DNA of 58,340 nt from Clostridia bacterium (GTDB lineage Bacteria > Bacillota > Clostridia > Christensenellales > UBA1242): the NCBI GenBank assembly GCA_045637945.1, contig JAZUAI010000048.1, positions 1-58,340 of the forward strand. Direction: 5' to 3'. The stretch's first letter is position 1. Each line of letters begins with the position of its first letter. Position numbers and translations under genes: made by a program. Below are positions 1-58,340 of this stretch, in pieces. The notes beneath the pieces are model-generated. The model ran no database searches, was not told the origin of the DNA, and worked only from the letters and a program-made list of their open reading frames with translations.

Positions 1-99
1 ATAAAATATAATTATTATTAAAGTTAATAAAATAAAGATAAAATTTGGTTATTCTATTGCTTTTTTAAAACTTTTTTGATAATATGTTTTTTGTTAAAT

Positions 100-174
100 G
101 GCATCATAGTATAATGGTTAGTACGCTGGCCTCTCAAGCCGGTAATACGGGTTCGAACCCCGTTGGTGCTACCA
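100..174 (+). tRNA. tRNA-Glu (anticodon CTC)
   Basis: Hand-folded cloverleaf. Acceptor GGCATCA/TGGTGCT (two G-U pairs). D arm GTAT-AATGGTTA-GTAC. Anticodon stem CTGGC/GCCGG with loop CTCTCAA. T arm ACGGG-TTCGAAC-CCCGT. CCA is encoded. Confidence 0.85.
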
Positions 175-182
175 CAAACAAT

Positions 183-219
183 AAAAAAGACTTATCTTAG
201 TTGATAAGTCTTTTTTTTA
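183..219. terminator. Bidirectional intrinsic terminator (tRNA-Glu / rubrerythrin)
   Basis: 9-bp stem AGACTTATC/GATAAGTCT with loop TTAGTT. It is flanked by an A-run upstream and a T8 run downstream. Confidence 0.8.
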
Positions 220-221
220 TT

Positions 222-869
222 TTAATAATTTTCTGCGTTAACTTCAAAATAACTTTGAGGATGAGCACATGTTGGGCATACTTCTGGAGCTTTTTTGCCA
301 ACAACGATATGTCCGCAATTTCTGCATTCCCAAACTTTAATTTCACTCTTTTCAAATACTTGTTTTGTTTCAACGTTTTTAAGAAGAGCTCTGTATCTTT
401 CTTCGTGATGCTTTTCAATTGCAGCTACTAATCTGAATTTTTTTGCAAGTTCTGGGAAACCTTCTTCATCAGCTGTTTTTGCAAAACTATCATACATATC
501 TGTCCATTCATAGTTTTCGCCTTCAGCTGCTGCAAGTAAGTTTGCTGCTGTATCGCCTAAACCGTTTAATTCTTTAAACCACATTTTTGCGTGTTCTTTT
601 TCGTTATCAGCTGTTTTTTGGAAAAGTGCTGAAATTTGTTCATAACCTTCCTTTTTTGCAACTGAAGCAAAATATGTATATTTATTTCTTGCTTGGCTTT
701 CACCAGCAAAAGCTTCTTGTAAATTCTTTTCTGTTTGTGTTCCTGCATATGGGTTTGCTTTTACTTCAACAACTTTATCGCCTGTTGCTTTGCAATATGG
801 GCAAACTGGAGTTTCTCCTTCTTTAACTTCAAATTCTTTTTGACATACTAAACATTTATATTTTTTCAT
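222..869 (-). CDS. rbr: Rubrerythrin with an extra N-terminal rubredoxin-like CxxC..CxxC domain
   Basis: 215-aa ORF. N-terminus has CLVC..CPYC. The central ferritin-like diiron region has the ExxH pairs EKEHAKMW and EKHHEERY. The C-terminal rubredoxin has CRNC..CPTC. Confidence 0.85.
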
Positions 870-931
870 ATTTTTATCTCCTCTTTTTTAACCTTATTTT
901 TTATTAAAAAATTTTTAAAGTCAAGTAATTT

Positions 932-2701
932 TTATTCGTTATCCTTTTTAGGTAAATCAAGTTTAATGTGAACATCTTTAAGTTGTTGTGGGAAAACTTG
1001 ATTTGGTGCGCCCATAAGTGGGTCTTGAGCTGATTTGTTCATTGGGAAAGCAATAACTTCTTTAATACTTTCTTCATCACAAATAAACATAAGCAATCTA
1101 TCAAAGCCAATTGCAGCGCCTGCGTGAGGAGGAGCCCCATATTTGAAAGCATTGAAAAGTGCTGGGAATTTATTTTCAACAACTTCTTTTGGATAACCTG
1201 CAATTCTAAATGCCTCAACCATAACATCACAGTTGTGATTTCTAACAGCGCCACTAGCAAGTTCAACACCATTTAATACAAGGTCATATTGGTAAGCAAT
1301 AATTTCAAGTGGGTTTTGTTCTTTTAAAGCCTTCATTTCTCCTTGTGGCATTGAGAAAGGATTGTGTGAAAATTCTACCTTACCTTCATCATCTTCTTCA
1401 TAGAAAGGAAAATCAACAACAAAACATGGCTTGAAAACATTTTTATCAATCAAATCTAATTTATTACCAAGCTCATTTCTAAGTAAGCCTGCTAATTTCA
1501 TAGCTTTTAATCTTTTTGGATCAGCAATAATAAATATTGTTTCACCATTTTCTAAGTTCATTTTTTCAATAAGTTTCTTAGTATCGTTTTCATCAAAGAA
1601 TTTTGCTGCAGGGCCAGTAAATTCATTGTTTTCATATTTTAAGTAAACAAGACCACCTGCGCCTTGCAATTTAATATAATCTGTTAAACCATCAAAAAAT
1701 CTTCTGCCCATTTCATTTGCTTTTGCTTTTGTTGCAAAAATATTTTTGCTGTTTAAAACTGCAAATGTGTGATTTGTAAAATCTTGTGTTAAATCAACTA
1801 AAGTTAATGGATTGCGTAAGTCTGGTTTATCTGAACCATATGTAAGCATTGCATCGTTAAACTTAATGCGTCTAAATGGTGGTTTATCAACTTCTAACTT
1901 TGTAAAATGAGTTAAAGTATTGTATAAAACAGTTTCTAATACTTGTAAAATTTCATCTTGAGTTGCAAAACTAACTTCAAAGTCTAATTGATAAAAGTCT
2001 GTTGGGCTACGGTCTGCTCTGGCATCTTCATCTCTAAAACATGGAGCGATTTGGAAATATCTGTTAAAACCACTAACCATAAGCAATTGTTTAAATTGTT
2101 GTGGACTTTGAGGTAAAGCATAGAAATTTCCTGGATTCATTCTACTTGGAACCAAGAAGTCTCTTGCACCTTCTGGACTTGATGATGTCAAAATTGGAGT
2201 TTGAACTTCTGTAAACTCTAAATCATTCATTTGTTGTCTAATAAATTTAAGCAACTCTGCTCTTAAAAGAATGTTTGAGTAGTTTTGTTCATTTCTTAAG
2301 TCTAAATACCTGTATTTAAGTCTAGTATTTTCGTTTTGATCTCTTGCTTTTAAAATTTCAAAAGGTAAAACCTCTGTGCAAGGACCTAAAACTTTAATTT
2401 CTTGTGCTAAAATTTCAATTTCACCAGTAGCCATTTCGGTGTTTATGTTTTTTTCGCCACGAGACCTGACTTCACCTGAAATTGAAACAGTGCTTTCTCT
2501 TGTTAAATTTTCAACAAGTTTTTCATCTTCAACAAACACTTGCACAACACCTGTTTGGTCACGTAATGTAATAAATGTTAGGCCACCCATTTTTCTTATG
2601 TTGTTAACCCAACCAGCTACTTTAACAATAGCACCAATATGTTTTGCACTTAGTTTGCCGCACATATGAGTATGATATATGTTATTTTTTAAGCTAATCA
2701 T
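932..2701 (-). CDS. aspS: Aspartate--tRNA ligase
   Basis: Class II AspRS hallmarks are present: N-terminal OB-fold (HMCGKL..GWVNNIRKMGGLTFITLRDQTGVVQV), CFRDEDARADRSP, and C-terminal PPHAGAAIGFDRL. The start is set at the internal Met (MISLKNN), which has a GAGAGA SD. The upstream ATG at 2734 lacks an SD and sits beside a TATAAT box. Confidence 0.93.
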   Translation of the reverse strand: MISLKNNIYHTHMCGKLSAKHIGAIVKVAGWVNNIRKMGGLTFITLRDQTGVVQVFVEDEKLVENLTRESTVSISGEVRSRGEKNINTEMATGEIEILAQEIKVLGPCTEVLPFEILKARDQNENTRLKYRYLDLRNEQNYSNILLRAELLKFIRQQMNDLEFTEVQTPILTSSSPEGARDFLVPSRMNPGNFYALPQSPQQFKQLLMVSGFNRYFQIAPCFRDEDARADRSPTDFYQLDFEVSFATQDEILQVLETVLYNTLTHFTKLEVDKPPFRRIKFNDAMLTYGSDKPDLRNPLTLVDLTQDFTNHTFAVLNSKNIFATKAKANEMGRRFFDGLTDYIKLQGAGGLVYLKYENNEFTGPAAKFFDENDTKKLIEKMNLENGETIFIIADPKRLKAMKLAGLLRNELGNKLDLIDKNVFKPCFVVDFPFYEEDDEGKVEFSHNPFSMPQGEMKALKEQNPLEIIAYQYDLVLNGVELASGAVRNHNCDVMVEAFRIAGYPKEVVENKFPALFNAFKYGAPPHAGAAIGFDRLLMFICDEESIKEVIAFPMNKSAQDPLMGAPNQVFPQQLKDVHIKLDLPKKDNE

Positions 2702-2840
2702 AAATGTGTATCTCTCTTTTAATATATTAAACAACTATATATTATACATAAACACATTAAAAATCAATTATTTTCTTAAAAATAACCTTTTTTTTCTTTA
2801 TTTTTTTTAATGTGCAAAACGACAATAAAAAGCCATTTTA

Positions 2841-2869
2841 TTGACAAAATTGACTTTTGGTAATATAAT
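2841..2869 (+). promoter_or_regulatory. Consensus sigma-A promoter (TTGACA-17-TATAAT)
   Basis: TTGACA at 2841-2846, a 17-nt spacer, then TATAAT at 2864-2869. This lies about 34 nt upstream of the ATG at 2903, which is preceded by a GGAGG SD. Confidence 0.7.
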
Positions 2870-2902
2870 ATGAACAAATAAAAAATATGGAGGCATTTAA
2901 TC

Positions 2903-3745
2903 ATGGGAAAAAATAGAATGAAAGATAGACATGATAAACTTGCATATAAAATGAAATATGGTGAAAACGGTGGTTTAATTAAAAACACTTTGAATATTGT
3001 TCAAGGAACTTTAAATGCTGCTGCTGTTGCTGGCGCTTCATATGGTGGAATTCAAATTTATGAGGCTGCTTCACAAAACCCTGAAATGCTTGGCAGATAT
3101 GTTGCTGCTGGTATAGCAGCTACTGTGGCTGCAGGTTGTTTATATGGATTAGGCAAACTTTCAAAAGCAACTGTATTTAAAAAGATTCCTTCTTTTGTAA
3201 GAGAAACTGCTTCACGTGTTGGCAGAGTTGTTGGTGGAGTTGTTATTCCATTAAGTCTTTCAGCTTGCTTAATCTTTGGTGGTGGCGGCGAAGAAGCTAA
3301 GGATATTCCAGTTGACACAACTCACCCAACTGGTGTTTGTGAACAATGCGGACAAAATTATGAAGATCTTTTAAAAAGATTAGAAGAATTGGGTGCTAAA
3401 GTTGATGACTTTAAAGGTTGCAACTGCAAACAAAACCAACAAAAAGATCCTCCTCAAAAAGATCCAACTGAAGAAACTACTACTCCTACAGATCCAACTG
3501 AAGATACCGATGTTGATATTGAGGAACCTACTGATCCAAAACCTACTGATCCAAAACCTACTGAACCTGAAGAAACTGAACCAACCGAACCTGAACAAAC
3601 TGAACCTGAACAAACCGAACCTACTCAACCAAAAAACCCTATTGATGTTGACCAAGATGAACACATTGTTGATACTACAGGTGGTTCAACTACTGCAACA
3701 GGAACAGTAAAAACAAATACAACTAACCACGAAATGGGAAACTAA
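2903..3745 (+). CDS. Hypothetical membrane protein with an acidic Pro/Thr/Glu repeat tail
   Basis: 280-aa ORF with a consensus promoter and SD. It has two or three Ala/Gly-rich hydrophobic segments, a CEQCG..CNC segment, and then PTDPKPTDPKPTEPEETEPTEPEQTEPEQTEPTQP. I recognise no family. Confidence 0.6.
   Translation: MGKNRMKDRHDKLAYKMKYGENGGLIKNTLNIVQGTLNAAAVAGASYGGIQIYEAASQNPEMLGRYVAAGIAATVAAGCLYGLGKLSKATVFKKIPSFVRETASRVGRVVGGVVIPLSLSACLIFGGGGEEAKDIPVDTTHPTGVCEQCGQNYEDLLKRLEELGAKVDDFKGCNCKQNQQKDPPQKDPTEETTTPTDPTEDTDVDIEEPTDPKPTDPKPTEPEETEPTEPEQTEPEQTEPTQPKNPIDVDQDEHIVDTTGGSTTATGTVKTNTTNHEMGN
3527..3630 (+). repeat. In-frame tandem 15-nt/9-nt repeats encoding a PTDPK/TEPEx tract
   Basis: CCTACTGATCCAAAA occurs twice in tandem (3527-3556). 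It is followed by degenerate CCTACTGAACCTGAA / ACTGAACC(T/A)GAACAA units. Confidence 0.8.
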
Positions 3746-3764
3746 TTTATAATAAAAAACAAAA

Positions 3765-3793
3765 AGAACACTTCAAAAAGTGTTCTTTTTTTT
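3765..3793. terminator. Bidirectional intrinsic terminator
   Basis: Stem AGAACACTT/AAGTGTTCT with loop CAAA. A-run upstream and T-run downstream. It sits between convergent gene ends (3745 and 3823). Confidence 0.8.
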
Positions 3794-3822
3794 GTTTATA
3801 TTTAATTTTAACAGAAACAATA

Positions 3823-5199
3823 TTAGTTAAGTTTGTTTAAAACATAGTCTTTTAAATCTTCAATTTTAATTCTTTCTTGTTTCATTGTATCTCTATCACG
3901 AACAGTTACACAGTTATCTTCTAGAGTATCAAAGTCAATTGTTACGCAGAATGGTGTTCCAATTTCGTCATGTCTTCTATATCTTTTACCAATACTTCCA
4001 GATTCATCAAAGTCACAGTTAAATTCTTTTTGAATAAGTTTAAATACTTCTGTAGCTTTTTCATTTAAATTCTTTTGAAGTGGTAAAACAGCAACTTTAA
4101 ATGGAGCAAGTTGTGGTTTTAATTTTAAAACAACCCTTGTTTCTCCGCCTTCAAGTTCTTCAACATTGTAAGCATCACAAAGAGTTACTAAGAATAATCT
4201 GTCAGCACCAATTGAATATTCAACAATATTTGGTAAAATCTTTTCATTTGTAAAAGGATCTGTATAAAGCATTGTTTTTCCTGAATACTCTTGGTGACGT
4301 GATAAATCCCATGTTCCTCTATGGTGAATACCATTTAATTCTTGCCAACCAATTGGAAATTTGTATTGAATATCACAAGCAGCTTTTGCATAGTGAGCAA
4401 GTTTATCGTGATCATGATATCTTAATTTTTCTGGGTTAATACCAATAACATTTTTAACAAAGTCTAAAGCTTTTGCCTTATAATCTTTGTAAACATCCAT
4501 ACTTTCTTCTTCTTTGCAGAATTTTTGAAGTTCCATTTGTTCAAATTCAACTGTTCTAAATAAGAAGTTTCCTGGTGTAATTTCATTTCTAAAGGATTTA
4601 CCAATTTGAGCAATTGCAAAAGGAACTTTTGCTCTCATAGTTCTTTGAACGTTTTGAAAGTTAATATACTCACCTTGGCAAGTTTCTGGACGAAGGTAAA
4701 CAACATCGTTTGCTCCACCTTCACCGATCATTTGACGAGATGTTGTAAACATTGGGTTAAACTTTCTAATTTTAGTCCAATCTTTATTTCCGCAATTTGG
4801 ACATTTTACATTATTGTCTTCAATATATTTTTCTAATTCTTCATCAGTCATCGCTTCTGCTGAAACTGTGTTTTTGCTGTGATTTTCTACAATAGTATCT
4901 GCTCTAAATCTTTGTTTACAGACTTTACAATCCATTTTTGGATCACCAAAGCTTTGAACGTGACCACTTGCTTCCCATACTCTTGGGTTCATTAAAATTG
5001 CAGCATCAACACCATAAGTTGAAGCATCTTCTTGAACAAAGGTCTTCCACCATGCTCTTTTAATGTTGTTTTTTAGCTCTACACCAAGTGGACCAAAGTC
5101 CCATGTGTTTGCAAAACCACCATAGATTTCACTTCCTGGGAAAACAAATCCCCTGCTTTTGCAAAAAGCTACTATTTGTTGCATTGTAATTTCTTCCAT
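3823..5199 (-). CDS. glyQS: Glycine--tRNA ligase (alpha2 homodimeric type)
   Basis: 458-aa ORF. N-terminus is IVAFCKSRGFVFPGSEIYGGFANTWDFGPLG. Class II core and C-terminal anticodon-binding region are present. A Gly T-box leader precedes it. Confidence 0.95.
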   Translation of the reverse strand: MEEITMQQIVAFCKSRGFVFPGSEIYGGFANTWDFGPLGVELKNNIKRAWWKTFVQEDASTYGVDAAILMNPRVWEASGHVQSFGDPKMDCKVCKQRFRADTIVENHSKNTVSAEAMTDEELEKYIEDNNVKCPNCGNKDWTKIRKFNPMFTTSRQMIGEGGANDVVYLRPETCQGEYINFQNVQRTMRAKVPFAIAQIGKSFRNEITPGNFLFRTVEFEQMELQKFCKEEESMDVYKDYKAKALDFVKNVIGINPEKLRYHDHDKLAHYAKAACDIQYKFPIGWQELNGIHHRGTWDLSRHQEYSGKTMLYTDPFTNEKILPNIVEYSIGADRLFLVTLCDAYNVEELEGGETRVVLKLKPQLAPFKVAVLPLQKNLNEKATEVFKLIQKEFNCDFDESGSIGKRYRRHDEIGTPFCVTIDFDTLEDNCVTVRDRDTMKQERIKIEDLKDYVLNKLN

Positions 5200-5257
5200 T
5201 TTTTTATCCTCTCTCTTTTTATTTTTAGATTAAGTTGTAAAGAAACTATTTTTGCAT

Positions 5258-5422
5258 AAAAAAAGCCCCTTAACAACTTTTAAAAAGTAGTTAAGGGACG
5301 ATAATTTTTTATTACCGCGGTTCCACCCTAATTGGATAAAATCCCACTTTAAACTTTTGTCGTAAAGTAAAACGGATATCATTTTAATATCTCCAAGCAA
5401 ATCGCCACTTTGCTTATTGGAT
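5258..5422 (-). promoter_or_regulatory. T-box riboswitch leader (glycine specifier candidate GGC)
   Basis: The minus strand reads AATTAGGGTGGAACCGCGG (plus 5315-5333), which is the conserved T-box sequence. It is followed by terminator CCCTTAAC...GTTAAGGGG plus T7 (plus 5258-5299). The UGGA in the T-box bulge matches a U73 discriminator, as seen in the tRNA-Gly at 26581. A GGC triplet in the upstream hairpin AAGCAAA-GTGGCGA-TTTGCTT (plus 5404-5406) is the candidate specifier. I could not resolve stem I architecture by eye. Confidence 0.85.
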
Positions 5423-5428
5423 AGTTTG

Positions 5429-5457
5429 ATGTTAACAAACATTTTTTTGTTTGTCAA
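5429..5457 (-). promoter_or_regulatory. Sigma-A promoter of the glyQS leader (TTGACA-17-TAACAT)
   Basis: The minus strand has TTGACA (plus 5452-5457), a 17-nt spacer and TAACAT (plus 5429-5434). Confidence 0.55.
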
Positions 5458-5480
5458 CTCTTATTTTTATTGTTTTTTTA

Positions 5481-6677
5481 TTAAATAAGTTCTTTTGTTT
5501 GTCTTGCAATACTCATTTCTTCATCTGTAGGAATAACATATACTGCTACTTTTGAACTATCTTTTGAAATTTTAAAGTTTTCGCCTCTTACAAAGTTTGT
5601 ATTTGCTTCAAAGTCAAAATCAACACCAAGATATTCAAAATCTTTCATAATCAATTCTCTAATATCGTCACGGTTTTCGCCTGTTCCTGCACTGAAAGCA
5701 ATAGCATCAACACCATTCATAACTGCTGCATAACTACCAATGTATTTTTTAACAACATAAGCAAATTTATTAACAGCAAGTTCTGATTTTTTATTACCTT
5801 CTTTTGCTGTTTTTGCAACGTCACGCATATCATTTGAAAGTTCACTTAAACCAAGTAAACCACTCTTTTTATTTAAAGCGTTTAACATTTGGTTAATATT
5901 CATACCTGTTTTATCCATAACAAATTCTAAAACAGCTGGGTCAATATCTCCACAACGAGTTCCCATTACCAATCCTTCAAGTGGTGTGAAACCCATTGAA
6001 GTATCAACGCATTTACCATTTTTAATAGCACAAATACTTGCACCATTACCCAAGTGGCATGAAATAATTTTAAGATCTTTAATATCTTTGCCTAAAACTT
6101 TTGCAATTTCGTTTGCAATATATTCGTGGCTTGTTCCATGGAAACCATATTTTCTTACACGGTATTCTTCATACCAGTTATAAGGAACAGCATACATATA
6201 TGCATAATCAGGCATTGTTTGATGGAAAGCTGTATCAAATACTGCAACATTTTTTGTGTCTGGCATAACTTCTTGACATGCTTTAATACCAAGAATGTTT
6301 GCTGGCATATGAAGAGGTCCTAGTGGAATGTTTTCGTTAAGATCTTCCATAACTTCTTCATCAATTAAAACTGCTGTTTTATATTTTTCTGCTCCGTGCA
6401 ATACTCTGTGACCAATAGCAGAAATTTCTTTTAAATCTTTAATAACACCAATTTTTTCATCAACTAATGTATTAAGAACAAGTTCCATACCTTGAGCATG
6501 GTTTTCTAAAGGTCTCTTAATTTCTGTTGCAGTTCCGTTTGCTTTGTGTGTAAGTTGTGATGCTGCAATTTCACCAATTCTTTCTACTAAACCTTTTGCT
6601 AATAAAGTTTCTTTTTCCATATCAATAAGTTGATATTTAATTGAACTGCTTCCTGCGTTAATAACTAAAATTTTCAT
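5481..6677 (-). CDS. ackA: Acetate kinase
   Basis: 398 aa. N-terminus is MKILVINAGSSSIKYQL, and the protein looks ASKHA acetate kinase-like throughout. It lies adjacent to pta. Confidence 0.95.
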   Translation of the reverse strand: MKILVINAGSSSIKYQLIDMEKETLLAKGLVERIGEIAASQLTHKANGTATEIKRPLENHAQGMELVLNTLVDEKIGVIKDLKEISAIGHRVLHGAEKYKTAVLIDEEVMEDLNENIPLGPLHMPANILGIKACQEVMPDTKNVAVFDTAFHQTMPDYAYMYAVPYNWYEEYRVRKYGFHGTSHEYIANEIAKVLGKDIKDLKIISCHLGNGASICAIKNGKCVDTSMGFTPLEGLVMGTRCGDIDPAVLEFVMDKTGMNINQMLNALNKKSGLLGLSELSNDMRDVAKTAKEGNKKSELAVNKFAYVVKKYIGSYAAVMNGVDAIAFSAGTGENRDDIRELIMKDFEYLGVDFDFEANTNFVRGENFKISKDSSKVAVYVIPTDEEMSIARQTKELI

Positions 6678-6717
6678 ATTATTTATCTCCTATTTTTAAA
6701 TCTATTATAAAATCAAA

Positions 6718-7713
6718 TTATTCTTGTGCTTGTAAAGCTGTTACTGCTGTCATAACAACAATATCGTTTACACAGCAACCACGAGACAAATCGTTTATAG
6801 CTTTATTAAAGCCTTGCATAATAATACCAACTGCTTGAAGTTTACCAAATCTTTCCATAAGTTTATAACCAATATTCCCTGAGTTAAGATCTGGGAAGAT
6901 TAAAACATTTGCTTGACCAGCAACTTTGCTACCTTTTCCTTTAAGTTTTCCAACTTCTTCAATTAAAGCACAGTCAAGTTGCATTTCACCGTCTATAATT
7001 AAGTTTTTATCTCTTTCTTTTACAATATTTAAAGCTTCTCTTACTTTTAAGATGCTTTCATCGCTATTTCCACCACTTCCAAAACTTGAAAATGATAACA
7101 TAGCAACTTTTGGTGTAATATTGCAAAAGCTTTTTGCTGATTCAGCTGTAGCAAGAGCAATATCTGCAAGTTGTTCTGCTGTAGGATTAATGTTTAAACT
7201 GCAATCACCTGCAACAACAACATTGTTTTCGCCAAAACCTAATTTATCTGTTCCTACCATCAAAACACATGATGATGCTGTTTTAATGCCTGGTTTTGTT
7301 TTAATAACTTGTAATGCTGGACGTAAAACATCACTTGTTGCTGTTTCTGCGCCACCAACAAAGCCATCAGCATAACCACATTGAACAAGCATTGAAGCAA
7401 AATAAAAATTATCACTTAACAATTTTTTTGCATCTTCTGGAGTTAAACCCTTACTCTTTCTAATTTCAACAAGTTTATCAACAAATTCTGGCATTAAGTC
7501 ACTGTTTTTTGGATTGATAATTGTTGCGTTTTTAATATTAGTTGATTTTTTTGACAAACTGTCTGGATCACCAAGTAAAATAACATTTGCAATTTTTTTC
7601 TTTAAAACAATTTCAACTGCTTCTAAAACCCTTTGGCTATAATCAGCTTCAGGAAAAACGATTGTTTTGTTTAATGCTTTAGCTTTATTAAGTAAATCTT
7701 CAACTTTAAACAT
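6718..7713 (-). CDS. pta: Phosphate acetyltransferase
   Basis: 331-aa short-form PTA_PTB domain protein (GFVGGAETATSDVLRPALQ, DLSRGCCVNDIV), located upstream of ackA. Confidence 0.9.
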   Translation of the reverse strand: MFKVEDLLNKAKALNKTIVFPEADYSQRVLEAVEIVLKKKIANVILLGDPDSLSKKSTNIKNATIINPKNSDLMPEFVDKLVEIRKSKGLTPEDAKKLLSDNFYFASMLVQCGYADGFVGGAETATSDVLRPALQVIKTKPGIKTASSCVLMVGTDKLGFGENNVVVAGDCSLNINPTAEQLADIALATAESAKSFCNITPKVAMLSFSSFGSGGNSDESILKVREALNIVKERDKNLIIDGEMQLDCALIEEVGKLKGKGSKVAGQANVLIFPDLNSGNIGYKLMERFGKLQAVGIIMQGFNKAINDLSRGCCVNDIVVMTAVTALQAQE

Positions 7714-7952
7714 TTATATCTTTTACCTCTTTTAAAAATTTTTTAACAAAATAATTTTGTATCTTTTGAACAAATAATAATATATAACAATAAAATTCAA
7801 ATGTAAACCACTTTTTAAGTTTAAAAGTAAATTTATTGCTTACTAAAACCATACATTTTGTGGATTTAAAATAATGTTTTAGTTTTTGTTTTACTTTTTT
7901 TAAAAAATATTTTATGTTTAAATTAACGACATAAATTTAAGGAGTTTTTATT

Positions 7953-8450
7953 ATGCCAAAGAAAAAAGATTATCTTAGTTGGGACGAATACTTTATGGGT
8001 ATTGCTATTTTAGCATCAAAAAGAAGTAAAGATCCAAACACACAAGTAGGTTCATGTATTGCAAACGATGACAATATTGTTGTTTCTATTGGTTACAATG
8101 GTTTTCCAAGAGGTTGCAGTGATGATGAATTCCCTTGGGAACGTGAAGCTGAAAAAATGGAAGATACAAAATATCCATATGTAGTTCACTCTGAATTAAA
8201 TGCTATTTTAAATAGCCGTCAAAATTTAAAAGGTTGCAAAATCTATGTAACATTATTCCCTTGCAACGAATGTGCAAAAGCTATTATTCAAAGTGGAATT
8301 AAGCAAATTTACTTCCTAAGTGATAAATACCACGACACACCTACACAAAGAGTTTCAAGAAGATTGCTTGATAGTGCTGGTGTTAAATACACTGCTCTTA
8401 ACCTAGGTAAAAAAGAAATTTCTATTAACTACGACAAAGATTTGGTTTAA
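7953..8450 (+). CDS. comEB: dCMP deaminase (ComEB family)
   Basis: 165 aa with the cytidine/deoxycytidylate deaminase zinc motifs HSELNAI and PCNECAKAI. Confidence 0.88.
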   Translation: MPKKKDYLSWDEYFMGIAILASKRSKDPNTQVGSCIANDDNIVVSIGYNGFPRGCSDDEFPWEREAEKMEDTKYPYVVHSELNAILNSRQNLKGCKIYVTLFPCNECAKAIIQSGIKQIYFLSDKYHDTPTQRVSRRLLDSAGVKYTALNLGKKEISINYDKDLV

Positions 8451-8514
8451 TAAACAAAAACAAATAAAAACAGGAGGATATGTGTTTTATCTTCCTGTTT
8501 TTTTTATATTACTT

Positions 8515-9357
8515 CTATTCTTTTTCAATAGGCATACTTTTTGAAGATTTTTTAGTTTTTTTATCTTTAATCCCTAATGCTTTTTTAATTTCTGGCATAA
8601 ATTCTTTTGCGTATTTGATGCCATATTCAATAGATTTTTTAGAGTCTTTAGGTTCAAACTTTTCTGCCCTTACATCTGGTTGATATATTTTGATGTATAT
8701 GTCACCCTTATCTTGCTTATTCTCAACCGAAGAAGCAACAAGTAAATTTACTGAGTTTAAAATAACATCAAGTGTGTTTTTGATTTGTGTTGGCTTTTTA
8801 TAATCAGAAAAAACATCAACTGCTATAATAACATCTGCACCCATTTGTCTTGCTTCATCAACAGGCAAATTATCACAAGCGCCACCATCAACTAAAACTT
8901 TTTTGTCTAGTTTTACAGGCTTAAAAACAGCAGGAATTGAAATGCTTGATCTTATTGCAGTTACAAGGTCTCCTTCAGTAAAAACATATTTTTGACCACT
9001 AATTAAATCAGCTGCAACTGCGCAATATTTTTTTGAGCAATCTTCAATTTTTTTATCGCCTAAAAGTTTTCTTAAAAAATTGGTTACTTTGTTACCAAAC
9101 AGCAAACCTGTGTCTGTTAAAACAAAGGGATTTATATCAACAATAAGTCTTCTTGAAAAAGTTTCAATAATCTTCTCCATTTCTTCAATTGATATTCCAG
9201 CAGCGTATGCGCCTCCAACTAAAGCCCCCATAGATGTTCCTGTAATAATATCAATTGGAATATCATTTTCTAATAATGTTTTTATTACTCCTATATGAGC
9301 AAAACCTAATGCTGCGCCTCCACTTAAAACTAATCCAACTTTTTTTCTTTTAGGCAT
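8515..9357 (-). CDS. Patatin-like phospholipase
   Basis: 280 aa. It has a Gly-rich oxyanion motif LSGGAALGFAHIG, the nucleophile elbow GTSMG, and the catalytic Asp in VDGGACDN. Confidence 0.85.
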   Translation of the reverse strand: MPKRKKVGLVLSGGAALGFAHIGVIKTLLENDIPIDIITGTSMGALVGGAYAAGISIEEMEKIIETFSRRLIVDINPFVLTDTGLLFGNKVTNFLRKLLGDKKIEDCSKKYCAVAADLISGQKYVFTEGDLVTAIRSSISIPAVFKPVKLDKKVLVDGGACDNLPVDEARQMGADVIIAVDVFSDYKKPTQIKNTLDVILNSVNLLVASSVENKQDKGDIYIKIYQPDVRAEKFEPKDSKKSIEYGIKYAKEFMPEIKKALGIKDKKTKKSSKSMPIEKE

Positions 9358-9484
9358 AAATTTATGCTCCTTTTATCTCTAATTTAATTATATGTGTCTT
9401 TTAGCTTTTTTTCAAGTTTTAACAAGACATTATTTAAAAAAGTTTTATTTGCATATTAAAAAGATAAAAAAATAAATTTATTAT

Positions 9485-10561
9485 ATGAACATTTCAAAAA
9501 AAATATTTAGTTTAGTTAAAAACAATTATCAATTTATTGCTTGTTTTATTCTTTTAGTCTTTATTTTTATTATAACCATAAACCCAAGCCCCTATATTTT
9601 TGCAAGTTTAAATGGTTTTCTAATATGGGGTAAAATTGTTTTACCAAGCTTATTTTGTTTTTTTATTTTAACAAAATTACTTATGCAATTTGATTCTACA
9701 CTAAAAATTTTTAACTTTTTAAATAAACCGTTTGAAAAACTATATAACACGCCAAAAGTTGGTGGTTATATTTTTGCTATGAGCGCAATATCAGGCTATC
9801 CAATTGGCGCAAAGCTAATATCTGAGTTTTATGAAAATAATGTGATAACTAAAGAAGAAGCTTTTAGATTGGCAACATATTGCTCAACTTCAGGTCCTAT
9901 GTTTATTATAGGAAGTATTGCCTCAAGCTTGTTTTTTAATATAAAGTTAGGCATTGTAATTATTATTTCACATCTACTTGGGGCTTTAATAAATGGCTTA
10001 ATTTTTAGAAAATTTAACTTAAATCATATTACAATAAATAAGAAAAATGCTTTTACTAAAGTAAGTTATAATATTATAACTAAAGACGCAAGTAATTTAA
10101 ATAGTGTAAATTTTGAGAAAAAAAACGATATTTTAACAAAAAAATTTGATTTAAACGAAATTATGCTTAATACAATAACTTCTGTTTTAATGGTTGGTGG
10201 ATATATTGCTTTGTGTTTTACATTGCTTGAAATTGCTGTTAATATTGGAATTTTAACACCTATAGTCAAAATAATTGATTTAATTTTGCCAAGGAATTTA
10301 GCAATAAGCGAAGGTTTAGTTAAAGGAATTGTTGAACTAACAAATGGTTGTGTGTATTTTGCAAATAAAAATATACCTATAAGAATATTGGCTGTTGCCT
10401 TAACTGGACTTGTTTCTTTTGGTGGTTTTTCAATTCACTTACAGTCACAAATGTTTTTGTCAAAATGCAAAATTAAATATAAAAATTTTCTACTATCAAA
10501 AATTTTGCATAGTATTATAAGTGTGGTTTTAAGCCTCATTTTTAGTATAATAATATTATAA
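9485..10561 (+). CDS. ylbJ: Sporulation integral membrane protein YlbJ
   Basis: 358-aa polytopic protein. The block WGKIVLPSLFCFFILTKLL...ISGYPIGAKLISEFYENNVITKEEAFRLATYCSTSGPMFIIG aligns, from memory, with B. subtilis YlbJ. Confidence 0.75.
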   Translation: MNISKKIFSLVKNNYQFIACFILLVFIFIITINPSPYIFASLNGFLIWGKIVLPSLFCFFILTKLLMQFDSTLKIFNFLNKPFEKLYNTPKVGGYIFAMSAISGYPIGAKLISEFYENNVITKEEAFRLATYCSTSGPMFIIGSIASSLFFNIKLGIVIIISHLLGALINGLIFRKFNLNHITINKKNAFTKVSYNIITKDASNLNSVNFEKKNDILTKKFDLNEIMLNTITSVLMVGGYIALCFTLLEIAVNIGILTPIVKIIDLILPRNLAISEGLVKGIVELTNGCVYFANKNIPIRILAVALTGLVSFGGFSIHLQSQMFLSKCKIKYKNFLLSKILHSIISVVLSLIFSIIIL

Positions 10562-10689
10562 ATATTGTGCCAAAATAAATTTGTTTTTACTTAAAACTGC
10601 ATAGTATTATGCAACAAAAAAAACACCCTGCTAGGCTTTAAAATAAAACCTTATTTAAGGTGTTTTTGTTTTTTAATTGCTACTTACTA

Positions 10690-11622
10690 TTATTCATAAA
10701 AATCATAACAAATTGTATTTAACTCTTTAATCTCAAGACGCATACTTCTTTCATTACCTACAATAGAGTTAACAGCCATAACAAGGGCTACAATAATTTT
10801 TACATTTTTAATTTCACAAGCATCAAACAAAGCATCAAGTAAAAGTGAAATATTAGATTTTTTTAATGGATTTCTTACATAAACAAGTTTATCTTCAAGA
10901 ATTCTTGATAAACGTGCAATGCGTTTAAATAACAAGTTTAGTTCTTCCTCTTCTTCAATAAGTTTTTGTTGAGCTTCTAAAACGGCTTCAACTAAAGGAT
11001 TTTCTTGTGGTTGTAATTCAACTGTTGTTTCAACAATAGTTACATCTATATTTTCATTTTCTTGATCTTCTCTCATTTGTTCCTCTAATTCTTTTTCTTT
11101 TAAAATATGTTCTTTAATTTTTGCATCAATAATATTGTTTAATGGTTCATCATCATCTTCAACAGATACTGACCTTGGATCAATATTAAAGTATTCTGCA
11201 ACAGCATTTCTAAAAGGAATAATAATTGTTTTTGCAAAACCAGCATATTCTTCATTTTGATTTGAAGCAAGTGGAAATTGAACTTTGATAAAATCGTTAA
11301 AATTTATTCTTTTGCTATCAATTTCAACCAACAATCCAAAAACAAGAGGAATAATTTTTTCATTTTCATCTGGCAAGACAAATCTTTCATTGCCAGCAGA
11401 ATCTTTAACTACTGCTTTTTGAAATTCTAAGTCAAAATTATAATTTATCATATATTCATCAATTAAATTATAAATTTCTGTTGACTCAGTAATTGATTTT
11501 AATATTTTTGAAATTTTAATATCAGCTAATATAAATTTGCCATGTATAAGTTCATTACAAGCATTTATAAAATTTATTACGCCGTTTTGATTTATATTTT
11601 CATTATCCATACTAATATTCAC
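10690..11622 (-). CDS. Hypothetical protein with a central acidic coiled-coil region
   Basis: 310-aa ORF with coherent coding composition and an E/D/Q-rich middle (KEKELEEQMREDQENEN..QQKLIEEEEELN). I recognise no family. Confidence 0.6.
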   Translation of the reverse strand: MNISMDNENINQNGVINFINACNELIHGKFILADIKISKILKSITESTEIYNLIDEYMINYNFDLEFQKAVVKDSAGNERFVLPDENEKIIPLVFGLLVEIDSKRINFNDFIKVQFPLASNQNEEYAGFAKTIIIPFRNAVAEYFNIDPRSVSVEDDDEPLNNIIDAKIKEHILKEKELEEQMREDQENENIDVTIVETTVELQPQENPLVEAVLEAQQKLIEEEEELNLLFKRIARLSRILEDKLVYVRNPLKKSNISLLLDALFDACEIKNVKIIVALVMAVNSIVGNERSMRLEIKELNTICYDFYE

Positions 11623-11773
11623 TCCAAAATAAATAATATTTTGCTATTTTAACTATAGCATAATAAGAAAAATTTTAAAAACAAAAAACAATAAATATAT
11701 TTTTTTGATTTGCAAAAAAAAATTGCTGTGTTATAATTAACGCATAAAAGAGATACTGGGAGTTTTGTTTTTT

Positions 11774-12325
11774 ATGGACTTTATACCTGATTCTACTGTT
11801 AAAAAACTTATTCTTCTTTTTGTTCTTGATAGAATTGAAATACCTCTTACAGAAAACTCAATTATAGATATTTGCACAAGTAGAAACAACTGGCTTGGAT
11901 ATATGGATTGTAAAGAAGCTTTGTCTCAACTTATTGATGCAAAATTTATATATAAGTTAAATGAAGGTGTTGAACAAGACCCTAAAGACATAAGGTTTAG
12001 TATTACCGTTGAAGGTCGCAATTGCCTTTCCCACTTCTTTACAAGAATAAGGCAAAGCACTCGTGAAGAAATATCTGAATTTGCAAAACAAAACCGCATG
12101 GTTTTTAAAAGAAGTCAAGAATATGTTTATGATTATTTTAAAAACCCAGATGGTTCACATACTGTTGTTTTAAGAATAAAAGAACCACTTCTTGCCCAAC
12201 CAATGTTTGAAATTAGATTAAAAACTTCAACAAGAAATGCCGCTATTAGCGCAGGCAAAAAATGGTGCACAAAAGCTGCTCAAATTTACGAACATGTATT
12301 TGAAAATTTAATTTCTGATAATTAA
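11774..12325 (+). CDS. Hypothetical protein, possibly a DUF4364-type winged-helix regulator
   Basis: The ORF track starts at a TTG (11765); the ATG at 11774 follows a GGGAG SD. The size and the N-terminal LILLFVLDRIEIPLTENSIIDI pattern resemble the DUF4364 family as I recall it. This is unverified. Confidence 0.45.
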   Translation: MDFIPDSTVKKLILLFVLDRIEIPLTENSIIDICTSRNNWLGYMDCKEALSQLIDAKFIYKLNEGVEQDPKDIRFSITVEGRNCLSHFFTRIRQSTREEISEFAKQNRMVFKRSQEYVYDYFKNPDGSHTVVLRIKEPLLAQPMFEIRLKTSTRNAAISAGKKWCTKAAQIYEHVFENLISDN

Positions 12326-12339
12326 AAAGGAGAATTTTT

Positions 12340-12933
12340 ATGGAATTTAAAGTAAAAAGAGACTTTTTACCGATTTACATAACAAATTTATGCTTATCAC
12401 TTTTACTTGGTTTAATATTTGGTTTATCAGAAAACCCAATTGTTTTGGCTGTAACCATATTTATTGTTGTATCTGTTTTAACCTTATATAATACAACTGT
12501 TATTTTTGCTAGTTGCAAATTAACTGAAGATGCCTTAATTTTCCAAGCAGGTATTTTTAAATATACAATAAAATTAAACCAAATCGTTAAAGTTACTAAA
12601 TCAAAAAATGCTTTTGCATCTTTATCACTTTCATATGATAGAATAAGAATTTTAACTATAGATGAAAAATTAAATCAAAAAGTTTATTATGTTTCAGTTG
12701 AAGATAACGACAATTTAATAGAACTTATATCTCCTGCTAAAAAAGTTAAAATTGAACAACCAAAAACTGAAGAAGTTAAATTAAAACCAGCAGCAAAGAA
12801 AACTACTACTGCTAAAAAAACAACTAAATCTACAACAACAAAGAAAGCTGCTACTAAAAAGTCAACAGCTAAAAAAACTACAACCACAAAGAAAACTACA
12901 ACTAAAAAAGCTGTAACTAAAAAAACAAATTAA
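12340..12933 (+). CDS. Membrane-anchored bacterial PH-domain-like protein with a Lys/Thr-rich basic tail
   Basis: 197 aa. It has two N-terminal TM helices, a PH-like core (..SLSLSYDRIRILT..) and the C-terminal tail KKTTTAKKTTKSTTTKKAATKKSTAKKTTTTKKTTTKKAVTKKTN. It starts 14 nt after the preceding gene. Confidence 0.55.
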   Translation: MEFKVKRDFLPIYITNLCLSLLLGLIFGLSENPIVLAVTIFIVVSVLTLYNTTVIFASCKLTEDALIFQAGIFKYTIKLNQIVKVTKSKNAFASLSLSYDRIRILTIDEKLNQKVYYVSVEDNDNLIELISPAKKVKIEQPKTEEVKLKPAAKKTTTAKKTTKSTTTKKAATKKSTAKKTTTTKKTTTKKAVTKKTN

Positions 12934-13105
12934 TAGGTAGAACTCTATAAAATTAACACTTGTTTGAGTGTTAATTTTTTTGTTTTTGTTATTTAAAAAT
13001 AGTAACTTACCTATTTATCAAAATTTGGTTAAACACAAAATTATAGTTTTGTTTGACAATATATAAAATAGTTTAATAAAATCACAAAGTGAGGTAAAAA
13101 AATAT

Positions 13106-14284
13106 ATGAAATCTTTTGGAACAATTTCTCGTGGAGTTAAAACTCCTATTATTAAAGAAGGAGACGATCTTGCAAACATAGTTTGTGACAGTGTTTTAAA
13201 CGCAGCAAAAAAAGAAAATATTGAATTGCAAAATAGAGATATTATTGCTGTAACTGAAGCTGTTGTTGGTATTGCTCAAGGAAACTATGCAACAATTGAC
13301 CAAATTGCAAAAGATGTTAAAAATAAATTTGGAGACAACCCTGTTGGTTTGGTCTTCCCTATTTTAAGCAGAAATCGTTTTTCAATGTTATTAAAAGGTA
13401 TTGCTAGAGGTGCTAAAAAATTGATTATTCAACTTTCATACCCTCAAGATGAAGTTGGAAATCCTCTTGTTGACCCAGAAATTATTTTTGATAGCGATAT
13501 TAACCCATACAAAGATGTGTTTACTGGCGATGAATTTAATAAGAAATTTGACCACCCATTACACCCTTTTACAGGTATGAATTACATTGATATGTATAAA
13601 GAACTTGCTGGCCCAAACTGCGAAATTATTATTGCAAATAGACCTGAAGCAATTTTAGAATACACAAAATATGTTATTGCTGCAGATATTCACACAAGAC
13701 ACAGAACTAAAAAAGTTTTGGAAAAAGCTGGTGCTGAAAAGGTTTTAACATTGTGTGATTTATTAAATGAAAGTGTTGACGGCAGTGGTTATAACTCAAA
13801 ATACGGCTTACTTGGTTCAAACAAATCAACAGAAGAAAGAGTTAAACTCTTCCCTGAACGCGGACAAGAAGTTGTTGACCAAATTCGTGAAAGAATGAAA
13901 AAAGAAACAGGTAAAGATATTGAAGTTATGATTTATGGTGATGGTGCCTTTAAAGACCCAGTTGGTGGAATTTGGGAACTTGCCGACCCGGTTGTTTCTC
14001 CTGCTCATACTCCAGGCTTGCTTGGAACACCAAATGAATTAAAGCTTAAGTTCTTATCCGACAATAAGTTTAAAGATTTAAAAGGTGATGAACTTATAAA
14101 AGCAATGCAAAATGAAATAAAGAATAAAAACTCTAACCTTAAAGGAACAATGGCAACTCAAGGAACAACACCAAGAAGATATACAGACTTACTTGGTAGT
14201 TTGTCAGATTTAACTAGCGGTAGTGGAGATAAAGGAACACCAGTTGTTTTAATTCAAAACTATTTTGATACATATGCTGACTAA
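13106..14284 (+). CDS. CofE-like (F420-0:gamma-glutamyl ligase family) protein
   Basis: 392 aa. The N-terminus RGVKTPIIKEGDDLANIV and the overall length resemble the clostridial proteins annotated as F420 ligase-like. The assignment is from memory only. Confidence 0.5.
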   Translation: MKSFGTISRGVKTPIIKEGDDLANIVCDSVLNAAKKENIELQNRDIIAVTEAVVGIAQGNYATIDQIAKDVKNKFGDNPVGLVFPILSRNRFSMLLKGIARGAKKLIIQLSYPQDEVGNPLVDPEIIFDSDINPYKDVFTGDEFNKKFDHPLHPFTGMNYIDMYKELAGPNCEIIIANRPEAILEYTKYVIAADIHTRHRTKKVLEKAGAEKVLTLCDLLNESVDGSGYNSKYGLLGSNKSTEERVKLFPERGQEVVDQIRERMKKETGKDIEVMIYGDGAFKDPVGGIWELADPVVSPAHTPGLLGTPNELKLKFLSDNKFKDLKGDELIKAMQNEIKNKNSNLKGTMATQGTTPRRYTDLLGSLSDLTSGSGDKGTPVVLIQNYFDTYAD

Positions 14285-14310
14285 TTAAATCAAAATCTTA
14301 ATAAAAAAAT

Positions 14311-14346
14311 AAAACCATAGAAATTGACTTTTCTATGGTTTTTTTA
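14311..14346. terminator. Bidirectional intrinsic terminator
   Basis: 11-bp stem AAACCATAGAA/TTCTATGGTTT plus a T-run, between convergent gene ends (14284 and 14384). Confidence 0.8.
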
Positions 14347-14383
14347 TGATAATCTTATAAAATTTTATGTTTTTTGATTGTTT

Positions 14384-16423
14384 TTACTCTTTTATTTTAT
14401 ACTTTAATGCTCTTAAACTATTTAAAATTGCCAAAACGGTTACACCTACATCAGCAATAACTGCAAGCAACATACCGGTAACACCAATTGCCCCTAAAAG
14501 CAAAAATAAAAGTTTTATTCCGGCAGAGAAAATTATATTTTGCCAAACAATTTTTCTTGTAAATTTTGAAATTTTGATTGCTGTTGAAACTTTGTTAGGG
14601 TTATCATCAACTAAAACAACATCTGAAGCTTCAATACTTGCAGCACTGCCATTTATTCCCATTGAAATGCCAACATCTGCAAGCATAAGGGATGGAGCGT
14701 CATTAATACCATCGCCCACATAACCAATATTTAATTTTTTATCTTTTTTAAGATTTTCAATAAATACATATTTATCTTCTGGCAACATGTCAAAGTAATA
14801 TTCATCAATACCGGCTTTAGACGAAATTTCTTTTACTGTTTGTTCGTTATCTCCTGAAAGCAAAATAGTTTTTACTCCCATTTGCTTCAAAATCTTTATA
14901 GCTAAAATTGCACTTTCTTTTATTTGATCTTTTAAATAAAAATCTGCAATTTTTTTGTCATTTTCATACAACTCAACCGTTGTTTTTTGTTTATTTTTGG
15001 TTTTTCTACCAACAAAATATTCATTATTATTAAAACTAAAATAAACACCCTTTCCTGCTATTTCTTTTAAGTTTTTAACCTTTTTTAATGGCTTTGTGTT
15101 TGCTTCTACAATAGATTTAGCAAGTGGGTGAAGTGAATATTGCTCACCTAAACTTGCAAGATATAAAACATCTTCTTCAGTATAATTTTTTGTTAAAACT
15201 TCAATTTTTTCTATGCCAAACTTACCAGTTGTTATTGTTCCAGTTTTATCAAAAGCAACAACATTTAATTTTGAACACACATCTAAATAATTTGAACCTT
15301 TTATTAAAACACCATTTTTTGATGCATTGCCTAACCCAGAAAAATAACTTAACGGAACAGAAATTGCAAAAGCACAAGGGCAAGAAACAACTAAGAATAT
15401 TAAACCTCTATAAATTGCTGTTGAAATATCGCCTAAAACAGTCCAAACAATTGCCCAAACAACAACTGAACAAATTAAAACACCTAAAGTATACCATTTT
15501 GCAACTTTTGAAATGACAGTTTCTGCTTTTGACTTTTTATCTGAAGCATTTTCAATTAAATTCATTATTCTGCTAACTGTGCTTTCAGCATAAACAGTGG
15601 TTGTTTTTATTTTCAAAACACCATCAATAACAATAGCACCAGATAAAATTTCTTGATTTTCTTCAACAGAAACAGGCAAACTTTCGCCAGTTAAACTTTG
15701 AAGATCTAAAGTTGATTTCCCCTCAACAACAATTCCATCAAGAGGAACTCTTTCACCAGGTTTGACTAAAATAATAGTTCCAACTTTAACATCTTGTGGC
15801 AAAACTTCAATTTCTTGTTGGTTTTCATCTATAACAGTTGCAAAGGTTGGTTTTAAATTTGTTAGCTCTTGAATAGATTTTCTTGATTTGCTTACTGCAA
15901 GCCCTTCTAAAACTTTTCCAATTGAATATAGGGCTATAACCATTAAACCTTCCATATGTTCACCAACAGCTGTTGCACCTATAATTGAAATAGTAACTAA
16001 CAAATTTTCGTTTATTGTGCCTTTTAACAAAAGTTTAACGGCTTTAATATATGTTTTATAACCCATAAGTAAGGCACTTATTACAAATAAAGGCCAAAAC
16101 AAATATAAAGGCATTTTTATAAATAATGTAATTAGACCTAAAACAATACCTGCAAGTAAAAGTGAAAAATCTAAAATAATTTCTTTTTTATTACTTGAAG
16201 AGTTTGCGCTTACTGCATATTTCACATCAGGAAATATTTGTTTTGTTAAACTAATCATTTCTTGAATTGCCAAGTCAATATTTTCGCTTTCAATAGTTAT
16301 AAAGCTTTTAAAAAAGTCTATTTTTGCAAATTTAATTGAAGAAAGCTTGTTGATTTGTTCTTCTAACTTCTTTGCACAATTGGGGCAATCCAAGCCTGAA
16401 AATTTAATTTTCTTTATCATCAC
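14384..16423 (-). CDS. cadA: Heavy-metal (Cd/Zn/Co-type) translocating P1B-type ATPase
   Basis: 679 aa. It has an N-terminal HMA domain with CPNC, a CPC motif in a TM helix (VVSCPCAFAISVP), the DKTGTIT phosphorylation site and the GDGINDAP hinge. Confidence 0.92.
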   Translation of the reverse strand: MMIKKIKFSGLDCPNCAKKLEEQINKLSSIKFAKIDFFKSFITIESENIDLAIQEMISLTKQIFPDVKYAVSANSSSNKKEIILDFSLLLAGIVLGLITLFIKMPLYLFWPLFVISALLMGYKTYIKAVKLLLKGTINENLLVTISIIGATAVGEHMEGLMVIALYSIGKVLEGLAVSKSRKSIQELTNLKPTFATVIDENQQEIEVLPQDVKVGTIILVKPGERVPLDGIVVEGKSTLDLQSLTGESLPVSVEENQEILSGAIVIDGVLKIKTTTVYAESTVSRIMNLIENASDKKSKAETVISKVAKWYTLGVLICSVVVWAIVWTVLGDISTAIYRGLIFLVVSCPCAFAISVPLSYFSGLGNASKNGVLIKGSNYLDVCSKLNVVAFDKTGTITTGKFGIEKIEVLTKNYTEEDVLYLASLGEQYSLHPLAKSIVEANTKPLKKVKNLKEIAGKGVYFSFNNNEYFVGRKTKNKQKTTVELYENDKKIADFYLKDQIKESAILAIKILKQMGVKTILLSGDNEQTVKEISSKAGIDEYYFDMLPEDKYVFIENLKKDKKLNIGYVGDGINDAPSLMLADVGISMGINGSAASIEASDVVLVDDNPNKVSTAIKISKFTRKIVWQNIIFSAGIKLLFLLLGAIGVTGMLLAVIADVGVTVLAILNSLRALKYKIKE

Positions 16424-16781
16424 ACCCCTCCATTACGTGCTCCAAACTTACATCAAAAACTTCTTTAACGTGATCATCTGCAAGTGAATACCAAACTTCC
16501 TTGCCGACTTTTCTTGATTTAATTAAATTCATTTCTCTCAAATTTTTTAATTGATGAGAAACAGCTGATTTTGTCATGTTTAAAATATAAGCTATATCAC
16601 AAACACAAAGCTCATTATCTTCTAATAAATTAACAATTTTAATACGGGTGCTGTCAGACAATATTTTGTAAAAATCTGCAACCAATAAAAGTTTTTCTTC
16701 ATCAAGCATTTTTTGTTTTGCTAAAAAAACTTCTTTTTGGTGTATAGCATCGCAATCACAATCAAGTTCATTCTTCCCCAT
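16404..16781 (-). CDS. cadC: ArsR/SmtB-family metalloregulator (CadC-like)
   Basis: 125 aa. It has the ELCVCDIAYIL metal-site/wHTH segment, SAVSHQLKNLREMNLI, and N-terminal Cys residues (CDCD). It overlaps the cadA start by 20 nt. Confidence 0.88.
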   Translation of the reverse strand: MGKNELDCDCDAIHQKEVFLAKQKMLDEEKLLLVADFYKILSDSTRIKIVNLLEDNELCVCDIAYILNMTKSAVSHQLKNLREMNLIKSRKVGKEVWYSLADDHVKEVFDVSLEHVMEGCDDKEN

Positions 16782-16806
16782 AATATAGTCCTTTTAATAA
16801 TTTTCA

Positions 16807-16863
16807 ATAGTTGAACAACTATTCAACTATTACAGTATAGTTGAATAGCTATTCAATTGTCAA
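16807..16863 (-). promoter_or_regulatory. cadC-cadA promoter with two tandem ArsR/SmtB-type operators
   Basis: Operator 1 is ATAGTTGAA-N6-TTCAACTAT (16807-16830). Operator 2 has a perfect 16-bp palindrome TTGAATAGCTATTCAA (16841-16856). On the minus strand, TTGACA (plus 16858-16863) and TATACT (plus 16834-16839) bracket operator 2. The TGAA..TTCA half-sites resemble SmtB/CzrA/CadC boxes. Confidence 0.7.
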
Positions 16864-16950
16864 CAAATCTTTATAATTTTTAAAAACAAAAAAAATAAAG
16901 TGATTACGCTTATTTTTGTAACCACTTTAAATTTTCATAAATTTAAGATT

Positions 16951-17421
16951 TTATTTGTTGTTAAATTTCTCTAAAGCAAAATGACCGTCTTCAAAATTAA
17001 GCCAACCATTTTTATGCTCATATCCAAGCTTTTTATAAAATGGAATTCCAACCATTGATGCAGGAATTTCAATGCGTTTTGCCCTTAAAAAATATTCGTC
17101 TTGTTCAAGTGTTTGAACTATTTTTTTGCCTATTCCTTGCTTTTGATAATCAGGGTGAACAAATATGTTAAAAAGGCTGCTTTCTTCTTTACTGCCCCAA
17201 TATGGGCCTATAGCGCCACAAGCAACTATCTTGTTTTCAATTTTTGCTACGTAAAAGTGTGTCCAACTGGCCCTATCTTTTATTTTATTTAAGTTAAATT
17301 CTTCAACTACAATATTAACTGAATTTGGTGGATAAAATGCAGGAAAAGATTTTTTAATAGTATAAACTATTAACTCATGCACTTCTTCCAATTCTTCTTC
17401 TTTCACAAGTTCTATTTTCAT
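16951..17421 (-). CDS. GNAT family N-acetyltransferase
   Basis: 156 aa with an acetyl-CoA binding motif in VHPDYQKQGIGKKIV. Confidence 0.8.
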   Translation of the reverse strand: MKIELVKEEELEEVHELIVYTIKKSFPAFYPPNSVNIVVEEFNLNKIKDRASWTHFYVAKIENKIVACGAIGPYWGSKEESSLFNIFVHPDYQKQGIGKKIVQTLEQDEYFLRAKRIEIPASMVGIPFYKKLGYEHKNGWLNFEDGHFALEKFNNK

Positions 17422-17442
17422 TTTTTCATCCCTCTTTAAAAT

Positions 17443-17982
17443 TTATTCAATAATATATTTCCAACCCGGTTGCCAGTTACCAGTTAATCTCCAATCAGTT
17501 TTCAAAGCATCTTCCCAAGTTTTGTTTTTTGTTAAAACCTCAAAAGCAAGTTGAGGTGCTTTATGACTGACCAACGCAACTTTTTTATTGTTAAAATTTT
17601 GTTTTAAATATTCTACAAAACTTTTAATTCTTACTTCAACATCTTTTAAACTTTCGCCGTTTGGAAAAGGCATATCAATATGTTGCGAATAATCAACCAA
17701 AAAATTATCCTTACCATCAAGATCACCATAGTTACATTCTCTAATTCTAGAGTCTTGGATAATTTTTATATCTCTACCTTCAAAATCAATTTTTGCACTA
17801 TCAACTGCCCTTTTTAAGTCAGAGCAAATAACAACGTCAAAATATTGATCTTTTATAATTTTGTTTAAATTTTTTGCTTGTTCAATACCCTTTTGTGATA
17901 ACTCACCTGGAAGCCAGCCTGTTGCTTTTTTATTTAAATTATCAACTGTTGTTCCATGAACAAAATATGTTATTTCAACCAT
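17443..17982 (-). CDS. Histidine phosphatase (phosphoglycerate mutase-like) family protein, atypical VHG motif
   Basis: 179 aa. It has YFVHGTTVDN where RHGxxxxN is expected, plus CSDLKRAVDS and a second His in LVSHKAP. Confidence 0.7.
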   Translation of the reverse strand: MVEITYFVHGTTVDNLNKKATGWLPGELSQKGIEQAKNLNKIIKDQYFDVVICSDLKRAVDSAKIDFEGRDIKIIQDSRIRECNYGDLDGKDNFLVDYSQHIDMPFPNGESLKDVEVRIKSFVEYLKQNFNNKKVALVSHKAPQLAFEVLTKNKTWEDALKTDWRLTGNWQPGWKYIIE

Positions 17983-18043
17983 AACAATATCTCTCCTTAA
18001 TCAATATTAACATAAAGAAAAATAAATTGAAACAAATTAAAAT

Positions 18044-18070
18044 AAAAAAACCCTTAGTTTTAACTAAGAG
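18044..18070 (-). terminator. Intrinsic terminator after tRNA-Leu(TAG)
   Basis: The minus strand reads CTCTTAGTT-AAA-ACTAAGGG followed by T7. Confidence 0.65.
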
Positions 18071-18092
18071 CTTTCTATTTCCCACTTTGTTA

Positions 18093-18175
18093 TGGTGCGG
18101 GCGAGAGGACTTGAACCCCCACGGTCTCCCAATAGATCCTAAGTCTATCGCGTCTGCCAGTTCCGCCACACCCGC
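18093..18175 (-). tRNA. tRNA-Leu (anticodon TAG)
   Basis: The reverse complement folds with acceptor GCGGGTG/CGCCCGC, anticodon loop CTTAGGA, a long variable arm, T loop TTCAAGT and an encoded CCA. Confidence 0.88.
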
Positions 18176-18271
18176 ATTTATTTTTTTATTAAAGAGGTTT
18201 TCGTTAAAGGAGATATTAAAACAAAGGAATATATATTTTATTTTAAAATTAAAACCCCATAATAAAAAAAA

Positions 18272-18347
18272 TGGTGATCCACCCGAGGTTCGAACTCGGG
18301 ACCCCTTGATTAAAAGTCAAGTGCTCTACCGACTGAGCTAGTGAATC
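18272..18347 (-). tRNA. tRNA-Lys (anticodon TTT)
   Basis: The reverse complement is GATTCAC-TA-GCTCAGTCGGTAGAGC.. with anticodon loop CTTTTAA, T arm CCGAG-TTCGAAC-CTCGG, and CCA. Confidence 0.9.
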
Positions 18348-18477
18348 ACAAAAAAATATTAAACTAAGTGAACGTTATGCATTTTACAACATATTATTAT
18401 AAATTGCAAGTATTTTTTTTGTAAAATTACAAAAAATTTTTATCAGTTAATCTCACCCACTTTTTTAGAAAAAAAAT

Positions 18478-18552
18478 TGGCTGGGGTGGCAGGATTTGAA
18501 CCTACGGATGCAAGAGTCAAAGTCTTGTGCCTTACCGCTTGGCTACACCCCA
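18478..18552 (-). tRNA. tRNA-Gln (anticodon TTG)
   Basis: The reverse complement is TGGGGTG-TA-GCCAAGCGGTAAGGC.. with anticodon loop CTTTGAC, T loop TTCAAAT, 3' end CACCCCAGCCA, and the U1-A72 pair typical of tRNA-Gln. Confidence 0.88.
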
Positions 18553-18624
18553 TCAAACTGACTTTCATATTATATACAACTTAAACAAAGAAATCAAGTG
18601 TTTTTAAAAAATTTTTTTAAAATA

Positions 18625-18653
18625 TTGACTTATTTTTTATATTGATATATTAT
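18625..18653 (+). promoter_or_regulatory. Sigma-A promoter of the asnA leader (TTGACT-17-TATTAT)
   Basis: TTGACT at 18625-18630, a 17-nt spacer, then TATTAT at 18648-18653. Confidence 0.6.
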
Positions 18654-18675
18654 CTAGGTGTAAGGAATTGTTTTT

Positions 18676-18756
18676 ATGTTCTTAGAAGTCAAAATTTATA
18701 CATTAGTTAACAATAATAATTCAAATAATAATATGGCTATTAACAATAATATATAG
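18676..18756 (+). CDS. Candidate Asn-rich leader peptide (26 codons, 10 Asn)
   Basis: An AAGGA SD at 18662-18666 precedes ATG 18676. My hand translation is MFLEVKIYTLVNNNNSNNNMAINNNI, ending at TAG 18754-18756. It is too short to appear in the ORF track. Confidence 0.5.
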   Translation: MFLEVKIYTLVNNNNSNNNMAINNNI

Positions 18757-18791
18757 GCATATCTTTTTTTGATTTTTAAGTTAACTTAAAA

Positions 18792-18827
18792 AGCACTAGC
18801 AAAAAGATAATTGCTGGTGCTTTTTTT
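18792..18827 (+). terminator. Intrinsic terminator/attenuator between the leader ORF and asnA
   Basis: 11-bp stem AGCACTAGCAA/TTGCTGGTGCT (one G-U pair), 8-nt loop, T6. It ends 70 nt before the asnA ATG. Confidence 0.75.
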
Positions 18828-18897
18828 GATATTAAGAACAATGTTTTACATTTATAGCAAATTAAATATATAATATAAATAATAGGAGAAAAACAAA

Positions 18898-19905
18898 ATG
18901 TTTTACGAAGTAGATAAAAAAGAATACAGATCGTTAAAAGGCTTTCAAACACAAAGAGCCATTAAATATATAAAGGACACCTTTCAACAACACCTTTGCA
19001 AAAACTTAAACCTTCTTAGAGTTTCTGCCCCACTTTTTGTTACAAAAGAATCTGGCTTAAACGATGACTTAAGTGGCGTTGAAAAGAAAGTTGAATTTGA
19101 ACTTAAAACAGACAAATCTAAAAAACTTGAAATTGTTCAATCTCTTGCAAAATGGAAAAGAATGGCATTGAAAAAATATGGTTTTTGGGAAGATAGTGGT
19201 TTATATACAGATATGAACGCTATAAGAAAAGATGAAGACCTAGACCAATTACACTCTGTTTATGTTGACCAATGGGACTGGGAAAAAGTTATTACTAGAA
19301 AAGAAAGAACTATCCCTTACCTTAAAAAGACAGTTGTTGCAATTTGTGATGCAATTGATCAAACTTGCCAAAAAATTAAAAAACTTTATAAAAGCATTGA
19401 TATTAAGTTTAGGAAAAAACCTTTCTTTATTACAAGCGAAGAATTGTTGCAACTTTATCCTGACTTAACCCCAAAACAAAGAGAAGATGCAATTTGCAAA
19501 AAACACCAAACTGTTTTTATTATGCAAATTGGTGACAAACTTTCAAACGGCAAACCTCATGATGGCAGAGCTCCTGACTATGATGATTGGCAATTAAACG
19601 GAGATTTATTAGTTTATCACCCAGTTTTACATAGAGCTTTTGAACTTTCTTCAATGGGCATTAGAGTTGATTCAATAAGTTTACAAGAACAACTTAAAAA
19701 AGCAAAAAAAGAAGAAAAATTAAAATTTAAATTTCACCAAGATATTGTTGCTGATGCTCTACCACTTTCAATAGGTGGAGGTATTGGACAATCTCGTCTT
19801 TGTATGTTTATTCTTAAAAAAGGTCATATTGGCGAAGTTCAATGTTCTGTTTGGGATGAAGAAAACCTTAAATTTGGCGAAGAAAACGGTTTAACAATTT
19901 TATAA
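18898..19905 (+). CDS. asnA: Aspartate--ammonia ligase (asparagine synthetase A)
   Basis: 335 aa. It has a class II aaRS-like AsnA fold with the C-terminal hallmark GGGIGQSRLCMFILKKGHIGEVQCSVW. Confidence 0.92.
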   Translation: MFYEVDKKEYRSLKGFQTQRAIKYIKDTFQQHLCKNLNLLRVSAPLFVTKESGLNDDLSGVEKKVEFELKTDKSKKLEIVQSLAKWKRMALKKYGFWEDSGLYTDMNAIRKDEDLDQLHSVYVDQWDWEKVITRKERTIPYLKKTVVAICDAIDQTCQKIKKLYKSIDIKFRKKPFFITSEELLQLYPDLTPKQREDAICKKHQTVFIMQIGDKLSNGKPHDGRAPDYDDWQLNGDLLVYHPVLHRAFELSSMGIRVDSISLQEQLKKAKKEEKLKFKFHQDIVADALPLSIGGGIGQSRLCMFILKKGHIGEVQCSVWDEENLKFGEENGLTIL

Positions 19906-19948
19906 TTAAAACTTTAAACTTAAAAACTCATTTTTAAAAAATAAAAAA

Positions 19949-19979
19949 AGATGTTTCAAAACCTGAAGCATCTTTTTTA
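19949..19979. terminator. Bidirectional intrinsic terminator
   Basis: Stem AGATGTTTC/GAAGCATCT (one G-U pair) with A- and T-runs, between convergent gene ends. Confidence 0.7.
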
Positions 19980-19981
19980 TT

Positions 19982-20773
19982 TTATAATCTGCCACCCATT
20001 AAGTTTCCTGAGTTATATTTTTTCAAGCCCATTTTAAATGATACAAACGCAAGTATAACCCACAAAGCAGTAACAGCAACACAAAGCAACATCCACCAAA
20101 TATTTGGCGTTAAAAAGAAGTATTGTGCTGGCACAAAAGTATAGAAGAACGTAGGAATTAAAGTGAAAAACAAACCCCTAACAATAAAATTAAAAATTCC
20201 TGGTGGATAGTTTGCAGCTTTGTTCATTGTTCCTTCAACAGATTTTGCTACAGCGTCTCCCCTTTTAATATAAAAACACAAAGAAACAAAAGTTACATAT
20301 ACGCTTACATAAATTAAACCAGCCATAATAATAACAGGTATTATAAGCAAGAACCAATACCAAGGAGCGCCAATTAAAAACAAAACCACATAAACATAAA
20401 ATATATCACCTATCGCAGAAACATCTGTTGCTGAGCAAGCAACGTTTAATAAAACGTTTTTAGGTTGAGTTAAATATACATCTAACTTGCCTTCATAAAC
20501 AATATCTTTTATATTCCATGCGCCACCAAAGAAAGCGTGTGAAACACCAAAGCCACCAGCTGCAATAGCCCACAACAACATTGTTTCATTAAACCCATAG
20601 CCACCAATATTATCAACAAGGTTGAAAATGATATACCATTGAATTATAAAAAACAAGTCGTTTAAAATCATCATTACTATTTGCATAAAAAATGATGGTT
20701 TATATTTCCACTCTTTTTTAATATTTAACTTATAATAATTAAAAATTAACTTAAAATTATTCTTAACCCCCAT
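19982..20773 (-). CDS. ABC-2 family transporter permease (uncharacterised three-component system)
   Basis: 263-aa protein with about six TM helices. It is last in an overlapping ATPase-permease-permease operon. Confidence 0.7.
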   Translation of the reverse strand: MGVKNNFKLIFNYYKLNIKKEWKYKPSFFMQIVMMILNDLFFIIQWYIIFNLVDNIGGYGFNETMLLWAIAAGGFGVSHAFFGGAWNIKDIVYEGKLDVYLTQPKNVLLNVACSATDVSAIGDIFYVYVVLFLIGAPWYWFLLIIPVIIMAGLIYVSVYVTFVSLCFYIKRGDAVAKSVEGTMNKAANYPPGIFNFIVRGLFFTLIPTFFYTFVPAQYFFLTPNIWWMLLCVAVTALWVILAFVSFKMGLKKYNSGNLMGGRL

Positions 20774-21560
20774 TTACATTCACCTTCTTTGTTCCTAAAT
20801 TGTAAATTAAAAAGCCAAGAGAAATAAAAATTATTACATAAATTATTTGTGAAATAGATACATTTAAAAATAAATCCCAACTAAAATTTGCCATAAGTTT
20901 GCAAGGCCCACTCATCATAGCATATACAGGACTATAACTAATTATAGGTTGCAACCATACTGGGAAAAATTCTGGTGGAAAGAACAAACCAAACAACATT
21001 TGAAATTTTTGAACTATCCAAGCAAAAGGAGTTGCCTCTTCTATCCAAAAAGTTAACAAACCCACTGAGCCATATATAACGCAAGTTAATATGATTGCAA
21101 AAAATAAACTAATAGCAAGTGGTAAAACATATAACACACTAAAGTTTTGTATTGGACCTAATAAAACAAGCCCCATAATAATTCCTGTTGGAACTAAGAA
21201 AACCAACTTCCATACAATTTCGCCAAGTTGAGAAAAAACCTGATACATAAAGTAGTTATATGGTTTGTTTAACTGATATGCAATTTTGCCTGATTTGATA
21301 TCGTTACTAAAAGCCCTTGTTATAACACGAGCATTTACAGAATACATTAAAACTTCTGCCATAATCATATACCAAATCATCATTTGAATTGTATATCCAT
21401 TAATTAAAGTTCCACCACCATTACCACCATAAATGAATTGCCATAATTGTTGGAAAATATAAATAATTACTACAAAAGATACAACAGAAGTAAGAGAGTT
21501 TGCTAAGGTCTTACTCTCTTGCTTAAAACTTGTTGAATATATGTTTAAGTATTTATTCAT
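20763..21560 (-). CDS. ABC-2 family transporter permease
   Basis: 265-aa polytopic protein. It overlaps both neighbours (11 nt and 8 nt). Confidence 0.7.
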   Translation of the reverse strand: MNKYLNIYSTSFKQESKTLANSLTSVVSFVVIIYIFQQLWQFIYGGNGGGTLINGYTIQMMIWYMIMAEVLMYSVNARVITRAFSNDIKSGKIAYQLNKPYNYFMYQVFSQLGEIVWKLVFLVPTGIIMGLVLLGPIQNFSVLYVLPLAISLFFAIILTCVIYGSVGLLTFWIEEATPFAWIVQKFQMLFGLFFPPEFFPVWLQPIISYSPVYAMMSGPCKLMANFSWDLFLNVSISQIIYVIIFISLGFLIYNLGTKKVNVNGG

Positions 21561-22530
21561 CTTTCCCCCTATATATGTCTTTTATAATATCTTCAAGTGG
21601 TGTGCTTGAAATTGAAATATCTTGCAAATCTTCTGTTGAGAACAAACTCATCAATTCTTCTATGGTTGTTTTACTCATATCAACTTCAATTTTATATAAT
21701 GTATCTTTTGCTTTTAAAACTTTTATTCCATCTTTTTCTTTTATCTTTACATTTTTCTTTAAGTTTACATCTACAATTTTTTTGTTTAAATAATGATATT
21801 TTAAATTTTTCATACTATCATCTAAAACAATTTTTCCATTGTTTATAATAATAACACGCTTACAAACTTCTTCTATATCTCCTACGTCGTGAGATGTAAA
21901 AAAGATTGTTGTGCCAAGTTCTTTATTTATCTTTTTAATCAATTTGCGTAAAGTTTCTTTTGCAATAGGATCTAAACCAATTGTTGGTTCATCAAAGAAT
22001 AACATTTTTGGGCTATGTAACAAGCTTGCTACTATTTCACACTTTATTCTTTGACCCAAGCTTAAACTTTTAACAGGTTGATACATATAATCTTTGATTT
22101 CAAAAATTGTTGATAATTCTTCAATTCTCTCTAATAATTTATTCTTTTCAATATCATATATACTGCCAAAAAATTTAAAGTTTTCATATGGTGACAAATG
22201 CACCCATAATTGCTCTTTTTGACCAAAAACTGAACCAATTTGATAAGAAAGTTTCACCCTTTCTTTGCTAGGATTAAAACCCAAAACTTTTATTTCTCCA
22301 TCGGTTGGATATAAAATTCCAGTAAGCATTTTAATTGTTGTTGATTTTCCAGCACCGTTTGGACCAATAAAAGCAAGAGTCTCGCCTTCTGCAACTTCAA
22401 AAGAAATATCATTTACTGCATTTTTAATTTGTTTTTGTCTTTTAAATAAATATTTTTTACCATTAGGCTTTACAGCCCTTTTCTTCGTTATAAACTCTTT
22501 TCTTAAATTTTTAACCTCAATAACATTCAT
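21553..22530 (-). CDS. ABC transporter ATP-binding protein
   Basis: Walker A GPNGAGKST, signature LSLGQ, Walker B LFFDEPT. The start is set at MNVIEVKNL (ATG 22530), which has a GAGGAGAG SD. The longer ORF-track start runs into the upstream terminator T-run. Confidence 0.9.
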   Translation of the reverse strand: MNVIEVKNLRKEFITKKRAVKPNGKKYLFKRQKQIKNAVNDISFEVAEGETLAFIGPNGAGKSTTIKMLTGILYPTDGEIKVLGFNPSKERVKLSYQIGSVFGQKEQLWVHLSPYENFKFFGSIYDIEKNKLLERIEELSTIFEIKDYMYQPVKSLSLGQRIKCEIVASLLHSPKMLFFDEPTIGLDPIAKETLRKLIKKINKELGTTIFFTSHDVGDIEEVCKRVIIINNGKIVLDDSMKNLKYHYLNKKIVDVNLKKNVKIKEKDGIKVLKAKDTLYKIEVDMSKTTIEELMSLFSTEDLQDISISSTPLEDIIKDIYRGKDE

Positions 22531-22553
22531 TTTTTCTCTCCTCTTTTTAAAAT

Positions 22554-22593
22554 AAAAAAACACTATTGCTAAAAAAATACTCTTGCAACAGTG
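22554..22593 (-). terminator. Intrinsic terminator in the leader of the ABC-2 operon
   Basis: The minus strand reads CACTGTTGC, a 15-nt loop, GCAATAGTG (9 bp, one G-U pair), then T7. It ends about 24 nt upstream of the ATPase start codon. Confidence 0.65.
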
Positions 22594-22628
22594 TCGTGAA
22601 TCTTTTAATCATTATTTAAACTTATAAA

Positions 22629-22781
22629 TTAAAAATTTCTATTTAATAAATATAAACCATTTAGTTTAAGAGATTTGTTAAAATTATGACCTGCGCAAAA
22701 AAGAATATGTCTATCGCAAAGATATTCGTTAGACACAAATTTATTCCATTTATATTCAATTGTAGGCATAAATTTTTTCAC
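22629..22781 (-). CDS. Candidate small ORF (50 codons, GTG start) in the ABC-2 operon leader
   Basis: An AGGAGA SD lies 8 nt before the GTG. My hand translation is (V)KKFMPTIEYKWNKFVSNEYLCDRHILFCAGHNFNKSLKLNGLYLLNRNF, which contains C-x2-H-x3-C-x2-H. It is not in the ORF track. Coding status is uncertain. Confidence 0.3.
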   Translation of the reverse strand: MKKFMPTIEYKWNKFVSNEYLCDRHILFCAGHNFNKSLKLNGLYLLNRNF

Positions 22782-22990
22782 TTTTTATTTCTCCTATACG
22801 CAGGCATAATAACACATAAAAAAATAAAAATCAATGCCTTTTTCTCTATTTAGCTATTTTTGTTGCTTTTTATTTTAAAAAACTAGATAATGAATTTGAT
22901 ATTACAATTTAAAATTTTGGGGTGAAAGATGATATTTCAACCCAAATTATTTGAAACAAAAAGTAATTTTTAATCATAAGAGGTAAAAAT

Positions 22991-23524
22991 ATGTATAGTA
23001 AAATTGAAACAGAAAGACTTATTTTGCGCGAATGGAAAATGGAAGATATTGATATTTTGGTTGATGGTTTAAATCACTTTGACACTGCAAAAAATTTAAC
23101 TGTGCCTTTTCCATACACAAAAGACCATGCAATAGCATTTATTCAAAAACACTTAAAAAACAATAAAGAAAGTATGTGCTTTGCTATAACTTTAAAAGAA
23201 ACAAACCAAGTTATTGGAGGAACTAGCCTTGATTTTTATAAAGACCTACAAAAATATAAAGGTGGAATTTGGTTGCACAGAGACTTTACAAAAAAAGGCT
23301 ATGGAACAGAAACTTGGAGAGCAAGAGCAAAATTCGCTTTTGAAAACTTGAATGTTGATGAACTTCTAAACGGTTTTTATGAGTTTAATAATGCCTCATG
23401 GCATATGCAACAAAAAGTTGGATATAAACAAGTAGGCAAAACAACAAATTTCTGTCCTGCTCTTAAAAGCGAAGTTGTTGAAGTTGTAACAACTCTTAAA
23501 AAAGAAGATTTTATTAAAAATTAA
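22991..23524 (+). CDS. GNAT family N-acetyltransferase (RimJ/RimL-like)
   Basis: 177 aa. The N-terminus is ETERLILREWKMEDID, typical of RimJ/L-like acetyltransferases, and the core contains KKGYGTE. Confidence 0.8.
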   Translation: MYSKIETERLILREWKMEDIDILVDGLNHFDTAKNLTVPFPYTKDHAIAFIQKHLKNNKESMCFAITLKETNQVIGGTSLDFYKDLQKYKGGIWLHRDFTKKGYGTETWRARAKFAFENLNVDELLNGFYEFNNASWHMQQKVGYKQVGKTTNFCPALKSEVVEVVTTLKKEDFIKN

Positions 23525-23612
23525 CATAAAAATTTTAAATACGATTAAAATTGCCATAAAACCCTAAATTTACAAATATTTTGAAACATGATATATAATA
23601 TAAGGATTGAAA

Positions 23613-24734
23613 ATGGATACTGAAAGAAAAACTCAAGTTAGCGAATTAAAAAGCGCTCTTGTTCAAAACTATATAGAAGCAAAACAAGGCGGATATGAAA
23701 ATAAAACTTTGGCCGAGCGAATTGATTTTGTAGCTAAAACTATGGAGTTGACTAGAGAATATTGCTGTTCTTTATGGAATATAGACCCAAATAGTATTTC
23801 TTTGGGTTTTGATTTCCCTTCATTAAACCTTGGAATTCGAAATGAAAAAACTAATAAGGTTGATTCAAGTAGAATTTCCTATTCCTTTTTTGGAGCTATG
23901 ATACATAGACCTGAACTTGTTTATAAAGTTTGCTTACACGAATTAAGACACTCTTACCAAAGAGAACATCGTTTTTCCCCAGAAGCTAAAAGCTATTACT
24001 ATAATGTACCTGCAAATTCAAATACATATCACACTGCTTGGCAAGGTTCTCCTAACGAAATTGGTGCAGATAAATTTGGCTTTAATACAACAATTGAAAT
24101 TATTAAACAAGCCTCCATACAAAATCCTGAAACTGTAAAACCATGTGAACCAGAAGCGCTTTCTGCTCTTGCAAAAACAAATCATTTAACTCATTTGAAA
24201 GCAGCACCAATCGCACCTTTTATTGGAGCTTTTTTTAATGCATGTACAAACACAGCATGGATGTTAGATATAAAAAACCCAACTGAAAATTCTGTTAAAG
24301 AAAATACTTTTTTAACAATAAAAGAAATGCAATATTTAGCAAAAAGCAATCCCGATTTCTTTAATCAAAGATTTCCTGTAAGTTTAGGTAAAAGTGATAG
24401 CGACAAATACGCTCACGAAAAAGAAACTATTGAGAATTTTATGCATTCTGTTAACTATACAAATTTAAGAGAAGAATGCGCAAACTCAACAATACCACAA
24501 ACTGAAAATTTTTTAGAAGACTTATCTATCCAAACTGGCACTCTCACAGTTGAAGAAAGACAAACTGGTGACTTACAAACAATACAAGACAATGTAAATC
24601 TACAATCCAATTTAGAAACAACAAACTCACCTGCCCAACAGGAAGTTTTAGAAACAAATCAATCTACTGCTGCCACACAACAAACAGAAGTAACCACTGC
24701 ACCAACCACAGAAGCCTGCATTACATTAGAATAA
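23613..24734 (+). CDS. Hypothetical HExxH metallopeptidase-like protein with a Thr/Gln-rich tail
   Basis: It has HELRH (HExxH) followed by Q, then SPNEIGADKFGF about 40 aa later. The C-terminus is a low-complexity T/Q/E tract. ATG 23613 is preferred over the TTG at 23607 because an AAGGA SD lies 6 nt upstream of it. Confidence 0.55.
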   Translation: MDTERKTQVSELKSALVQNYIEAKQGGYENKTLAERIDFVAKTMELTREYCCSLWNIDPNSISLGFDFPSLNLGIRNEKTNKVDSSRISYSFFGAMIHRPELVYKVCLHELRHSYQREHRFSPEAKSYYYNVPANSNTYHTAWQGSPNEIGADKFGFNTTIEIIKQASIQNPETVKPCEPEALSALAKTNHLTHLKAAPIAPFIGAFFNACTNTAWMLDIKNPTENSVKENTFLTIKEMQYLAKSNPDFFNQRFPVSLGKSDSDKYAHEKETIENFMHSVNYTNLREECANSTIPQTENFLEDLSIQTGTLTVEERQTGDLQTIQDNVNLQSNLETTNSPAQQEVLETNQSTAATQQTEVTTAPTTEACITLE

Positions 24735-24741
24735 ATATTTT

Positions 24742-24780
24742 AACCTCTAAAATTAAAAGTTTAGAGGTTTTACTTTTTTT
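24742..24780 (+). terminator. Intrinsic terminator
   Basis: 10-bp stem AACCTCTAAA/TTTAGAGGTT followed by TTACTTTTTTT. Confidence 0.7.
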
Positions 24781-24876
24781 ATTCCTATTTATTTGCTTGT
24801 AAAACTTATTTATGTTAAAAAATAAATATAAGTGTTTATAACAAAACAACTTTAAAACAAAAAAAGAGGTATTATT

Positions 24877-25536
24877 ATGGATATTAATGTAAACGGAACT
24901 GGTAAAAAATATTATAAACCAGATCAAATCACTTTAAATTTTGATTTTAATTGCAAAAATACAGATTATGAAGCAACACTTAGCAATGGTGTTGAAAATG
25001 TAACAAACTATCTTGCATTTTTAAATAAACTCGGATTTAAAAAAGAAGAAATTAAAACTCTTTCCTTTAGGGTAACAGAAAGCAGATTTTACAATGAAAC
25101 AATAAAAAAATATGAAAAAGATGGATATTTATTTCAACAAAATGTTAAATTAAAATTTGATTATGACATGGAAAAACTTTCAAAATTAATGGAAGAAACT
25201 TCAAAACTTCAAAACCCACCTCTTTATTATATAAGTTTTAACTTAAAAGATAATAAAACAGCAGAACAAGACCTCATTGGCCTTGCTTATAAAGAAGCAG
25301 AATTTCAAGCTCAAGCAGTTGCAAATGCTGCAGGTAAAAAGCTTAAAGAATGTGCAAAAATCAGTTTTGAACCTTTTACAAGTGCACTTGTATCTCCTAC
25401 TTCTTTTGAAAGAGATATGTGCTTTAAAAAATCTGAAAGGTTTGGCGCATCAACAAGTGAACAAATCCAACAAACTTTTGTTCCTGAAGACATTTTAGTT
25501 ACAAAAACTGTTTATTGCTTGTTTATAGCTGAATAA
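24877..25536 (+). CDS. SIMPL (DUF541) domain protein without a signal peptide
   Basis: 219 aa. The N-terminus INVNGTGKKYYKPDQITLNF matches the typical SIMPL start (..G.G......PD.a.i...). There is no hydrophobic leader. Confidence 0.65.
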   Translation: MDINVNGTGKKYYKPDQITLNFDFNCKNTDYEATLSNGVENVTNYLAFLNKLGFKKEEIKTLSFRVTESRFYNETIKKYEKDGYLFQQNVKLKFDYDMEKLSKLMEETSKLQNPPLYYISFNLKDNKTAEQDLIGLAYKEAEFQAQAVANAAGKKLKECAKISFEPFTSALVSPTSFERDMCFKKSERFGASTSEQIQQTFVPEDILVTKTVYCLFIAE

Positions 25537-25560
25537 TTTTATCTACAATGTTTATTGAAT

Positions 25561-25602
25561 AAAAAAAAAGATATTCGTTATTTTATTGAATATCTTTTTT
25601 TT
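25561..25602. terminator. Bidirectional intrinsic terminator
   Basis: Stem AAGATATTC/GAATATCTT flanked by A9 and T8, between convergent gene ends. Confidence 0.75.
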
Positions 25603-25632
25603 ATTACCTCTTTAAAAATTATATAATACGTT

Positions 25633-25890
25633 TTACTTTTTAGTTTTTTCCAAAGCCTCTCTAACAGCTTTTGCTAGTTGATCAGCACAAGAAGTATCTC
25701 TAAAACCACATGTATTGCCCAAAAGTTTACTTTCAATTTGTTCAACAGTCCAACCATCAACTAATTTTGAAATTGCTTTTAGGTTTCCGTTGCAACCACC
25801 TTCAAAAGATATATTTGTAATTTTATCTCCGTTAATGTCAAAATTTATTACTCTGGCGCAAGTGCCTGATGTTTTATATGAATATTTCAT
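25633..25890 (-). CDS. TSCPD domain protein (four-Cys, TIGR03905-like)
   Basis: 85 aa: MKYSYKTSGTCARVINFDINGDKITNISFEGGCNGNLKAISKLV..NTCGFRDTSCADQLA. Confidence 0.75.
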   Translation of the reverse strand: MKYSYKTSGTCARVINFDINGDKITNISFEGGCNGNLKAISKLVDGWTVEQIESKLLGNTCGFRDTSCADQLAKAVREALEKTKK

Positions 25891-26038
25891 TTTTATTTCT
25901 TCCCTTTTTGTTTTATATTTTAATTATAATTATAAAAAACCATTTATGCAATAAATACAATAAACTTTTTAAATTTGTTTAAAAATTGAATATTATTATG
26001 TTATAATACCTTTGTTTTTAAAAGGAAAACAATAAAAA

Positions 26039-26443
26039 ATGAAGATTTTAACAATATGTTCAAAAGCGTTTTACAATAAAATTGCTGATATTAAAAAGAT
26101 TTTGGAAAACAATGGACACGAAATATTTTTGCCAAATTGCTACGACTTCCCTGAAACAGAAGCTCTTTATCGTGGAACAGAAAAACATGCTGAATTTAAA
26201 GCAAAAATGTTTAGACAAAGCGAAGAAACTATTTCTAAAATGGATGCTGTTTTAGTTTTAAATTACGATAAAAACGGTCAAAAGAATTATATTGGCGGTG
26301 CTACATTTCTTGAAATTTATGATGCTTTTAGATTAAATAAAAAGATATATTTTATAAATGAGATCCCTGAAGGCATTTTAAAAGATGAACTTATTGGCTT
26401 TAACCCAACAATTATAAATGGAGATTTAAGTTTGGTTAAATAA
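26039..26443 (+). CDS. Nucleoside 2-deoxyribosyltransferase-like (SLOG/NDT-fold) small protein
   Basis: 134 aa. The pattern is MKILTICS..(helix)..GHEIFLP...MDAVLVLNYDKNG...YIGGATFLEIYDAFRLNKKIYF. The Gly-rich loop plus Glu resembles the NDT catalytic region. This is pattern-level evidence only. Confidence 0.4.
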   Translation: MKILTICSKAFYNKIADIKKILENNGHEIFLPNCYDFPETEALYRGTEKHAEFKAKMFRQSEETISKMDAVLVLNYDKNGQKNYIGGATFLEIYDAFRLNKKIYFINEIPEGILKDELIGFNPTIINGDLSLVK

Positions 26444-26502
26444 TATTAAAAATGTAATTTGAAATATTTTTTTATATTTTTGCAATAATTAAAAATAATA
26501 AG

Positions 26503-26531
26503 TTGACAACAATTTTGATTTGTGATAAAGT
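26503..26531 (+). promoter_or_regulatory. Sigma-A promoter of the tRNA Gly-Arg-His cluster
   Basis: TTGACA at 26503-26508, a 17-nt spacer, and an extended -10 TGATAAAGT ending at 26531. Confidence 0.55.
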
Positions 26532-26580
26532 TTATAAGCATTGGTAAGCAAGTTTTAATTTACTTACTGATTTGCAACTT

Positions 26581-26654
26581 TGCGGGTGTAGCTCAGTGGT
26601 AGAGCTCCAGCCTTCCAAGCTGGCTGCGAGGGTCCGATTCCCTTCACCCGCTCC
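26581..26654 (+). tRNA. tRNA-Gly (anticodon TCC)
   Basis: GCGGGTG-TA-GCTCAGTGGTAGAGC, anticodon stem CCAGC/GCTGG with loop CTTCCAA, discriminator T, CCA encoded. Confidence 0.9.
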
Positions 26655-26721
26655 AAATTAAACTTATTTAATTTGGCATAATAATTTTAGTTTTTTATAT
26701 TAAAAACACCTACTATTGTAT

Positions 26722-26798
26722 GTTTCAGTAGCTCAGTTGGATAGAGCACCGCCCTTCTAAGGCGGGTGTCGGGGGTTCGAATCCCTCCTGGAACACCA
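26722..26798 (+). tRNA. tRNA-Arg (anticodon TCT)
   Basis: Acceptor GTTTCAG/CTGGAAC, D arm GCTCAGTTGGATAGAGC, anticodon stem CCGCC/GGCGG with loop CTTCTAA, T loop TTCGAAT, CCA. Confidence 0.88.
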
Positions 26799-26859
26799 TT
26801 TTTGTTTTATAGGTTATTTGTTAAAGTTTTAACAGTTTCCTTTTAACGAAAACCCCCTT

Positions 26860-26937
<78 letters not shown>

Positions 26938-26944
26938 TAAAAAG

Positions 26945-26977
26945 AAAAATCACTTAGTTTTTACTAAGTGATTTTTT
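26945..26977. terminator. Bidirectional intrinsic terminator
   Basis: 12-bp stem AAATCACTTAGT/ACTAAGTGATTT with a 4-nt loop and T-run. It lies after tRNA-His and also after the convergent small ORF. Confidence 0.8.
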
Positions 26978-27182
26978 ATTTATTATCATCTATTAAAGTT
27001 TCACTTTCTAAATTATCTAATTTAGATTTTTCTTCCTTTTCACACGCTTCACGATAATTTGCCAACTGTTCCATTGTTAAAGGAAATGGAAATATCTTTC
27101 CTTTTACTGTGATTATTGCCTTCATCTCGTCCTGAGTTCTCTCTTTGTGTTGAGCATTCACCTCTTCCTTCTTGTTTTCCAT
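26976..27182 (-). CDS. Hypothetical small acidic protein
   Basis: 68-aa ORF with a GGAG SD (plus CTCC at 27190-27193). I recognise no family. Confidence 0.45.
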   Translation of the reverse strand: MENKKEEVNAQHKERTQDEMKAIITVKGKIFPFPLTMEQLANYREACEKEEKSKLDNLESETLIDDNK

Positions 27183-27317
27183 TTAAAAACTCCTTATCTT
27201 TATCCACATTATATTTTGTTTTAGTTTTTGAGTCAATTTTTTAAAAGTTTATTAAAAGGTTATTTTGCATAAAAATATAAAAACTTCTCAAACTATTATT
27301 GAAAGGGGGTTTATAAT

Positions 27318-27539
27318 ATGAGAATTTTAAATTGTATAGCCTGGGTTTTACTTTTAATTGGAGGTATTAACTGGCTACTTGTTGGTGTTGCTTCTTGGGA
27401 TTTAGTTGCAGCAGTTTTTGGTTCACTAAGTGTTTTATCAAGAGTAATTTACATCTTAGTTGGCTTGAGTGCTATTTGGCTTTTAATTTCTCCAATTATG
27501 CACAGAGGCAGAATTTCTCTTTGGAGAGATGTTGACTAA
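27318..27539 (+). CDS. DUF378 family small membrane protein
   Basis: 73 aa with two TM helices. The GGINWLLVGV..WDLVAAVFG pattern is typical of DUF378. An AAGGGGG SD precedes it. Confidence 0.75.
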   Translation: MRILNCIAWVLLLIGGINWLLVGVASWDLVAAVFGSLSVLSRVIYILVGLSAIWLLISPIMHRGRISLWRDVD

Positions 27540-27683
27540 TTTATAAAAAGTTAGTTTATATTTATTCTTTAAAAAACTAAATATTTATAAAAAAAAGAAA
27601 AAGTGGTTTTTTGACTACTTTTTCTCTTTTTTTACTCATTTTTTAATGTTTTTTGCTATTTTTTGGCATTTTTTTGCATTTTT

Positions 27684-29162
27684 CTATAACAAAATACAAA
27701 TGATACCACCCTTACCTTCGTTAACAATTCTGCCCAAAGTTTTTCTCATCTTTTTTTGAGCCTCAATTGGCATTTGAACAATTTTATTATTAAGGCCTTC
27801 GTTTACTAAACTGTGCAAACTTTTGCCAAACATATTTGTTTGCCATAGTCCTTGAGGATTGTTTTCAAACTCTTTAAGCAAATATTTAACTAAGTCTTCT
27901 CCTTGTTGCTCTGTTCCAACAAAAGGGCTGATTTCTGTTTGAACATCAACTTTCATAATATGCAAACTTGGAGCACTTGCTTTTAATCTTACACCATACC
28001 TTGAGCCTTGCTTTACAACTTCTGGCTCTTCAAGTTTCATCTCTTCCATTTTAGGACTAACTACACCATACCCAGTTTCTTCAACTTGGTTTAAGGCCTC
28101 TTTAATTTTGTCATATTCCACTTTTGCATAAGCAAGTTGCTTTAAGTATGCAACAAGTTGGAAATCGCTTGAAATTTCTTGACCACATTGTTTTGATAAA
28201 ACTTTATAAAATAAGTTTGGTTTTGGTTTAATATCTAAATAAACTACACCTTCGCCCATATCAATGTTTTCTAACAAAATAGCTTCAAAATTTTCACTAT
28301 TTTCAAATAAAACAACTTTTGAGTTTAATTCTCCTATTTTATTTGCATTGTTAAGTAGTTTTTTACTTTCTTCTACAATTTCAACAATTAAATCATCTTC
28401 AAAATGTAATGCTTGTAACCATTGAGGCATTTTAACTCTTAACGAATAAATTGGAAACTCTTGTAAAATATTTTGAAAAATACAATCAATATTATCTTCA
28501 GTTAAATTTAAAACATCAACGGGAATAACTGGAACTTCATATTTGCGTTGAAGAGATCCACACAAATTAAAAGTAATTTCACTATCAGGCAATGTTGTAT
28601 TTAAAACAATTACAAAAGGTTTTTTGTTTTCTTTTAATTCTCTAACAGTTTTTTCTTCTGCTTCAACAAAGCAATTTCTATCAAGATCTCCAAAACTTCC
28701 ATCAGTAGTCATTACAACAGCAATTGTTGAGTGCTCAGTTATAACCTTTTTTGTTCCAATTTCTGCTGCTTGCTCAAATGGCAAACTTTCTTCACTCCAA
28801 GGCGTTTTTACTAACCTTGGCTTATTATTTTCTTGCAAACCTTCTGCCCCAGTTACAGAAAAACCAACACAGTCTATCAACTTTATTTTAAGGTCAACAC
28901 TATCGTTAACTCTTATTTTAACAGCTTCTTTAGGGACAAAGTTTGGCTGCGTTGTCATAATAATTTTTCCATCAGCACTTTGTGGTAATTCATCTGCAGT
29001 TCTTGATCTATCATAATCATTGTCTATATTAGGTAAAACCATTTTATTTACAAAGTTTGTTATAAATGAAGATTTACCGCATCTAACAGGGCCAACAACA
29101 CCTAAATAAATATCACCATTTGTTCTTGTTGCAATATCTTCATATACTTTATACGAATTCAT
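27684..29162 (-). CDS. spoIVA: Stage IV sporulation protein A
   Basis: N-terminus is YEDIATRTNGDIYLGVVGPVRCGKSSFI (Walker A), with SpoIVA-like sequence along the full length ending in GGIICILL. The start is set at MNSYKVYEDI (ATG 29162), which has a GGAGGA SD. Confidence 0.93.
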   Translation of the reverse strand: MNSYKVYEDIATRTNGDIYLGVVGPVRCGKSSFITNFVNKMVLPNIDNDYDRSRTADELPQSADGKIIMTTQPNFVPKEAVKIRVNDSVDLKIKLIDCVGFSVTGAEGLQENNKPRLVKTPWSEESLPFEQAAEIGTKKVITEHSTIAVVMTTDGSFGDLDRNCFVEAEEKTVRELKENKKPFVIVLNTTLPDSEITFNLCGSLQRKYEVPVIPVDVLNLTEDNIDCIFQNILQEFPIYSLRVKMPQWLQALHFEDDLIVEIVEESKKLLNNANKIGELNSKVVLFENSENFEAILLENIDMGEGVVYLDIKPKPNLFYKVLSKQCGQEISSDFQLVAYLKQLAYAKVEYDKIKEALNQVEETGYGVVSPKMEEMKLEEPEVVKQGSRYGVRLKASAPSLHIMKVDVQTEISPFVGTEQQGEDLVKYLLKEFENNPQGLWQTNMFGKSLHSLVNEGLNNKIVQMPIEAQKKMRKTLGRIVNEGKGGIICILL

Positions 29163-29234
29163 AATTTTCCTCCAGGTAAAAATTATATATGCTAAAATAT
29201 ATGCAACAATTTGTTTTATTATGATAAATAAAAA

Positions 29235-29267
29235 CAAAAAAAATAGACAAAAAAGTCTATTTTTTTA
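29235..29267. terminator. Intrinsic terminator after plsY
   Basis: Stem AATAGAC/GTCTATT with an A6 loop, flanked by A- and T-runs. Confidence 0.6.
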
Positions 29268-29276
29268 TAAAAACTT

Positions 29277-29984
29277 TTAACCAATCTCTTTTTGTTTAAG
29301 TTCTTCTTTTTTAGATTTTGACAACTTTTTATCTTTAAAATCTTTTAACTTGCCTTTAAAGTTAATTCCATTTTCTTTTCCAACAAGAAGTCTAAAAATA
29401 TTTTGACGGTGAGCAAAAAATACTAAACAGAAAATTGCAAATAATAAACAACTTAAAACAATATTTCCTTGGCCACCTATAAGGCCTAAAGTAGATGCTT
29501 CATAAATAGTAAAGGTTGTTATCATTAAAAAAGATAATAATGAAGCATAATCAAAAATAAGTAAATAAACAATACCTGCAAAGAAAATTACAATACCTAA
29601 AATTGGTTGAACAGCACAAAACATACCATATGTTACTGCAGCACCCTTTCCACCTTTAAATCTGTAAAATACAGGAAAGATATTTCCTACCAAAACAGAT
29701 AATCCTGCTGTAAAAGCACCGATATATGCTGTGTTTCCTGCTTCTGGCCCACCAAATAGGTAAAAACCAACTAATGTAGGAATTATACCTTTTAACATAT
29801 CCAAAACCAAAGTTAGCAAACCAACAACCAAACCTAAGTTTCTTAACATATTCATGGTTCCAGGATTACCACTGCCCGATTTGGAAATATCATATCTTTT
29901 GGCCCTACTGATAATTCTTGCAAAGAAAATATTACCAATTAAATACGAGCCAACTATTAAAACTAAAAATTTCCACCACTCCAT
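29277..29984 (-). CDS. plsY: Glycerol-3-phosphate acyltransferase PlsY (with a Lys-rich C-terminal extension)
   Basis: It has the GSGNPGTMN hallmark and a polytopic membrane body. About 35 extra residues (KGKLKDFKDKKLSKSKKEELKQKEIG) extend beyond the usual length. Confidence 0.9.
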   Translation of the reverse strand: MEWWKFLVLIVGSYLIGNIFFARIISRAKRYDISKSGSGNPGTMNMLRNLGLVVGLLTLVLDMLKGIIPTLVGFYLFGGPEAGNTAYIGAFTAGLSVLVGNIFPVFYRFKGGKGAAVTYGMFCAVQPILGIVIFFAGIVYLLIFDYASLLSFLMITTFTIYEASTLGLIGGQGNIVLSCLLFAIFCLVFFAHRQNIFRLLVGKENGINFKGKLKDFKDKKLSKSKKEELKQKEIG

Positions 29985-29990
29985 ATATAT

Positions 29991-31316
29991 TTACTCATCC
30001 TTTTCTGAACGATTTTTTATTGTTATTTGAATTGGTGTGCCTTGAAAATCAACAGCTTTTCTAATTGTATTTTCAAGGTATCTAAGATACGAAAAGTGCA
30101 TAATAGATTTATCGTTTACAAAAACAACAAAGTTTGGCGGATTTGTGCTTGCTTGTGTTACATAATAAATTTTCAACCTTTGACCATTTTTGCTTGGTGG
30201 TTGTTTTATGTTTATTGCTTCTTGGATAATTTCGTTTAAAACACCAGTTTTAATACGTTTTGATGCATTTTCATAAACAGTTTCAACCAAAGGCATAATT
30301 TTGTTTGCCCTTTGACCTGTAAGCGCTGAAATATATAAAGGTTGGAAATAATCCATAAACTTTAATTCTTCTTGCAACTTTAAATTATATTTGTTTATTG
30401 TTTTATCATCTTTTTCAACCAAATCCCATTTGTTTAAAACAATGATACTTGGCTTTTTTTGTTCGTGAACAAAACCAGCAACTTTAACATCTTGTTCTGT
30501 TATACCACTATCAATGTCAATAACAACTAAAACAACATCAGCTCTTTTAATTGCTTCAATTGACCTTAAAACGCTATATCTTTCAATGCTTGAATCTTCA
30601 ATAGCATTTTTCTTTCTCATACCAGCTGTATCAATCAAAACATAATCTTTGCCATTATATCTAAATGGTGTATCAATTGCATCACGTGTAGTTCCTGCAA
30701 TCGAACTAACAACAAGCCTTTCTTCACCAAGCAACCTATTTGTTAAACTGCTTTTACCAGCATTTGGCTTTCCAACAATAGCAATTTTAATTGCATTTGT
30801 TGGTTCTTTTGTTAGGTTTGCATTTGTTTTTAAACAAGCAACTATTTCATCTAAAACTTCACCCAAGCCTTTTTGTTGTTCAGCTGAAATTGGAAATAAT
30901 CTTTTAATGCCTAAAGAGTAAAAATCATATGAATTTTCAACTTCAAAATTATCAAGTTTGTTTACTACTAAAATTACTGGTTTTTTGCATTTTCTTAAAA
31001 AGTCAGCAACTTGTTTATCCGCGTTTGTTAAGCCAGCTTTTCCGTCAACAAAAAATAAAATTACATCTGCCAAGTCAATTGCAATTTGTGCTTGAGCAAA
31101 AATGTTTTTTTGCATTTCTCCTTGTTCTTCAAAGTCTAACCCACCAGTATCAACCAAAGTAAAATAATGGCCACACCATTCAGCATCACCATAAATTCTA
31201 TCACGTGTTACCCCTGCAATGTCATCAACAATGCTTATTCTTCTACCACAAATTTTGTTAAAAAATGTGCTTTTGCCAACATTTGGCCTGCCAACAATAG
31301 CTACTAATGGTCTCAT
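29991..31316 (-). CDS. der: Ribosome-associated GTPase Der (EngA)
   Basis: It has tandem GTPase domains (GRPNVGKST and GKPNAGKSS, each with DTAG/DTGG and NKxD) plus a KH-like C-terminus. Confidence 0.95.
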   Translation of the reverse strand: MRPLVAIVGRPNVGKSTFFNKICGRRISIVDDIAGVTRDRIYGDAEWCGHYFTLVDTGGLDFEEQGEMQKNIFAQAQIAIDLADVILFFVDGKAGLTNADKQVADFLRKCKKPVILVVNKLDNFEVENSYDFYSLGIKRLFPISAEQQKGLGEVLDEIVACLKTNANLTKEPTNAIKIAIVGKPNAGKSSLTNRLLGEERLVVSSIAGTTRDAIDTPFRYNGKDYVLIDTAGMRKKNAIEDSSIERYSVLRSIEAIKRADVVLVVIDIDSGITEQDVKVAGFVHEQKKPSIIVLNKWDLVEKDDKTINKYNLKLQEELKFMDYFQPLYISALTGQRANKIMPLVETVYENASKRIKTGVLNEIIQEAINIKQPPSKNGQRLKIYYVTQASTNPPNFVVFVNDKSIMHFSYLRYLENTIRKAVDFQGTPIQITIKNRSEKDE

Positions 31317-31463
31317 TTTACCCTTTCCTTTTAATACAAACTAATTTTAACACAAACACATTTTTTTATCAATGATTTATTATTAAACTACTACTATAAA
31401 TTATACATAAACAAAATAAAAATTAAACCTTAAATTTATTTTTTGAAAAGAACTATTTTAATC

Positions 31464-31495
31464 AAAAAAAAGAGAAAATTATTTTTCTCTTTTTT
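31464..31495 (-). terminator. Intrinsic terminator after feoB
   Basis: The minus strand reads AGAGAAAA-ATAA-TTTTCTCT followed by a T-run. It overlaps the feoB stop codon. Confidence 0.65.
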
Positions 31496-33635
31496 AACAT
31501 TTAAAACCTTTTGTAGAACAGTTTGAAAATTGTGAACACCCTTGACATTTTTTCTTCTTAAAGATTGAAAAATATACTGAAACACAAATAAAACAAATAC
31601 TTAATGCAATTAAAATAATTTTAATAAATAGCGACCCTAAATAAATATTGTAAATAACGAAACAAATTAAATATGATATTGAAAATTGAATAAGACACGC
31701 TAAAAGTGTATATTTTAAACCTATTTCTTTTTTAAGCATAGCAATTGTAGAAATGCATGGCATATATAATAAACTAAAAACCATCATAATAACTGCAGTT
31801 ATTGGTGAAAATGAAATTGCATAACTTCCTGATATTAAACTCAAACCAAGTTGTTCATCAAAATTTGTTGAAGACGGGATTTTATTAACAATAGCCATTG
31901 TGCTTACAACCATTTCTTTTGCCATAATACCAACAATTAAACTTACAACAATTCCCCATGAACCTAAACCTATTGGAGAAAATAAAAATGAAAGTGTTTC
32001 TCCGATAACTTGCAAAATACTTTTTGAATTTAAAGACGTTGGAACATATTGAAAATCAAAACTAAAATTTTGTAATATCCAAACTATAACAGAAAAAGAT
32101 AATAGTATCGTTCCAACCTTAACAATAAACTGTTTGCAATTTTCAAATATAAGTTTTGCAACTCTTTTTATACTTGGAAATCTATATGGTGGAAACTCTA
32201 AAATAAAAGACCTTTCTCCACTTTTTAAAACAAATTTATCAAGGAATAAAGAAACTAAAATTCCTATTACAATACTTAACAAATATAACCCAATTATAAC
32301 AAAAATGTTTCCTTTTGAAAAGAATGCACCCCCTATAACGGCGAAAATGGGCAATTTGGCGCTACAGCTCATATATGGACTAATTATTGCGGTTTTAATT
32401 TTTGTGTTTCTATCCTCAATATTTCGCGCCGTTAAAATAGCTGAGGTTGAGCAACCAAAGCTCATTAAAATTGTAAAAACACTTTTACCACTAAGACCAA
32501 TTGAATATAAAATATCTTCAAAACAAAAAGCTAGGCGTGACATATAGCCACTATCTTCAAGAATTGATAAAAATAAAAACAACAAAACTATTTGAGGTAT
32601 AAAACTAAAAAGACCACCCACACTTTCCATTATGCCAACAGAAAATAAACCTATCATCCAACTTGGCGAATTTACATTTATAAGAAAATTTTTAATTGGA
32701 AGACCGACATATTTATCTAATATTAATTTTAAAAAAGAAGAAAGCTGTGCTCCTATTGAAGAAAAAGTTACATAAAAAATTAAAAATAATATGGCAAAAA
32801 AAATTGGAAAAGATAAAAACTTGTTTAATATAATTTTATCAATTTTAAATTTACCATAAATATTTTCTTGTTTTTTTACAATGCAATTAGCCAAAATGTT
32901 TTCAATAAATTCGTATCGCAGTTTACTAATTTCCTGTTTATAATCTTTTTCATTTAAAATCCTTTTTATTTTTTCATCTTGACAAGAGTTTAACTTTAAA
33001 GCTGAAACAATCTTTTCATCTTCTTCTAAAATTTTTATTGCAATAAAATTTTGAGGCAGATTACAGAAATATTTTTGCTCATTATTTAAAATATTTAAAA
33101 TTTCTTGTAAAGGCAACTTTTCAAAATAATTTAACTTAATATTTGTATTGTTTTTTAAACTATCAATTTTTGATTTCAGTTTATTTAAATTTTTTCCATC
33201 GCAAAAAATTGGAAGCCCCAACTTTTCTTGCAATGAATCATAATTTATTATTGTTTCTCTTTTTTTTACTTCCCTAGCAAAATTTATATACAAGCAGGGT
33301 TTTAAACCCATTTCTAAAAGTTGCAAGGTTAAATATAAATTTCTTTGCAAAACATTTGCATCACATACATTTATTATTGTCAGTTCATCTTTATTTTTTA
33401 ATAAATAATCAATTGCGACTTGCTCTTCAAAACTAAAACTCGTTAAACTGTATATTCCTGGCAAATCAATAACATCTGCTTTGTTATTAAATAAATAAGA
33501 ACTTTTTTGCTTTACATCAACCGTTACACCGTGCCAATTTCCTGTATGTTCAAAACTTTTTGTTAGTTTATTAAATATTGTTGTTTTTCCTACATTAGGA
33601 TTGCCAACAAGAGTAAGATTTTTAAACATATTCAT
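31494..33635 (-). CDS. feoB: Ferrous iron transporter FeoB
   Basis: 713 aa. It has the N-terminal G-domain GNPNVGKTT, DLPGIYSL, and a large polytopic permease domain. It overlaps feoA by 4 nt. Confidence 0.93.
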   Translation of the reverse strand: MNMFKNLTLVGNPNVGKTTIFNKLTKSFEHTGNWHGVTVDVKQKSSYLFNNKADVIDLPGIYSLTSFSFEEQVAIDYLLKNKDELTIINVCDANVLQRNLYLTLQLLEMGLKPCLYINFAREVKKRETIINYDSLQEKLGLPIFCDGKNLNKLKSKIDSLKNNTNIKLNYFEKLPLQEILNILNNEQKYFCNLPQNFIAIKILEEDEKIVSALKLNSCQDEKIKRILNEKDYKQEISKLRYEFIENILANCIVKKQENIYGKFKIDKIILNKFLSFPIFFAILFLIFYVTFSSIGAQLSSFLKLILDKYVGLPIKNFLINVNSPSWMIGLFSVGIMESVGGLFSFIPQIVLLFLFLSILEDSGYMSRLAFCFEDILYSIGLSGKSVFTILMSFGCSTSAILTARNIEDRNTKIKTAIISPYMSCSAKLPIFAVIGGAFFSKGNIFVIIGLYLLSIVIGILVSLFLDKFVLKSGERSFILEFPPYRFPSIKRVAKLIFENCKQFIVKVGTILLSFSVIVWILQNFSFDFQYVPTSLNSKSILQVIGETLSFLFSPIGLGSWGIVVSLIVGIMAKEMVVSTMAIVNKIPSSTNFDEQLGLSLISGSYAISFSPITAVIMMVFSLLYMPCISTIAMLKKEIGLKYTLLACLIQFSISYLICFVIYNIYLGSLFIKIILIALSICFICVSVYFSIFKKKKCQGCSQFSNCSTKGFKC

Positions 33636-33865
33636 ATTACTTCCACTATAATATTTGCAACTTCTTTTTTCTTTAATGCCAAAACATAATCTCTTAATTG
33701 CAACAAATAAACACCTTTAAATTGAGATTTTTTAATAATTAAAACATTGCAATTTACAAAGCCCATGTCAAGTAAGCGGCGTTTTATCTTTGTTTGCCCT
33801 AAAACTTTTACAATTTTATAAAAAACATTTTCGTTGCCATATATTAAAGAAAATTGCTTATCCAC
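33632..33865 (-). CDS. feoA: FeoA family protein
   Basis: 77-aa SH3-like FeoA (RRLLDMGF.., ALKKKEVANIIV), translationally coupled to feoB. Confidence 0.85.
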   Translation of the reverse strand: MDKQFSLIYGNENVFYKIVKVLGQTKIKRRLLDMGFVNCNVLIIKKSQFKGVYLLQLRDYVLALKKKEVANIIVEVI

Positions 33866-33916
33866 TATATAAATATATTTATTAAATTTTAATTTTATTA
33901 AGAAAAGATAAATTAA

Positions 33917-33950
33917 GTAAAAAAACTAGAAGAAAAATTCTTCTAGTTTA
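33917..33950 (-). terminator. Intrinsic terminator after nrdR
   Basis: 12-bp stem AAACTAGAAGAA/TTCTTCTAGTTT with a 3-nt loop. The T-run is on the minus strand. Confidence 0.75.
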
Positions 33951-33952
33951 AA

Positions 33953-34399
33953 TTAGTTAACATCATTTAAAAATTTAATAAAGGTTGTAATATCTTTAAA
34001 TTTTCTATAAACAGCAGCAAATCTAACATATGAAATTTCATCTAAAGCTTTTAACCTATCCATAACCATTTCACCAATTTTTGCTGATTTAACTTCTTGC
34101 TCTAATGAATTGCTAATTTGTTTTTCAATATCAGAAATTAAATCATCAATTTGCATCATAGTTACAGGACGTTTTTCACAAGCTTTTATAATACCTCTTT
34201 TAATTTTTTGTGGATCAAAAGTTTGTCTTGAGCCGTCGTTTTTAATAACTAAAATTGGTGTGCTTTCAACCATTTCATAAGTTGTAAACCTTTTACCACA
34301 TTTAAGACACTCTCTTCTACGCCTGATTGAATTTGTATCATCAGTAGATCTTGAATCAATAACTTTGCTATCATGATAACCACAAAAAATGCATTTCAT
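33953..34399 (-). CDS. nrdR: Transcriptional repressor NrdR
   Basis: N-terminus is MKCIFCGYHDSKVIDSR...CLKCGKRFTTYE (zinc ribbon), followed by an ATP-cone. Confidence 0.95.
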   Translation of the reverse strand: MKCIFCGYHDSKVIDSRSTDDTNSIRRRRECLKCGKRFTTYEMVESTPILVIKNDGSRQTFDPQKIKRGIIKACEKRPVTMMQIDDLISDIEKQISNSLEQEVKSAKIGEMVMDRLKALDEISYVRFAAVYRKFKDITTFIKFLNDVN

Positions 34400-34518
34400 A
34401 TAAATTTTTCTCCAATAACTTTTTAATAATAAAATTATATCATTTTTTTATTAAAAAAACAATTGATTTATATGTATACCAAGACTTATAGTATTTGAAT
34501 TAAAAATCAAATAATTTT

Positions 34519-34860
34519 TTAAATCTTTTTTGTTTTTATGTTTTCATCTTCCACTTCATTTTCAGTTAATTCTTCACCCATATCAAAAACTTTTACTGGG
34601 CGCTTTTTCTTTTTTGTTGGCTGATCAACTACCTCAACCAAAATTACATCTTCTCCCACTTTACATATTGAGTGATACGGAATAAATATTTCCTGACACG
34701 GTTTAAAAATATTAAAAAAAGATTTAGAACCCGGAACTACAAGCCCTAAAATTATATTTCTTCTTAAATCAAAAACAATATCACATACATTGCCTAAAAG
34801 TTTGCCAGATAAAACATTTATTACTTCTTTATTTCTTAGTTCAGAAAAAGAGGTTTCCAA
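34519..34860 (-). CDS. ylmC: YlmC/YmxH family sporulation protein (PRC-barrel)
   Basis: 113 aa. The FSELRNKEVINVLSGKLLGNVCDIVFDL..GLVVPG pattern is typical of YlmC/YmxH. Confidence 0.8.
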   Translation of the reverse strand: METSFSELRNKEVINVLSGKLLGNVCDIVFDLRRNIILGLVVPGSKSFFNIFKPCQEIFIPYHSICKVGEDVILVEVVDQPTKKKKRPVKVFDMGEELTENEVEDENIKTKKI

Positions 34861-34985
34861 TTTCGCAATCTTCTCCCTAAAAAGATATTTTTTATATATT
34901 TATGATAAAAATCGCAAAAATAAAACAAAAAAACATTTTTTATTTACTTTAAATTTTGTTTTTTATTTTTTAATTTTCTCTTTTT

Positions 34986-35015
34986 GAATATTCTTAAGCC
35001 TAAAAGGAAAAGATA
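34986..35015 (+). promoter_or_regulatory. Possible forespore (sigma-F/sigma-G type) promoter of sigG
   Basis: GAATA (34986-34990), a 15-nt spacer, then GGAAAAGATA (35006-35015). This is loosely like the forespore consensus G(C/H)ATR-N15-GGnnAnAnTA and is a by-eye match only. Confidence 0.3.
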
Positions 35016-35050
35016 ATTTTAATAGATTTTTATTAAAGGTTGAAACTTAA

Positions 35051-35821
35051 ATGGCAAACAAAGTTGATATTTGTGGAATAAACACTTCTACTTTACCAAA
35101 ATTAAAAGCTAAAGAAATTGCTGAACTTATGAAAAGACAAAAAGCTGGCGACAAAGAAGCACGCCAACTTTTTATTTATTCAAATATGAGACTTGTTTTA
35201 AGCGTTGTTCAAAGGTTTACAACAAAAAAAGATAATGTTGATGATATTTTTCAAGTTGGCTGTGTTGGCCTTATAAAAGCAATGGAAAACTTTGACGAAA
35301 ACTTTAATGTTAAATTTTCAACATATGCTGTTCCTATGATAATTGGAGAAATAAGAAGATTTTTAAGAGACAACTCAAGCGTAAGAGTGAGCAGAAATTT
35401 AAGAGATATTGCATATAGGGCTTTACAAGCTAGAGACAAACTTGCTGAAAACAAACCAGACGACCCAAATATTGATGAAATTGCAAAAGAAGCAGGTTTA
35501 AGTGCAAAAGAAGTTTTAAATGCTCTTGATGCAATATCTGAACCCATTTCTATTTACGAGCCTGTTTATAATGACAACAACGAAGCTATTATGGTTATGG
35601 ACCAAATAAGAGATATAAAAAATGGAAACGAAGAATTTATTGAACACATTGCCCTAAAAGAAGCTCTTGGCAAATTAAATCCACGTGAAAAAGAGATTTT
35701 ATGGCTAAGATATTTTTTAGGAAAAACTCAAGTAGAAATTAGCAACCAAGTTGGAATTTCTCAAGCACAAGTAAGCAGATTAGAAAAAAATGCTTTAGAA
35801 GAAATTAAAAAGAATTTTTAA
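35051..35821 (+). CDS. sigG: Sporulation sigma factor SigG
   Basis: 256 aa. The sequence NKVDICGINTSTLPKLK...NMRLVLSVVQRF...DDIFQVGCVGLIKAMENFD..NVKFSTYAVPMIIGEIRRFLRDNSSVRVSRNLRDIAY closely tracks B. subtilis SigG as I recall it. Confidence 0.88.
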   Translation: MANKVDICGINTSTLPKLKAKEIAELMKRQKAGDKEARQLFIYSNMRLVLSVVQRFTTKKDNVDDIFQVGCVGLIKAMENFDENFNVKFSTYAVPMIIGEIRRFLRDNSSVRVSRNLRDIAYRALQARDKLAENKPDDPNIDEIAKEAGLSAKEVLNALDAISEPISIYEPVYNDNNEAIMVMDQIRDIKNGNEEFIEHIALKEALGKLNPREKEILWLRYFLGKTQVEISNQVGISQAQVSRLEKNALEEIKKNF

Positions 35822-35835
35822 ATTTAAAAATGATT

Positions 35836-35878
35836 TTGCAAAACTCAGTTTATATTTGTTTTTGCAAGATCTTTTTTT
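35836..35878 (+). terminator. Probable sigG terminator embedded in the 3' end of convergent sigE
   Basis: 8-bp stem TTGCAAAA/TTTTGCAA with a 16-nt loop, followed by GATC and T7. The stem is AU-rich, so confidence is moderate. Confidence 0.4.
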
Positions 35879-36582
35879 AATCGTGATAAAATCTTCTTTT
35901 CTATTCTTGAAATATAACTTTGTGAAATACCAAGCATATCTGCAACTTCTTTTTGCGTGCTTTCATCTTCACCTGTTAAGCCAAAACGCAACTCCATAAT
36001 TTTTTGCTCTCGCATATTTAATTTTTTAATTGCTTCCCACAAAATTTTCTTTTCACTTGATCTTTCCATTTCTTTTGTAACATTGTCACCTTCATAAACT
36101 AAAATATCAGCAAGCAAAAGTTCATTTCCGTCTTTATCATAGTTTAAAGGTTCATCAAGGCTAACTTCTCCTAACTGTTTGCTCTTTTTTCTTATATGCA
36201 TCAAAATTTCATTTTCAATACACCTTGAAGCATATGTTGCAAGCTTTATATTTTTATCAACATTAAAAGATTGAACTGCTTTAATAAGACCAATGGCTCC
36301 TACAGAAATTAAATCTTCTAAATCACAACCGGCATTGTCAAATTTCTTAGCAATATAAACAACTAATCGCAAGTTGTGTTCAATAAGCAAATTTTTTGCT
36401 TCCTCATCTTTATTGCCAAGCCTAACAATCAACTCTTGCTCTTCTTCTTGACTTAAAGCAAGAGGCAAAGCTTCACCACCGCAAACATAAGCAACCAATT
36501 TTTCATATGTATCAAATATATTTCTTTTAAAAAACTTTTTAATAAAATACAAAATTTTTTCTTTTATAGATTTTTTATTCAT
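35845..36582 (-). CDS. sigE: Sporulation sigma factor SigE (pro-sigma-E)
   Basis: 245 aa. It has [21 protein letters not shown] (pro-sequence junction), [13 protein letters not shown], and [20 protein letters not shown]. It lies directly downstream of spoIIGA. Confidence 0.92.
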
Positions 36583-36597
36583 TTTTCTATCTCCTTT

Positions 36598-37452
36598 TTA
36601 AATTGCAAGAGGATTTAATAATGCTTCAAAATTTTCTTGAGCTAAACCAAAACTTGATACACCTATGAGCGCATTTATTTTTTTATTAGGTTGTCCTTTT
36701 TCACAAACAAAAACTTCAGCTGGTTCAAAAACGAACATTTTTCCATTACCCGAAACTGAACTTACTTGTATATACTTACCTTTTATTTTATGATTTAACT
36801 TTAAAGTTAAGAAGTCTATAATTGACAAATCTTTACCAAAAAACATAAGTAGAGATTTAAAACTAATAATTATTATTGGCAATCCCGTTTGATTATCTTG
36901 AAGTAAATTTTGTGTATCTAAATAGGCTTTTATTTTTTTTGTTTTATTATTTATTTTTAAATGCAATACATAATAGAAAGATGAAAGTTTTTGTTTTTTA
37001 TAAAAAACCTGAATCGCTTTTATCAAAAAATATGTATAAATAGCAATTAAAAATATTATTGCACCTAAACTTATTGGTAAATTGTATTGCATTGTTTGCA
37101 GTGAATAAATTTCTCCACCAAGTAAATAAATAATAAAAAAGCAAAAACCACCAAGCAAAAAAGTAAAAGATAAAAACACAACAAAAAATAAACTTAATGT
37201 TTTAAAACTAAATTTTGGAATTACAATTGAACACATAATAACTCCTGTTAATATTTTTATTAAAGTTATAAAACTTTGGCTAAAATCAAAATAAGTTATA
37301 AAAAAAGATATTGCACAACCAAAAAGCGACGCAAAAAAAGTTTTTATGTATTTATTTTTTAACCTTAAGCTAAACAAACTTAGAGCTAAAATAATAAAAT
37401 TTATAACCGTATTATCAATAATTGCATCTTCTATATAAACAACCATACTCAA
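36598..37452 (-). CDS. spoIIGA: Sigma-E processing peptidase SpoIIGA
   Basis: 284 aa. It has an N-terminal five-TM region and a C-terminal domain with YLDTQNLLQDNQTGLPI (a DTGN-like aspartyl protease motif). Its position between ftsZ and sigE is conserved. Confidence 0.85.
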   Translation of the reverse strand: MSMVVYIEDAIIDNTVINFIILALSLFSLRLKNKYIKTFFASLFGCAISFFITYFDFSQSFITLIKILTGVIMCSIVIPKFSFKTLSLFFVVFLSFTFLLGGFCFFIIYLLGGEIYSLQTMQYNLPISLGAIIFLIAIYTYFLIKAIQVFYKKQKLSSFYYVLHLKINNKTKKIKAYLDTQNLLQDNQTGLPIIIISFKSLLMFFGKDLSIIDFLTLKLNHKIKGKYIQVSSVSGNGKMFVFEPAEVFVCEKGQPNKKINALIGVSSFGLAQENFEALLNPLAI

Positions 37453-37557
37453 AGTTTATATAAAAAACTTTTTTATACCAAATGCAAAAGTTTTGTAATA
37501 AGCAAAAAAAATGACTGGTTTTGATTTAACCAGTCATTTATTGATTTATTTTAAAAA

Positions 37558-38721
37558 TTATTTTTTTCTTCTAAGTTTATCTAAGAAAGCAGGAATTCTT
37601 TCATTTTCACCAAGTCTAATTCTTGAAGTATGTTGATTTTGTTCTTCAGGTTGAGCTTCAACTTTAACTTCAGGTTGTGGTTCTGGTTTATAAGAATGTT
37701 CTTCATAACCAGCAAAATTCATTTTTGGCAAATTCATTTGTTCACTCTCAGCTTCTTCAGGAGTTTTAACTTTTTGATTAAAACCTGTTGCAATAACAGT
37801 AATTTCAACTTCTTCGCTAAGAGATTCATCAATACCAGCACCAAAAATGATGTTACAACTTGGATCAACAACTTCTTTTACAAGAGCTGCAGCTTCATCA
37901 ACTTCATCAATTGGTAAGTCCATACCACCTTTAACATTAAGAAGAATACCAGTTGCACCTTCAATTGTTGTTTCAAGAAGTGGGCTTTGAACAGCTTGTC
38001 TAACAGCGTCAATAGTTTTTGTTTCACCTTTACCACGGCCAATACCCATGTGAGCAAGACCTTTATCTTTCATAATTGCTTTAACGTCAGCAAAGTCAAG
38101 GTTAATTAAGCTTGGTGTAACAATTAAATCTGAAATACCTTGAATACCTTGACGCAATACATCATCAGCACAACGGAAAGCTTCAACAATAGGAGTTCCC
38201 TTTGGAACGATTTTTAATAATTTATCGTTTGGAATAACAACTAAAGTATCAACAAATTTTTTCAAATTTGCAATACCTTTTTCTGCATTTTCCATTCTCT
38301 TTCTACCTTCAAAATTGAAAGGTTTTGTAACTACTGCAATAGTAAGAATATCAAGTTCCTTTGCAATTTGAGCAACTACAGGTGCAGCACCAGTTCCGGT
38401 TCCACCGCCCATACCAGCTGTAATAAATGCAAGATCACAACCTTTTAACATCTCTGTAATAACAGCCTTGCTTTCTTCAGCAGCTCTTTGACCAACTTCA
38501 GGATCAGCACCTGCGCCTAATCCCCTTGTTAGTTTTTCACCAATTTGAATACGGTGAGTTGCTTTGCTCATAAGTAAAGCTTGTTTATCAGTGTTAATTG
38601 CAACAAATTCAGCACTGGTGATGTTTGCAGCAACCATTCTGTTAACAGCGTTGTTTCCGCCTCCACCAATACCTATTACTTTAATATTTGCAACTTGACT
38701 AATACTATTTGCGGTATACAT
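37558..38721 (-). CDS. ftsZ: Cell division protein FtsZ
   Basis: It has the tubulin signature [10 protein letters not shown] and N-terminal [17 protein letters not shown]. Confidence 0.97.
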
Positions 38722-38770
38722 AAAAAATCCTCCTAAAAATCTTTACTGTATAATTTTTTTTGCCAACAGG

Positions 38771-39892
38771 CTAAATATTTTGTTCTAAGGCATAATTTAA
38801 AATTGCCATAGATGAAGAATAATTAGTTTTGTTTAACCTTGAATAAGGCATTGAAACGATTTCAACGTTTTTATTTAATAATCTAGCAAGTAAATCTTTT
38901 GCGCCTTTCATAAAAGACAACCCGCCACCAGTTAAATAAATTGGTATGAAATCTGGGAAGTTGTATTGCCATGCATTAAAACATTTTTGTATGCCTTGAG
39001 CAATAACTTCAATTCTGCTTTCAACAATAGCGTTTGCAAGTTTCATTGAAATTGGCATAACTGAGCCATCAACAAAAAGGTCGTAAACATCATTTTCGTT
39101 TGGTTCAACACACAAAACAATTTTTTTGTTCAAGTTTTCTGCTGAAGCAAAAGGAATTTTTAAACATTTTGAAAGGTCTGCACTTATATGTCCACCACCA
39201 AGTGAAAAACTTGATAAGTTTAACAAACCTCTTCCTCTTGTTAACGAAACTGAAGTTGTAATATAACCACAGTCAACAAGCAAAGCATATCTGTCGCGTT
39301 GCTCATCATCAAACAAATATAATGATTGAGCATATGTAGAAGAAACATATCTAACTTTTGAAATATTATTGCGCATTAAAGCTTTATTTACAGTGTTTAA
39401 AAAAGAATTTTCAACTAAAACATAAGATAAACAAGCTGTAATTTTTGTATCTACTTGACCAAGAGGATTGTTTACTTTATTGTTTTCACCCAAAACAAAA
39501 TAAACACAATCTTTGTTTATAACTTGGTGAGTTTTAATTTCTCTAAACTCATTAAAACTATCGTAGATATTATCAATATCTCTTTGAGTGATTTTTTTAG
39601 GCTTAGGATAATTTTGAGAAACATTTTTGCACAAACAAAAGCAAAACTCTGTTGGCACACCAACACATAACTCTGTAATTTGTGTATTGCTATTTTTCTC
39701 TGCCTTTTTAATAGCTGTTCCTATTGCCTTTTCTAGATTTTTTGGCTCAATAAATTCGCCATCCATAAAACCTTCATAGTTTTCTTCACCAACGCCAATA
39801 ACATTTATTGATTTATTAACATCACGAGATCCAACTAAAACAGTGATTTTTTGACTACCAAAATCTAAAATGGCTAAATTCTTTTTTGCCAT
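38771..39892 (-). CDS. ftsA: Cell division protein FtsA (short form)
   Basis: 373-aa actin-like ATPase (ILDFGSQKITV, VDCGYITTSVS, YLTGGGLSFM) immediately upstream of ftsZ. No obvious C-terminal amphipathic helix is present. Confidence 0.8.
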   Translation of the reverse strand: MAKKNLAILDFGSQKITVLVGSRDVNKSINVIGVGEENYEGFMDGEFIEPKNLEKAIGTAIKKAEKNSNTQITELCVGVPTEFCFCLCKNVSQNYPKPKKITQRDIDNIYDSFNEFREIKTHQVINKDCVYFVLGENNKVNNPLGQVDTKITACLSYVLVENSFLNTVNKALMRNNISKVRYVSSTYAQSLYLFDDEQRDRYALLVDCGYITTSVSLTRGRGLLNLSSFSLGGGHISADLSKCLKIPFASAENLNKKIVLCVEPNENDVYDLFVDGSVMPISMKLANAIVESRIEVIAQGIQKCFNAWQYNFPDFIPIYLTGGGLSFMKGAKDLLARLLNKNVEIVSMPYSRLNKTNYSSSMAILNYALEQNI

Positions 39893-40108
39893 AAAAATAA
39901 AACCACCAAATTAAATATTATTCTACCTTGTAATTATACCTTTTAAGCAATTTTAATGTCAAATTAAATTGAGCAAAAATTTAAAATTAAAATAAATATA
40001 TTGGCACAAAAATAAAAGAGATTTTAATTAAAAAATCTCTTTATAATTTTACAAAAAAAGTTGTTTTTTGATTAAATTTGTCGTTTAAAATTATTTTGCA
40101 TAGTAGTA

Positions 40109-41272
40109 TTAAAAAACAAAAAAATTATCAAAATTAGGCAGTCCAAAACCTTCTTCATTTTTATTGTTTGTTAAACTTTTGCAATTTCTTAACAGTCTAA
40201 CTTTTAATTGATCTGGCGTTAAGAACGGATATTTAGATAATATTAAACAACACAGACCCGCTATCATTGGCGTTGCAACACTTGTTCCACTCATTTTTGT
40301 ATAAAAGTTTTGTTGCATAGTAGCTCCTGTAATATTTATCGCAGGAGCAATAACATCTGGTTTAAAATAATATCCTGCTGGCCCTCTTGAAGAAAACTTT
40401 GCTATTTCAAATTTATTTTTATCTAAATCAAGATTTGTTTCTCTATTATCGTTTAAGCCACCAACAGTAATAATTTTATTAGAAAAACCTGGCGACTTAA
40501 TGGTCGCTTTTTCTGGGCCACTGTTTCCTGCTGCAGCAACTACAACAACTCCAATATCCCATAAAGCCTCTGCTCCTAAAACTAAAGGGTCATTTTTATC
40601 AAGTGGCGGGCTACCAAAACTCATACATACTACACGGATATTGTATTTATCTTTATTGTCATAAATCCATTGCATAGCTTCCAATATTTTAAAAGCACCA
40701 GTTTCACCATTTTTTTCAAGAGCTTTTATTGAAATAATATTTGTTTTTGGCGCTATTCCTGCATATTTTTTTTGGCTTATAAAGCCATTACCACAAGCAA
40801 CACTTGCAACAAAAGTTCCGTGCCCGTTGTCGTCATATGGATTATTTTTATTGTTAATTAAATCAACAAATTTTTTTATGCGATTTTGAGGCAAACAAAA
40901 ATCTAGATGAGGGTTTATACCAGTATCAATTATTGCAATTGTTACATCTTCGCCATATATTTTGCGATTATAAAAATTATTTACACCAAGTATTTTTTTT
41001 GAAATATCAAGTTGAGCATAAACTTTTGTTTGTTTTGAAATAAATTTAACAACATTATCTTTTGCAAATTTTACTATTTGAGAATAATTTAGTTTTAAGC
41101 CAACAGCCTTAATAAATGGATATTCAAAAAAAGACAAATCCAATCTTTGTATTTTGGTCTTTAAAGACCTAAAATCATTTGCATATATAAGGCAATCACT
41201 AGTATTTTCTTGTGTTTTTAAAGCAGCAACTTTTAATAATTCTGGGCAGATTTTTTTTGTGTAATCAATCAT
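40109..41272 (-). CDS. S8 (subtilisin-like) serine peptidase with an I9-like propeptide and no signal peptide
   Basis: The catalytic triad contexts are AIIDTGI (Asp), HGTFVAS (His) and GTSVATP (Ser). The N-terminal ~95 aa look like an inhibitor_I9 propeptide. There is no hydrophobic leader. Confidence 0.85.
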   Translation of the reverse strand: MIDYTKKICPELLKVAALKTQENTSDCLIYANDFRSLKTKIQRLDLSFFEYPFIKAVGLKLNYSQIVKFAKDNVVKFISKQTKVYAQLDISKKILGVNNFYNRKIYGEDVTIAIIDTGINPHLDFCLPQNRIKKFVDLINNKNNPYDDNGHGTFVASVACGNGFISQKKYAGIAPKTNIISIKALEKNGETGAFKILEAMQWIYDNKDKYNIRVVCMSFGSPPLDKNDPLVLGAEALWDIGVVVVAAAGNSGPEKATIKSPGFSNKIITVGGLNDNRETNLDLDKNKFEIAKFSSRGPAGYYFKPDVIAPAINITGATMQQNFYTKMSGTSVATPMIAGLCCLILSKYPFLTPDQLKVRLLRNCKSLTNNKNEEGFGLPNFDNFFVF

Positions 41273-41576
41273 CTAATTTTTCCATTAACGACTTTAAAAA
41301 CTCTTTTTGATTTTCATTTAAGTAACCAGACAAAACATCTGCAGTTTGCGCTATTTTATTTTTTGATAAACTACCATCATTTATTTTTTGTTTTGATGTA
41401 GATATAAATTCATCAATAAGTTGATCTTTTGAATAATTACTATATTTATTATAAATTTGTTTTGCTTCATCTTCTAAAGAACTTGTTTTGGGGTTTTCTT
41501 TTTTAAAATTATTGCTTTTAACTTTCTCTGCTTGCTCAAATTTTTCATCTCCAAAATCAAAAAGATTCTTAGCCAT
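41265..41576 (-). CDS. Hypothetical small protein translationally coupled to the S8 peptidase
   Basis: 103 aa, hydrophilic and helical-looking. Its stop overlaps the peptidase start by 8 nt. I recognise no family. Confidence 0.55.
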   Translation of the reverse strand: MAKNLFDFGDEKFEQAEKVKSNNFKKENPKTSSLEDEAKQIYNKYSNYSKDQLIDEFISTSKQKINDGSLSKNKIAQTADVLSGYLNENQKEFLKSLMEKLDD

Positions 41577-41598
41577 AATTCACTACCTTTTAATTAAA

Positions 41599-41631
41599 CA
41601 ATAGTATTATATGTTGCATATAATATTATTG
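41599..41631. promoter_or_regulatory. 33-bp near-perfect palindrome carrying back-to-back TATAAT boxes
   Basis: CAATAGTATTATATG-TTG-CATATAATATTATTG, with 14 of 15 arm positions complementary. TATAAT is on the plus strand at 41619-41624 and on the minus strand at 41606-41611. It lies between divergent genes. Confidence 0.6.
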
Positions 41632-41653
41632 TTAAAACACAAAGGGATATAAA

Positions 41654-42130
41654 ATGGACTTATCTGCTTTAATGCCAATTTTAAAAAACATTATGCCTAA
41701 TAATGAAAACTATAATAAAAGTTATTCTCAACAACCAAATTATTCAAACACAAACATTTCAGCCCTTGGCTATCCTGAACAACTATTAGATGATAAAAAA
41801 ACTAGCAGCACAAATTATTCAAATGCAGAAAATATAAAAATAAATTCAAACCTGAACAACGAAAACAATATATTACAAAGCCAAAACTTGAACCCTATTA
41901 TGCAAACTTTGTTAGGTTCTCTTTACAATCAAAATAATAAAAATACTTTGAATCCTCTATTAAATCTAATTAACTCTTTTAGCTCAAAACCTCAAAAAAA
42001 TGATGCCAATGGGCTATTTTCTATATTAAACAATAACACTGAAAAAACGCATAGTACTATGCAAAAAGAAAGCAAAAGTTTAGAAAAAACAATAAAAGAC
42101 TATAAAAAGGTTGAAGACCTAGATTTGTAA
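41654..42130 (+). CDS. Hypothetical Asn/Gln/Ser-rich low-complexity protein
   Basis: 158-aa ORF with an AAAGGGA SD. The composition is dominated by N, S, Q, K and L. I recognise no family. Confidence 0.5.
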   Translation: MDLSALMPILKNIMPNNENYNKSYSQQPNYSNTNISALGYPEQLLDDKKTSSTNYSNAENIKINSNLNNENNILQSQNLNPIMQTLLGSLYNQNNKNTLNPLLNLINSFSSKPQKNDANGLFSILNNNTEKTHSTMQKESKSLEKTIKDYKKVEDLDL

Positions 42131-42250
42131 GTTGGTAAAATAAATATATTATTACCCATCACCCACATAAAAAAGAGCTAGAAAAATTTTTCTAACTCTT
42201 TTGTTTTACTAATTTTAATTTAACTGAAAATTATACCAAACTATTTTAAA

Positions 42251-42646
42251 TTATTGTTCATCATTAAAGGACATAATAATATCATTTATAATTATGAGGT
42301 TTTTAAAAACAACAGCATGTTCAAATTGTTTTAAATTTAAGCCTGTTAACTTTTTAACTTTGTCAAGACGATAGTTTAAAGTGTTACGGTGCATAAAAGT
42401 TTTTGAACTTGTAACTGAAGTATTTAAGCTGTTTTCAAAAAAAGCAAAAATAGTGCTCATCAACTCTTCATCGTGCAAAATCATTTGAATGTTTGCATGA
42501 TCAATAACCTTTTTATAAGATTCATAATTTGTTTCAGAAAAACAGTTAATAAGGTTTTCTGGCGAAAACATTTTTAAAATTTTCTCTTCAATTGTTTCAT
42601 TGTCATCAAAAGTTAAGTTACATACAATAAGTTTTTTTCTTCCCAT
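42251..42646 (-). CDS. Small PucR/CdaR-type C-terminal HTH protein
   Basis: 131 aa. The C-terminus TFMHRNTLNYRLDKVKKLTGLNL matches the PucR-family HTH pattern. Confidence 0.65.
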   Translation of the reverse strand: MGRKKLIVCNLTFDDNETIEEKILKMFSPENLINCFSETNYESYKKVIDHANIQMILHDEELMSTIFAFFENSLNTSVTSSKTFMHRNTLNYRLDKVKKLTGLNLKQFEHAVVFKNLIIINDIIMSFNDEQ

Positions 42647-42671
42647 AATAAAATTTGTCCCTTTATATTTG

Positions 42672-43328
42672 TTAATCTTTAATCTCTTTTGTTATTGCAC
42701 CAAACTCTAAAACCAAAGTTCTTGTTGCTATTGATTTTGCAATATTTTCATCACTTGTTGCAATAATAACTGCGGTATTTTTGTTGATAAAATACTTTTT
42801 AAATAACTTTAAAAGTTCTTTTACTTCTTGTTGAGTAAGTTCTTCAAAAATATTATCTATAAGCACTACATCTAATTTTCTAAAACTTAATCTAGCAATT
42901 GAAGCTAAGTATTTTTCATACAAAGACAATTTGTAAACTTTTTGGCTGGCAATACTTTCAATTCTAAAATCAATAATTGCTTTATTGATTTTTTCTTCAA
43001 TAACATTTTTTTCAGTCTTTCTAATATCTAAAACATACTTTAGGTTATCGTAAACTGTTTTCTTTTCAAAAAAATTTGATTTGTAAGGAATATAACCCAT
43101 TGAAATATCTGTTTGATAATCAAGTTTTTCAATTGGAATATCTTTTACATAAATTTCGCCTCTATCTGGTTTTTCAAGCCCAGCAAGCAATCTTAACAAA
43201 CAAGTTTTGCCACTGTCTTTTGGACCAAGCAAAGCAACAGTTTCTCCCCTATCTATATTTAAATTGATATTTGATAATGCGTAAAATTCTTTAGTATATT
43301 TTACAAAAACGTTTACAAATGAAATCAT
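42672..43328 (-). CDS. ABC-type ATPase-like protein with degenerate catalytic motifs
   Basis: Walker A is intact (GPKDSGKT). Other motifs are degenerate: Q-loop position reads IPYKSN, the signature is LSLYEK instead of LSGGQ, Walker B is VVLIDNIFEEL (no DE pair), and the H-loop is ATSDE. The start is set at MISFVNV. Neither candidate ATG has a clear SD. Confidence 0.7.
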   Translation of the reverse strand: MISFVNVFVKYTKEFYALSNINLNIDRGETVALLGPKDSGKTCLLRLLAGLEKPDRGEIYVKDIPIEKLDYQTDISMGYIPYKSNFFEKKTVYDNLKYVLDIRKTEKNVIEEKINKAIIDFRIESIASQKVYKLSLYEKYLASIARLSFRKLDVVLIDNIFEELTQQEVKELLKLFKKYFINKNTAVIIATSDENIAKSIATRTLVLEFGAITKEIKD

Positions 43329-43489
43329 AATTGTATTGTATATTATTTTGTTAAAAATTACAAACAAAATAAACTTTTTTTATAAAATTAAATGACTAGC
43401 AAAAAAAAAGATGCTATACTTTGCAAGTATTATGTTTAAATTTTTAATATTTAACATATTCATTTCTTAACCTTAAAGGAGAAATTTTA

Positions 43490-44677
43490 ATGGATTTATT
43501 TGATAAATGTAAAAATTTTACAACTGTAAAAGTTGCTGTTGAAAAAGGTATTTACCCTTACTTTCACGCTTTAGATACAAAACAAGGCCCTGAAGTTGTT
43601 ATGGATGGCGTTAATGTTATTATGCTTGGATCAAACAACTATCTTGGTCTTACAGGCAACCAACAAGTTATTGATGCTGGCGTAGAAGCATTAAAAAAAT
43701 ATGGTTCAGGTTTGTCTGGTTCACGTTTTTTAAACGGAACACTTACTCTTCACGTTAAACTTGAAGAAGAACTTGCAGACTTTTTAAATAAAGAAGCTTG
43801 TGTTACTTTCAGCACAGGTTTTCAATCAAACCTTGGCATTATAAGCGCTATTGCAGGCAGAAATGATTACATACTCTGCGATAAAGAAAATCACGCAAGT
43901 ATTTATGATGGTTGCAGACTTAGTTATGCAAAAATGTTAAGATATAACCACAGTGACATGCAAGACCTTGAAAGACAACTTGCTTCTGTTCCAGCTGACG
44001 CAGGCAAACTTATTGTTACTGATGGTGTTTTCAGCATGGGAGGAGATATTTGTAAACTTCCTGAAATCGTTGAACTTGCAGAAAAATACAATGCAAGAGT
44101 TATGATTGACGATGCACACGGTTTTGGTGTTATTGGTAAAGGTGGCAGAGGCACTGCATCTTATTTTGACCTTGAAGATAAAGTTGATATTATTATGGGA
44201 ACTTTCTCAAAAAGCTTGGCTTCAATTGGTGGTTACATGGTTGCTTCAAAAGAAGTTGTTAGTTATGTAAAACACACTTCTCGCCCATTTATTTTCTGTG
44301 CTTCACTTACACCTGCAAACGTTGAATGTGCAAGAACTTCATTAAAAATATTAAAAGAAAATCCTGATCTTCCTAAAAAACTTATGGATATTGCAGAATA
44401 TGCAAGACAACAATATAAGAAAAAAGGTGTTGATATTAGAGATAGCGAAGCTCCTATTATTCCTATTAACACTTATGATGACGAAACAACTTTTATTGCT
44501 TGCAAAATGTTGTTTGAAAGAGGCGTTTATGTAAACCCAGTTGTATCTCCTGCTGCTCCAGCTGGTGGTGCTATTATTAGAACAAGTTATATGGCAACAT
44601 TAAATGAAGAACAAATTGACAGAGCAACAGATATTATTGCTGGCGTTATGAAAGATCTTAACTTATTAAAAAAATAG
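43490..44677 (+). CDS. PLP-dependent alpha-oxoamine synthase, serine palmitoyltransferase-like
   Basis: 395 aa. It has N-terminal YPYFHAL, GSNNYLGL, SGSRFLNGT, the PLP-Lys motif GTFSKSLASIGGY, and C-terminal VYVNPVVSPAAPAGGAIIRTS. Confidence 0.8.
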   Translation: MDLFDKCKNFTTVKVAVEKGIYPYFHALDTKQGPEVVMDGVNVIMLGSNNYLGLTGNQQVIDAGVEALKKYGSGLSGSRFLNGTLTLHVKLEEELADFLNKEACVTFSTGFQSNLGIISAIAGRNDYILCDKENHASIYDGCRLSYAKMLRYNHSDMQDLERQLASVPADAGKLIVTDGVFSMGGDICKLPEIVELAEKYNARVMIDDAHGFGVIGKGGRGTASYFDLEDKVDIIMGTFSKSLASIGGYMVASKEVVSYVKHTSRPFIFCASLTPANVECARTSLKILKENPDLPKKLMDIAEYARQQYKKKGVDIRDSEAPIIPINTYDDETTFIACKMLFERGVYVNPVVSPAAPAGGAIIRTSYMATLNEEQIDRATDIIAGVMKDLNLLKK

Positions 44678-44734
44678 GATTTAAATAATTAAACACTACA
44701 TATTTTAATTGTTAAATTTTAAGCAAACAAAAAT

Positions 44735-44768
44735 AAAAAGAAGCAAAACAAATTGCTTCTTTTTTTTA
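44735..44768. terminator. Bidirectional intrinsic terminator
   Basis: Stem AGAAGCAA/TTGCTTCT with A- and T-runs, between convergent gene ends. Confidence 0.75.
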
Positions 44769-44795
44769 TTTTTTATATTAAGTTGTAATTAAATA

Positions 44796-45323
44796 TTAAT
44801 AAATAGCTTCAATCAAACCAAAGTTGTTATCAAGTCTCTTATACAAAATGTTTACTCTTCCTGTTTCTCTATTTAAGAAAACATAGAAATTATTATCAAT
44901 AGTATCTAAGAAAACTTTAGCATCTTCAACTGAAATTGGTTCAAGTTCAAATGTTTTTTTCTTAACAACTTCTGCTTTTTGAATAACAGGAGCTTCTTCA
45001 AAGAAAAGATAATCTTTGTTCAAAGAATCTTTTTTCAATCTTGTAAAGAACTTATCACCATATTTAATAATTTGTCTTTCAACTTTTGGAAGTGCAAGGT
45101 CAATATTTTCATACATATTATCGCTTGAAACTTCTGCTCTATAAAACAAACCTTTGCTTCTTACAGTTAGTTCTAACTTGTTAACAATACCCTCAGATCT
45201 GCAATTAATTTTTGCAACGGCATCGTCATTGAAATATTTATCGAGCTTTCCCACCTTTTTTTCGATAATGTCTTTTAATTTTTCTGAAACATTATAATTT
45301 TTTGAAGTAATTTCAATTTTCAT
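44796..45323 (-). CDS. hpf: Ribosome hibernation promoting factor (long HPF)
   Basis: 175 aa. It has an N-terminal S30AE/YfiA domain (MKIEITSKNYNVSEKLKDIIEKKVGKLDKYF) and a C-terminal dimerisation domain. Confidence 0.9.
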   Translation of the reverse strand: MKIEITSKNYNVSEKLKDIIEKKVGKLDKYFNDDAVAKINCRSEGIVNKLELTVRSKGLFYRAEVSSDNMYENIDLALPKVERQIIKYGDKFFTRLKKDSLNKDYLFFEEAPVIQKAEVVKKKTFELEPISVEDAKVFLDTIDNNFYVFLNRETGRVNILYKRLDNNFGLIEAIY

Positions 45324-45409
45324 AATAAATATCTCCTTTTAAGTTATTTACTACTTATATTTTAACAAATCTTTTAATTTTTAACAAATAAAATAGCACT
45401 ATTCAAAAC

Positions 45410-47875
45410 TTAATTTTGATTGGTAAAAACCAAACCATTTTCGTTTACATTTACAATAATATTGTTGTTTTGCAATTCACCACTAAGCAATAAATCTGTA
45501 AGTTGATCTTCAATTTCTTGTTGAATAAGTCTTTTGAGTGGTCTTGCACCATATTCAGGAGAAGTTCCCTTTTCAACAACATATTTTAAAGCACTTTCAG
45601 TAAATTTTAAGCTGATTTCTTTTTCTTTAAGTCTTTTATTTAAGTTGTTTAACATAATCTTTGCAATACCTGTTAAATGCTCTTGTGTTAAGCTGTGGAA
45701 AACAGTTATTACATCAATTCTGTTTAAAAACTCTGGTTTAAATTTGCGACGAACACTGCTCATTATAATTTCTTTCATTTGGTCATAATCAGGGTTGTCT
45801 CTTGTAAAGCCAGTGTTATTAAAACCAAGTTGACTAGAGTGAGTGTTAATTTCGCTTACCCCACAGTTACTTGTCATAATAATAATTGTATTTTTAAAGT
45901 TTACTGTTCTTCCATGGCTATCGGTTAATCTGCCATCATCCAAAACTTGCAATAAAATATTAAAAACATCTGGGTGTGCTTTTTCAATTTCATCAAACAA
46001 TACAACTGAATAAGGTTTTCTTCTTACTTGTTCAGTAAGTTGTCCACCATCATCGTGGCCTACATATCCAGGAGGTGCACCAATAAGTTTTGATACTGAG
46101 TAACTTTCCATATACTCACTCATATCAATTCTTATTATATTGTTTTCACTGTCAAACATTGCTTCAGCCAAAGCTTTGCAAAGTTCTGTTTTACCAACAC
46201 CAGTTTGACCTAAGAATAAGAAAGAACCTATTGGGCGTTTGCTATCTTGCAAGCCAACTCTTGACCTTCTAATTGCTTTTGCAACAGCATTAACAGCTTC
46301 ATCTTGACCAACAACACGTTTGTGTAAAACTTCTTCAAGTTTAATAAGTTTTTCTTTTTCGCCCTCAGTAATTTTTGCAACAGGAATACCTGTCCAACGA
46401 GAAATGACTTCTGCAATATCTTTTTCTGCAATCATAGGGTCACTTGTTGGTTTTGATAAGTTATATTTATCTTGCTCTTTTTTAAGTTCAGCAGACATAA
46501 TATTTAAATCATTTGCAAGTTTTGTTGATTTTTCATAGTTATGTTGAACAAGAGCTTCTTGATAATTTCTGTGAACTTCTTTAAATTTGTCTTGCATATC
46601 TTGTAATTGTTTTGGTTGAATAGTTCCACTTACTCTTGCCCTACTGCTTGCCTCATCAATAAGGTCAATTGCTTTATCTGGCAAACTTCTATCCATAATA
46701 TATCTATCAGATAATTTTGCTGCTGCAACAATTGCTTCATCTGTAATTTGAATTTTATGGAAAGCTTCGTAGCTATCTTTTAATCCACGCAAAATTAAAA
46801 TTGTTTCTTCAACGCTTGGTGGATTTACCATAATAGGTTGAAATCTTCTCTCTAAGGCTTTATCTTTTTCAATAAACTTACGATATTCATCAGTAGTTGT
46901 TGCACCAATTGTTTGCAATTCACCTCTTGCAAGATATGGTTTTAACATATCAGATGGGTTTATATCACCTTTTTCACTTCCTGCCATAGCAAGTGTGTGA
47001 ATTTCATCAATAAATACAATAATATTTTTATCTTTAGTAATTATTTCTATTGCATCTTTAAGTCTTTGTTCAAGTTCACCCCTAAATTTTGTTCCAGCCA
47101 TTAAAGAACCCATATCAAGAGAATAAATTATTTTATTATTTAAAATTGCAGGAACCCTGCCTTTTACAATTGCTTGTGCAAGACCTTCAACAACTGCTGT
47201 TTTACCAACACCTGCTTCACCAATTAAAATTGGATTATTTTTGGTTTTTCTACAAAGAATTTCAATAAGTCGTTCAATTTCTTTGTCTCTTCCAATAATA
47301 GGGTCCATTTTACCTTGTCTTGCTTTTAGGGTTACATCATAACCAAATTCAAGCAAGCCTTCTGGTAACGAACTTTTATCGCCAGATTGATTTTCTTCAA
47401 CATTTTTATATGTTTTATGGCTTTCATCAATGTTTGCGTTTTTAAGCTCATCATGAATTCTTTCTCTTAAATTTAAGGTATCTATATTAAAATAACTATT
47501 TAAAAGCTTTACTGCAAAGCAATCTTCATTAACTAAAATTGCAAGCAAAAAGTGCTCTGCGCTTAAGAAATTATGATTTAACTTAAAAGCAATGTTTGAA
47601 GCTGTAACTAAAATATTTTTGCTTCTTGGTGTAAGTTCAAGCTTATCTCTGCCAAGAGCTGGGTTGAAACCTGCTTGACCCATTTTTTCAACAAGCTTTT
47701 CTTTTGTTACATTTTCATCTTTTAACATCCTACAAGCAAGCGATGTTGGAACTGATAAAATACCATATAAAAGATGTTCGCTATCAATTTGGTTACCTTT
47801 CATCTTTTTTGTTATTTCACCAGCATAATTTAAAACTTTTTGTGCACTATCTGAAAATTTAATAAAGTTATTCAT
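45410..47875 (-). CDS. clpC: ATP-dependent Clp protease ATP-binding subunit ClpC
   Basis: 821 aa. It has Clp_N repeats and two AAA+ modules ([16 protein letters not shown]). It is co-transcribed with ctsR. Confidence 0.93.
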
Positions 47876-48335
47876 TTTCTTTCCCTCTCAATACATTTAT
47901 TAAAAAACTTTTTAAAATATTTGCCCTTAACTGCCCTTCAATTTTAATTGGATTGCTTAAGGCTTTATCTGTTAGGGCATAACTTATTGTTTGAGCTTCG
48001 TTTTTTGTTATAAAAGACTTTTCAACCAAATCTTCTAAAATATAAACAGCATCTTTATAAGAAATTGGTTTTGATAAAGTTTCATCAACAATTTTATATA
48101 TATAATGATTGTCAAAATCTTTTAACTTAACAATTTTTATAAAACCGCCCCCACCACGTTGGCTTTGAATAATATAACCACGGTTTAAGTTAAATCTTGT
48201 TGTTAAAACATAGTTGATTTGACTTGGAGCACAATTAAAAAAATCTGCAAGTTCGTTGCGAGATAAGTTAATATCATCAGAATTTCCCATTGTTGATAAT
48301 ATAAAATTTTCAATTATATCACTAACATTTGGCAT
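47868..48335 (-). CDS. ctsR: Class III stress-gene repressor CtsR
   Basis: 155 aa. It has SQINYVLTTRFNLNRGYIIQSQRGGGGFIKIV, the CtsR glycine-rich hallmark. It overlaps the clpC start by 8 nt. Confidence 0.92.
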   Translation of the reverse strand: MPNVSDIIENFILSTMGNSDDINLSRNELADFFNCAPSQINYVLTTRFNLNRGYIIQSQRGGGGFIKIVKLKDFDNHYIYKIVDETLSKPISYKDAVYILEDLVEKSFITKNEAQTISYALTDKALSNPIKIEGQLRANILKSFLINVLRGKENE

Positions 48336-48372
48336 ATAACTTTACTACTCCTTTTTTAATAATTTTAAAAAG

Positions 48373-48423
48373 TTTGACTTTCTTTGACCTTTAAATGATA
48401 ACGCAATAAAATTTTACTGTCAA
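48373..48423 (-). promoter_or_regulatory. ctsR promoter with a CtsR operator
   Basis: The minus strand has TTGACA (plus 48418-48423), a 17-nt spacer and TATCAT (plus 48395-48400). This is followed by GGTCAAAGAAAGTCAAA (plus 48373-48389), which matches the CtsR heptad direct repeat (A/G)GTCAAA-NAN-(A/G)GTCAAA. Confidence 0.8.
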
Positions 48424-48510
48424 CAAAATTTTACTGTGTTTTAACTTTTTTTAAAATAATTTTAAATTTTTACATTTTTTTGGCATGTTTATGATGACTT
48501 TTTTATTTAT

Positions 48511-48541
48511 TGTGATATAATAAATTTTAGAACATTTGTTT
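48511..48541 (+). promoter_or_regulatory. dinB promoter with a candidate LexA (Cheo-type) box
   Basis: TGTGATATAAT contains the -10 TATAAT at 48516-48521. GAACATTTGTTT at 48530-48541 resembles GAAC-N4-GTTC with a degenerate 3' half. Confidence 0.45.
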
Positions 48542-48573
48542 TATTTTTTATTAAAAAGGAGGAAGTTTTTTTA

Positions 48574-49809
48574 ATGAATAGAGCTATTTTACACTGTGAT
48601 TTAAACAATTTTTATGCTTCTGTTGAATGTATGAAAAACCCAGAATATAAAAATCTTCCTCTTGCAGTAACTGGTAATCCTAAAAAAAGAACAGGAATAA
48701 TACTTGCAAAAAACACATTAGCAAAAGCTTTTGGAGTTAAAACTGGTGATGTTATTTGGAAAGCAAAACAAATATGCCCTAACCTTATTTGCGTTTCACC
48801 TGACTTTGAAAGTTATGCCAAATACTCTGAAGCCGTAAGACAAATTTATTTAAAATACACTGACTTTGTTGAGCCATTTGGTATTGATGAGTGTTGGCTT
48901 GATATAACTAAAAGTCAAAAACTGTTTGGCTCTCCTTTTAAAATTGCCCAAATGATTAAAGATGAAATAAAAAACACTTTGGGCCTTACAATTTCAGTTG
49001 GTTTATCCTTTAGCAAGATGTTTGCGAAACTTGGTAGCAAAATTGCAAAAAACGATGAGATTATTACAATAACAAAAGTTGATTATAAAGAAAAAATTTG
49101 GCATCTTCCTGTTGAAAAACTTATTTTTGTTGGAAGAAAAAGACTTGTTCAATTAAAAAAATTAAACATAAATACAATTGAAGACTTGGCAAAAGCTGAT
49201 AAAACCATACTTATAAATATGTTTGGCGTTAGTGGCGAATACTTAATTCAAATTGCAAACGGAACAGAACCTGATGAAGTTTCAAATTACAATAATTTAA
49301 AAGCAATAAAAAGCATTGGAAACGGCACCACTTCTATAACTGATATAAATACTTTTGAGCAAGCAAAACAACTTATATTTTATTTATCAGAAATGATTGC
49401 AAAAAGATTAAGAGAAAAAGGCTTTAAAAGTTTGTGTATAAATTTGGCAATTAAAAATACTGACCTTAATTGGATTTCACACTCAAAAACCTTTGAAGAG
49501 CCAACAAATAATGCTTATGAAATAGCAAACCACAGCTTAGAACTTTTTAATAAATCTTGGAACTTTTCAAAAGAAAAAAATTTAATAAGAGCAATAAGAA
49601 TTGCCTGTTCAAATTTAGTTGGCGACAAAGAAAGTTTTCAAACTAACTTATTTTTTGATGAAAGTAAAAGCGAAAAGTATTTTAAAGCAGATAACACTAT
49701 TGACAAAATTAAAAACAAATATGGCGACAGCAAAATAAAAAGAGCTCTACTTCTTAAGGCAAGTCACATAAATTGTGAGGCCAGTGACGACTTTTTTGAA
49801 GAAGAATAA
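48574..49809 (+). CDS. dinB: DNA polymerase IV (Y-family)
   Basis: 411 aa. It has N-terminal ILHCDLNNFYASVE and IDECWLD, with a Y-family palm/fingers/little-finger layout. Confidence 0.9.
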   Translation: MNRAILHCDLNNFYASVECMKNPEYKNLPLAVTGNPKKRTGIILAKNTLAKAFGVKTGDVIWKAKQICPNLICVSPDFESYAKYSEAVRQIYLKYTDFVEPFGIDECWLDITKSQKLFGSPFKIAQMIKDEIKNTLGLTISVGLSFSKMFAKLGSKIAKNDEIITITKVDYKEKIWHLPVEKLIFVGRKRLVQLKKLNINTIEDLAKADKTILINMFGVSGEYLIQIANGTEPDEVSNYNNLKAIKSIGNGTTSITDINTFEQAKQLIFYLSEMIAKRLREKGFKSLCINLAIKNTDLNWISHSKTFEEPTNNAYEIANHSLELFNKSWNFSKEKNLIRAIRIACSNLVGDKESFQTNLFFDESKSEKYFKADNTIDKIKNKYGDSKIKRALLLKASHINCEASDDFFEEE

Positions 49810-49848
49810 TTTTGAATAAAAAACAAAATTTTTAATATTTTTAAATAC

Positions 49849-49888
49849 AAAAAAGGAAGAAACCAAAAAATTGATTTCTTCCCTTTTA
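49849..49888. terminator. Intrinsic terminator between dinB and pnuC
   Basis: Stem GGAAGAAA/TTTCTTCC with a 12-nt loop. A-run upstream and a T-rich tract downstream. Confidence 0.6.
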
Positions 49889-49909
49889 TTTAGTATTTAG
49901 TTTTTAAAA

Positions 49910-50707
49910 TTATTTTGCTTCTGCTTTCTTTTCAAGTTGTTTTTCACCTTCAACTTGTTTTTCATTTTTATGTTTGTTTGTATAAATAAGCCATTTAATA
50001 AAACCATAAATTGTGTTAACCATCATTGCAGCAATTGTAATAAGCATAATGTAACTGCCACTTAAAATATACAATACTGCATCTAAAATAAGAGTTAACA
50101 TCCAAGCAATCCATTGTTCGTTGTATCTAAGTAAAATTAAAATACCATTTGCCATACCTACTGCACTTACAAAAGCATCAATATAAGTATCTTCTGCACC
50201 AGGAATTAATGTTAATAAATAACCAACACCAAAACCAAAACCAAGAATTGCAAGAACCATTAAAATATCTTGTTTCCAAGAAAGTCTTTTAACTTTTGTT
50301 AAAACATCTTCTTTTTCATCTGGGTTTTTATGCCATTGAATAAAAGAAACAATATCAATAGGAATCCAGAAAATAATTGAAATTAAAGCTGTGCTGTATG
50401 CTCCAATTGAAAAATACAAAACAGATTCTGTAATTTCAATAAATAAAATTGAAACAATAAAGTTCCATTTGCTTTGCTTAGCAATTAAAAGCTCGCAAAC
50501 TGGATTTGCTAAAACTGCAATAACTGAACAAACAATAACAAATGTATTATCTGTTTCAAGCATTTCTTCTGGTAATAAAATTGCAAATAATGCAACAAGC
50601 ACAAAAACTGTAACTAAATATGTAATTTGATATGGTGTAAAAGACTTCAAAAATTTAACAAATTTATTTTGTGAAGCTTCTACTTTAACTTCTTTTTCTT
50701 TTGTCAT
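49910..50707 (-). CDS. pnuC: Nicotinamide riboside transporter PnuC family
   Basis: 265-aa protein with about seven TM helices. It has the IFWIPIDIVSFIQW and WIAWMLTLILD patterns typical of PnuC. The C-terminal tail is Lys/Glu-rich. Confidence 0.75.
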   Translation of the reverse strand: MTKEKEVKVEASQNKFVKFLKSFTPYQITYLVTVFVLVALFAILLPEEMLETDNTFVIVCSVIAVLANPVCELLIAKQSKWNFIVSILFIEITESVLYFSIGAYSTALISIIFWIPIDIVSFIQWHKNPDEKEDVLTKVKRLSWKQDILMVLAILGFGFGVGYLLTLIPGAEDTYIDAFVSAVGMANGILILLRYNEQWIAWMLTLILDAVLYILSGSYIMLITIAAMMVNTIYGFIKWLIYTNKHKNEKQVEGEKQLEKKAEAK

Positions 50708-50883
50708 TTTTTATTTTCTCCCTTAAATTTTTAATTTTTACTTTTGTTTAAATAAAAAATTTAGTTAGGAGGAGCTTTATTTAAAAATTTATCTTTAGGA
50801 ATAATTTTACCCCTCAAAGATTTTAATGTTATTTCATAACGCTGCATAGCAACATATACTTCCTTTTAAACAAAAGAAAAAAC

Positions 50884-51504
50884 TTATTTGTTTTTTCTTC
50901 TTTCTTTTCTATTACGCAAAAACAATTTTAACTTATAAAACATACCAAGTTCTTTTTTAGCATGTTCTTTTACCAAGTCAAATTCTCTTTCCTTTTCATC
51001 CAAAGAACGCAAATATTCTTTATCATTTCTAAACCAAAATTTTAATCTACGCAATCTTTGAATAGCAAATTTGTTTGCATCTCTTTCAACTTCTTGCATT
51101 GAGTAATAAGAATATTTTTCATTACCCTCATATTGAATATACGCAGACATATTTTGCTTCCATTTATAAGCTTTTGAAAATCTAAATAATTTCTTTTTAC
51201 TTTTTACAACATGATGTTGTTGAACATGCCTACCCTCATGAAACAAGGTTGCCAAACCCAAAAACTGTTGATTATCTTTAATAAAAAAGTCTTTGTTTAT
51301 ATAAATAGTTTGATCTTTATAAACACACAAACCACGTGTTCCATCATACCACTCTTTTGGATAAACTGTAAAGGCAGGTCTTTTTGTTTTTTTTGCAATT
51401 ATGTTTTCCATTTTTTGATAAACTTTAAGCCTTTTTGCTGGAGAAAGCCTCCTCCACTTTTTTTGCTTTAATTTATTGTAAGTTAAAAAATTAAATATGC
51501 ACAT
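50884..51504 (-). CDS. Hypothetical HExxH metallopeptidase-like protein (ImmA/IrrE-like motif pair)
   Basis: 206 aa. It has FHEGRHVQQ (HExxH plus Q), then EVERDANKFAIQRL about 45 aa later, which resembles the E-x-x-A-N-x-F-A element of M78 peptidases. The termini are very basic. Confidence 0.55.
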   Translation of the reverse strand: MCIFNFLTYNKLKQKKWRRLSPAKRLKVYQKMENIIAKKTKRPAFTVYPKEWYDGTRGLCVYKDQTIYINKDFFIKDNQQFLGLATLFHEGRHVQQHHVVKSKKKLFRFSKAYKWKQNMSAYIQYEGNEKYSYYSMQEVERDANKFAIQRLRRLKFWFRNDKEYLRSLDEKEREFDLVKEHAKKELGMFYKLKLFLRNRKERRKNK

Positions 51505-51604
51505 TATTTATATTTTCCTTATACCTAAAAAGAATATCAAATTTATTATAATTGGTCAAATTTATAAACAATATTAGCTATTTGAATTTATAAAAAAAAG
51601 ACCA

Positions 51605-52540
51605 TTATTTTTGGTCTTTTTTTGCTGTATTCTTTATTAATTTTTTGTTTTGCATGTTTGAAAATACTAAGAACAACACAAACAACAATATAACACTTAA
51701 AGCTAAGACTAAAAACATTACCCAAGTGCTAACTTCTGTTCCAAAAAACTTAAACGTATAGTCAAACCCTTCTTTAATTGATTCAATTATTGGTGCTGGC
51801 AAAGTTTTTGCCATTTCGTTAAAAACTCCACCCATATAATATTTTCTAAAAATAACTGTTGCATAAGTACCTGGTATAAAACAAACAAAGGCTTTCATCC
51901 CATCACCAAAGCTATTTATTGGCATATATGCACCACAAATAAAACCATACATTGAAGAAACCAAAGTTGACATAGCACTTAATCCACCTTGGCTTGAAAT
52001 AAACAAACTTACAAGTGAAGCAAGTAATGTTCCAAATAAAACACACAAAATTATATCAACAACAATCATAAAAATATCTAAAACAGATATATACCAACCA
52101 ACAATTGCTAAATACAACAAACTAATAATTAAAACAATAAAACAAACAATAAAAGTTGTTATAAAGTTTGAAACTGTATAAGCTGTTGAAATTGTTGATC
52201 TTTTAACTGGTGCTATTTGAAAATCTTGAACATTTTTTGAAATTTTATCTGTTACCATCATATTTGAACAAAAAGCAACAGTTATGCAAGAAACTGCCAT
52301 AATTGAAGAAAACAACCAACTTCCTGTAAAAGCATTTAAAATATTTTCGCTTAAAGTAAATCCTGCTGGCAAAACACTAAGTAAAGAATCTTCATAAACA
52401 CTCTTTAAAAAAGTCAAAAACAAAACAACCAAAATTAAAGGTGTTATAAGCGACAAAAAGAAGGTTAATTTGTCTTTAAAATACAATTTTATATTTCTGT
52501 TAACTAAAAAATTTAGTTGCTTAAATTGGCTATTTTTCAT
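51605..52540 (-). CDS. ABC-2 type transporter permease
   Basis: 311-aa six-TM protein directly downstream (2-nt gap) of the ATPase. Confidence 0.75.
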   Translation of the reverse strand: MKNSQFKQLNFLVNRNIKLYFKDKLTFFLSLITPLILVVLFLTFLKSVYEDSLLSVLPAGFTLSENILNAFTGSWLFSSIMAVSCITVAFCSNMMVTDKISKNVQDFQIAPVKRSTISTAYTVSNFITTFIVCFIVLIISLLYLAIVGWYISVLDIFMIVVDIILCVLFGTLLASLVSLFISSQGGLSAMSTLVSSMYGFICGAYMPINSFGDGMKAFVCFIPGTYATVIFRKYYMGGVFNEMAKTLPAPIIESIKEGFDYTFKFFGTEVSTWVMFLVLALSVILLFVLFLVFSNMQNKKLIKNTAKKDQK

Positions 52541-52541
52541 C

Positions 52542-53459
52542 TTAATACTCCTTTAAAACTTTTCCAGTAACATTTAAGAAAACATTATCCATCTTTCCTT
52601 TAATTACTTCAAAGTCTTTTATTTTGTCTGCGTATTTCAAAACAAACTGTTTTGCTGCTTCAATATTTTCAAACCTAACTTCAATATAGTCACCTTCAAT
52701 TGTATAACTATATTCACTATCTTCAAGTTGTTTTAAAAGTGATTTATCATAATCATAAAGTTTTACAAAATCATGTGCAAATTTATTTTTTAATTTGTTT
52801 GGTGTATCATGTGCAACAATTTTGCCTGCATCTAAAATAACAACATCATCAGCATCTCCCGCTTCTTCCATATAGTGAGTTGTTAAAAATACAGTCAAAC
52901 TTTTTGATTTGCGTAATTCTGTTATTAAATTCCAAACCAAAATTCTTGTTTTAGGGTCTAACCCTGTTGTTGGTTCATCTAAAATTAAAATTTTTGGATT
53001 ATGAAGCAAAGCTCTTGCAATGTCAACTCTTCTTTTTTGACCACCACTAAGTTTACCAAAAGGTCTATTATACAAATCTTCAAAATCAAGTTTTTGAGCA
53101 TAAAACTTTAAGGTTTCTTCAAATTGAGATTTTGTTAAACCATATAACATGGCCCTTGAAATTAAATTTTCATAAACAGTAAGTTTTTCATCTAAAACTG
53201 ATTGTTGAAAAACTACACCTAAAGCAGATTTAATTTTATCAATATCTTTATCAACTGAATAACCATCAATAAAAATTTCGCCACTATCTTTTTGCAATAA
53301 GTCACACATAATATTGATTGTGGTTGACTTTCCAGCACCATTTAAACCTAAAAAAGCAAACAAATCACCTTTTTTTACATCAAAAGAAATATCATCAACT
53401 GCTTTTACTTCTTTAAAGTATTTTTTTAAATTTTTAACTTCTATAATTTTTTCTTTCAT
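52542..53459 (-). CDS. ABC transporter ATP-binding protein (DrrA-like)
   Basis: Walker A GLNGAGKST, signature LSGGQKRR, Walker B LILDEPT, H-loop TTHYMEE. Confidence 0.9.
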   Translation of the reverse strand: MKEKIIEVKNLKKYFKEVKAVDDISFDVKKGDLFAFLGLNGAGKSTTINIMCDLLQKDSGEIFIDGYSVDKDIDKIKSALGVVFQQSVLDEKLTVYENLISRAMLYGLTKSQFEETLKFYAQKLDFEDLYNRPFGKLSGGQKRRVDIARALLHNPKILILDEPTTGLDPKTRILVWNLITELRKSKSLTVFLTTHYMEEAGDADDVVILDAGKIVAHDTPNKLKNKFAHDFVKLYDYDKSLLKQLEDSEYSYTIEGDYIEVRFENIEAAKQFVLKYADKIKDFEVIKGKMDNVFLNVTGKVLKEY

Positions 53460-53483
53460 TTTTTATATCCTTTAACAATTTTG

Positions 53484-54455
53484 TTAATTATAAAATAAAC
53501 CTATTGACCCTAAAACGCCAGCATTTGTTCCAAGTTTAGCCTGTTTTATTTTTACTTTTGGAGTTTCTTGACTTGCAAAAATTTGTTCATCAACTATTTT
53601 TTGAAGTCTGCAAATTAAGTTTTCTCCTTGATTTGATATTCCACCACCAATCAAAATAACTTCTGGTCTAAAAACATTTGCAAAGTTTGTTAAACCTGTT
53701 GCTAAATACTTTATGTAATTTTCAACAACTTGCTTTGCTGTAACATCAGTTTTTTCATAATCAAATGCTGTTTTGCCATTAACAAGTTCAATATTTTTAA
53801 TCTCCCACATTTTTGAAGATTTGTTATTGTTCATAGCATCTTTTGTTTGCTTAATTAAAGCTGTTGCAGAAGCATAAGCTTCTAAACAACCCTTTCTACC
53901 ACAAGAACATTTATTACCGTCAACACATATAACACTGTGGCCAAATTCAGCGCCTGCGGATTTATTGCCTTGCAATAATTTACCATCAACTACAGCGCCA
54001 CCACCAACACCCGTTCCAAGAGTAACCATTAATGCGTTTTTACTTGCTTTTGCCCCACCAAACAAAACTTCACCAAGCAAAGCCAAGTTCGCATCGTTTG
54101 TTATTTTAACTTCAAATCCAGTTTTTTCTTTTATCTTTTTCGCAAGTTCAAAATTATTAAAATGCAAGTTGTGCGAACACACTGCAACGCCATTTTCACT
54201 ATCAATAATACCAGGAGAACCCAAACCAATACCAACAATTAAAGACTTATCTTGTTTAAAATCTCTAATTAACATTTCAACTAAGTTAGCTATGTTTTTT
54301 ACAACTTGTTCAGGACCATCACTAGCCTGAGTATCTACTTGATTTGATACAAGCAAATTACCTTGCAAGTCAACAATACCACCTTTAATAAAGGTTCCAC
54401 CAAGATCTATACCTATACAAAAGCCTTTTAAACTTTCATTATTTTGCTTTTTCAT
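53484..54455 (-). CDS. glcK: ROK family glucokinase
   Basis: It has GIDLGGTFIKGG, the zinc motif HSVICVDGNKCSCGRKGCLEAY, and the ROK signature region. Confidence 0.85.
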   Translation of the reverse strand: MKKQNNESLKGFCIGIDLGGTFIKGGIVDLQGNLLVSNQVDTQASDGPEQVVKNIANLVEMLIRDFKQDKSLIVGIGLGSPGIIDSENGVAVCSHNLHFNNFELAKKIKEKTGFEVKITNDANLALLGEVLFGGAKASKNALMVTLGTGVGGGAVVDGKLLQGNKSAGAEFGHSVICVDGNKCSCGRKGCLEAYASATALIKQTKDAMNNNKSSKMWEIKNIELVNGKTAFDYEKTDVTAKQVVENYIKYLATGLTNFANVFRPEVILIGGGISNQGENLICRLQKIVDEQIFASQETPKVKIKQAKLGTNAGVLGSIGLFYN

Positions 54456-54518
54456 ATATTCTCCAATTTTTTATATGTAAAGTTTTGTTTACATATTTTT
54501 AACAAATTTTTATAAAAT

Positions 54519-55163
54519 TTATAAAGTTGTTTTGTTGGTTGCCAAATCGAAATGACATTTAATAATACCTAAATCAATTGTTGTATAAACTCCCAATGTT
54601 TTTTTAATTATAACATTGCCATTGTCACAAATAATTTTAAATTTTTGCTGATTTAATGCTGTTGGAGCAAGCAAACAAGATTCAACAGCTCTATCTAACC
54701 ATTCTGGTTTTTCACCTTTTAAAACTAAAACGTCTTCTGGTTTTTTAGAATTGTGAGGCTTTCCATTATGCATACCATAACCAACAGAAATTACACATAA
54801 TAATTTTTCTTTATTTTTTTTATTAAATTTAACTTGTTTTTTATCATAAGTTAAAACAACCCAACAAGTATTAAGGCCCAATTCTTGAGCCTTTAAAACA
54901 ATTTTTTCTCCATAATAACCTGCTTGCTCTTGGCTTGTGCCAATAAGAGCAATATAGTTATTTGCATTTGTAAATTTTCCATAATGAAGCAAAGAATTTT
55001 TAAAAGCTTTTGGTTCATCATAAAAAGATTGAATATTCATGCCACTTTCTTCGTTACATTTTTTTATATATTCATCTAACAAAACTCTTTTTTCTTCTTC
55101 AATTTTATCTTCTTTATATCTTCTTACAGAATGTCTTTCTTTAATAAGTTCCATTATTTCCAT
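54519..55163 (-). CDS. Nitroreductase family protein
   Basis: 214 aa with the N-terminal IKERHSVRRY hallmark. Confidence 0.8.
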   Translation of the reverse strand: MEIMELIKERHSVRRYKEDKIEEEKRVLLDEYIKKCNEESGMNIQSFYDEPKAFKNSLLHYGKFTNANNYIALIGTSQEQAGYYGEKIVLKAQELGLNTCWVVLTYDKKQVKFNKKNKEKLLCVISVGYGMHNGKPHNSKKPEDVLVLKGEKPEWLDRAVESCLLAPTALNQQKFKIICDNGNVIIKKTLGVYTTIDLGIIKCHFDLATNKTTL

Positions 55164-55286
55164 AAAAACACCTTACCTTATTTGATATTTAATATATATA
55201 TTGTACTCTTTTATAAAATAAAAACAAATTAAAAAAGGACCATAAAATCCCTTTTTAATAATATGTTTTATTTTTAATTTTTAAAA

Positions 55287-57203
55287 TTAAGTTTCTAGCA
55301 AAAACCACTCTTCTGTTAGTTTTTCAATTTCTTTATTTTTATCTTCAATTTGTTTTTGAAATTCCATAAGTTTTACATAATCGGTAAATATTTCTGGTTT
55401 TTCAAAATTAGCAGAAATTTCTTTTATTTCTTTTTCAAGTTCAGCAATTCTTCTGTCAATCTTCTTTCTTTTTGCTTCAGCTTTTGCTTTTTCTTTGCCA
55501 AGTAAATATTGATTTTTATTTTTTGTATTTTCTTGAACTTCTAAAACTTGTTCTTTAATTTTCTTAGGCTCATCTTTTGCAAAGATCTCTGTTTGCTTAA
55601 TATTTTTTTCATACTCACTGTAAGTTGTATCTTTTAAAAACCTGCTAGTATCTTCTTCAAAAACAATTAAACCTTTTGCAATTTTATTTACAAAATATCT
55701 ATCATGAGAAACAAAAATAATCGTGCCTTCATAATTTTCAAGCATATTCTCAAGAGCAACTTTTCCAGCTATATCCATATGGTTTGTTGGTTCGTCTAAA
55801 ACAAGAAAGTTTGGTTTTGTATAAAGAAGTTTACAAAGTTCAAGCCTAACCATTTCACCACCAGATAATTCTCTTAAGTTTTTAAAAACATCATCTTTAG
55901 TAAAACAGAACGAACCTAAAATTGTTCTTGCTCTTTCAGTATCAAGTTCAGGAAATTTGTTTATAAAATGATCTAAAACACTTTCATTTGAAATATTATT
56001 AGTTGCAGTTTGTTGGTCAAAATATCCAACTTGAACATTTGTTCCGTATTTTAGTTTCCCTCTAATCAATGGAATTTTGCCTACAATAGTTTTAAGTAAA
56101 GTTGATTTACCCAAACCATTGCCACCAACCACAGCAACTTTATCTCCTTTAAATATCTTAAATGAAATTCTTGTTAGTGTTTTGTCATAACCAATTTCAA
56201 TATCATGTGCAAATAAAACATCGTTGCCACTTTCAACTTTTGGCTTAATATCCGCAGAAAAAACTTTTGTATCAGCACTTTCTGGTTTTTCAATATCACC
56301 CATTTTTTCAATTTGCTTTAATTTGCTTTGAGCCATAGCGGCTTTTGTTGCTTTATATCTAAACCTATCTGCTAACGCTTGCAATCTTTCTTTTTCTTTC
56401 TTTTGCGATTCATAATCTTTTAAATCTTTTTCATAGTTTAATTCTTTTAATTTTGCAAAAGCAGAATAATTGCCAGAATATTTTTTTATTTTACCTCTTT
56501 CAATTTCATAAACAACATTAACAAATTTATCTAAAAATGCTCTATCGTGAGATACAACTATTATAGCTTTGTTATAATTTTGCAAATATTCTTCAAGCCA
56601 CTCAATACTTGTTAAATCTAAGTGGTTTGTTGGTTCGTCTAATATTAATAAATCTGGTTTACATAAAAGCAATTTAATAAGGGCAATTTTTGTTCTTTGC
56701 CCACCTGAAAACTCTTTTAAAGGTTTTTTCTTATCGCTTTCTAAAAATCCAAATTTTTTAATAGCAGTATTATATTCTTTTTGATATGTATAACCACCGA
56801 TAAGATCAAATTTGTTTAAAAGATCTTCATATTTTTCAGAGTTTTTATTATAGTTGCCTAAAAGCATATCATTTTCTAATTTATCTATTTTGGATTTTAG
56901 TCTCAAAATTTCACCATATGCTTTTAAAATTTCATCTTCAAAAGTAACATTTTCATCTTCAAATGCAATTTGTTTTAAATAGCCAATTTCAAACTTTCCT
57001 GTTTTTACAATTTGGTTTGTATCACTAAAAATTGTTGTATCAATTTCTTGCTCTCCGGTAATAACTTTTAAAAGAGTTGTTTTGCCACAGCCATTTCTGC
57101 CAATTAAAGCAATTTTATCTTTTTCATTAACAACAAAATCTATGTTTTTTAAAACTTCGTTTTCTCCAAACGAAACAGATATTTTATTTAAACTTAATCT
57201 CAT
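55287..57203 (-). CDS. ABC-F family ATPase (translation/ribosome-associated type)
   Basis: 638 aa. It has two ABC cassettes (GRNGCGKTT/FSGGQ/LILDEPT and GGNGLGKST/LSGGE/LVLDEPT), no TM domain, an inter-domain linker and a coiled-coil C-terminus. Confidence 0.9.
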   Translation of the reverse strand: MRLSLNKISVSFGENEVLKNIDFVVNEKDKIALIGRNGCGKTTLLKVITGEQEIDTTIFSDTNQIVKTGKFEIGYLKQIAFEDENVTFEDEILKAYGEILRLKSKIDKLENDMLLGNYNKNSEKYEDLLNKFDLIGGYTYQKEYNTAIKKFGFLESDKKKPLKEFSGGQRTKIALIKLLLCKPDLLILDEPTNHLDLTSIEWLEEYLQNYNKAIIVVSHDRAFLDKFVNVVYEIERGKIKKYSGNYSAFAKLKELNYEKDLKDYESQKKEKERLQALADRFRYKATKAAMAQSKLKQIEKMGDIEKPESADTKVFSADIKPKVESGNDVLFAHDIEIGYDKTLTRISFKIFKGDKVAVVGGNGLGKSTLLKTIVGKIPLIRGKLKYGTNVQVGYFDQQTATNNISNESVLDHFINKFPELDTERARTILGSFCFTKDDVFKNLRELSGGEMVRLELCKLLYTKPNFLVLDEPTNHMDIAGKVALENMLENYEGTIIFVSHDRYFVNKIAKGLIVFEEDTSRFLKDTTYSEYEKNIKQTEIFAKDEPKKIKEQVLEVQENTKNKNQYLLGKEKAKAEAKRKKIDRRIAELEKEIKEISANFEKPEIFTDYVKLMEFQKQIEDKNKEIEKLTEEWFLLET

Positions 57204-57302
57204 GCTGTTATTATATCACATTAAGTTTAGTTATCAAATAATAAAAATAAAACACTTTACCTTTTTTGTGATAAAGTGTTTTTTATTTGACTTAATTTAA
57301 TT

Positions 57303-57959
57303 TTATGTTGAAGATGTCATATCAATGCAAGAATCAGTTATTGGTGAAGACATTACAAAATCATACAAAGAACCATTCTTAATTGTTGCTGCAGCCCTAA
57401 GAACAGCGCCTCTGGTTGAAAACATAAGAGGATCTAATTCTTGATCTTTATAGCTACCTTCTACAGAAAGATAAGGAACTTCAGTATCAGCATACCCCCT
57501 AGTAGTTGATTTATGATAATGTGCACAGTGACCAGCAACAACATCATCAACCATTTCAACTTGCTCTTCAGGTTTATTTGTTAAAATCAAAGTACAATGG
57601 TCTACCTCATCAAAACAACCAGGTTCTCCTTGCTTATACAACATAGAACAAGCATATTCTTCTCCATACTTTGCATAGTGACTTCTATGTGTTAAAACAG
57701 AAAGACCTTTATGAGCAACAATTTCATAATCAGGCTTACCTTGTTTCATAGCTTCAGATTTTCTTAATTCTTCAGCAAGAAGCAAAGTTTTATGCATTGT
57801 TAAACTTGTTGAAAAAACAATTTTATCTTCTGCAGGATTATCTTTTCCAGCTTTATCTCTTACTGTGTAACAAAAAACTTTTGAAGATGAAGATGCTAAA
57901 AAGTCTTCAACAATATTTTGAGTTGCAGTTTTATTTTGAGTTTCAGATTGATTTTTCAT
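57303..57959 (-). CDS. Hypothetical Cys/His-rich protein
   Basis: ORF of about 218 aa from MKNQSE (GGGGG SD upstream). It contains DHC and GHCAHYH clusters. I recognise no family. Confidence 0.55.
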   Translation of the reverse strand: MKNQSETQNKTATQNIVEDFLASSSSKVFCYTVRDKAGKDNPAEDKIVFSTSLTMHKTLLLAEELRKSEAMKQGKPDYEIVAHKGLSVLTHRSHYAKYGEEYACSMLYKQGEPGCFDEVDHCTLILTNKPEEQVEMVDDVVAGHCAHYHKSTTRGYADTEVPYLSVEGSYKDQELDPLMFSTRGAVLRAAATIKNGSLYDFVMSSPITDSCIDMTSST

Positions 57960-58170
57960 AATTCTAACCCCCATCTTTTTATGATTAAATTATAGCATAT
58001 ACACAAAGAAATAACAACCTCTAGTAAAAACTTTGGTTAAACTGCCCTATATAACATAGGATAAGTAAAAAATTGGTTATATATATAGGTAAACAAAACT
58101 TTTTTATATTTTAAAAATTAAAGAAATAAAAAAAAGAACCCTTTTACAGATTCTTTTAAATTATCATTAT

Positions 58171-58257
58171 TGGTGCCGAAGGCCGGACTCGAACCGGCAC
58201 GAAGTTGCCCTCGAGGGATTTTAAGTCCCTTGTGTCTACCAATTCCACCACTACGGC
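58171..58257 (-). tRNA. tRNA-Leu (anticodon TAA)
   Basis: The reverse complement is GCCGTAG-TG-GTGGAATTGGTAGACAC, with anticodon stem AGGGA/TCCCT and loop CTTAAAA, a long variable arm, T arm GCCGG-TTCGAGT-CCGGC, and CCA. There is one U-U mismatch at 5:68. Confidence 0.85.
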
Positions 58258-58282
58258 AAAGACTGCTAGGTTTAATAAATTT

Positions 58283-58340
58283 TGGAGGCACCACCCAGAT
58301 TCGGACTGGGGATGAAGGTTTTGCAGACCTCTGCCTTACC
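58283..58340 (-). tRNA. tRNA-Cys (anticodon GCA), 5' part cut off by the window end
   Basis: The reverse complement reads ..GGTCTGCAAAACC.. (loop CTGCAAA), T arm CCCAG-TCCGAAT-CTGGG, and 3' end TGGTGCCTCCA. Confidence 0.7.

Follow-up and report, generated by a model that had tools for sequence, protein, structure and literature searches.

A probable leader-peptide attenuator keyed to asparagine upstream of asnA in spore-forming Clostridia

The asnA locus and its leader

The window, i.e., the whole stretch of DNA analysed, comprises 58,340 nucleotides from a Clostridia bacterium, a member of an uncultured gut lineage, whose genome has a G+C content of 29%. The window encodes SpoIVA, which identifies the host lineage as spore-forming Clostridia. 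The product of the gene at 18898–19905 matches aspartate--ammonia ligase, AsnA (TIGR00669), in agreement with a first-pass annotation made from the sequence alone. An exact look-up of the AsnA sequence of the window returned no identical record. The gene is monocistronic and has its own terminator at 19944–19978. The neighbours at the locus are tRNAs and an ABC transporter, with no candidate regulator gene linked, and a tRNA Leu-Lys-Gln cluster adjoins upstream in eight of the nine lineages described below. The following features were located at and upstream of asnA:

18625–18653, forward strand: leader promoter, with −35 TTGACT (18625–18630), a 17-nt spacer and −10 TATTAT (18648–18653); 10/12 matches in a promoter scan
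About 18660, forward strand: putative transcription start, placed from the leader promoter
18662–18666, forward strand: leader SD AAGGA, 9 nt 5' of the ATG
18676–18756, forward strand: leader ORF of 26 codons plus TAG, MFLEVKIYTLVNNNNSNNNMAINNNI
18681–18694, forward strand: region Ia, the 5' part of the leader ORF (CUUAGAAGUCAAAA), 14 bp complementary to 18767–18780 in region II
18709–18720, 18724–18732 and 18742–18750, forward strand: Asn codons of the leader ORF (AAC twice, AAT eight times)
18709–18732, forward strand: putative regulatory Asn cluster, AAC AAT AAT AAT TCA AAT AAT AAT (7 Asn in 8 codons)
18731–18762, forward strand: hairpin A (Ib:II), AUAUG-G-CUAU (18731–18740) with AUAG-G-CAUAU (18753–18762); a candidate pause hairpin
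18753–18780, forward strand: region II, the hub segment AUAGGCAUAUCUUUUUUUGAUUUUUAAG; longest invariant block in alignment A1
18760–18768, forward strand: 5' strand of the predicted lower antiterminator helix, UAUCUUUUU; exact reverse complement of 18801–18809
18770–18795, forward strand: hairpin B, the predicted upper antiterminator helix, formed by the palindrome TTTTTAAGTTAACTTAAAAA (18773–18792) plus UG/CA
18801–18809, forward strand: 3' strand of the predicted lower antiterminator helix, AAAAAGAUA; last 2 nt of the terminator left arm plus the terminator loop
18788–18827, forward strand: intrinsic terminator (III:IV), with left arm 18788–18802, loop 18803–18810, right arm 18811–18825 and T-run to 18827
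18884–18888, forward strand: asnA SD AGGAG
18898–19905, forward strand: asnA (TIGR00669, 357 bits against a cutoff of 292.8)

Most of these elements had been described in the first-pass annotation, and the sequence bears them out: the promoter and the SD, the 26-codon ORF with ten Asn codons in runs of 4, 3 and 3 using both AAC and AAT, the 11-bp terminator stem followed by a T-run, and the 9-bp pairing of 18760–18768 with 18801–18809. The 20-nt AT palindrome is also present and perfect, at 18773–18792 rather than at 18772–18791 as first given. The core stem of the terminator (18792–18802/18811–18821) has 11 bp with one G·U and can be extended by A-U pairs to 18788/18825. The extended terminator has 15 pairs, 5 of them G-C, with T7 and a predicted energy of −19.3 kcal/mol, and the start codon of asnA lies 70 nt 3' of it. 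Hairpin A has an energy of −6.1 kcal/mol alone and −10.6 kcal/mol when extended; the stop codon of the leader ORF lies inside its 3' arm, and a U7 run follows it. Hairpin B includes the first 8 nt of the left arm of the extended terminator. A second promoter-like site, TTTACA-18-TATAAT (18845–18874; 11/12 matches), is present between the terminator and asnA.

The Asn cluster and its conservation among relatives

In a genome this rich in A and T, runs of AAT would be expected, and the window has about 40 runs of three AAT triplets. The leader might, on this basis, be a chance product of AT-rich intergenic DNA next to an ordinary terminator that, for example, shields against transcription entering from the divergent tRNA promoter region. 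The first-pass annotation had raised the caution that such runs arise easily by chance, and the caution does not hold. The Asn cluster is not an artefact of AT-richness and is far beyond chance even at 29% G+C. It is the sole case of at least 6 Asn in 8 codons across the six frames of the window, and a density of 7 in 8 was reached in none of 200 second-order Markov simulations of the window. Asn accounts for 38% of the leader codons vs 5.9% in nine long genes of the window. A search of the window for further short ORFs that combine an SD with a biased amino-acid content gave nothing credible. An AsnA protein search of genome contigs gave, among the matches listed, relatives of at most 61% identity, which served as negative controls and yielded no homologue of the leader. 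Of 82 asnA loci outside the clade, several of them at 25–32% GC, none has an (AAY) run of at least four within 600 nt upstream of asnA. Furthermore, relatives with 72% identical asnA retain the element in frame, and nothing upstream is transcribed toward the leader terminator, as the tRNA genes are oriented away from it. An origin by chance is extremely improbable and, judging by the comparative sequences, appears effectively refuted.

Nine distinct leader variants were recovered, with asnA genes that are 72–99% identical. All nine contain the promoter TTGAC[AT]-16/17-TAnnnT at the same place, a purine-rich SD (AAGGA, AAAGGA, AAGGG or GAAGGA) 7–10 nt 5' of the ATG, an open ORF of 21–26 codons with an in-frame Asn run (6–9 Asn), and the terminator. 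Conservation of an Asn-run ORF followed by a terminator in orthologous leaders, which had been suggested as a check, was thus found in 9/9 variants. The Asn clusters of the relatives read NNNNQNNN(N), NLNNNNNN, NNLNNNNNNN, NNNINNN and NNFNNNNNN. Exchanges between AAT and AAC affect different codons from lineage to lineage and are confined to third positions in the Asn frame. The remaining residues of the leader peptide diverge, both at the N-terminus (MFLEVKIYTLV.., MTYISKIVI.., MFILLL.. and MLNFLL..) and at the C-terminus. Two more distant loci, L112 (63% asnA identity) and L113 (62%), show no leader in the approximately 215 nt of upstream sequence at hand, which places the boundary of the family at roughly 63–72% asnA identity. 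A metagenome scan with the pattern ATGRCTA-N(6-24)-TAGGCATATNTTTTTT returned eight matches, all of them chance matches with no asnA nearby.

The constraint extends to the RNA. The stem of the terminator has both-sided compensatory changes in 6 of its 15 pairs, 91% of the cells in the stem alignment are paired, and the covariation score exceeds those of all 500 shuffles and of all slid registers. The UAGGCAUAU(C/A)UUUUU box in region II is invariant across all variants. In hairpin A, AUGRCUA and UAGGCAU are conserved across lineages, while the frame of AUGRCUA differs between them, encoding Met-Ala in some and Asn-Gly-Tyr or Asn-Asp-Tyr in others; its retention despite the change of frame points to a constraint at the RNA level. 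Hairpin A shows no covariation in alignment A1, a MAFFT alignment that misplaces this hairpin in three sequences, as well as the loops, so that the pair counts for hairpin A are too low. The stop codon of the leader ORF is the first triplet of UAGGCAUAUC in seven of the nine variants. Because region II begins with the stop codon, a terminating ribosome would cover region II. In the other two (L091 and L092) the stop codon lies 4–5 nt upstream, and the terminating ribosome would mask region II in part.

Promoter, ORF and terminator make up a self-contained unit, which could represent an independent gene for a small protein or small RNA that has no regulatory meaning, with asnA transcribed from the promoter-like site downstream of the terminator in the window. 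We consider this very unlikely, in view of the comparative data. That site is absent or degenerate in the relatives, and promoter-like matches are common in AT-rich DNA (20 found vs 13 expected). The distance from the T-run of the terminator to the ATG of asnA is only 25 nt in L093 and 23 nt in L110, with just the SD in between; there is no room for a promoter and an SD-bearing 5' UTR, and asnA of these lineages is transcribable solely by reading through the terminator. An independent small protein is also difficult to reconcile with a peptide in which the Asn run alone is conserved and the N- and C-terminal residues diverge, with a best-conserved block that lies outside the ORF or at its end, and with an AUGRCUA motif that is retained across a change of frame.

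Competing helices and ribosome-dependent folds

Beyond the 9-bp pairing, the first-pass annotation had found no convincing helix that could compete with the terminator, and it had proposed folding the leader with a ribosome mask. The outcome is divided. In equilibrium folds of the full-length leader with ribosome masks, the terminator (−13 to −20 kcal/mol) outcompetes the A-U-rich antiterminator and is retained whatever the mask and the variant. Attenuation being a kinetic process, such folds say nothing for or against it, and since the terminator wins at equilibrium, the attenuation model rests on co-transcriptional kinetics. A switch does appear in folds of the nascent transcript, for which the RNA of eight variants was made to end 3 nt into the right arm of the terminator. 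With the ribosome on the Asn codons, the same two-tier antiterminator is predicted in 8/8 variants (−7.7 to −13.3 kcal/mol), while a ribosome at the stop codon leaves, in the predictions, hairpin B alone, whole or as a remnant (−1.4 to −6.7 kcal/mol). The estimated barrier to refolding into the terminator is 9.6–15.8 kcal/mol for a ribosome at the last main Asn codon vs 3.4–9.1 kcal/mol for one at the stop codon, the stalled state being the higher of the two in 8/8 variants.

The loops of the terminator vary from 5 to 12 nt in length and also in sequence, and all of them are still complementary to the invariant region II. The solutions include GAUA plus UGC, GAUA plus CC, AUAUG and, in L092, AAAUAUGC together with a matching C-to-A change. 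Shuffled loops match the observed duplex energy at a fraction of 0.03–0.20 per variant, a modest result from lineages that are not independent of each other. The predicted lower antiterminator helix is thus characterised by conserved complementarity and one compensatory-looking change (L092), with little covariation. That the predicted antiterminator and a partial terminator stem exclude each other is argued on steric grounds. In L093 and L110, the equivalent of hairpin B pairs with most of the left arm of the terminator.

Upstream, every variant carries a complement to region II (−11.5 to −20.6 kcal/mol) that lies in the SD, the AUG or the first codons, and the segment that pairs with region II changes between lineages. 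In the window, the duplex of region Ia and region II has an energy of −13.2 kcal/mol, with a shuffle fraction of 0.012. Both hairpin A and a helix between the 5' part of the ORF and region II are predicted in all variants, and the complementarity of the 5' leader to region II is predicted to supply the I:II element of the classical model. In the lineage of the window, a ribosome stalled at the Asn run would leave the segment 18681–18694 uncovered by a small margin, and this segment could in principle recapture region II.

The same features might serve a different kind of attenuator, in which a protein or other factor, in the manner of TRAP and its (G/U)AG repeats, binds the AAU repeats or the UAGGCAUAUCUUUUU box and thereby selects the terminator or the antiterminator, and the ORF is incidental. 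The triplet repeats and the invariant 15-nt box could indeed be protein-binding sites, region II is invariant rather than covarying, and the antiterminator is thermodynamically weak enough that a stabilising factor would help. Such a reading would leave unexplained why 9/9 variants keep an SD, an ATG, a frame without stops and a stop codon adjacent to region II, when about 25 stop-free codons would arise by chance at an estimated frequency of about 0.1 per lineage at this base composition. T-to-C changes in the repeats occur solely where they are synonymous for Asn, the predicted switch tracks the position of the ribosome and needs no extra factor, and no candidate regulator gene is found among the neighbouring tRNAs and ABC transporter. 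We regard a factor-mediated attenuator as unlikely.

The proposed mechanism and known systems

We propose that the leader is a ribosome-mediated (leader-peptide) transcription attenuator which couples asnA to the supply of charged tRNA-Asn, and we hold this to be likely. The first-pass annotation had arrived at a candidate attenuator that senses asparagine, and this reading is supported by the 9/9 conservation, the compensatory changes in the terminator and the position-dependent predicted folds, together with the anatomy of the leader. AsnA makes the amino acid that the putative regulatory codons encode, which is the logic that defines the class (PMC1183508). If the genome encodes AsnRS, the charging of tRNA-Asn would reflect the pool of free Asn.

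In the proposed sequence of events, in which the stalling of the ribosome, the pausing of RNA polymerase and the asparagine response are inferred, transcription would begin near 18660 and a ribosome would load onto the leader ORF. When Asn-tRNA is plentiful, the ribosome would run to the UAG at 18754 and cover UAGGCAUAUCUU; the weak hairpin B alone would form, the terminator at 18788–18825 with its T-run would fold, and RNA polymerase would stop 70 nt before asnA. When Asn-tRNA is scarce, the ribosome would stall on the 7-of-8 Asn cluster at 18709–18732 and mask or melt the 5' arm of hairpin A, which would leave region II free. Upon transcription of the terminator loop, UAUCUUUUU (18760–18768) would pair with AAAAAGAUA (18801–18809). 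The lower helix and hairpin B would then occupy the left arm and the loop before the right arm emerges, leading to read-through into asnA. If the leader is not translated, the 5' part of the ORF and hairpin A would sequester region II and the terminator would form.

Leader-peptide attenuation is a textbook mechanism whose known repertoire spans few amino acids. [quoted passage not shown] The asnA leader shares with them a short leader ORF with a cluster of codons for the end product upstream of a biosynthetic gene, a four-segment logic in which the I:II and II:III (antiterminator) pairings are predicted for asnA and III:IV is the terminator plus U-run, and a stop codon placed such that a terminating ribosome would block region II. 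The density of regulatory codons, here 7/8, recalls the design of the his leader. Unlike the classical attenuators, the asnA leader belongs to a spore-forming Clostridia lineage rather than a proteobacterium and precedes a single gene. Its predicted antiterminator also differs, in that the 3' strand uses the loop of the terminator with the adjoining edges of its arms instead of the whole left arm, the left arm being covered by hairpin B, a small helix of its own. Region I is drawn from leader segments that vary between lineages.

Amino-acid genes in the Clostridia are generally expected to be under T-box control. A search of 17800–19400 with Rfam 15 at E ≤ 10 revealed no T-box and no leader-peptide family (His_leader, Trp_leader, Leu_leader, Thr_leader or Phe_leader) nor any other family on the leader, and no T-box reached the gathering score in the whole window. 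The only matches on the leader, both sub-threshold, were NsiR1 on the forward strand (16.4 bits vs a gathering score of 39), which covers the terminator hairpin, and SurA on the reverse strand of the leader (15.4 bits vs a gathering score of 100). The same model does pick up a T-box (RF00230) upstream of asnA in two of the 20 other loci scanned, L035 (130 bits) and L043 (101 bits). T-box leaders resemble the asnA leader in their position upstream of asnA and, as predicted for the present case, in the sensing of tRNA-Asn charging and in the choice between terminator and antiterminator. In contrast, the RNA of a T-box needs no translation and binds tRNA directly via the T-box sequence and a specifier codon, while the asnA leader is less than half as long and has what appears from its sequence to be a translated-type ORF. 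The asnA gene of Escherichia coli is asparagine-responsive through AsnC, a DNA-binding protein of the Lrp/AsnC family that acts at transcription initiation; this control shares the response of asnA to asparagine and involves neither a leader peptide nor a terminator. Our literature search found no described Asn leader attenuator, and the nearest match was sORF7 of Staphylococcus aureus, a uORF yet to be characterised, which has been flagged as an intriguing leader-peptide candidate for its unusual richness in Asn (bioRxiv 10.1101/2025.06.19.660503). It is likened here by description alone. It precedes a gene of unknown function and not asnA, and no mechanism, terminator or conservation is known to be reported for it.

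On balance, and with less assurance than for the mechanism itself, we suggest that this leader is the first recognised leader-peptide attenuator keyed to asparagine, that it forms a self-contained family of about 170 nt, so far in one clade of AT-rich spore-forming gut Clostridia, that it fills the position taken upstream of asnA by a T-box in some other Firmicutes, and that its antiterminator is built from the terminator loop. If so, a pathway of one gene and one step would have acquired ribosome-mediated attenuation de novo, within a phylum dominated by riboswitches that sense tRNA. An asparagine version would widen the repertoire of leader peptides and add an example from the Clostridia. 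The element is compact, and its nine natural variants reach the same predicted pairing by different routes; the loop-based antiterminator offers a testable variation on the principle of a weak helix that kinetically beats a strong terminator. The leader might also be of use as a marker of Asn-responsive regulation in MAG annotation, or as a small Asn-responsive part for synthetic biology. In the species of the window, the promoter-like site at 18845–18874 could in addition drive some transcription of asnA independently of the attenuator.

The asnA leader and its Asn codons

The asnA gene of the window (G+C ~29%) encodes a protein recognized by the AsnA equivalog model TIGR00669 (357 bits), and is monocistronic; a separate terminator for it lies at 19944–19978. 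The promoter, SD, Asn-rich ORF, palindrome and terminator which the first-pass annotation had assigned to a candidate asparagine-sensing attenuator were all located within 18625–18900. The palindrome is a perfect one of 20 nt, but its coordinates had been given one base off.

Features of the asnA leader in the window
18625–18630 and 18648–18653, + strand: leader promoter, TTGACT and TATTAT with a 17-nt spacer
18662–18666, + strand: leader SD, AAGGA
18676–18756, + strand: leader ORF, product MFLEVKIYTLVNNNNSNNNMAINNNI, with 10 Asn codons (2 AAC, 8 AAT)
18773–18792: perfect palindrome, 20 nt
18792–18802 and 18811–18821: core stem of the intrinsic terminator, extendable to 18788–18825; the T-run ends at 18827
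18898–19905, + strand: asnA

The caveat that AAT runs come easily in AT-rich DNA is countered by a scan of the window, by simulation, by codon share and by other asnA loci. Across the six frames of the 58 kb, the leader is alone in placing 6 or more Asn within 8 codons free of stops, and second-order Markov simulations of the window (200 runs) never reached 7 of 8. Asn accounts for 38% of the leader codons versus 5.9% in nine of the window's long genes. At none of the 80 asnA loci of other species examined (asnA ≤61% identical) does a short ORF upstream contain as many as 4 Asn in 8 codons. Likewise, no run of at least four AAY codons was found within 600 nt upstream of asnA at these 80 loci or at two further ones, L112 and L113 (0 of 82), several of which are AT-rich too (25–32% G+C).

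Conservation among relatives

AsnA relatives were collected by protein search, and the surrounding DNA was taken at 99, 93, 83, 80, 77 and 72% identity. The element was found at every locus with sufficient upstream sequence, giving nine distinct variants; the first-pass annotation had staked its proposal in part on conservation of the Asn-run ORF in orthologous leaders, and this ORF and the terminator are kept in all nine. No leader was seen in the ~215 nt available upstream of asnA at L112 and L113 (63% and 62% identity), and the family, judged from these sequences, seems to be confined to one clade.

Leader peptides of the variants (L numbers designate asnA loci in other genomes or contigs)
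Window: MFLEVKIYTLVNNNNSNNNMAINNNI
L104: MFLKVKFYTLVNNNNSNNNMAINNNI
L085 / L088: MFLEIKKLTVNNNNQNNN(N)MAINNNI
L091: MFLKIKFVKIANNNNSNNNMAINN
L092: MTYISKIVINLNNNNNNMANIN
L094: MFLDIKRYALELNNNINNNMTNNRK
L093: MFILLLNNLNNNNNNNGYLITK
L110: MLNFLLNNFNNNNNNDYLNNK

In each of the nine the promoter fits TTGAC[AT]-16/17-TAnnnT and the ATG is served by a purine-rich SD; within the peptide, conservation is limited to the Asn run. AAT to AAC swaps occur at differing codons by lineage and always alter the third base in the Asn frame, as is expected under selection on Asn codons. One non-Asn codon and no more, for Ser, Gln, Leu, Ile or Phe, breaks the main run in every lineage; it may make slippage on the (AAT)n repeat less likely, or it may tune stalling. 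The block UAGGCAUAU(C/A)UUUUU, which starts at the stop codon or shortly after it, is invariant. Upstream of it AUGRCUA is kept and is read as Met-Ala or as Asn-Gly-Tyr/Asn-Asp-Tyr depending on the lineage; its conservation across differing reading frames points to a constraint at the RNA level. The terminator stem carries both-sided changes in 6 of 15 pairs, with 91% of cells paired, and its covariation score exceeds those of all 500 shuffles and of all slid registers.

In L093 and L110 the terminator T-run lies 25 and 23 nt, respectively, from the asnA ATG, and an SD is the sole content of this gap, so that asnA is reachable by read-through only. This counts decisively against an independent small gene followed by a separate asnA promoter. 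In the window itself, the gap from the leader terminator to asnA holds a strong promoter-like site, TTTACA-18-TATAAT (11 of 12 matches; 18845–18874, + strand). Contigs of 99% identity share it, and in more distant relatives it is absent or degenerate; it may serve as a basal promoter specific to this species, or may have arisen by chance in AT-rich sequence.

Predicted pairings and a candidate antiterminator

In full-length equilibrium folds the terminator was retained at every ribosome placement, which agrees with, and explains, the earlier statement that no convincing competing helix could be seen. A competing helix was predicted in nascent transcripts, i.e., the RNA available just before the right arm of the terminator emerges, folded with a ribosome mask of 28 nt. 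With the ribosome on an Asn codon, the same antiterminator structure was obtained in all eight variants folded (-7.7 to -13.3 kcal/mol). Its lower helix pairs GGCAUAUCUUUUU (18757–18769) of region II, the conserved segment 18753–18780 that begins at the leader stop codon, with AAAAAGAUA..UGC (18801–18814), which spans the terminator loop and its edges. The palindrome hairpin (18770–18795) caps this helix and absorbs the 5' part of the left arm or, in L093 and L110, nearly the whole arm. A ribosome on the stop codon masks region II, and the palindrome hairpin or a remnant of it then forms alone (-1.4 to -6.7 kcal/mol). Direct-path estimates of the refolding barrier to the terminator were 9.6–15.8 kcal/mol for a ribosome positioned at the last main Asn codon and 3.4–9.1 kcal/mol for one at the stop codon, the former being the higher in 8 of 8 variants. 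The outcome of attenuation is set co-transcriptionally. Coexistence of the lower helix and the terminator stem as a pseudoknot is probably sterically impossible, since the 0–7 nt linker between the 3' strand of the helix and the right arm is too short to bridge a helix of 7–11 bp.

Although the length of the terminator loop differs between variants (5–12 nt), complementarity to the invariant region II is retained in all of them. The window and L091 employ GAUA plus UGC; L085 and L104 employ GAUA or GAU plus CC, which pairs with GG of region II; L093 and L110 have a contiguous AAGAUAUG; and L092 has AAAUAUGC, with a matching C-to-A change in its region II. Loop shuffles attained the observed duplex energy in a fraction of 0.03–0.20 per variant. 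Rich in A-U pairs, the predicted antiterminator is less stable than the terminator, and its covariation is sparse among the lineages compared, which are related. In the nascent fold of the window with no ribosome, AAUUGUUUUU of the 5' UTR and SD (18661–18674) pairs with the loop AAAAAGAUAAUU (18801–18814); the loop is thus complementary to two separate U-rich leader segments.

Region II also has upstream partners. A hairpin of 18731–18740 with 18753–18762 (-6.1 kcal/mol, or -10.6 if lengthened to take in the second Asn triplets and the U-run), followed by U7, could plausibly act as a pause element synchronising ribosome and polymerase. In the 5' leader of the window, 18681–18694 pairs with 18767–18780 (14 bp); the partner includes the leader's own SD/AUG region in L092, L093 and L110, and codons 1–9 in L094. 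These 5'-leader pairings range from -11.5 to -20.6 kcal/mol, with shuffle fractions of 0–0.07. The window partner sits just beyond what a ribosome stalled on Asn codons would cover; in this lineage its recapture of region II would have to be prevented, perhaps by kinetics or by a second ribosome queued behind the first. The stop codon of L091 and L092 is 4–5 nt farther upstream, so that a terminating ribosome would mask region II only in part.

Known systems, host and neighbourhood

Taken together, the predicted pairings reproduce the I:II / II:III / III:IV logic of the trp model (PMC1183508), in which II:III is the antiterminator and III:IV the terminator; asparagine is absent from the leader-peptide systems given there. 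Judged by its sequence, the element appears to have the sequence-testable defining features of the leader-peptide attenuator class and to fall outside every existing sequence family; Rfam 15 gave no family match on the leader at E≤10. The comparative evidence is strong and supports the earlier reading of an Asn leader-peptide attenuator, and we consider it probable that a ribosome-mediated mechanism of this type operates upstream of asnA. Its amino-acid specificity, its host group and an antiterminator made from the terminator loop would be new. The finding is clean and testable, and extends a textbook mechanism rather than overturning it. A full-text literature search, of incomplete coverage such that an earlier description is possible, found no Asn leader attenuator and nothing relevant on asnA T-boxes. 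The nearest item, from a 2025 preprint (bioRxiv 10.1101/2025.06.19.660503), is sORF7 of S. aureus, flagged there as an uncharacterised Asn-rich uORF, which precedes a gene of unknown function.

Of 20 further asnA loci scanned, L035 and L043 have a T-box upstream of the gene; none was found anywhere in the 58-kb window, where tRNAs were the only Rfam matches at gathering score. The window carries hisS (3823–5199) and aspS (932–2734; bacterial type, GAD domain) in tandem (932–5480, - strand), synthetase genes of a type that in a Firmicute would be expected to follow a T-box. A full-length SpoIVA (27684–29237, - strand; three Pfam domains, E=1.6e-105) marks the host, at 29% G+C, as a Firmicute that forms endospores rather than a Mollicutes-like organism; one member genome is labelled 'Clostridia bacterium' by NCBI.

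Upstream of the leader are tRNA-Leu(UAG), tRNA-Lys(UUU) and tRNA-Gln(UUG) (18093–18552, - strand), a cluster that is the divergent neighbour in 8 of 9 lineages; L094 has tyrS instead. A promoter-like site for the tRNAs (18597–18569) stands back to back with the leader promoter within ~30 nt. ORFs of 260–360 aa with no Pfam or NCBIfam match are found at 2903–3745 (+), 9485–10561 (+), 10690–11622 (-) and 19982–21560 (-). The first of these, which runs opposite to hisS and aspS in the interval separating them, may be spurious. The last comprises 19982–20773 and 20763–21560, permease-like partners of an ABC ATPase (21553–22563), which are kept downstream of asnA in the 93–99% relatives. At L083 (ena:ERZ27316723:k141_381927) the same leader and an asnA of 99% identity are followed by a truncated ABC-permease gene and then glycosyltransferase genes, in a locus of 42% G+C overall; chimerism of the assembled contig, or recent rearrangement, may account for this.
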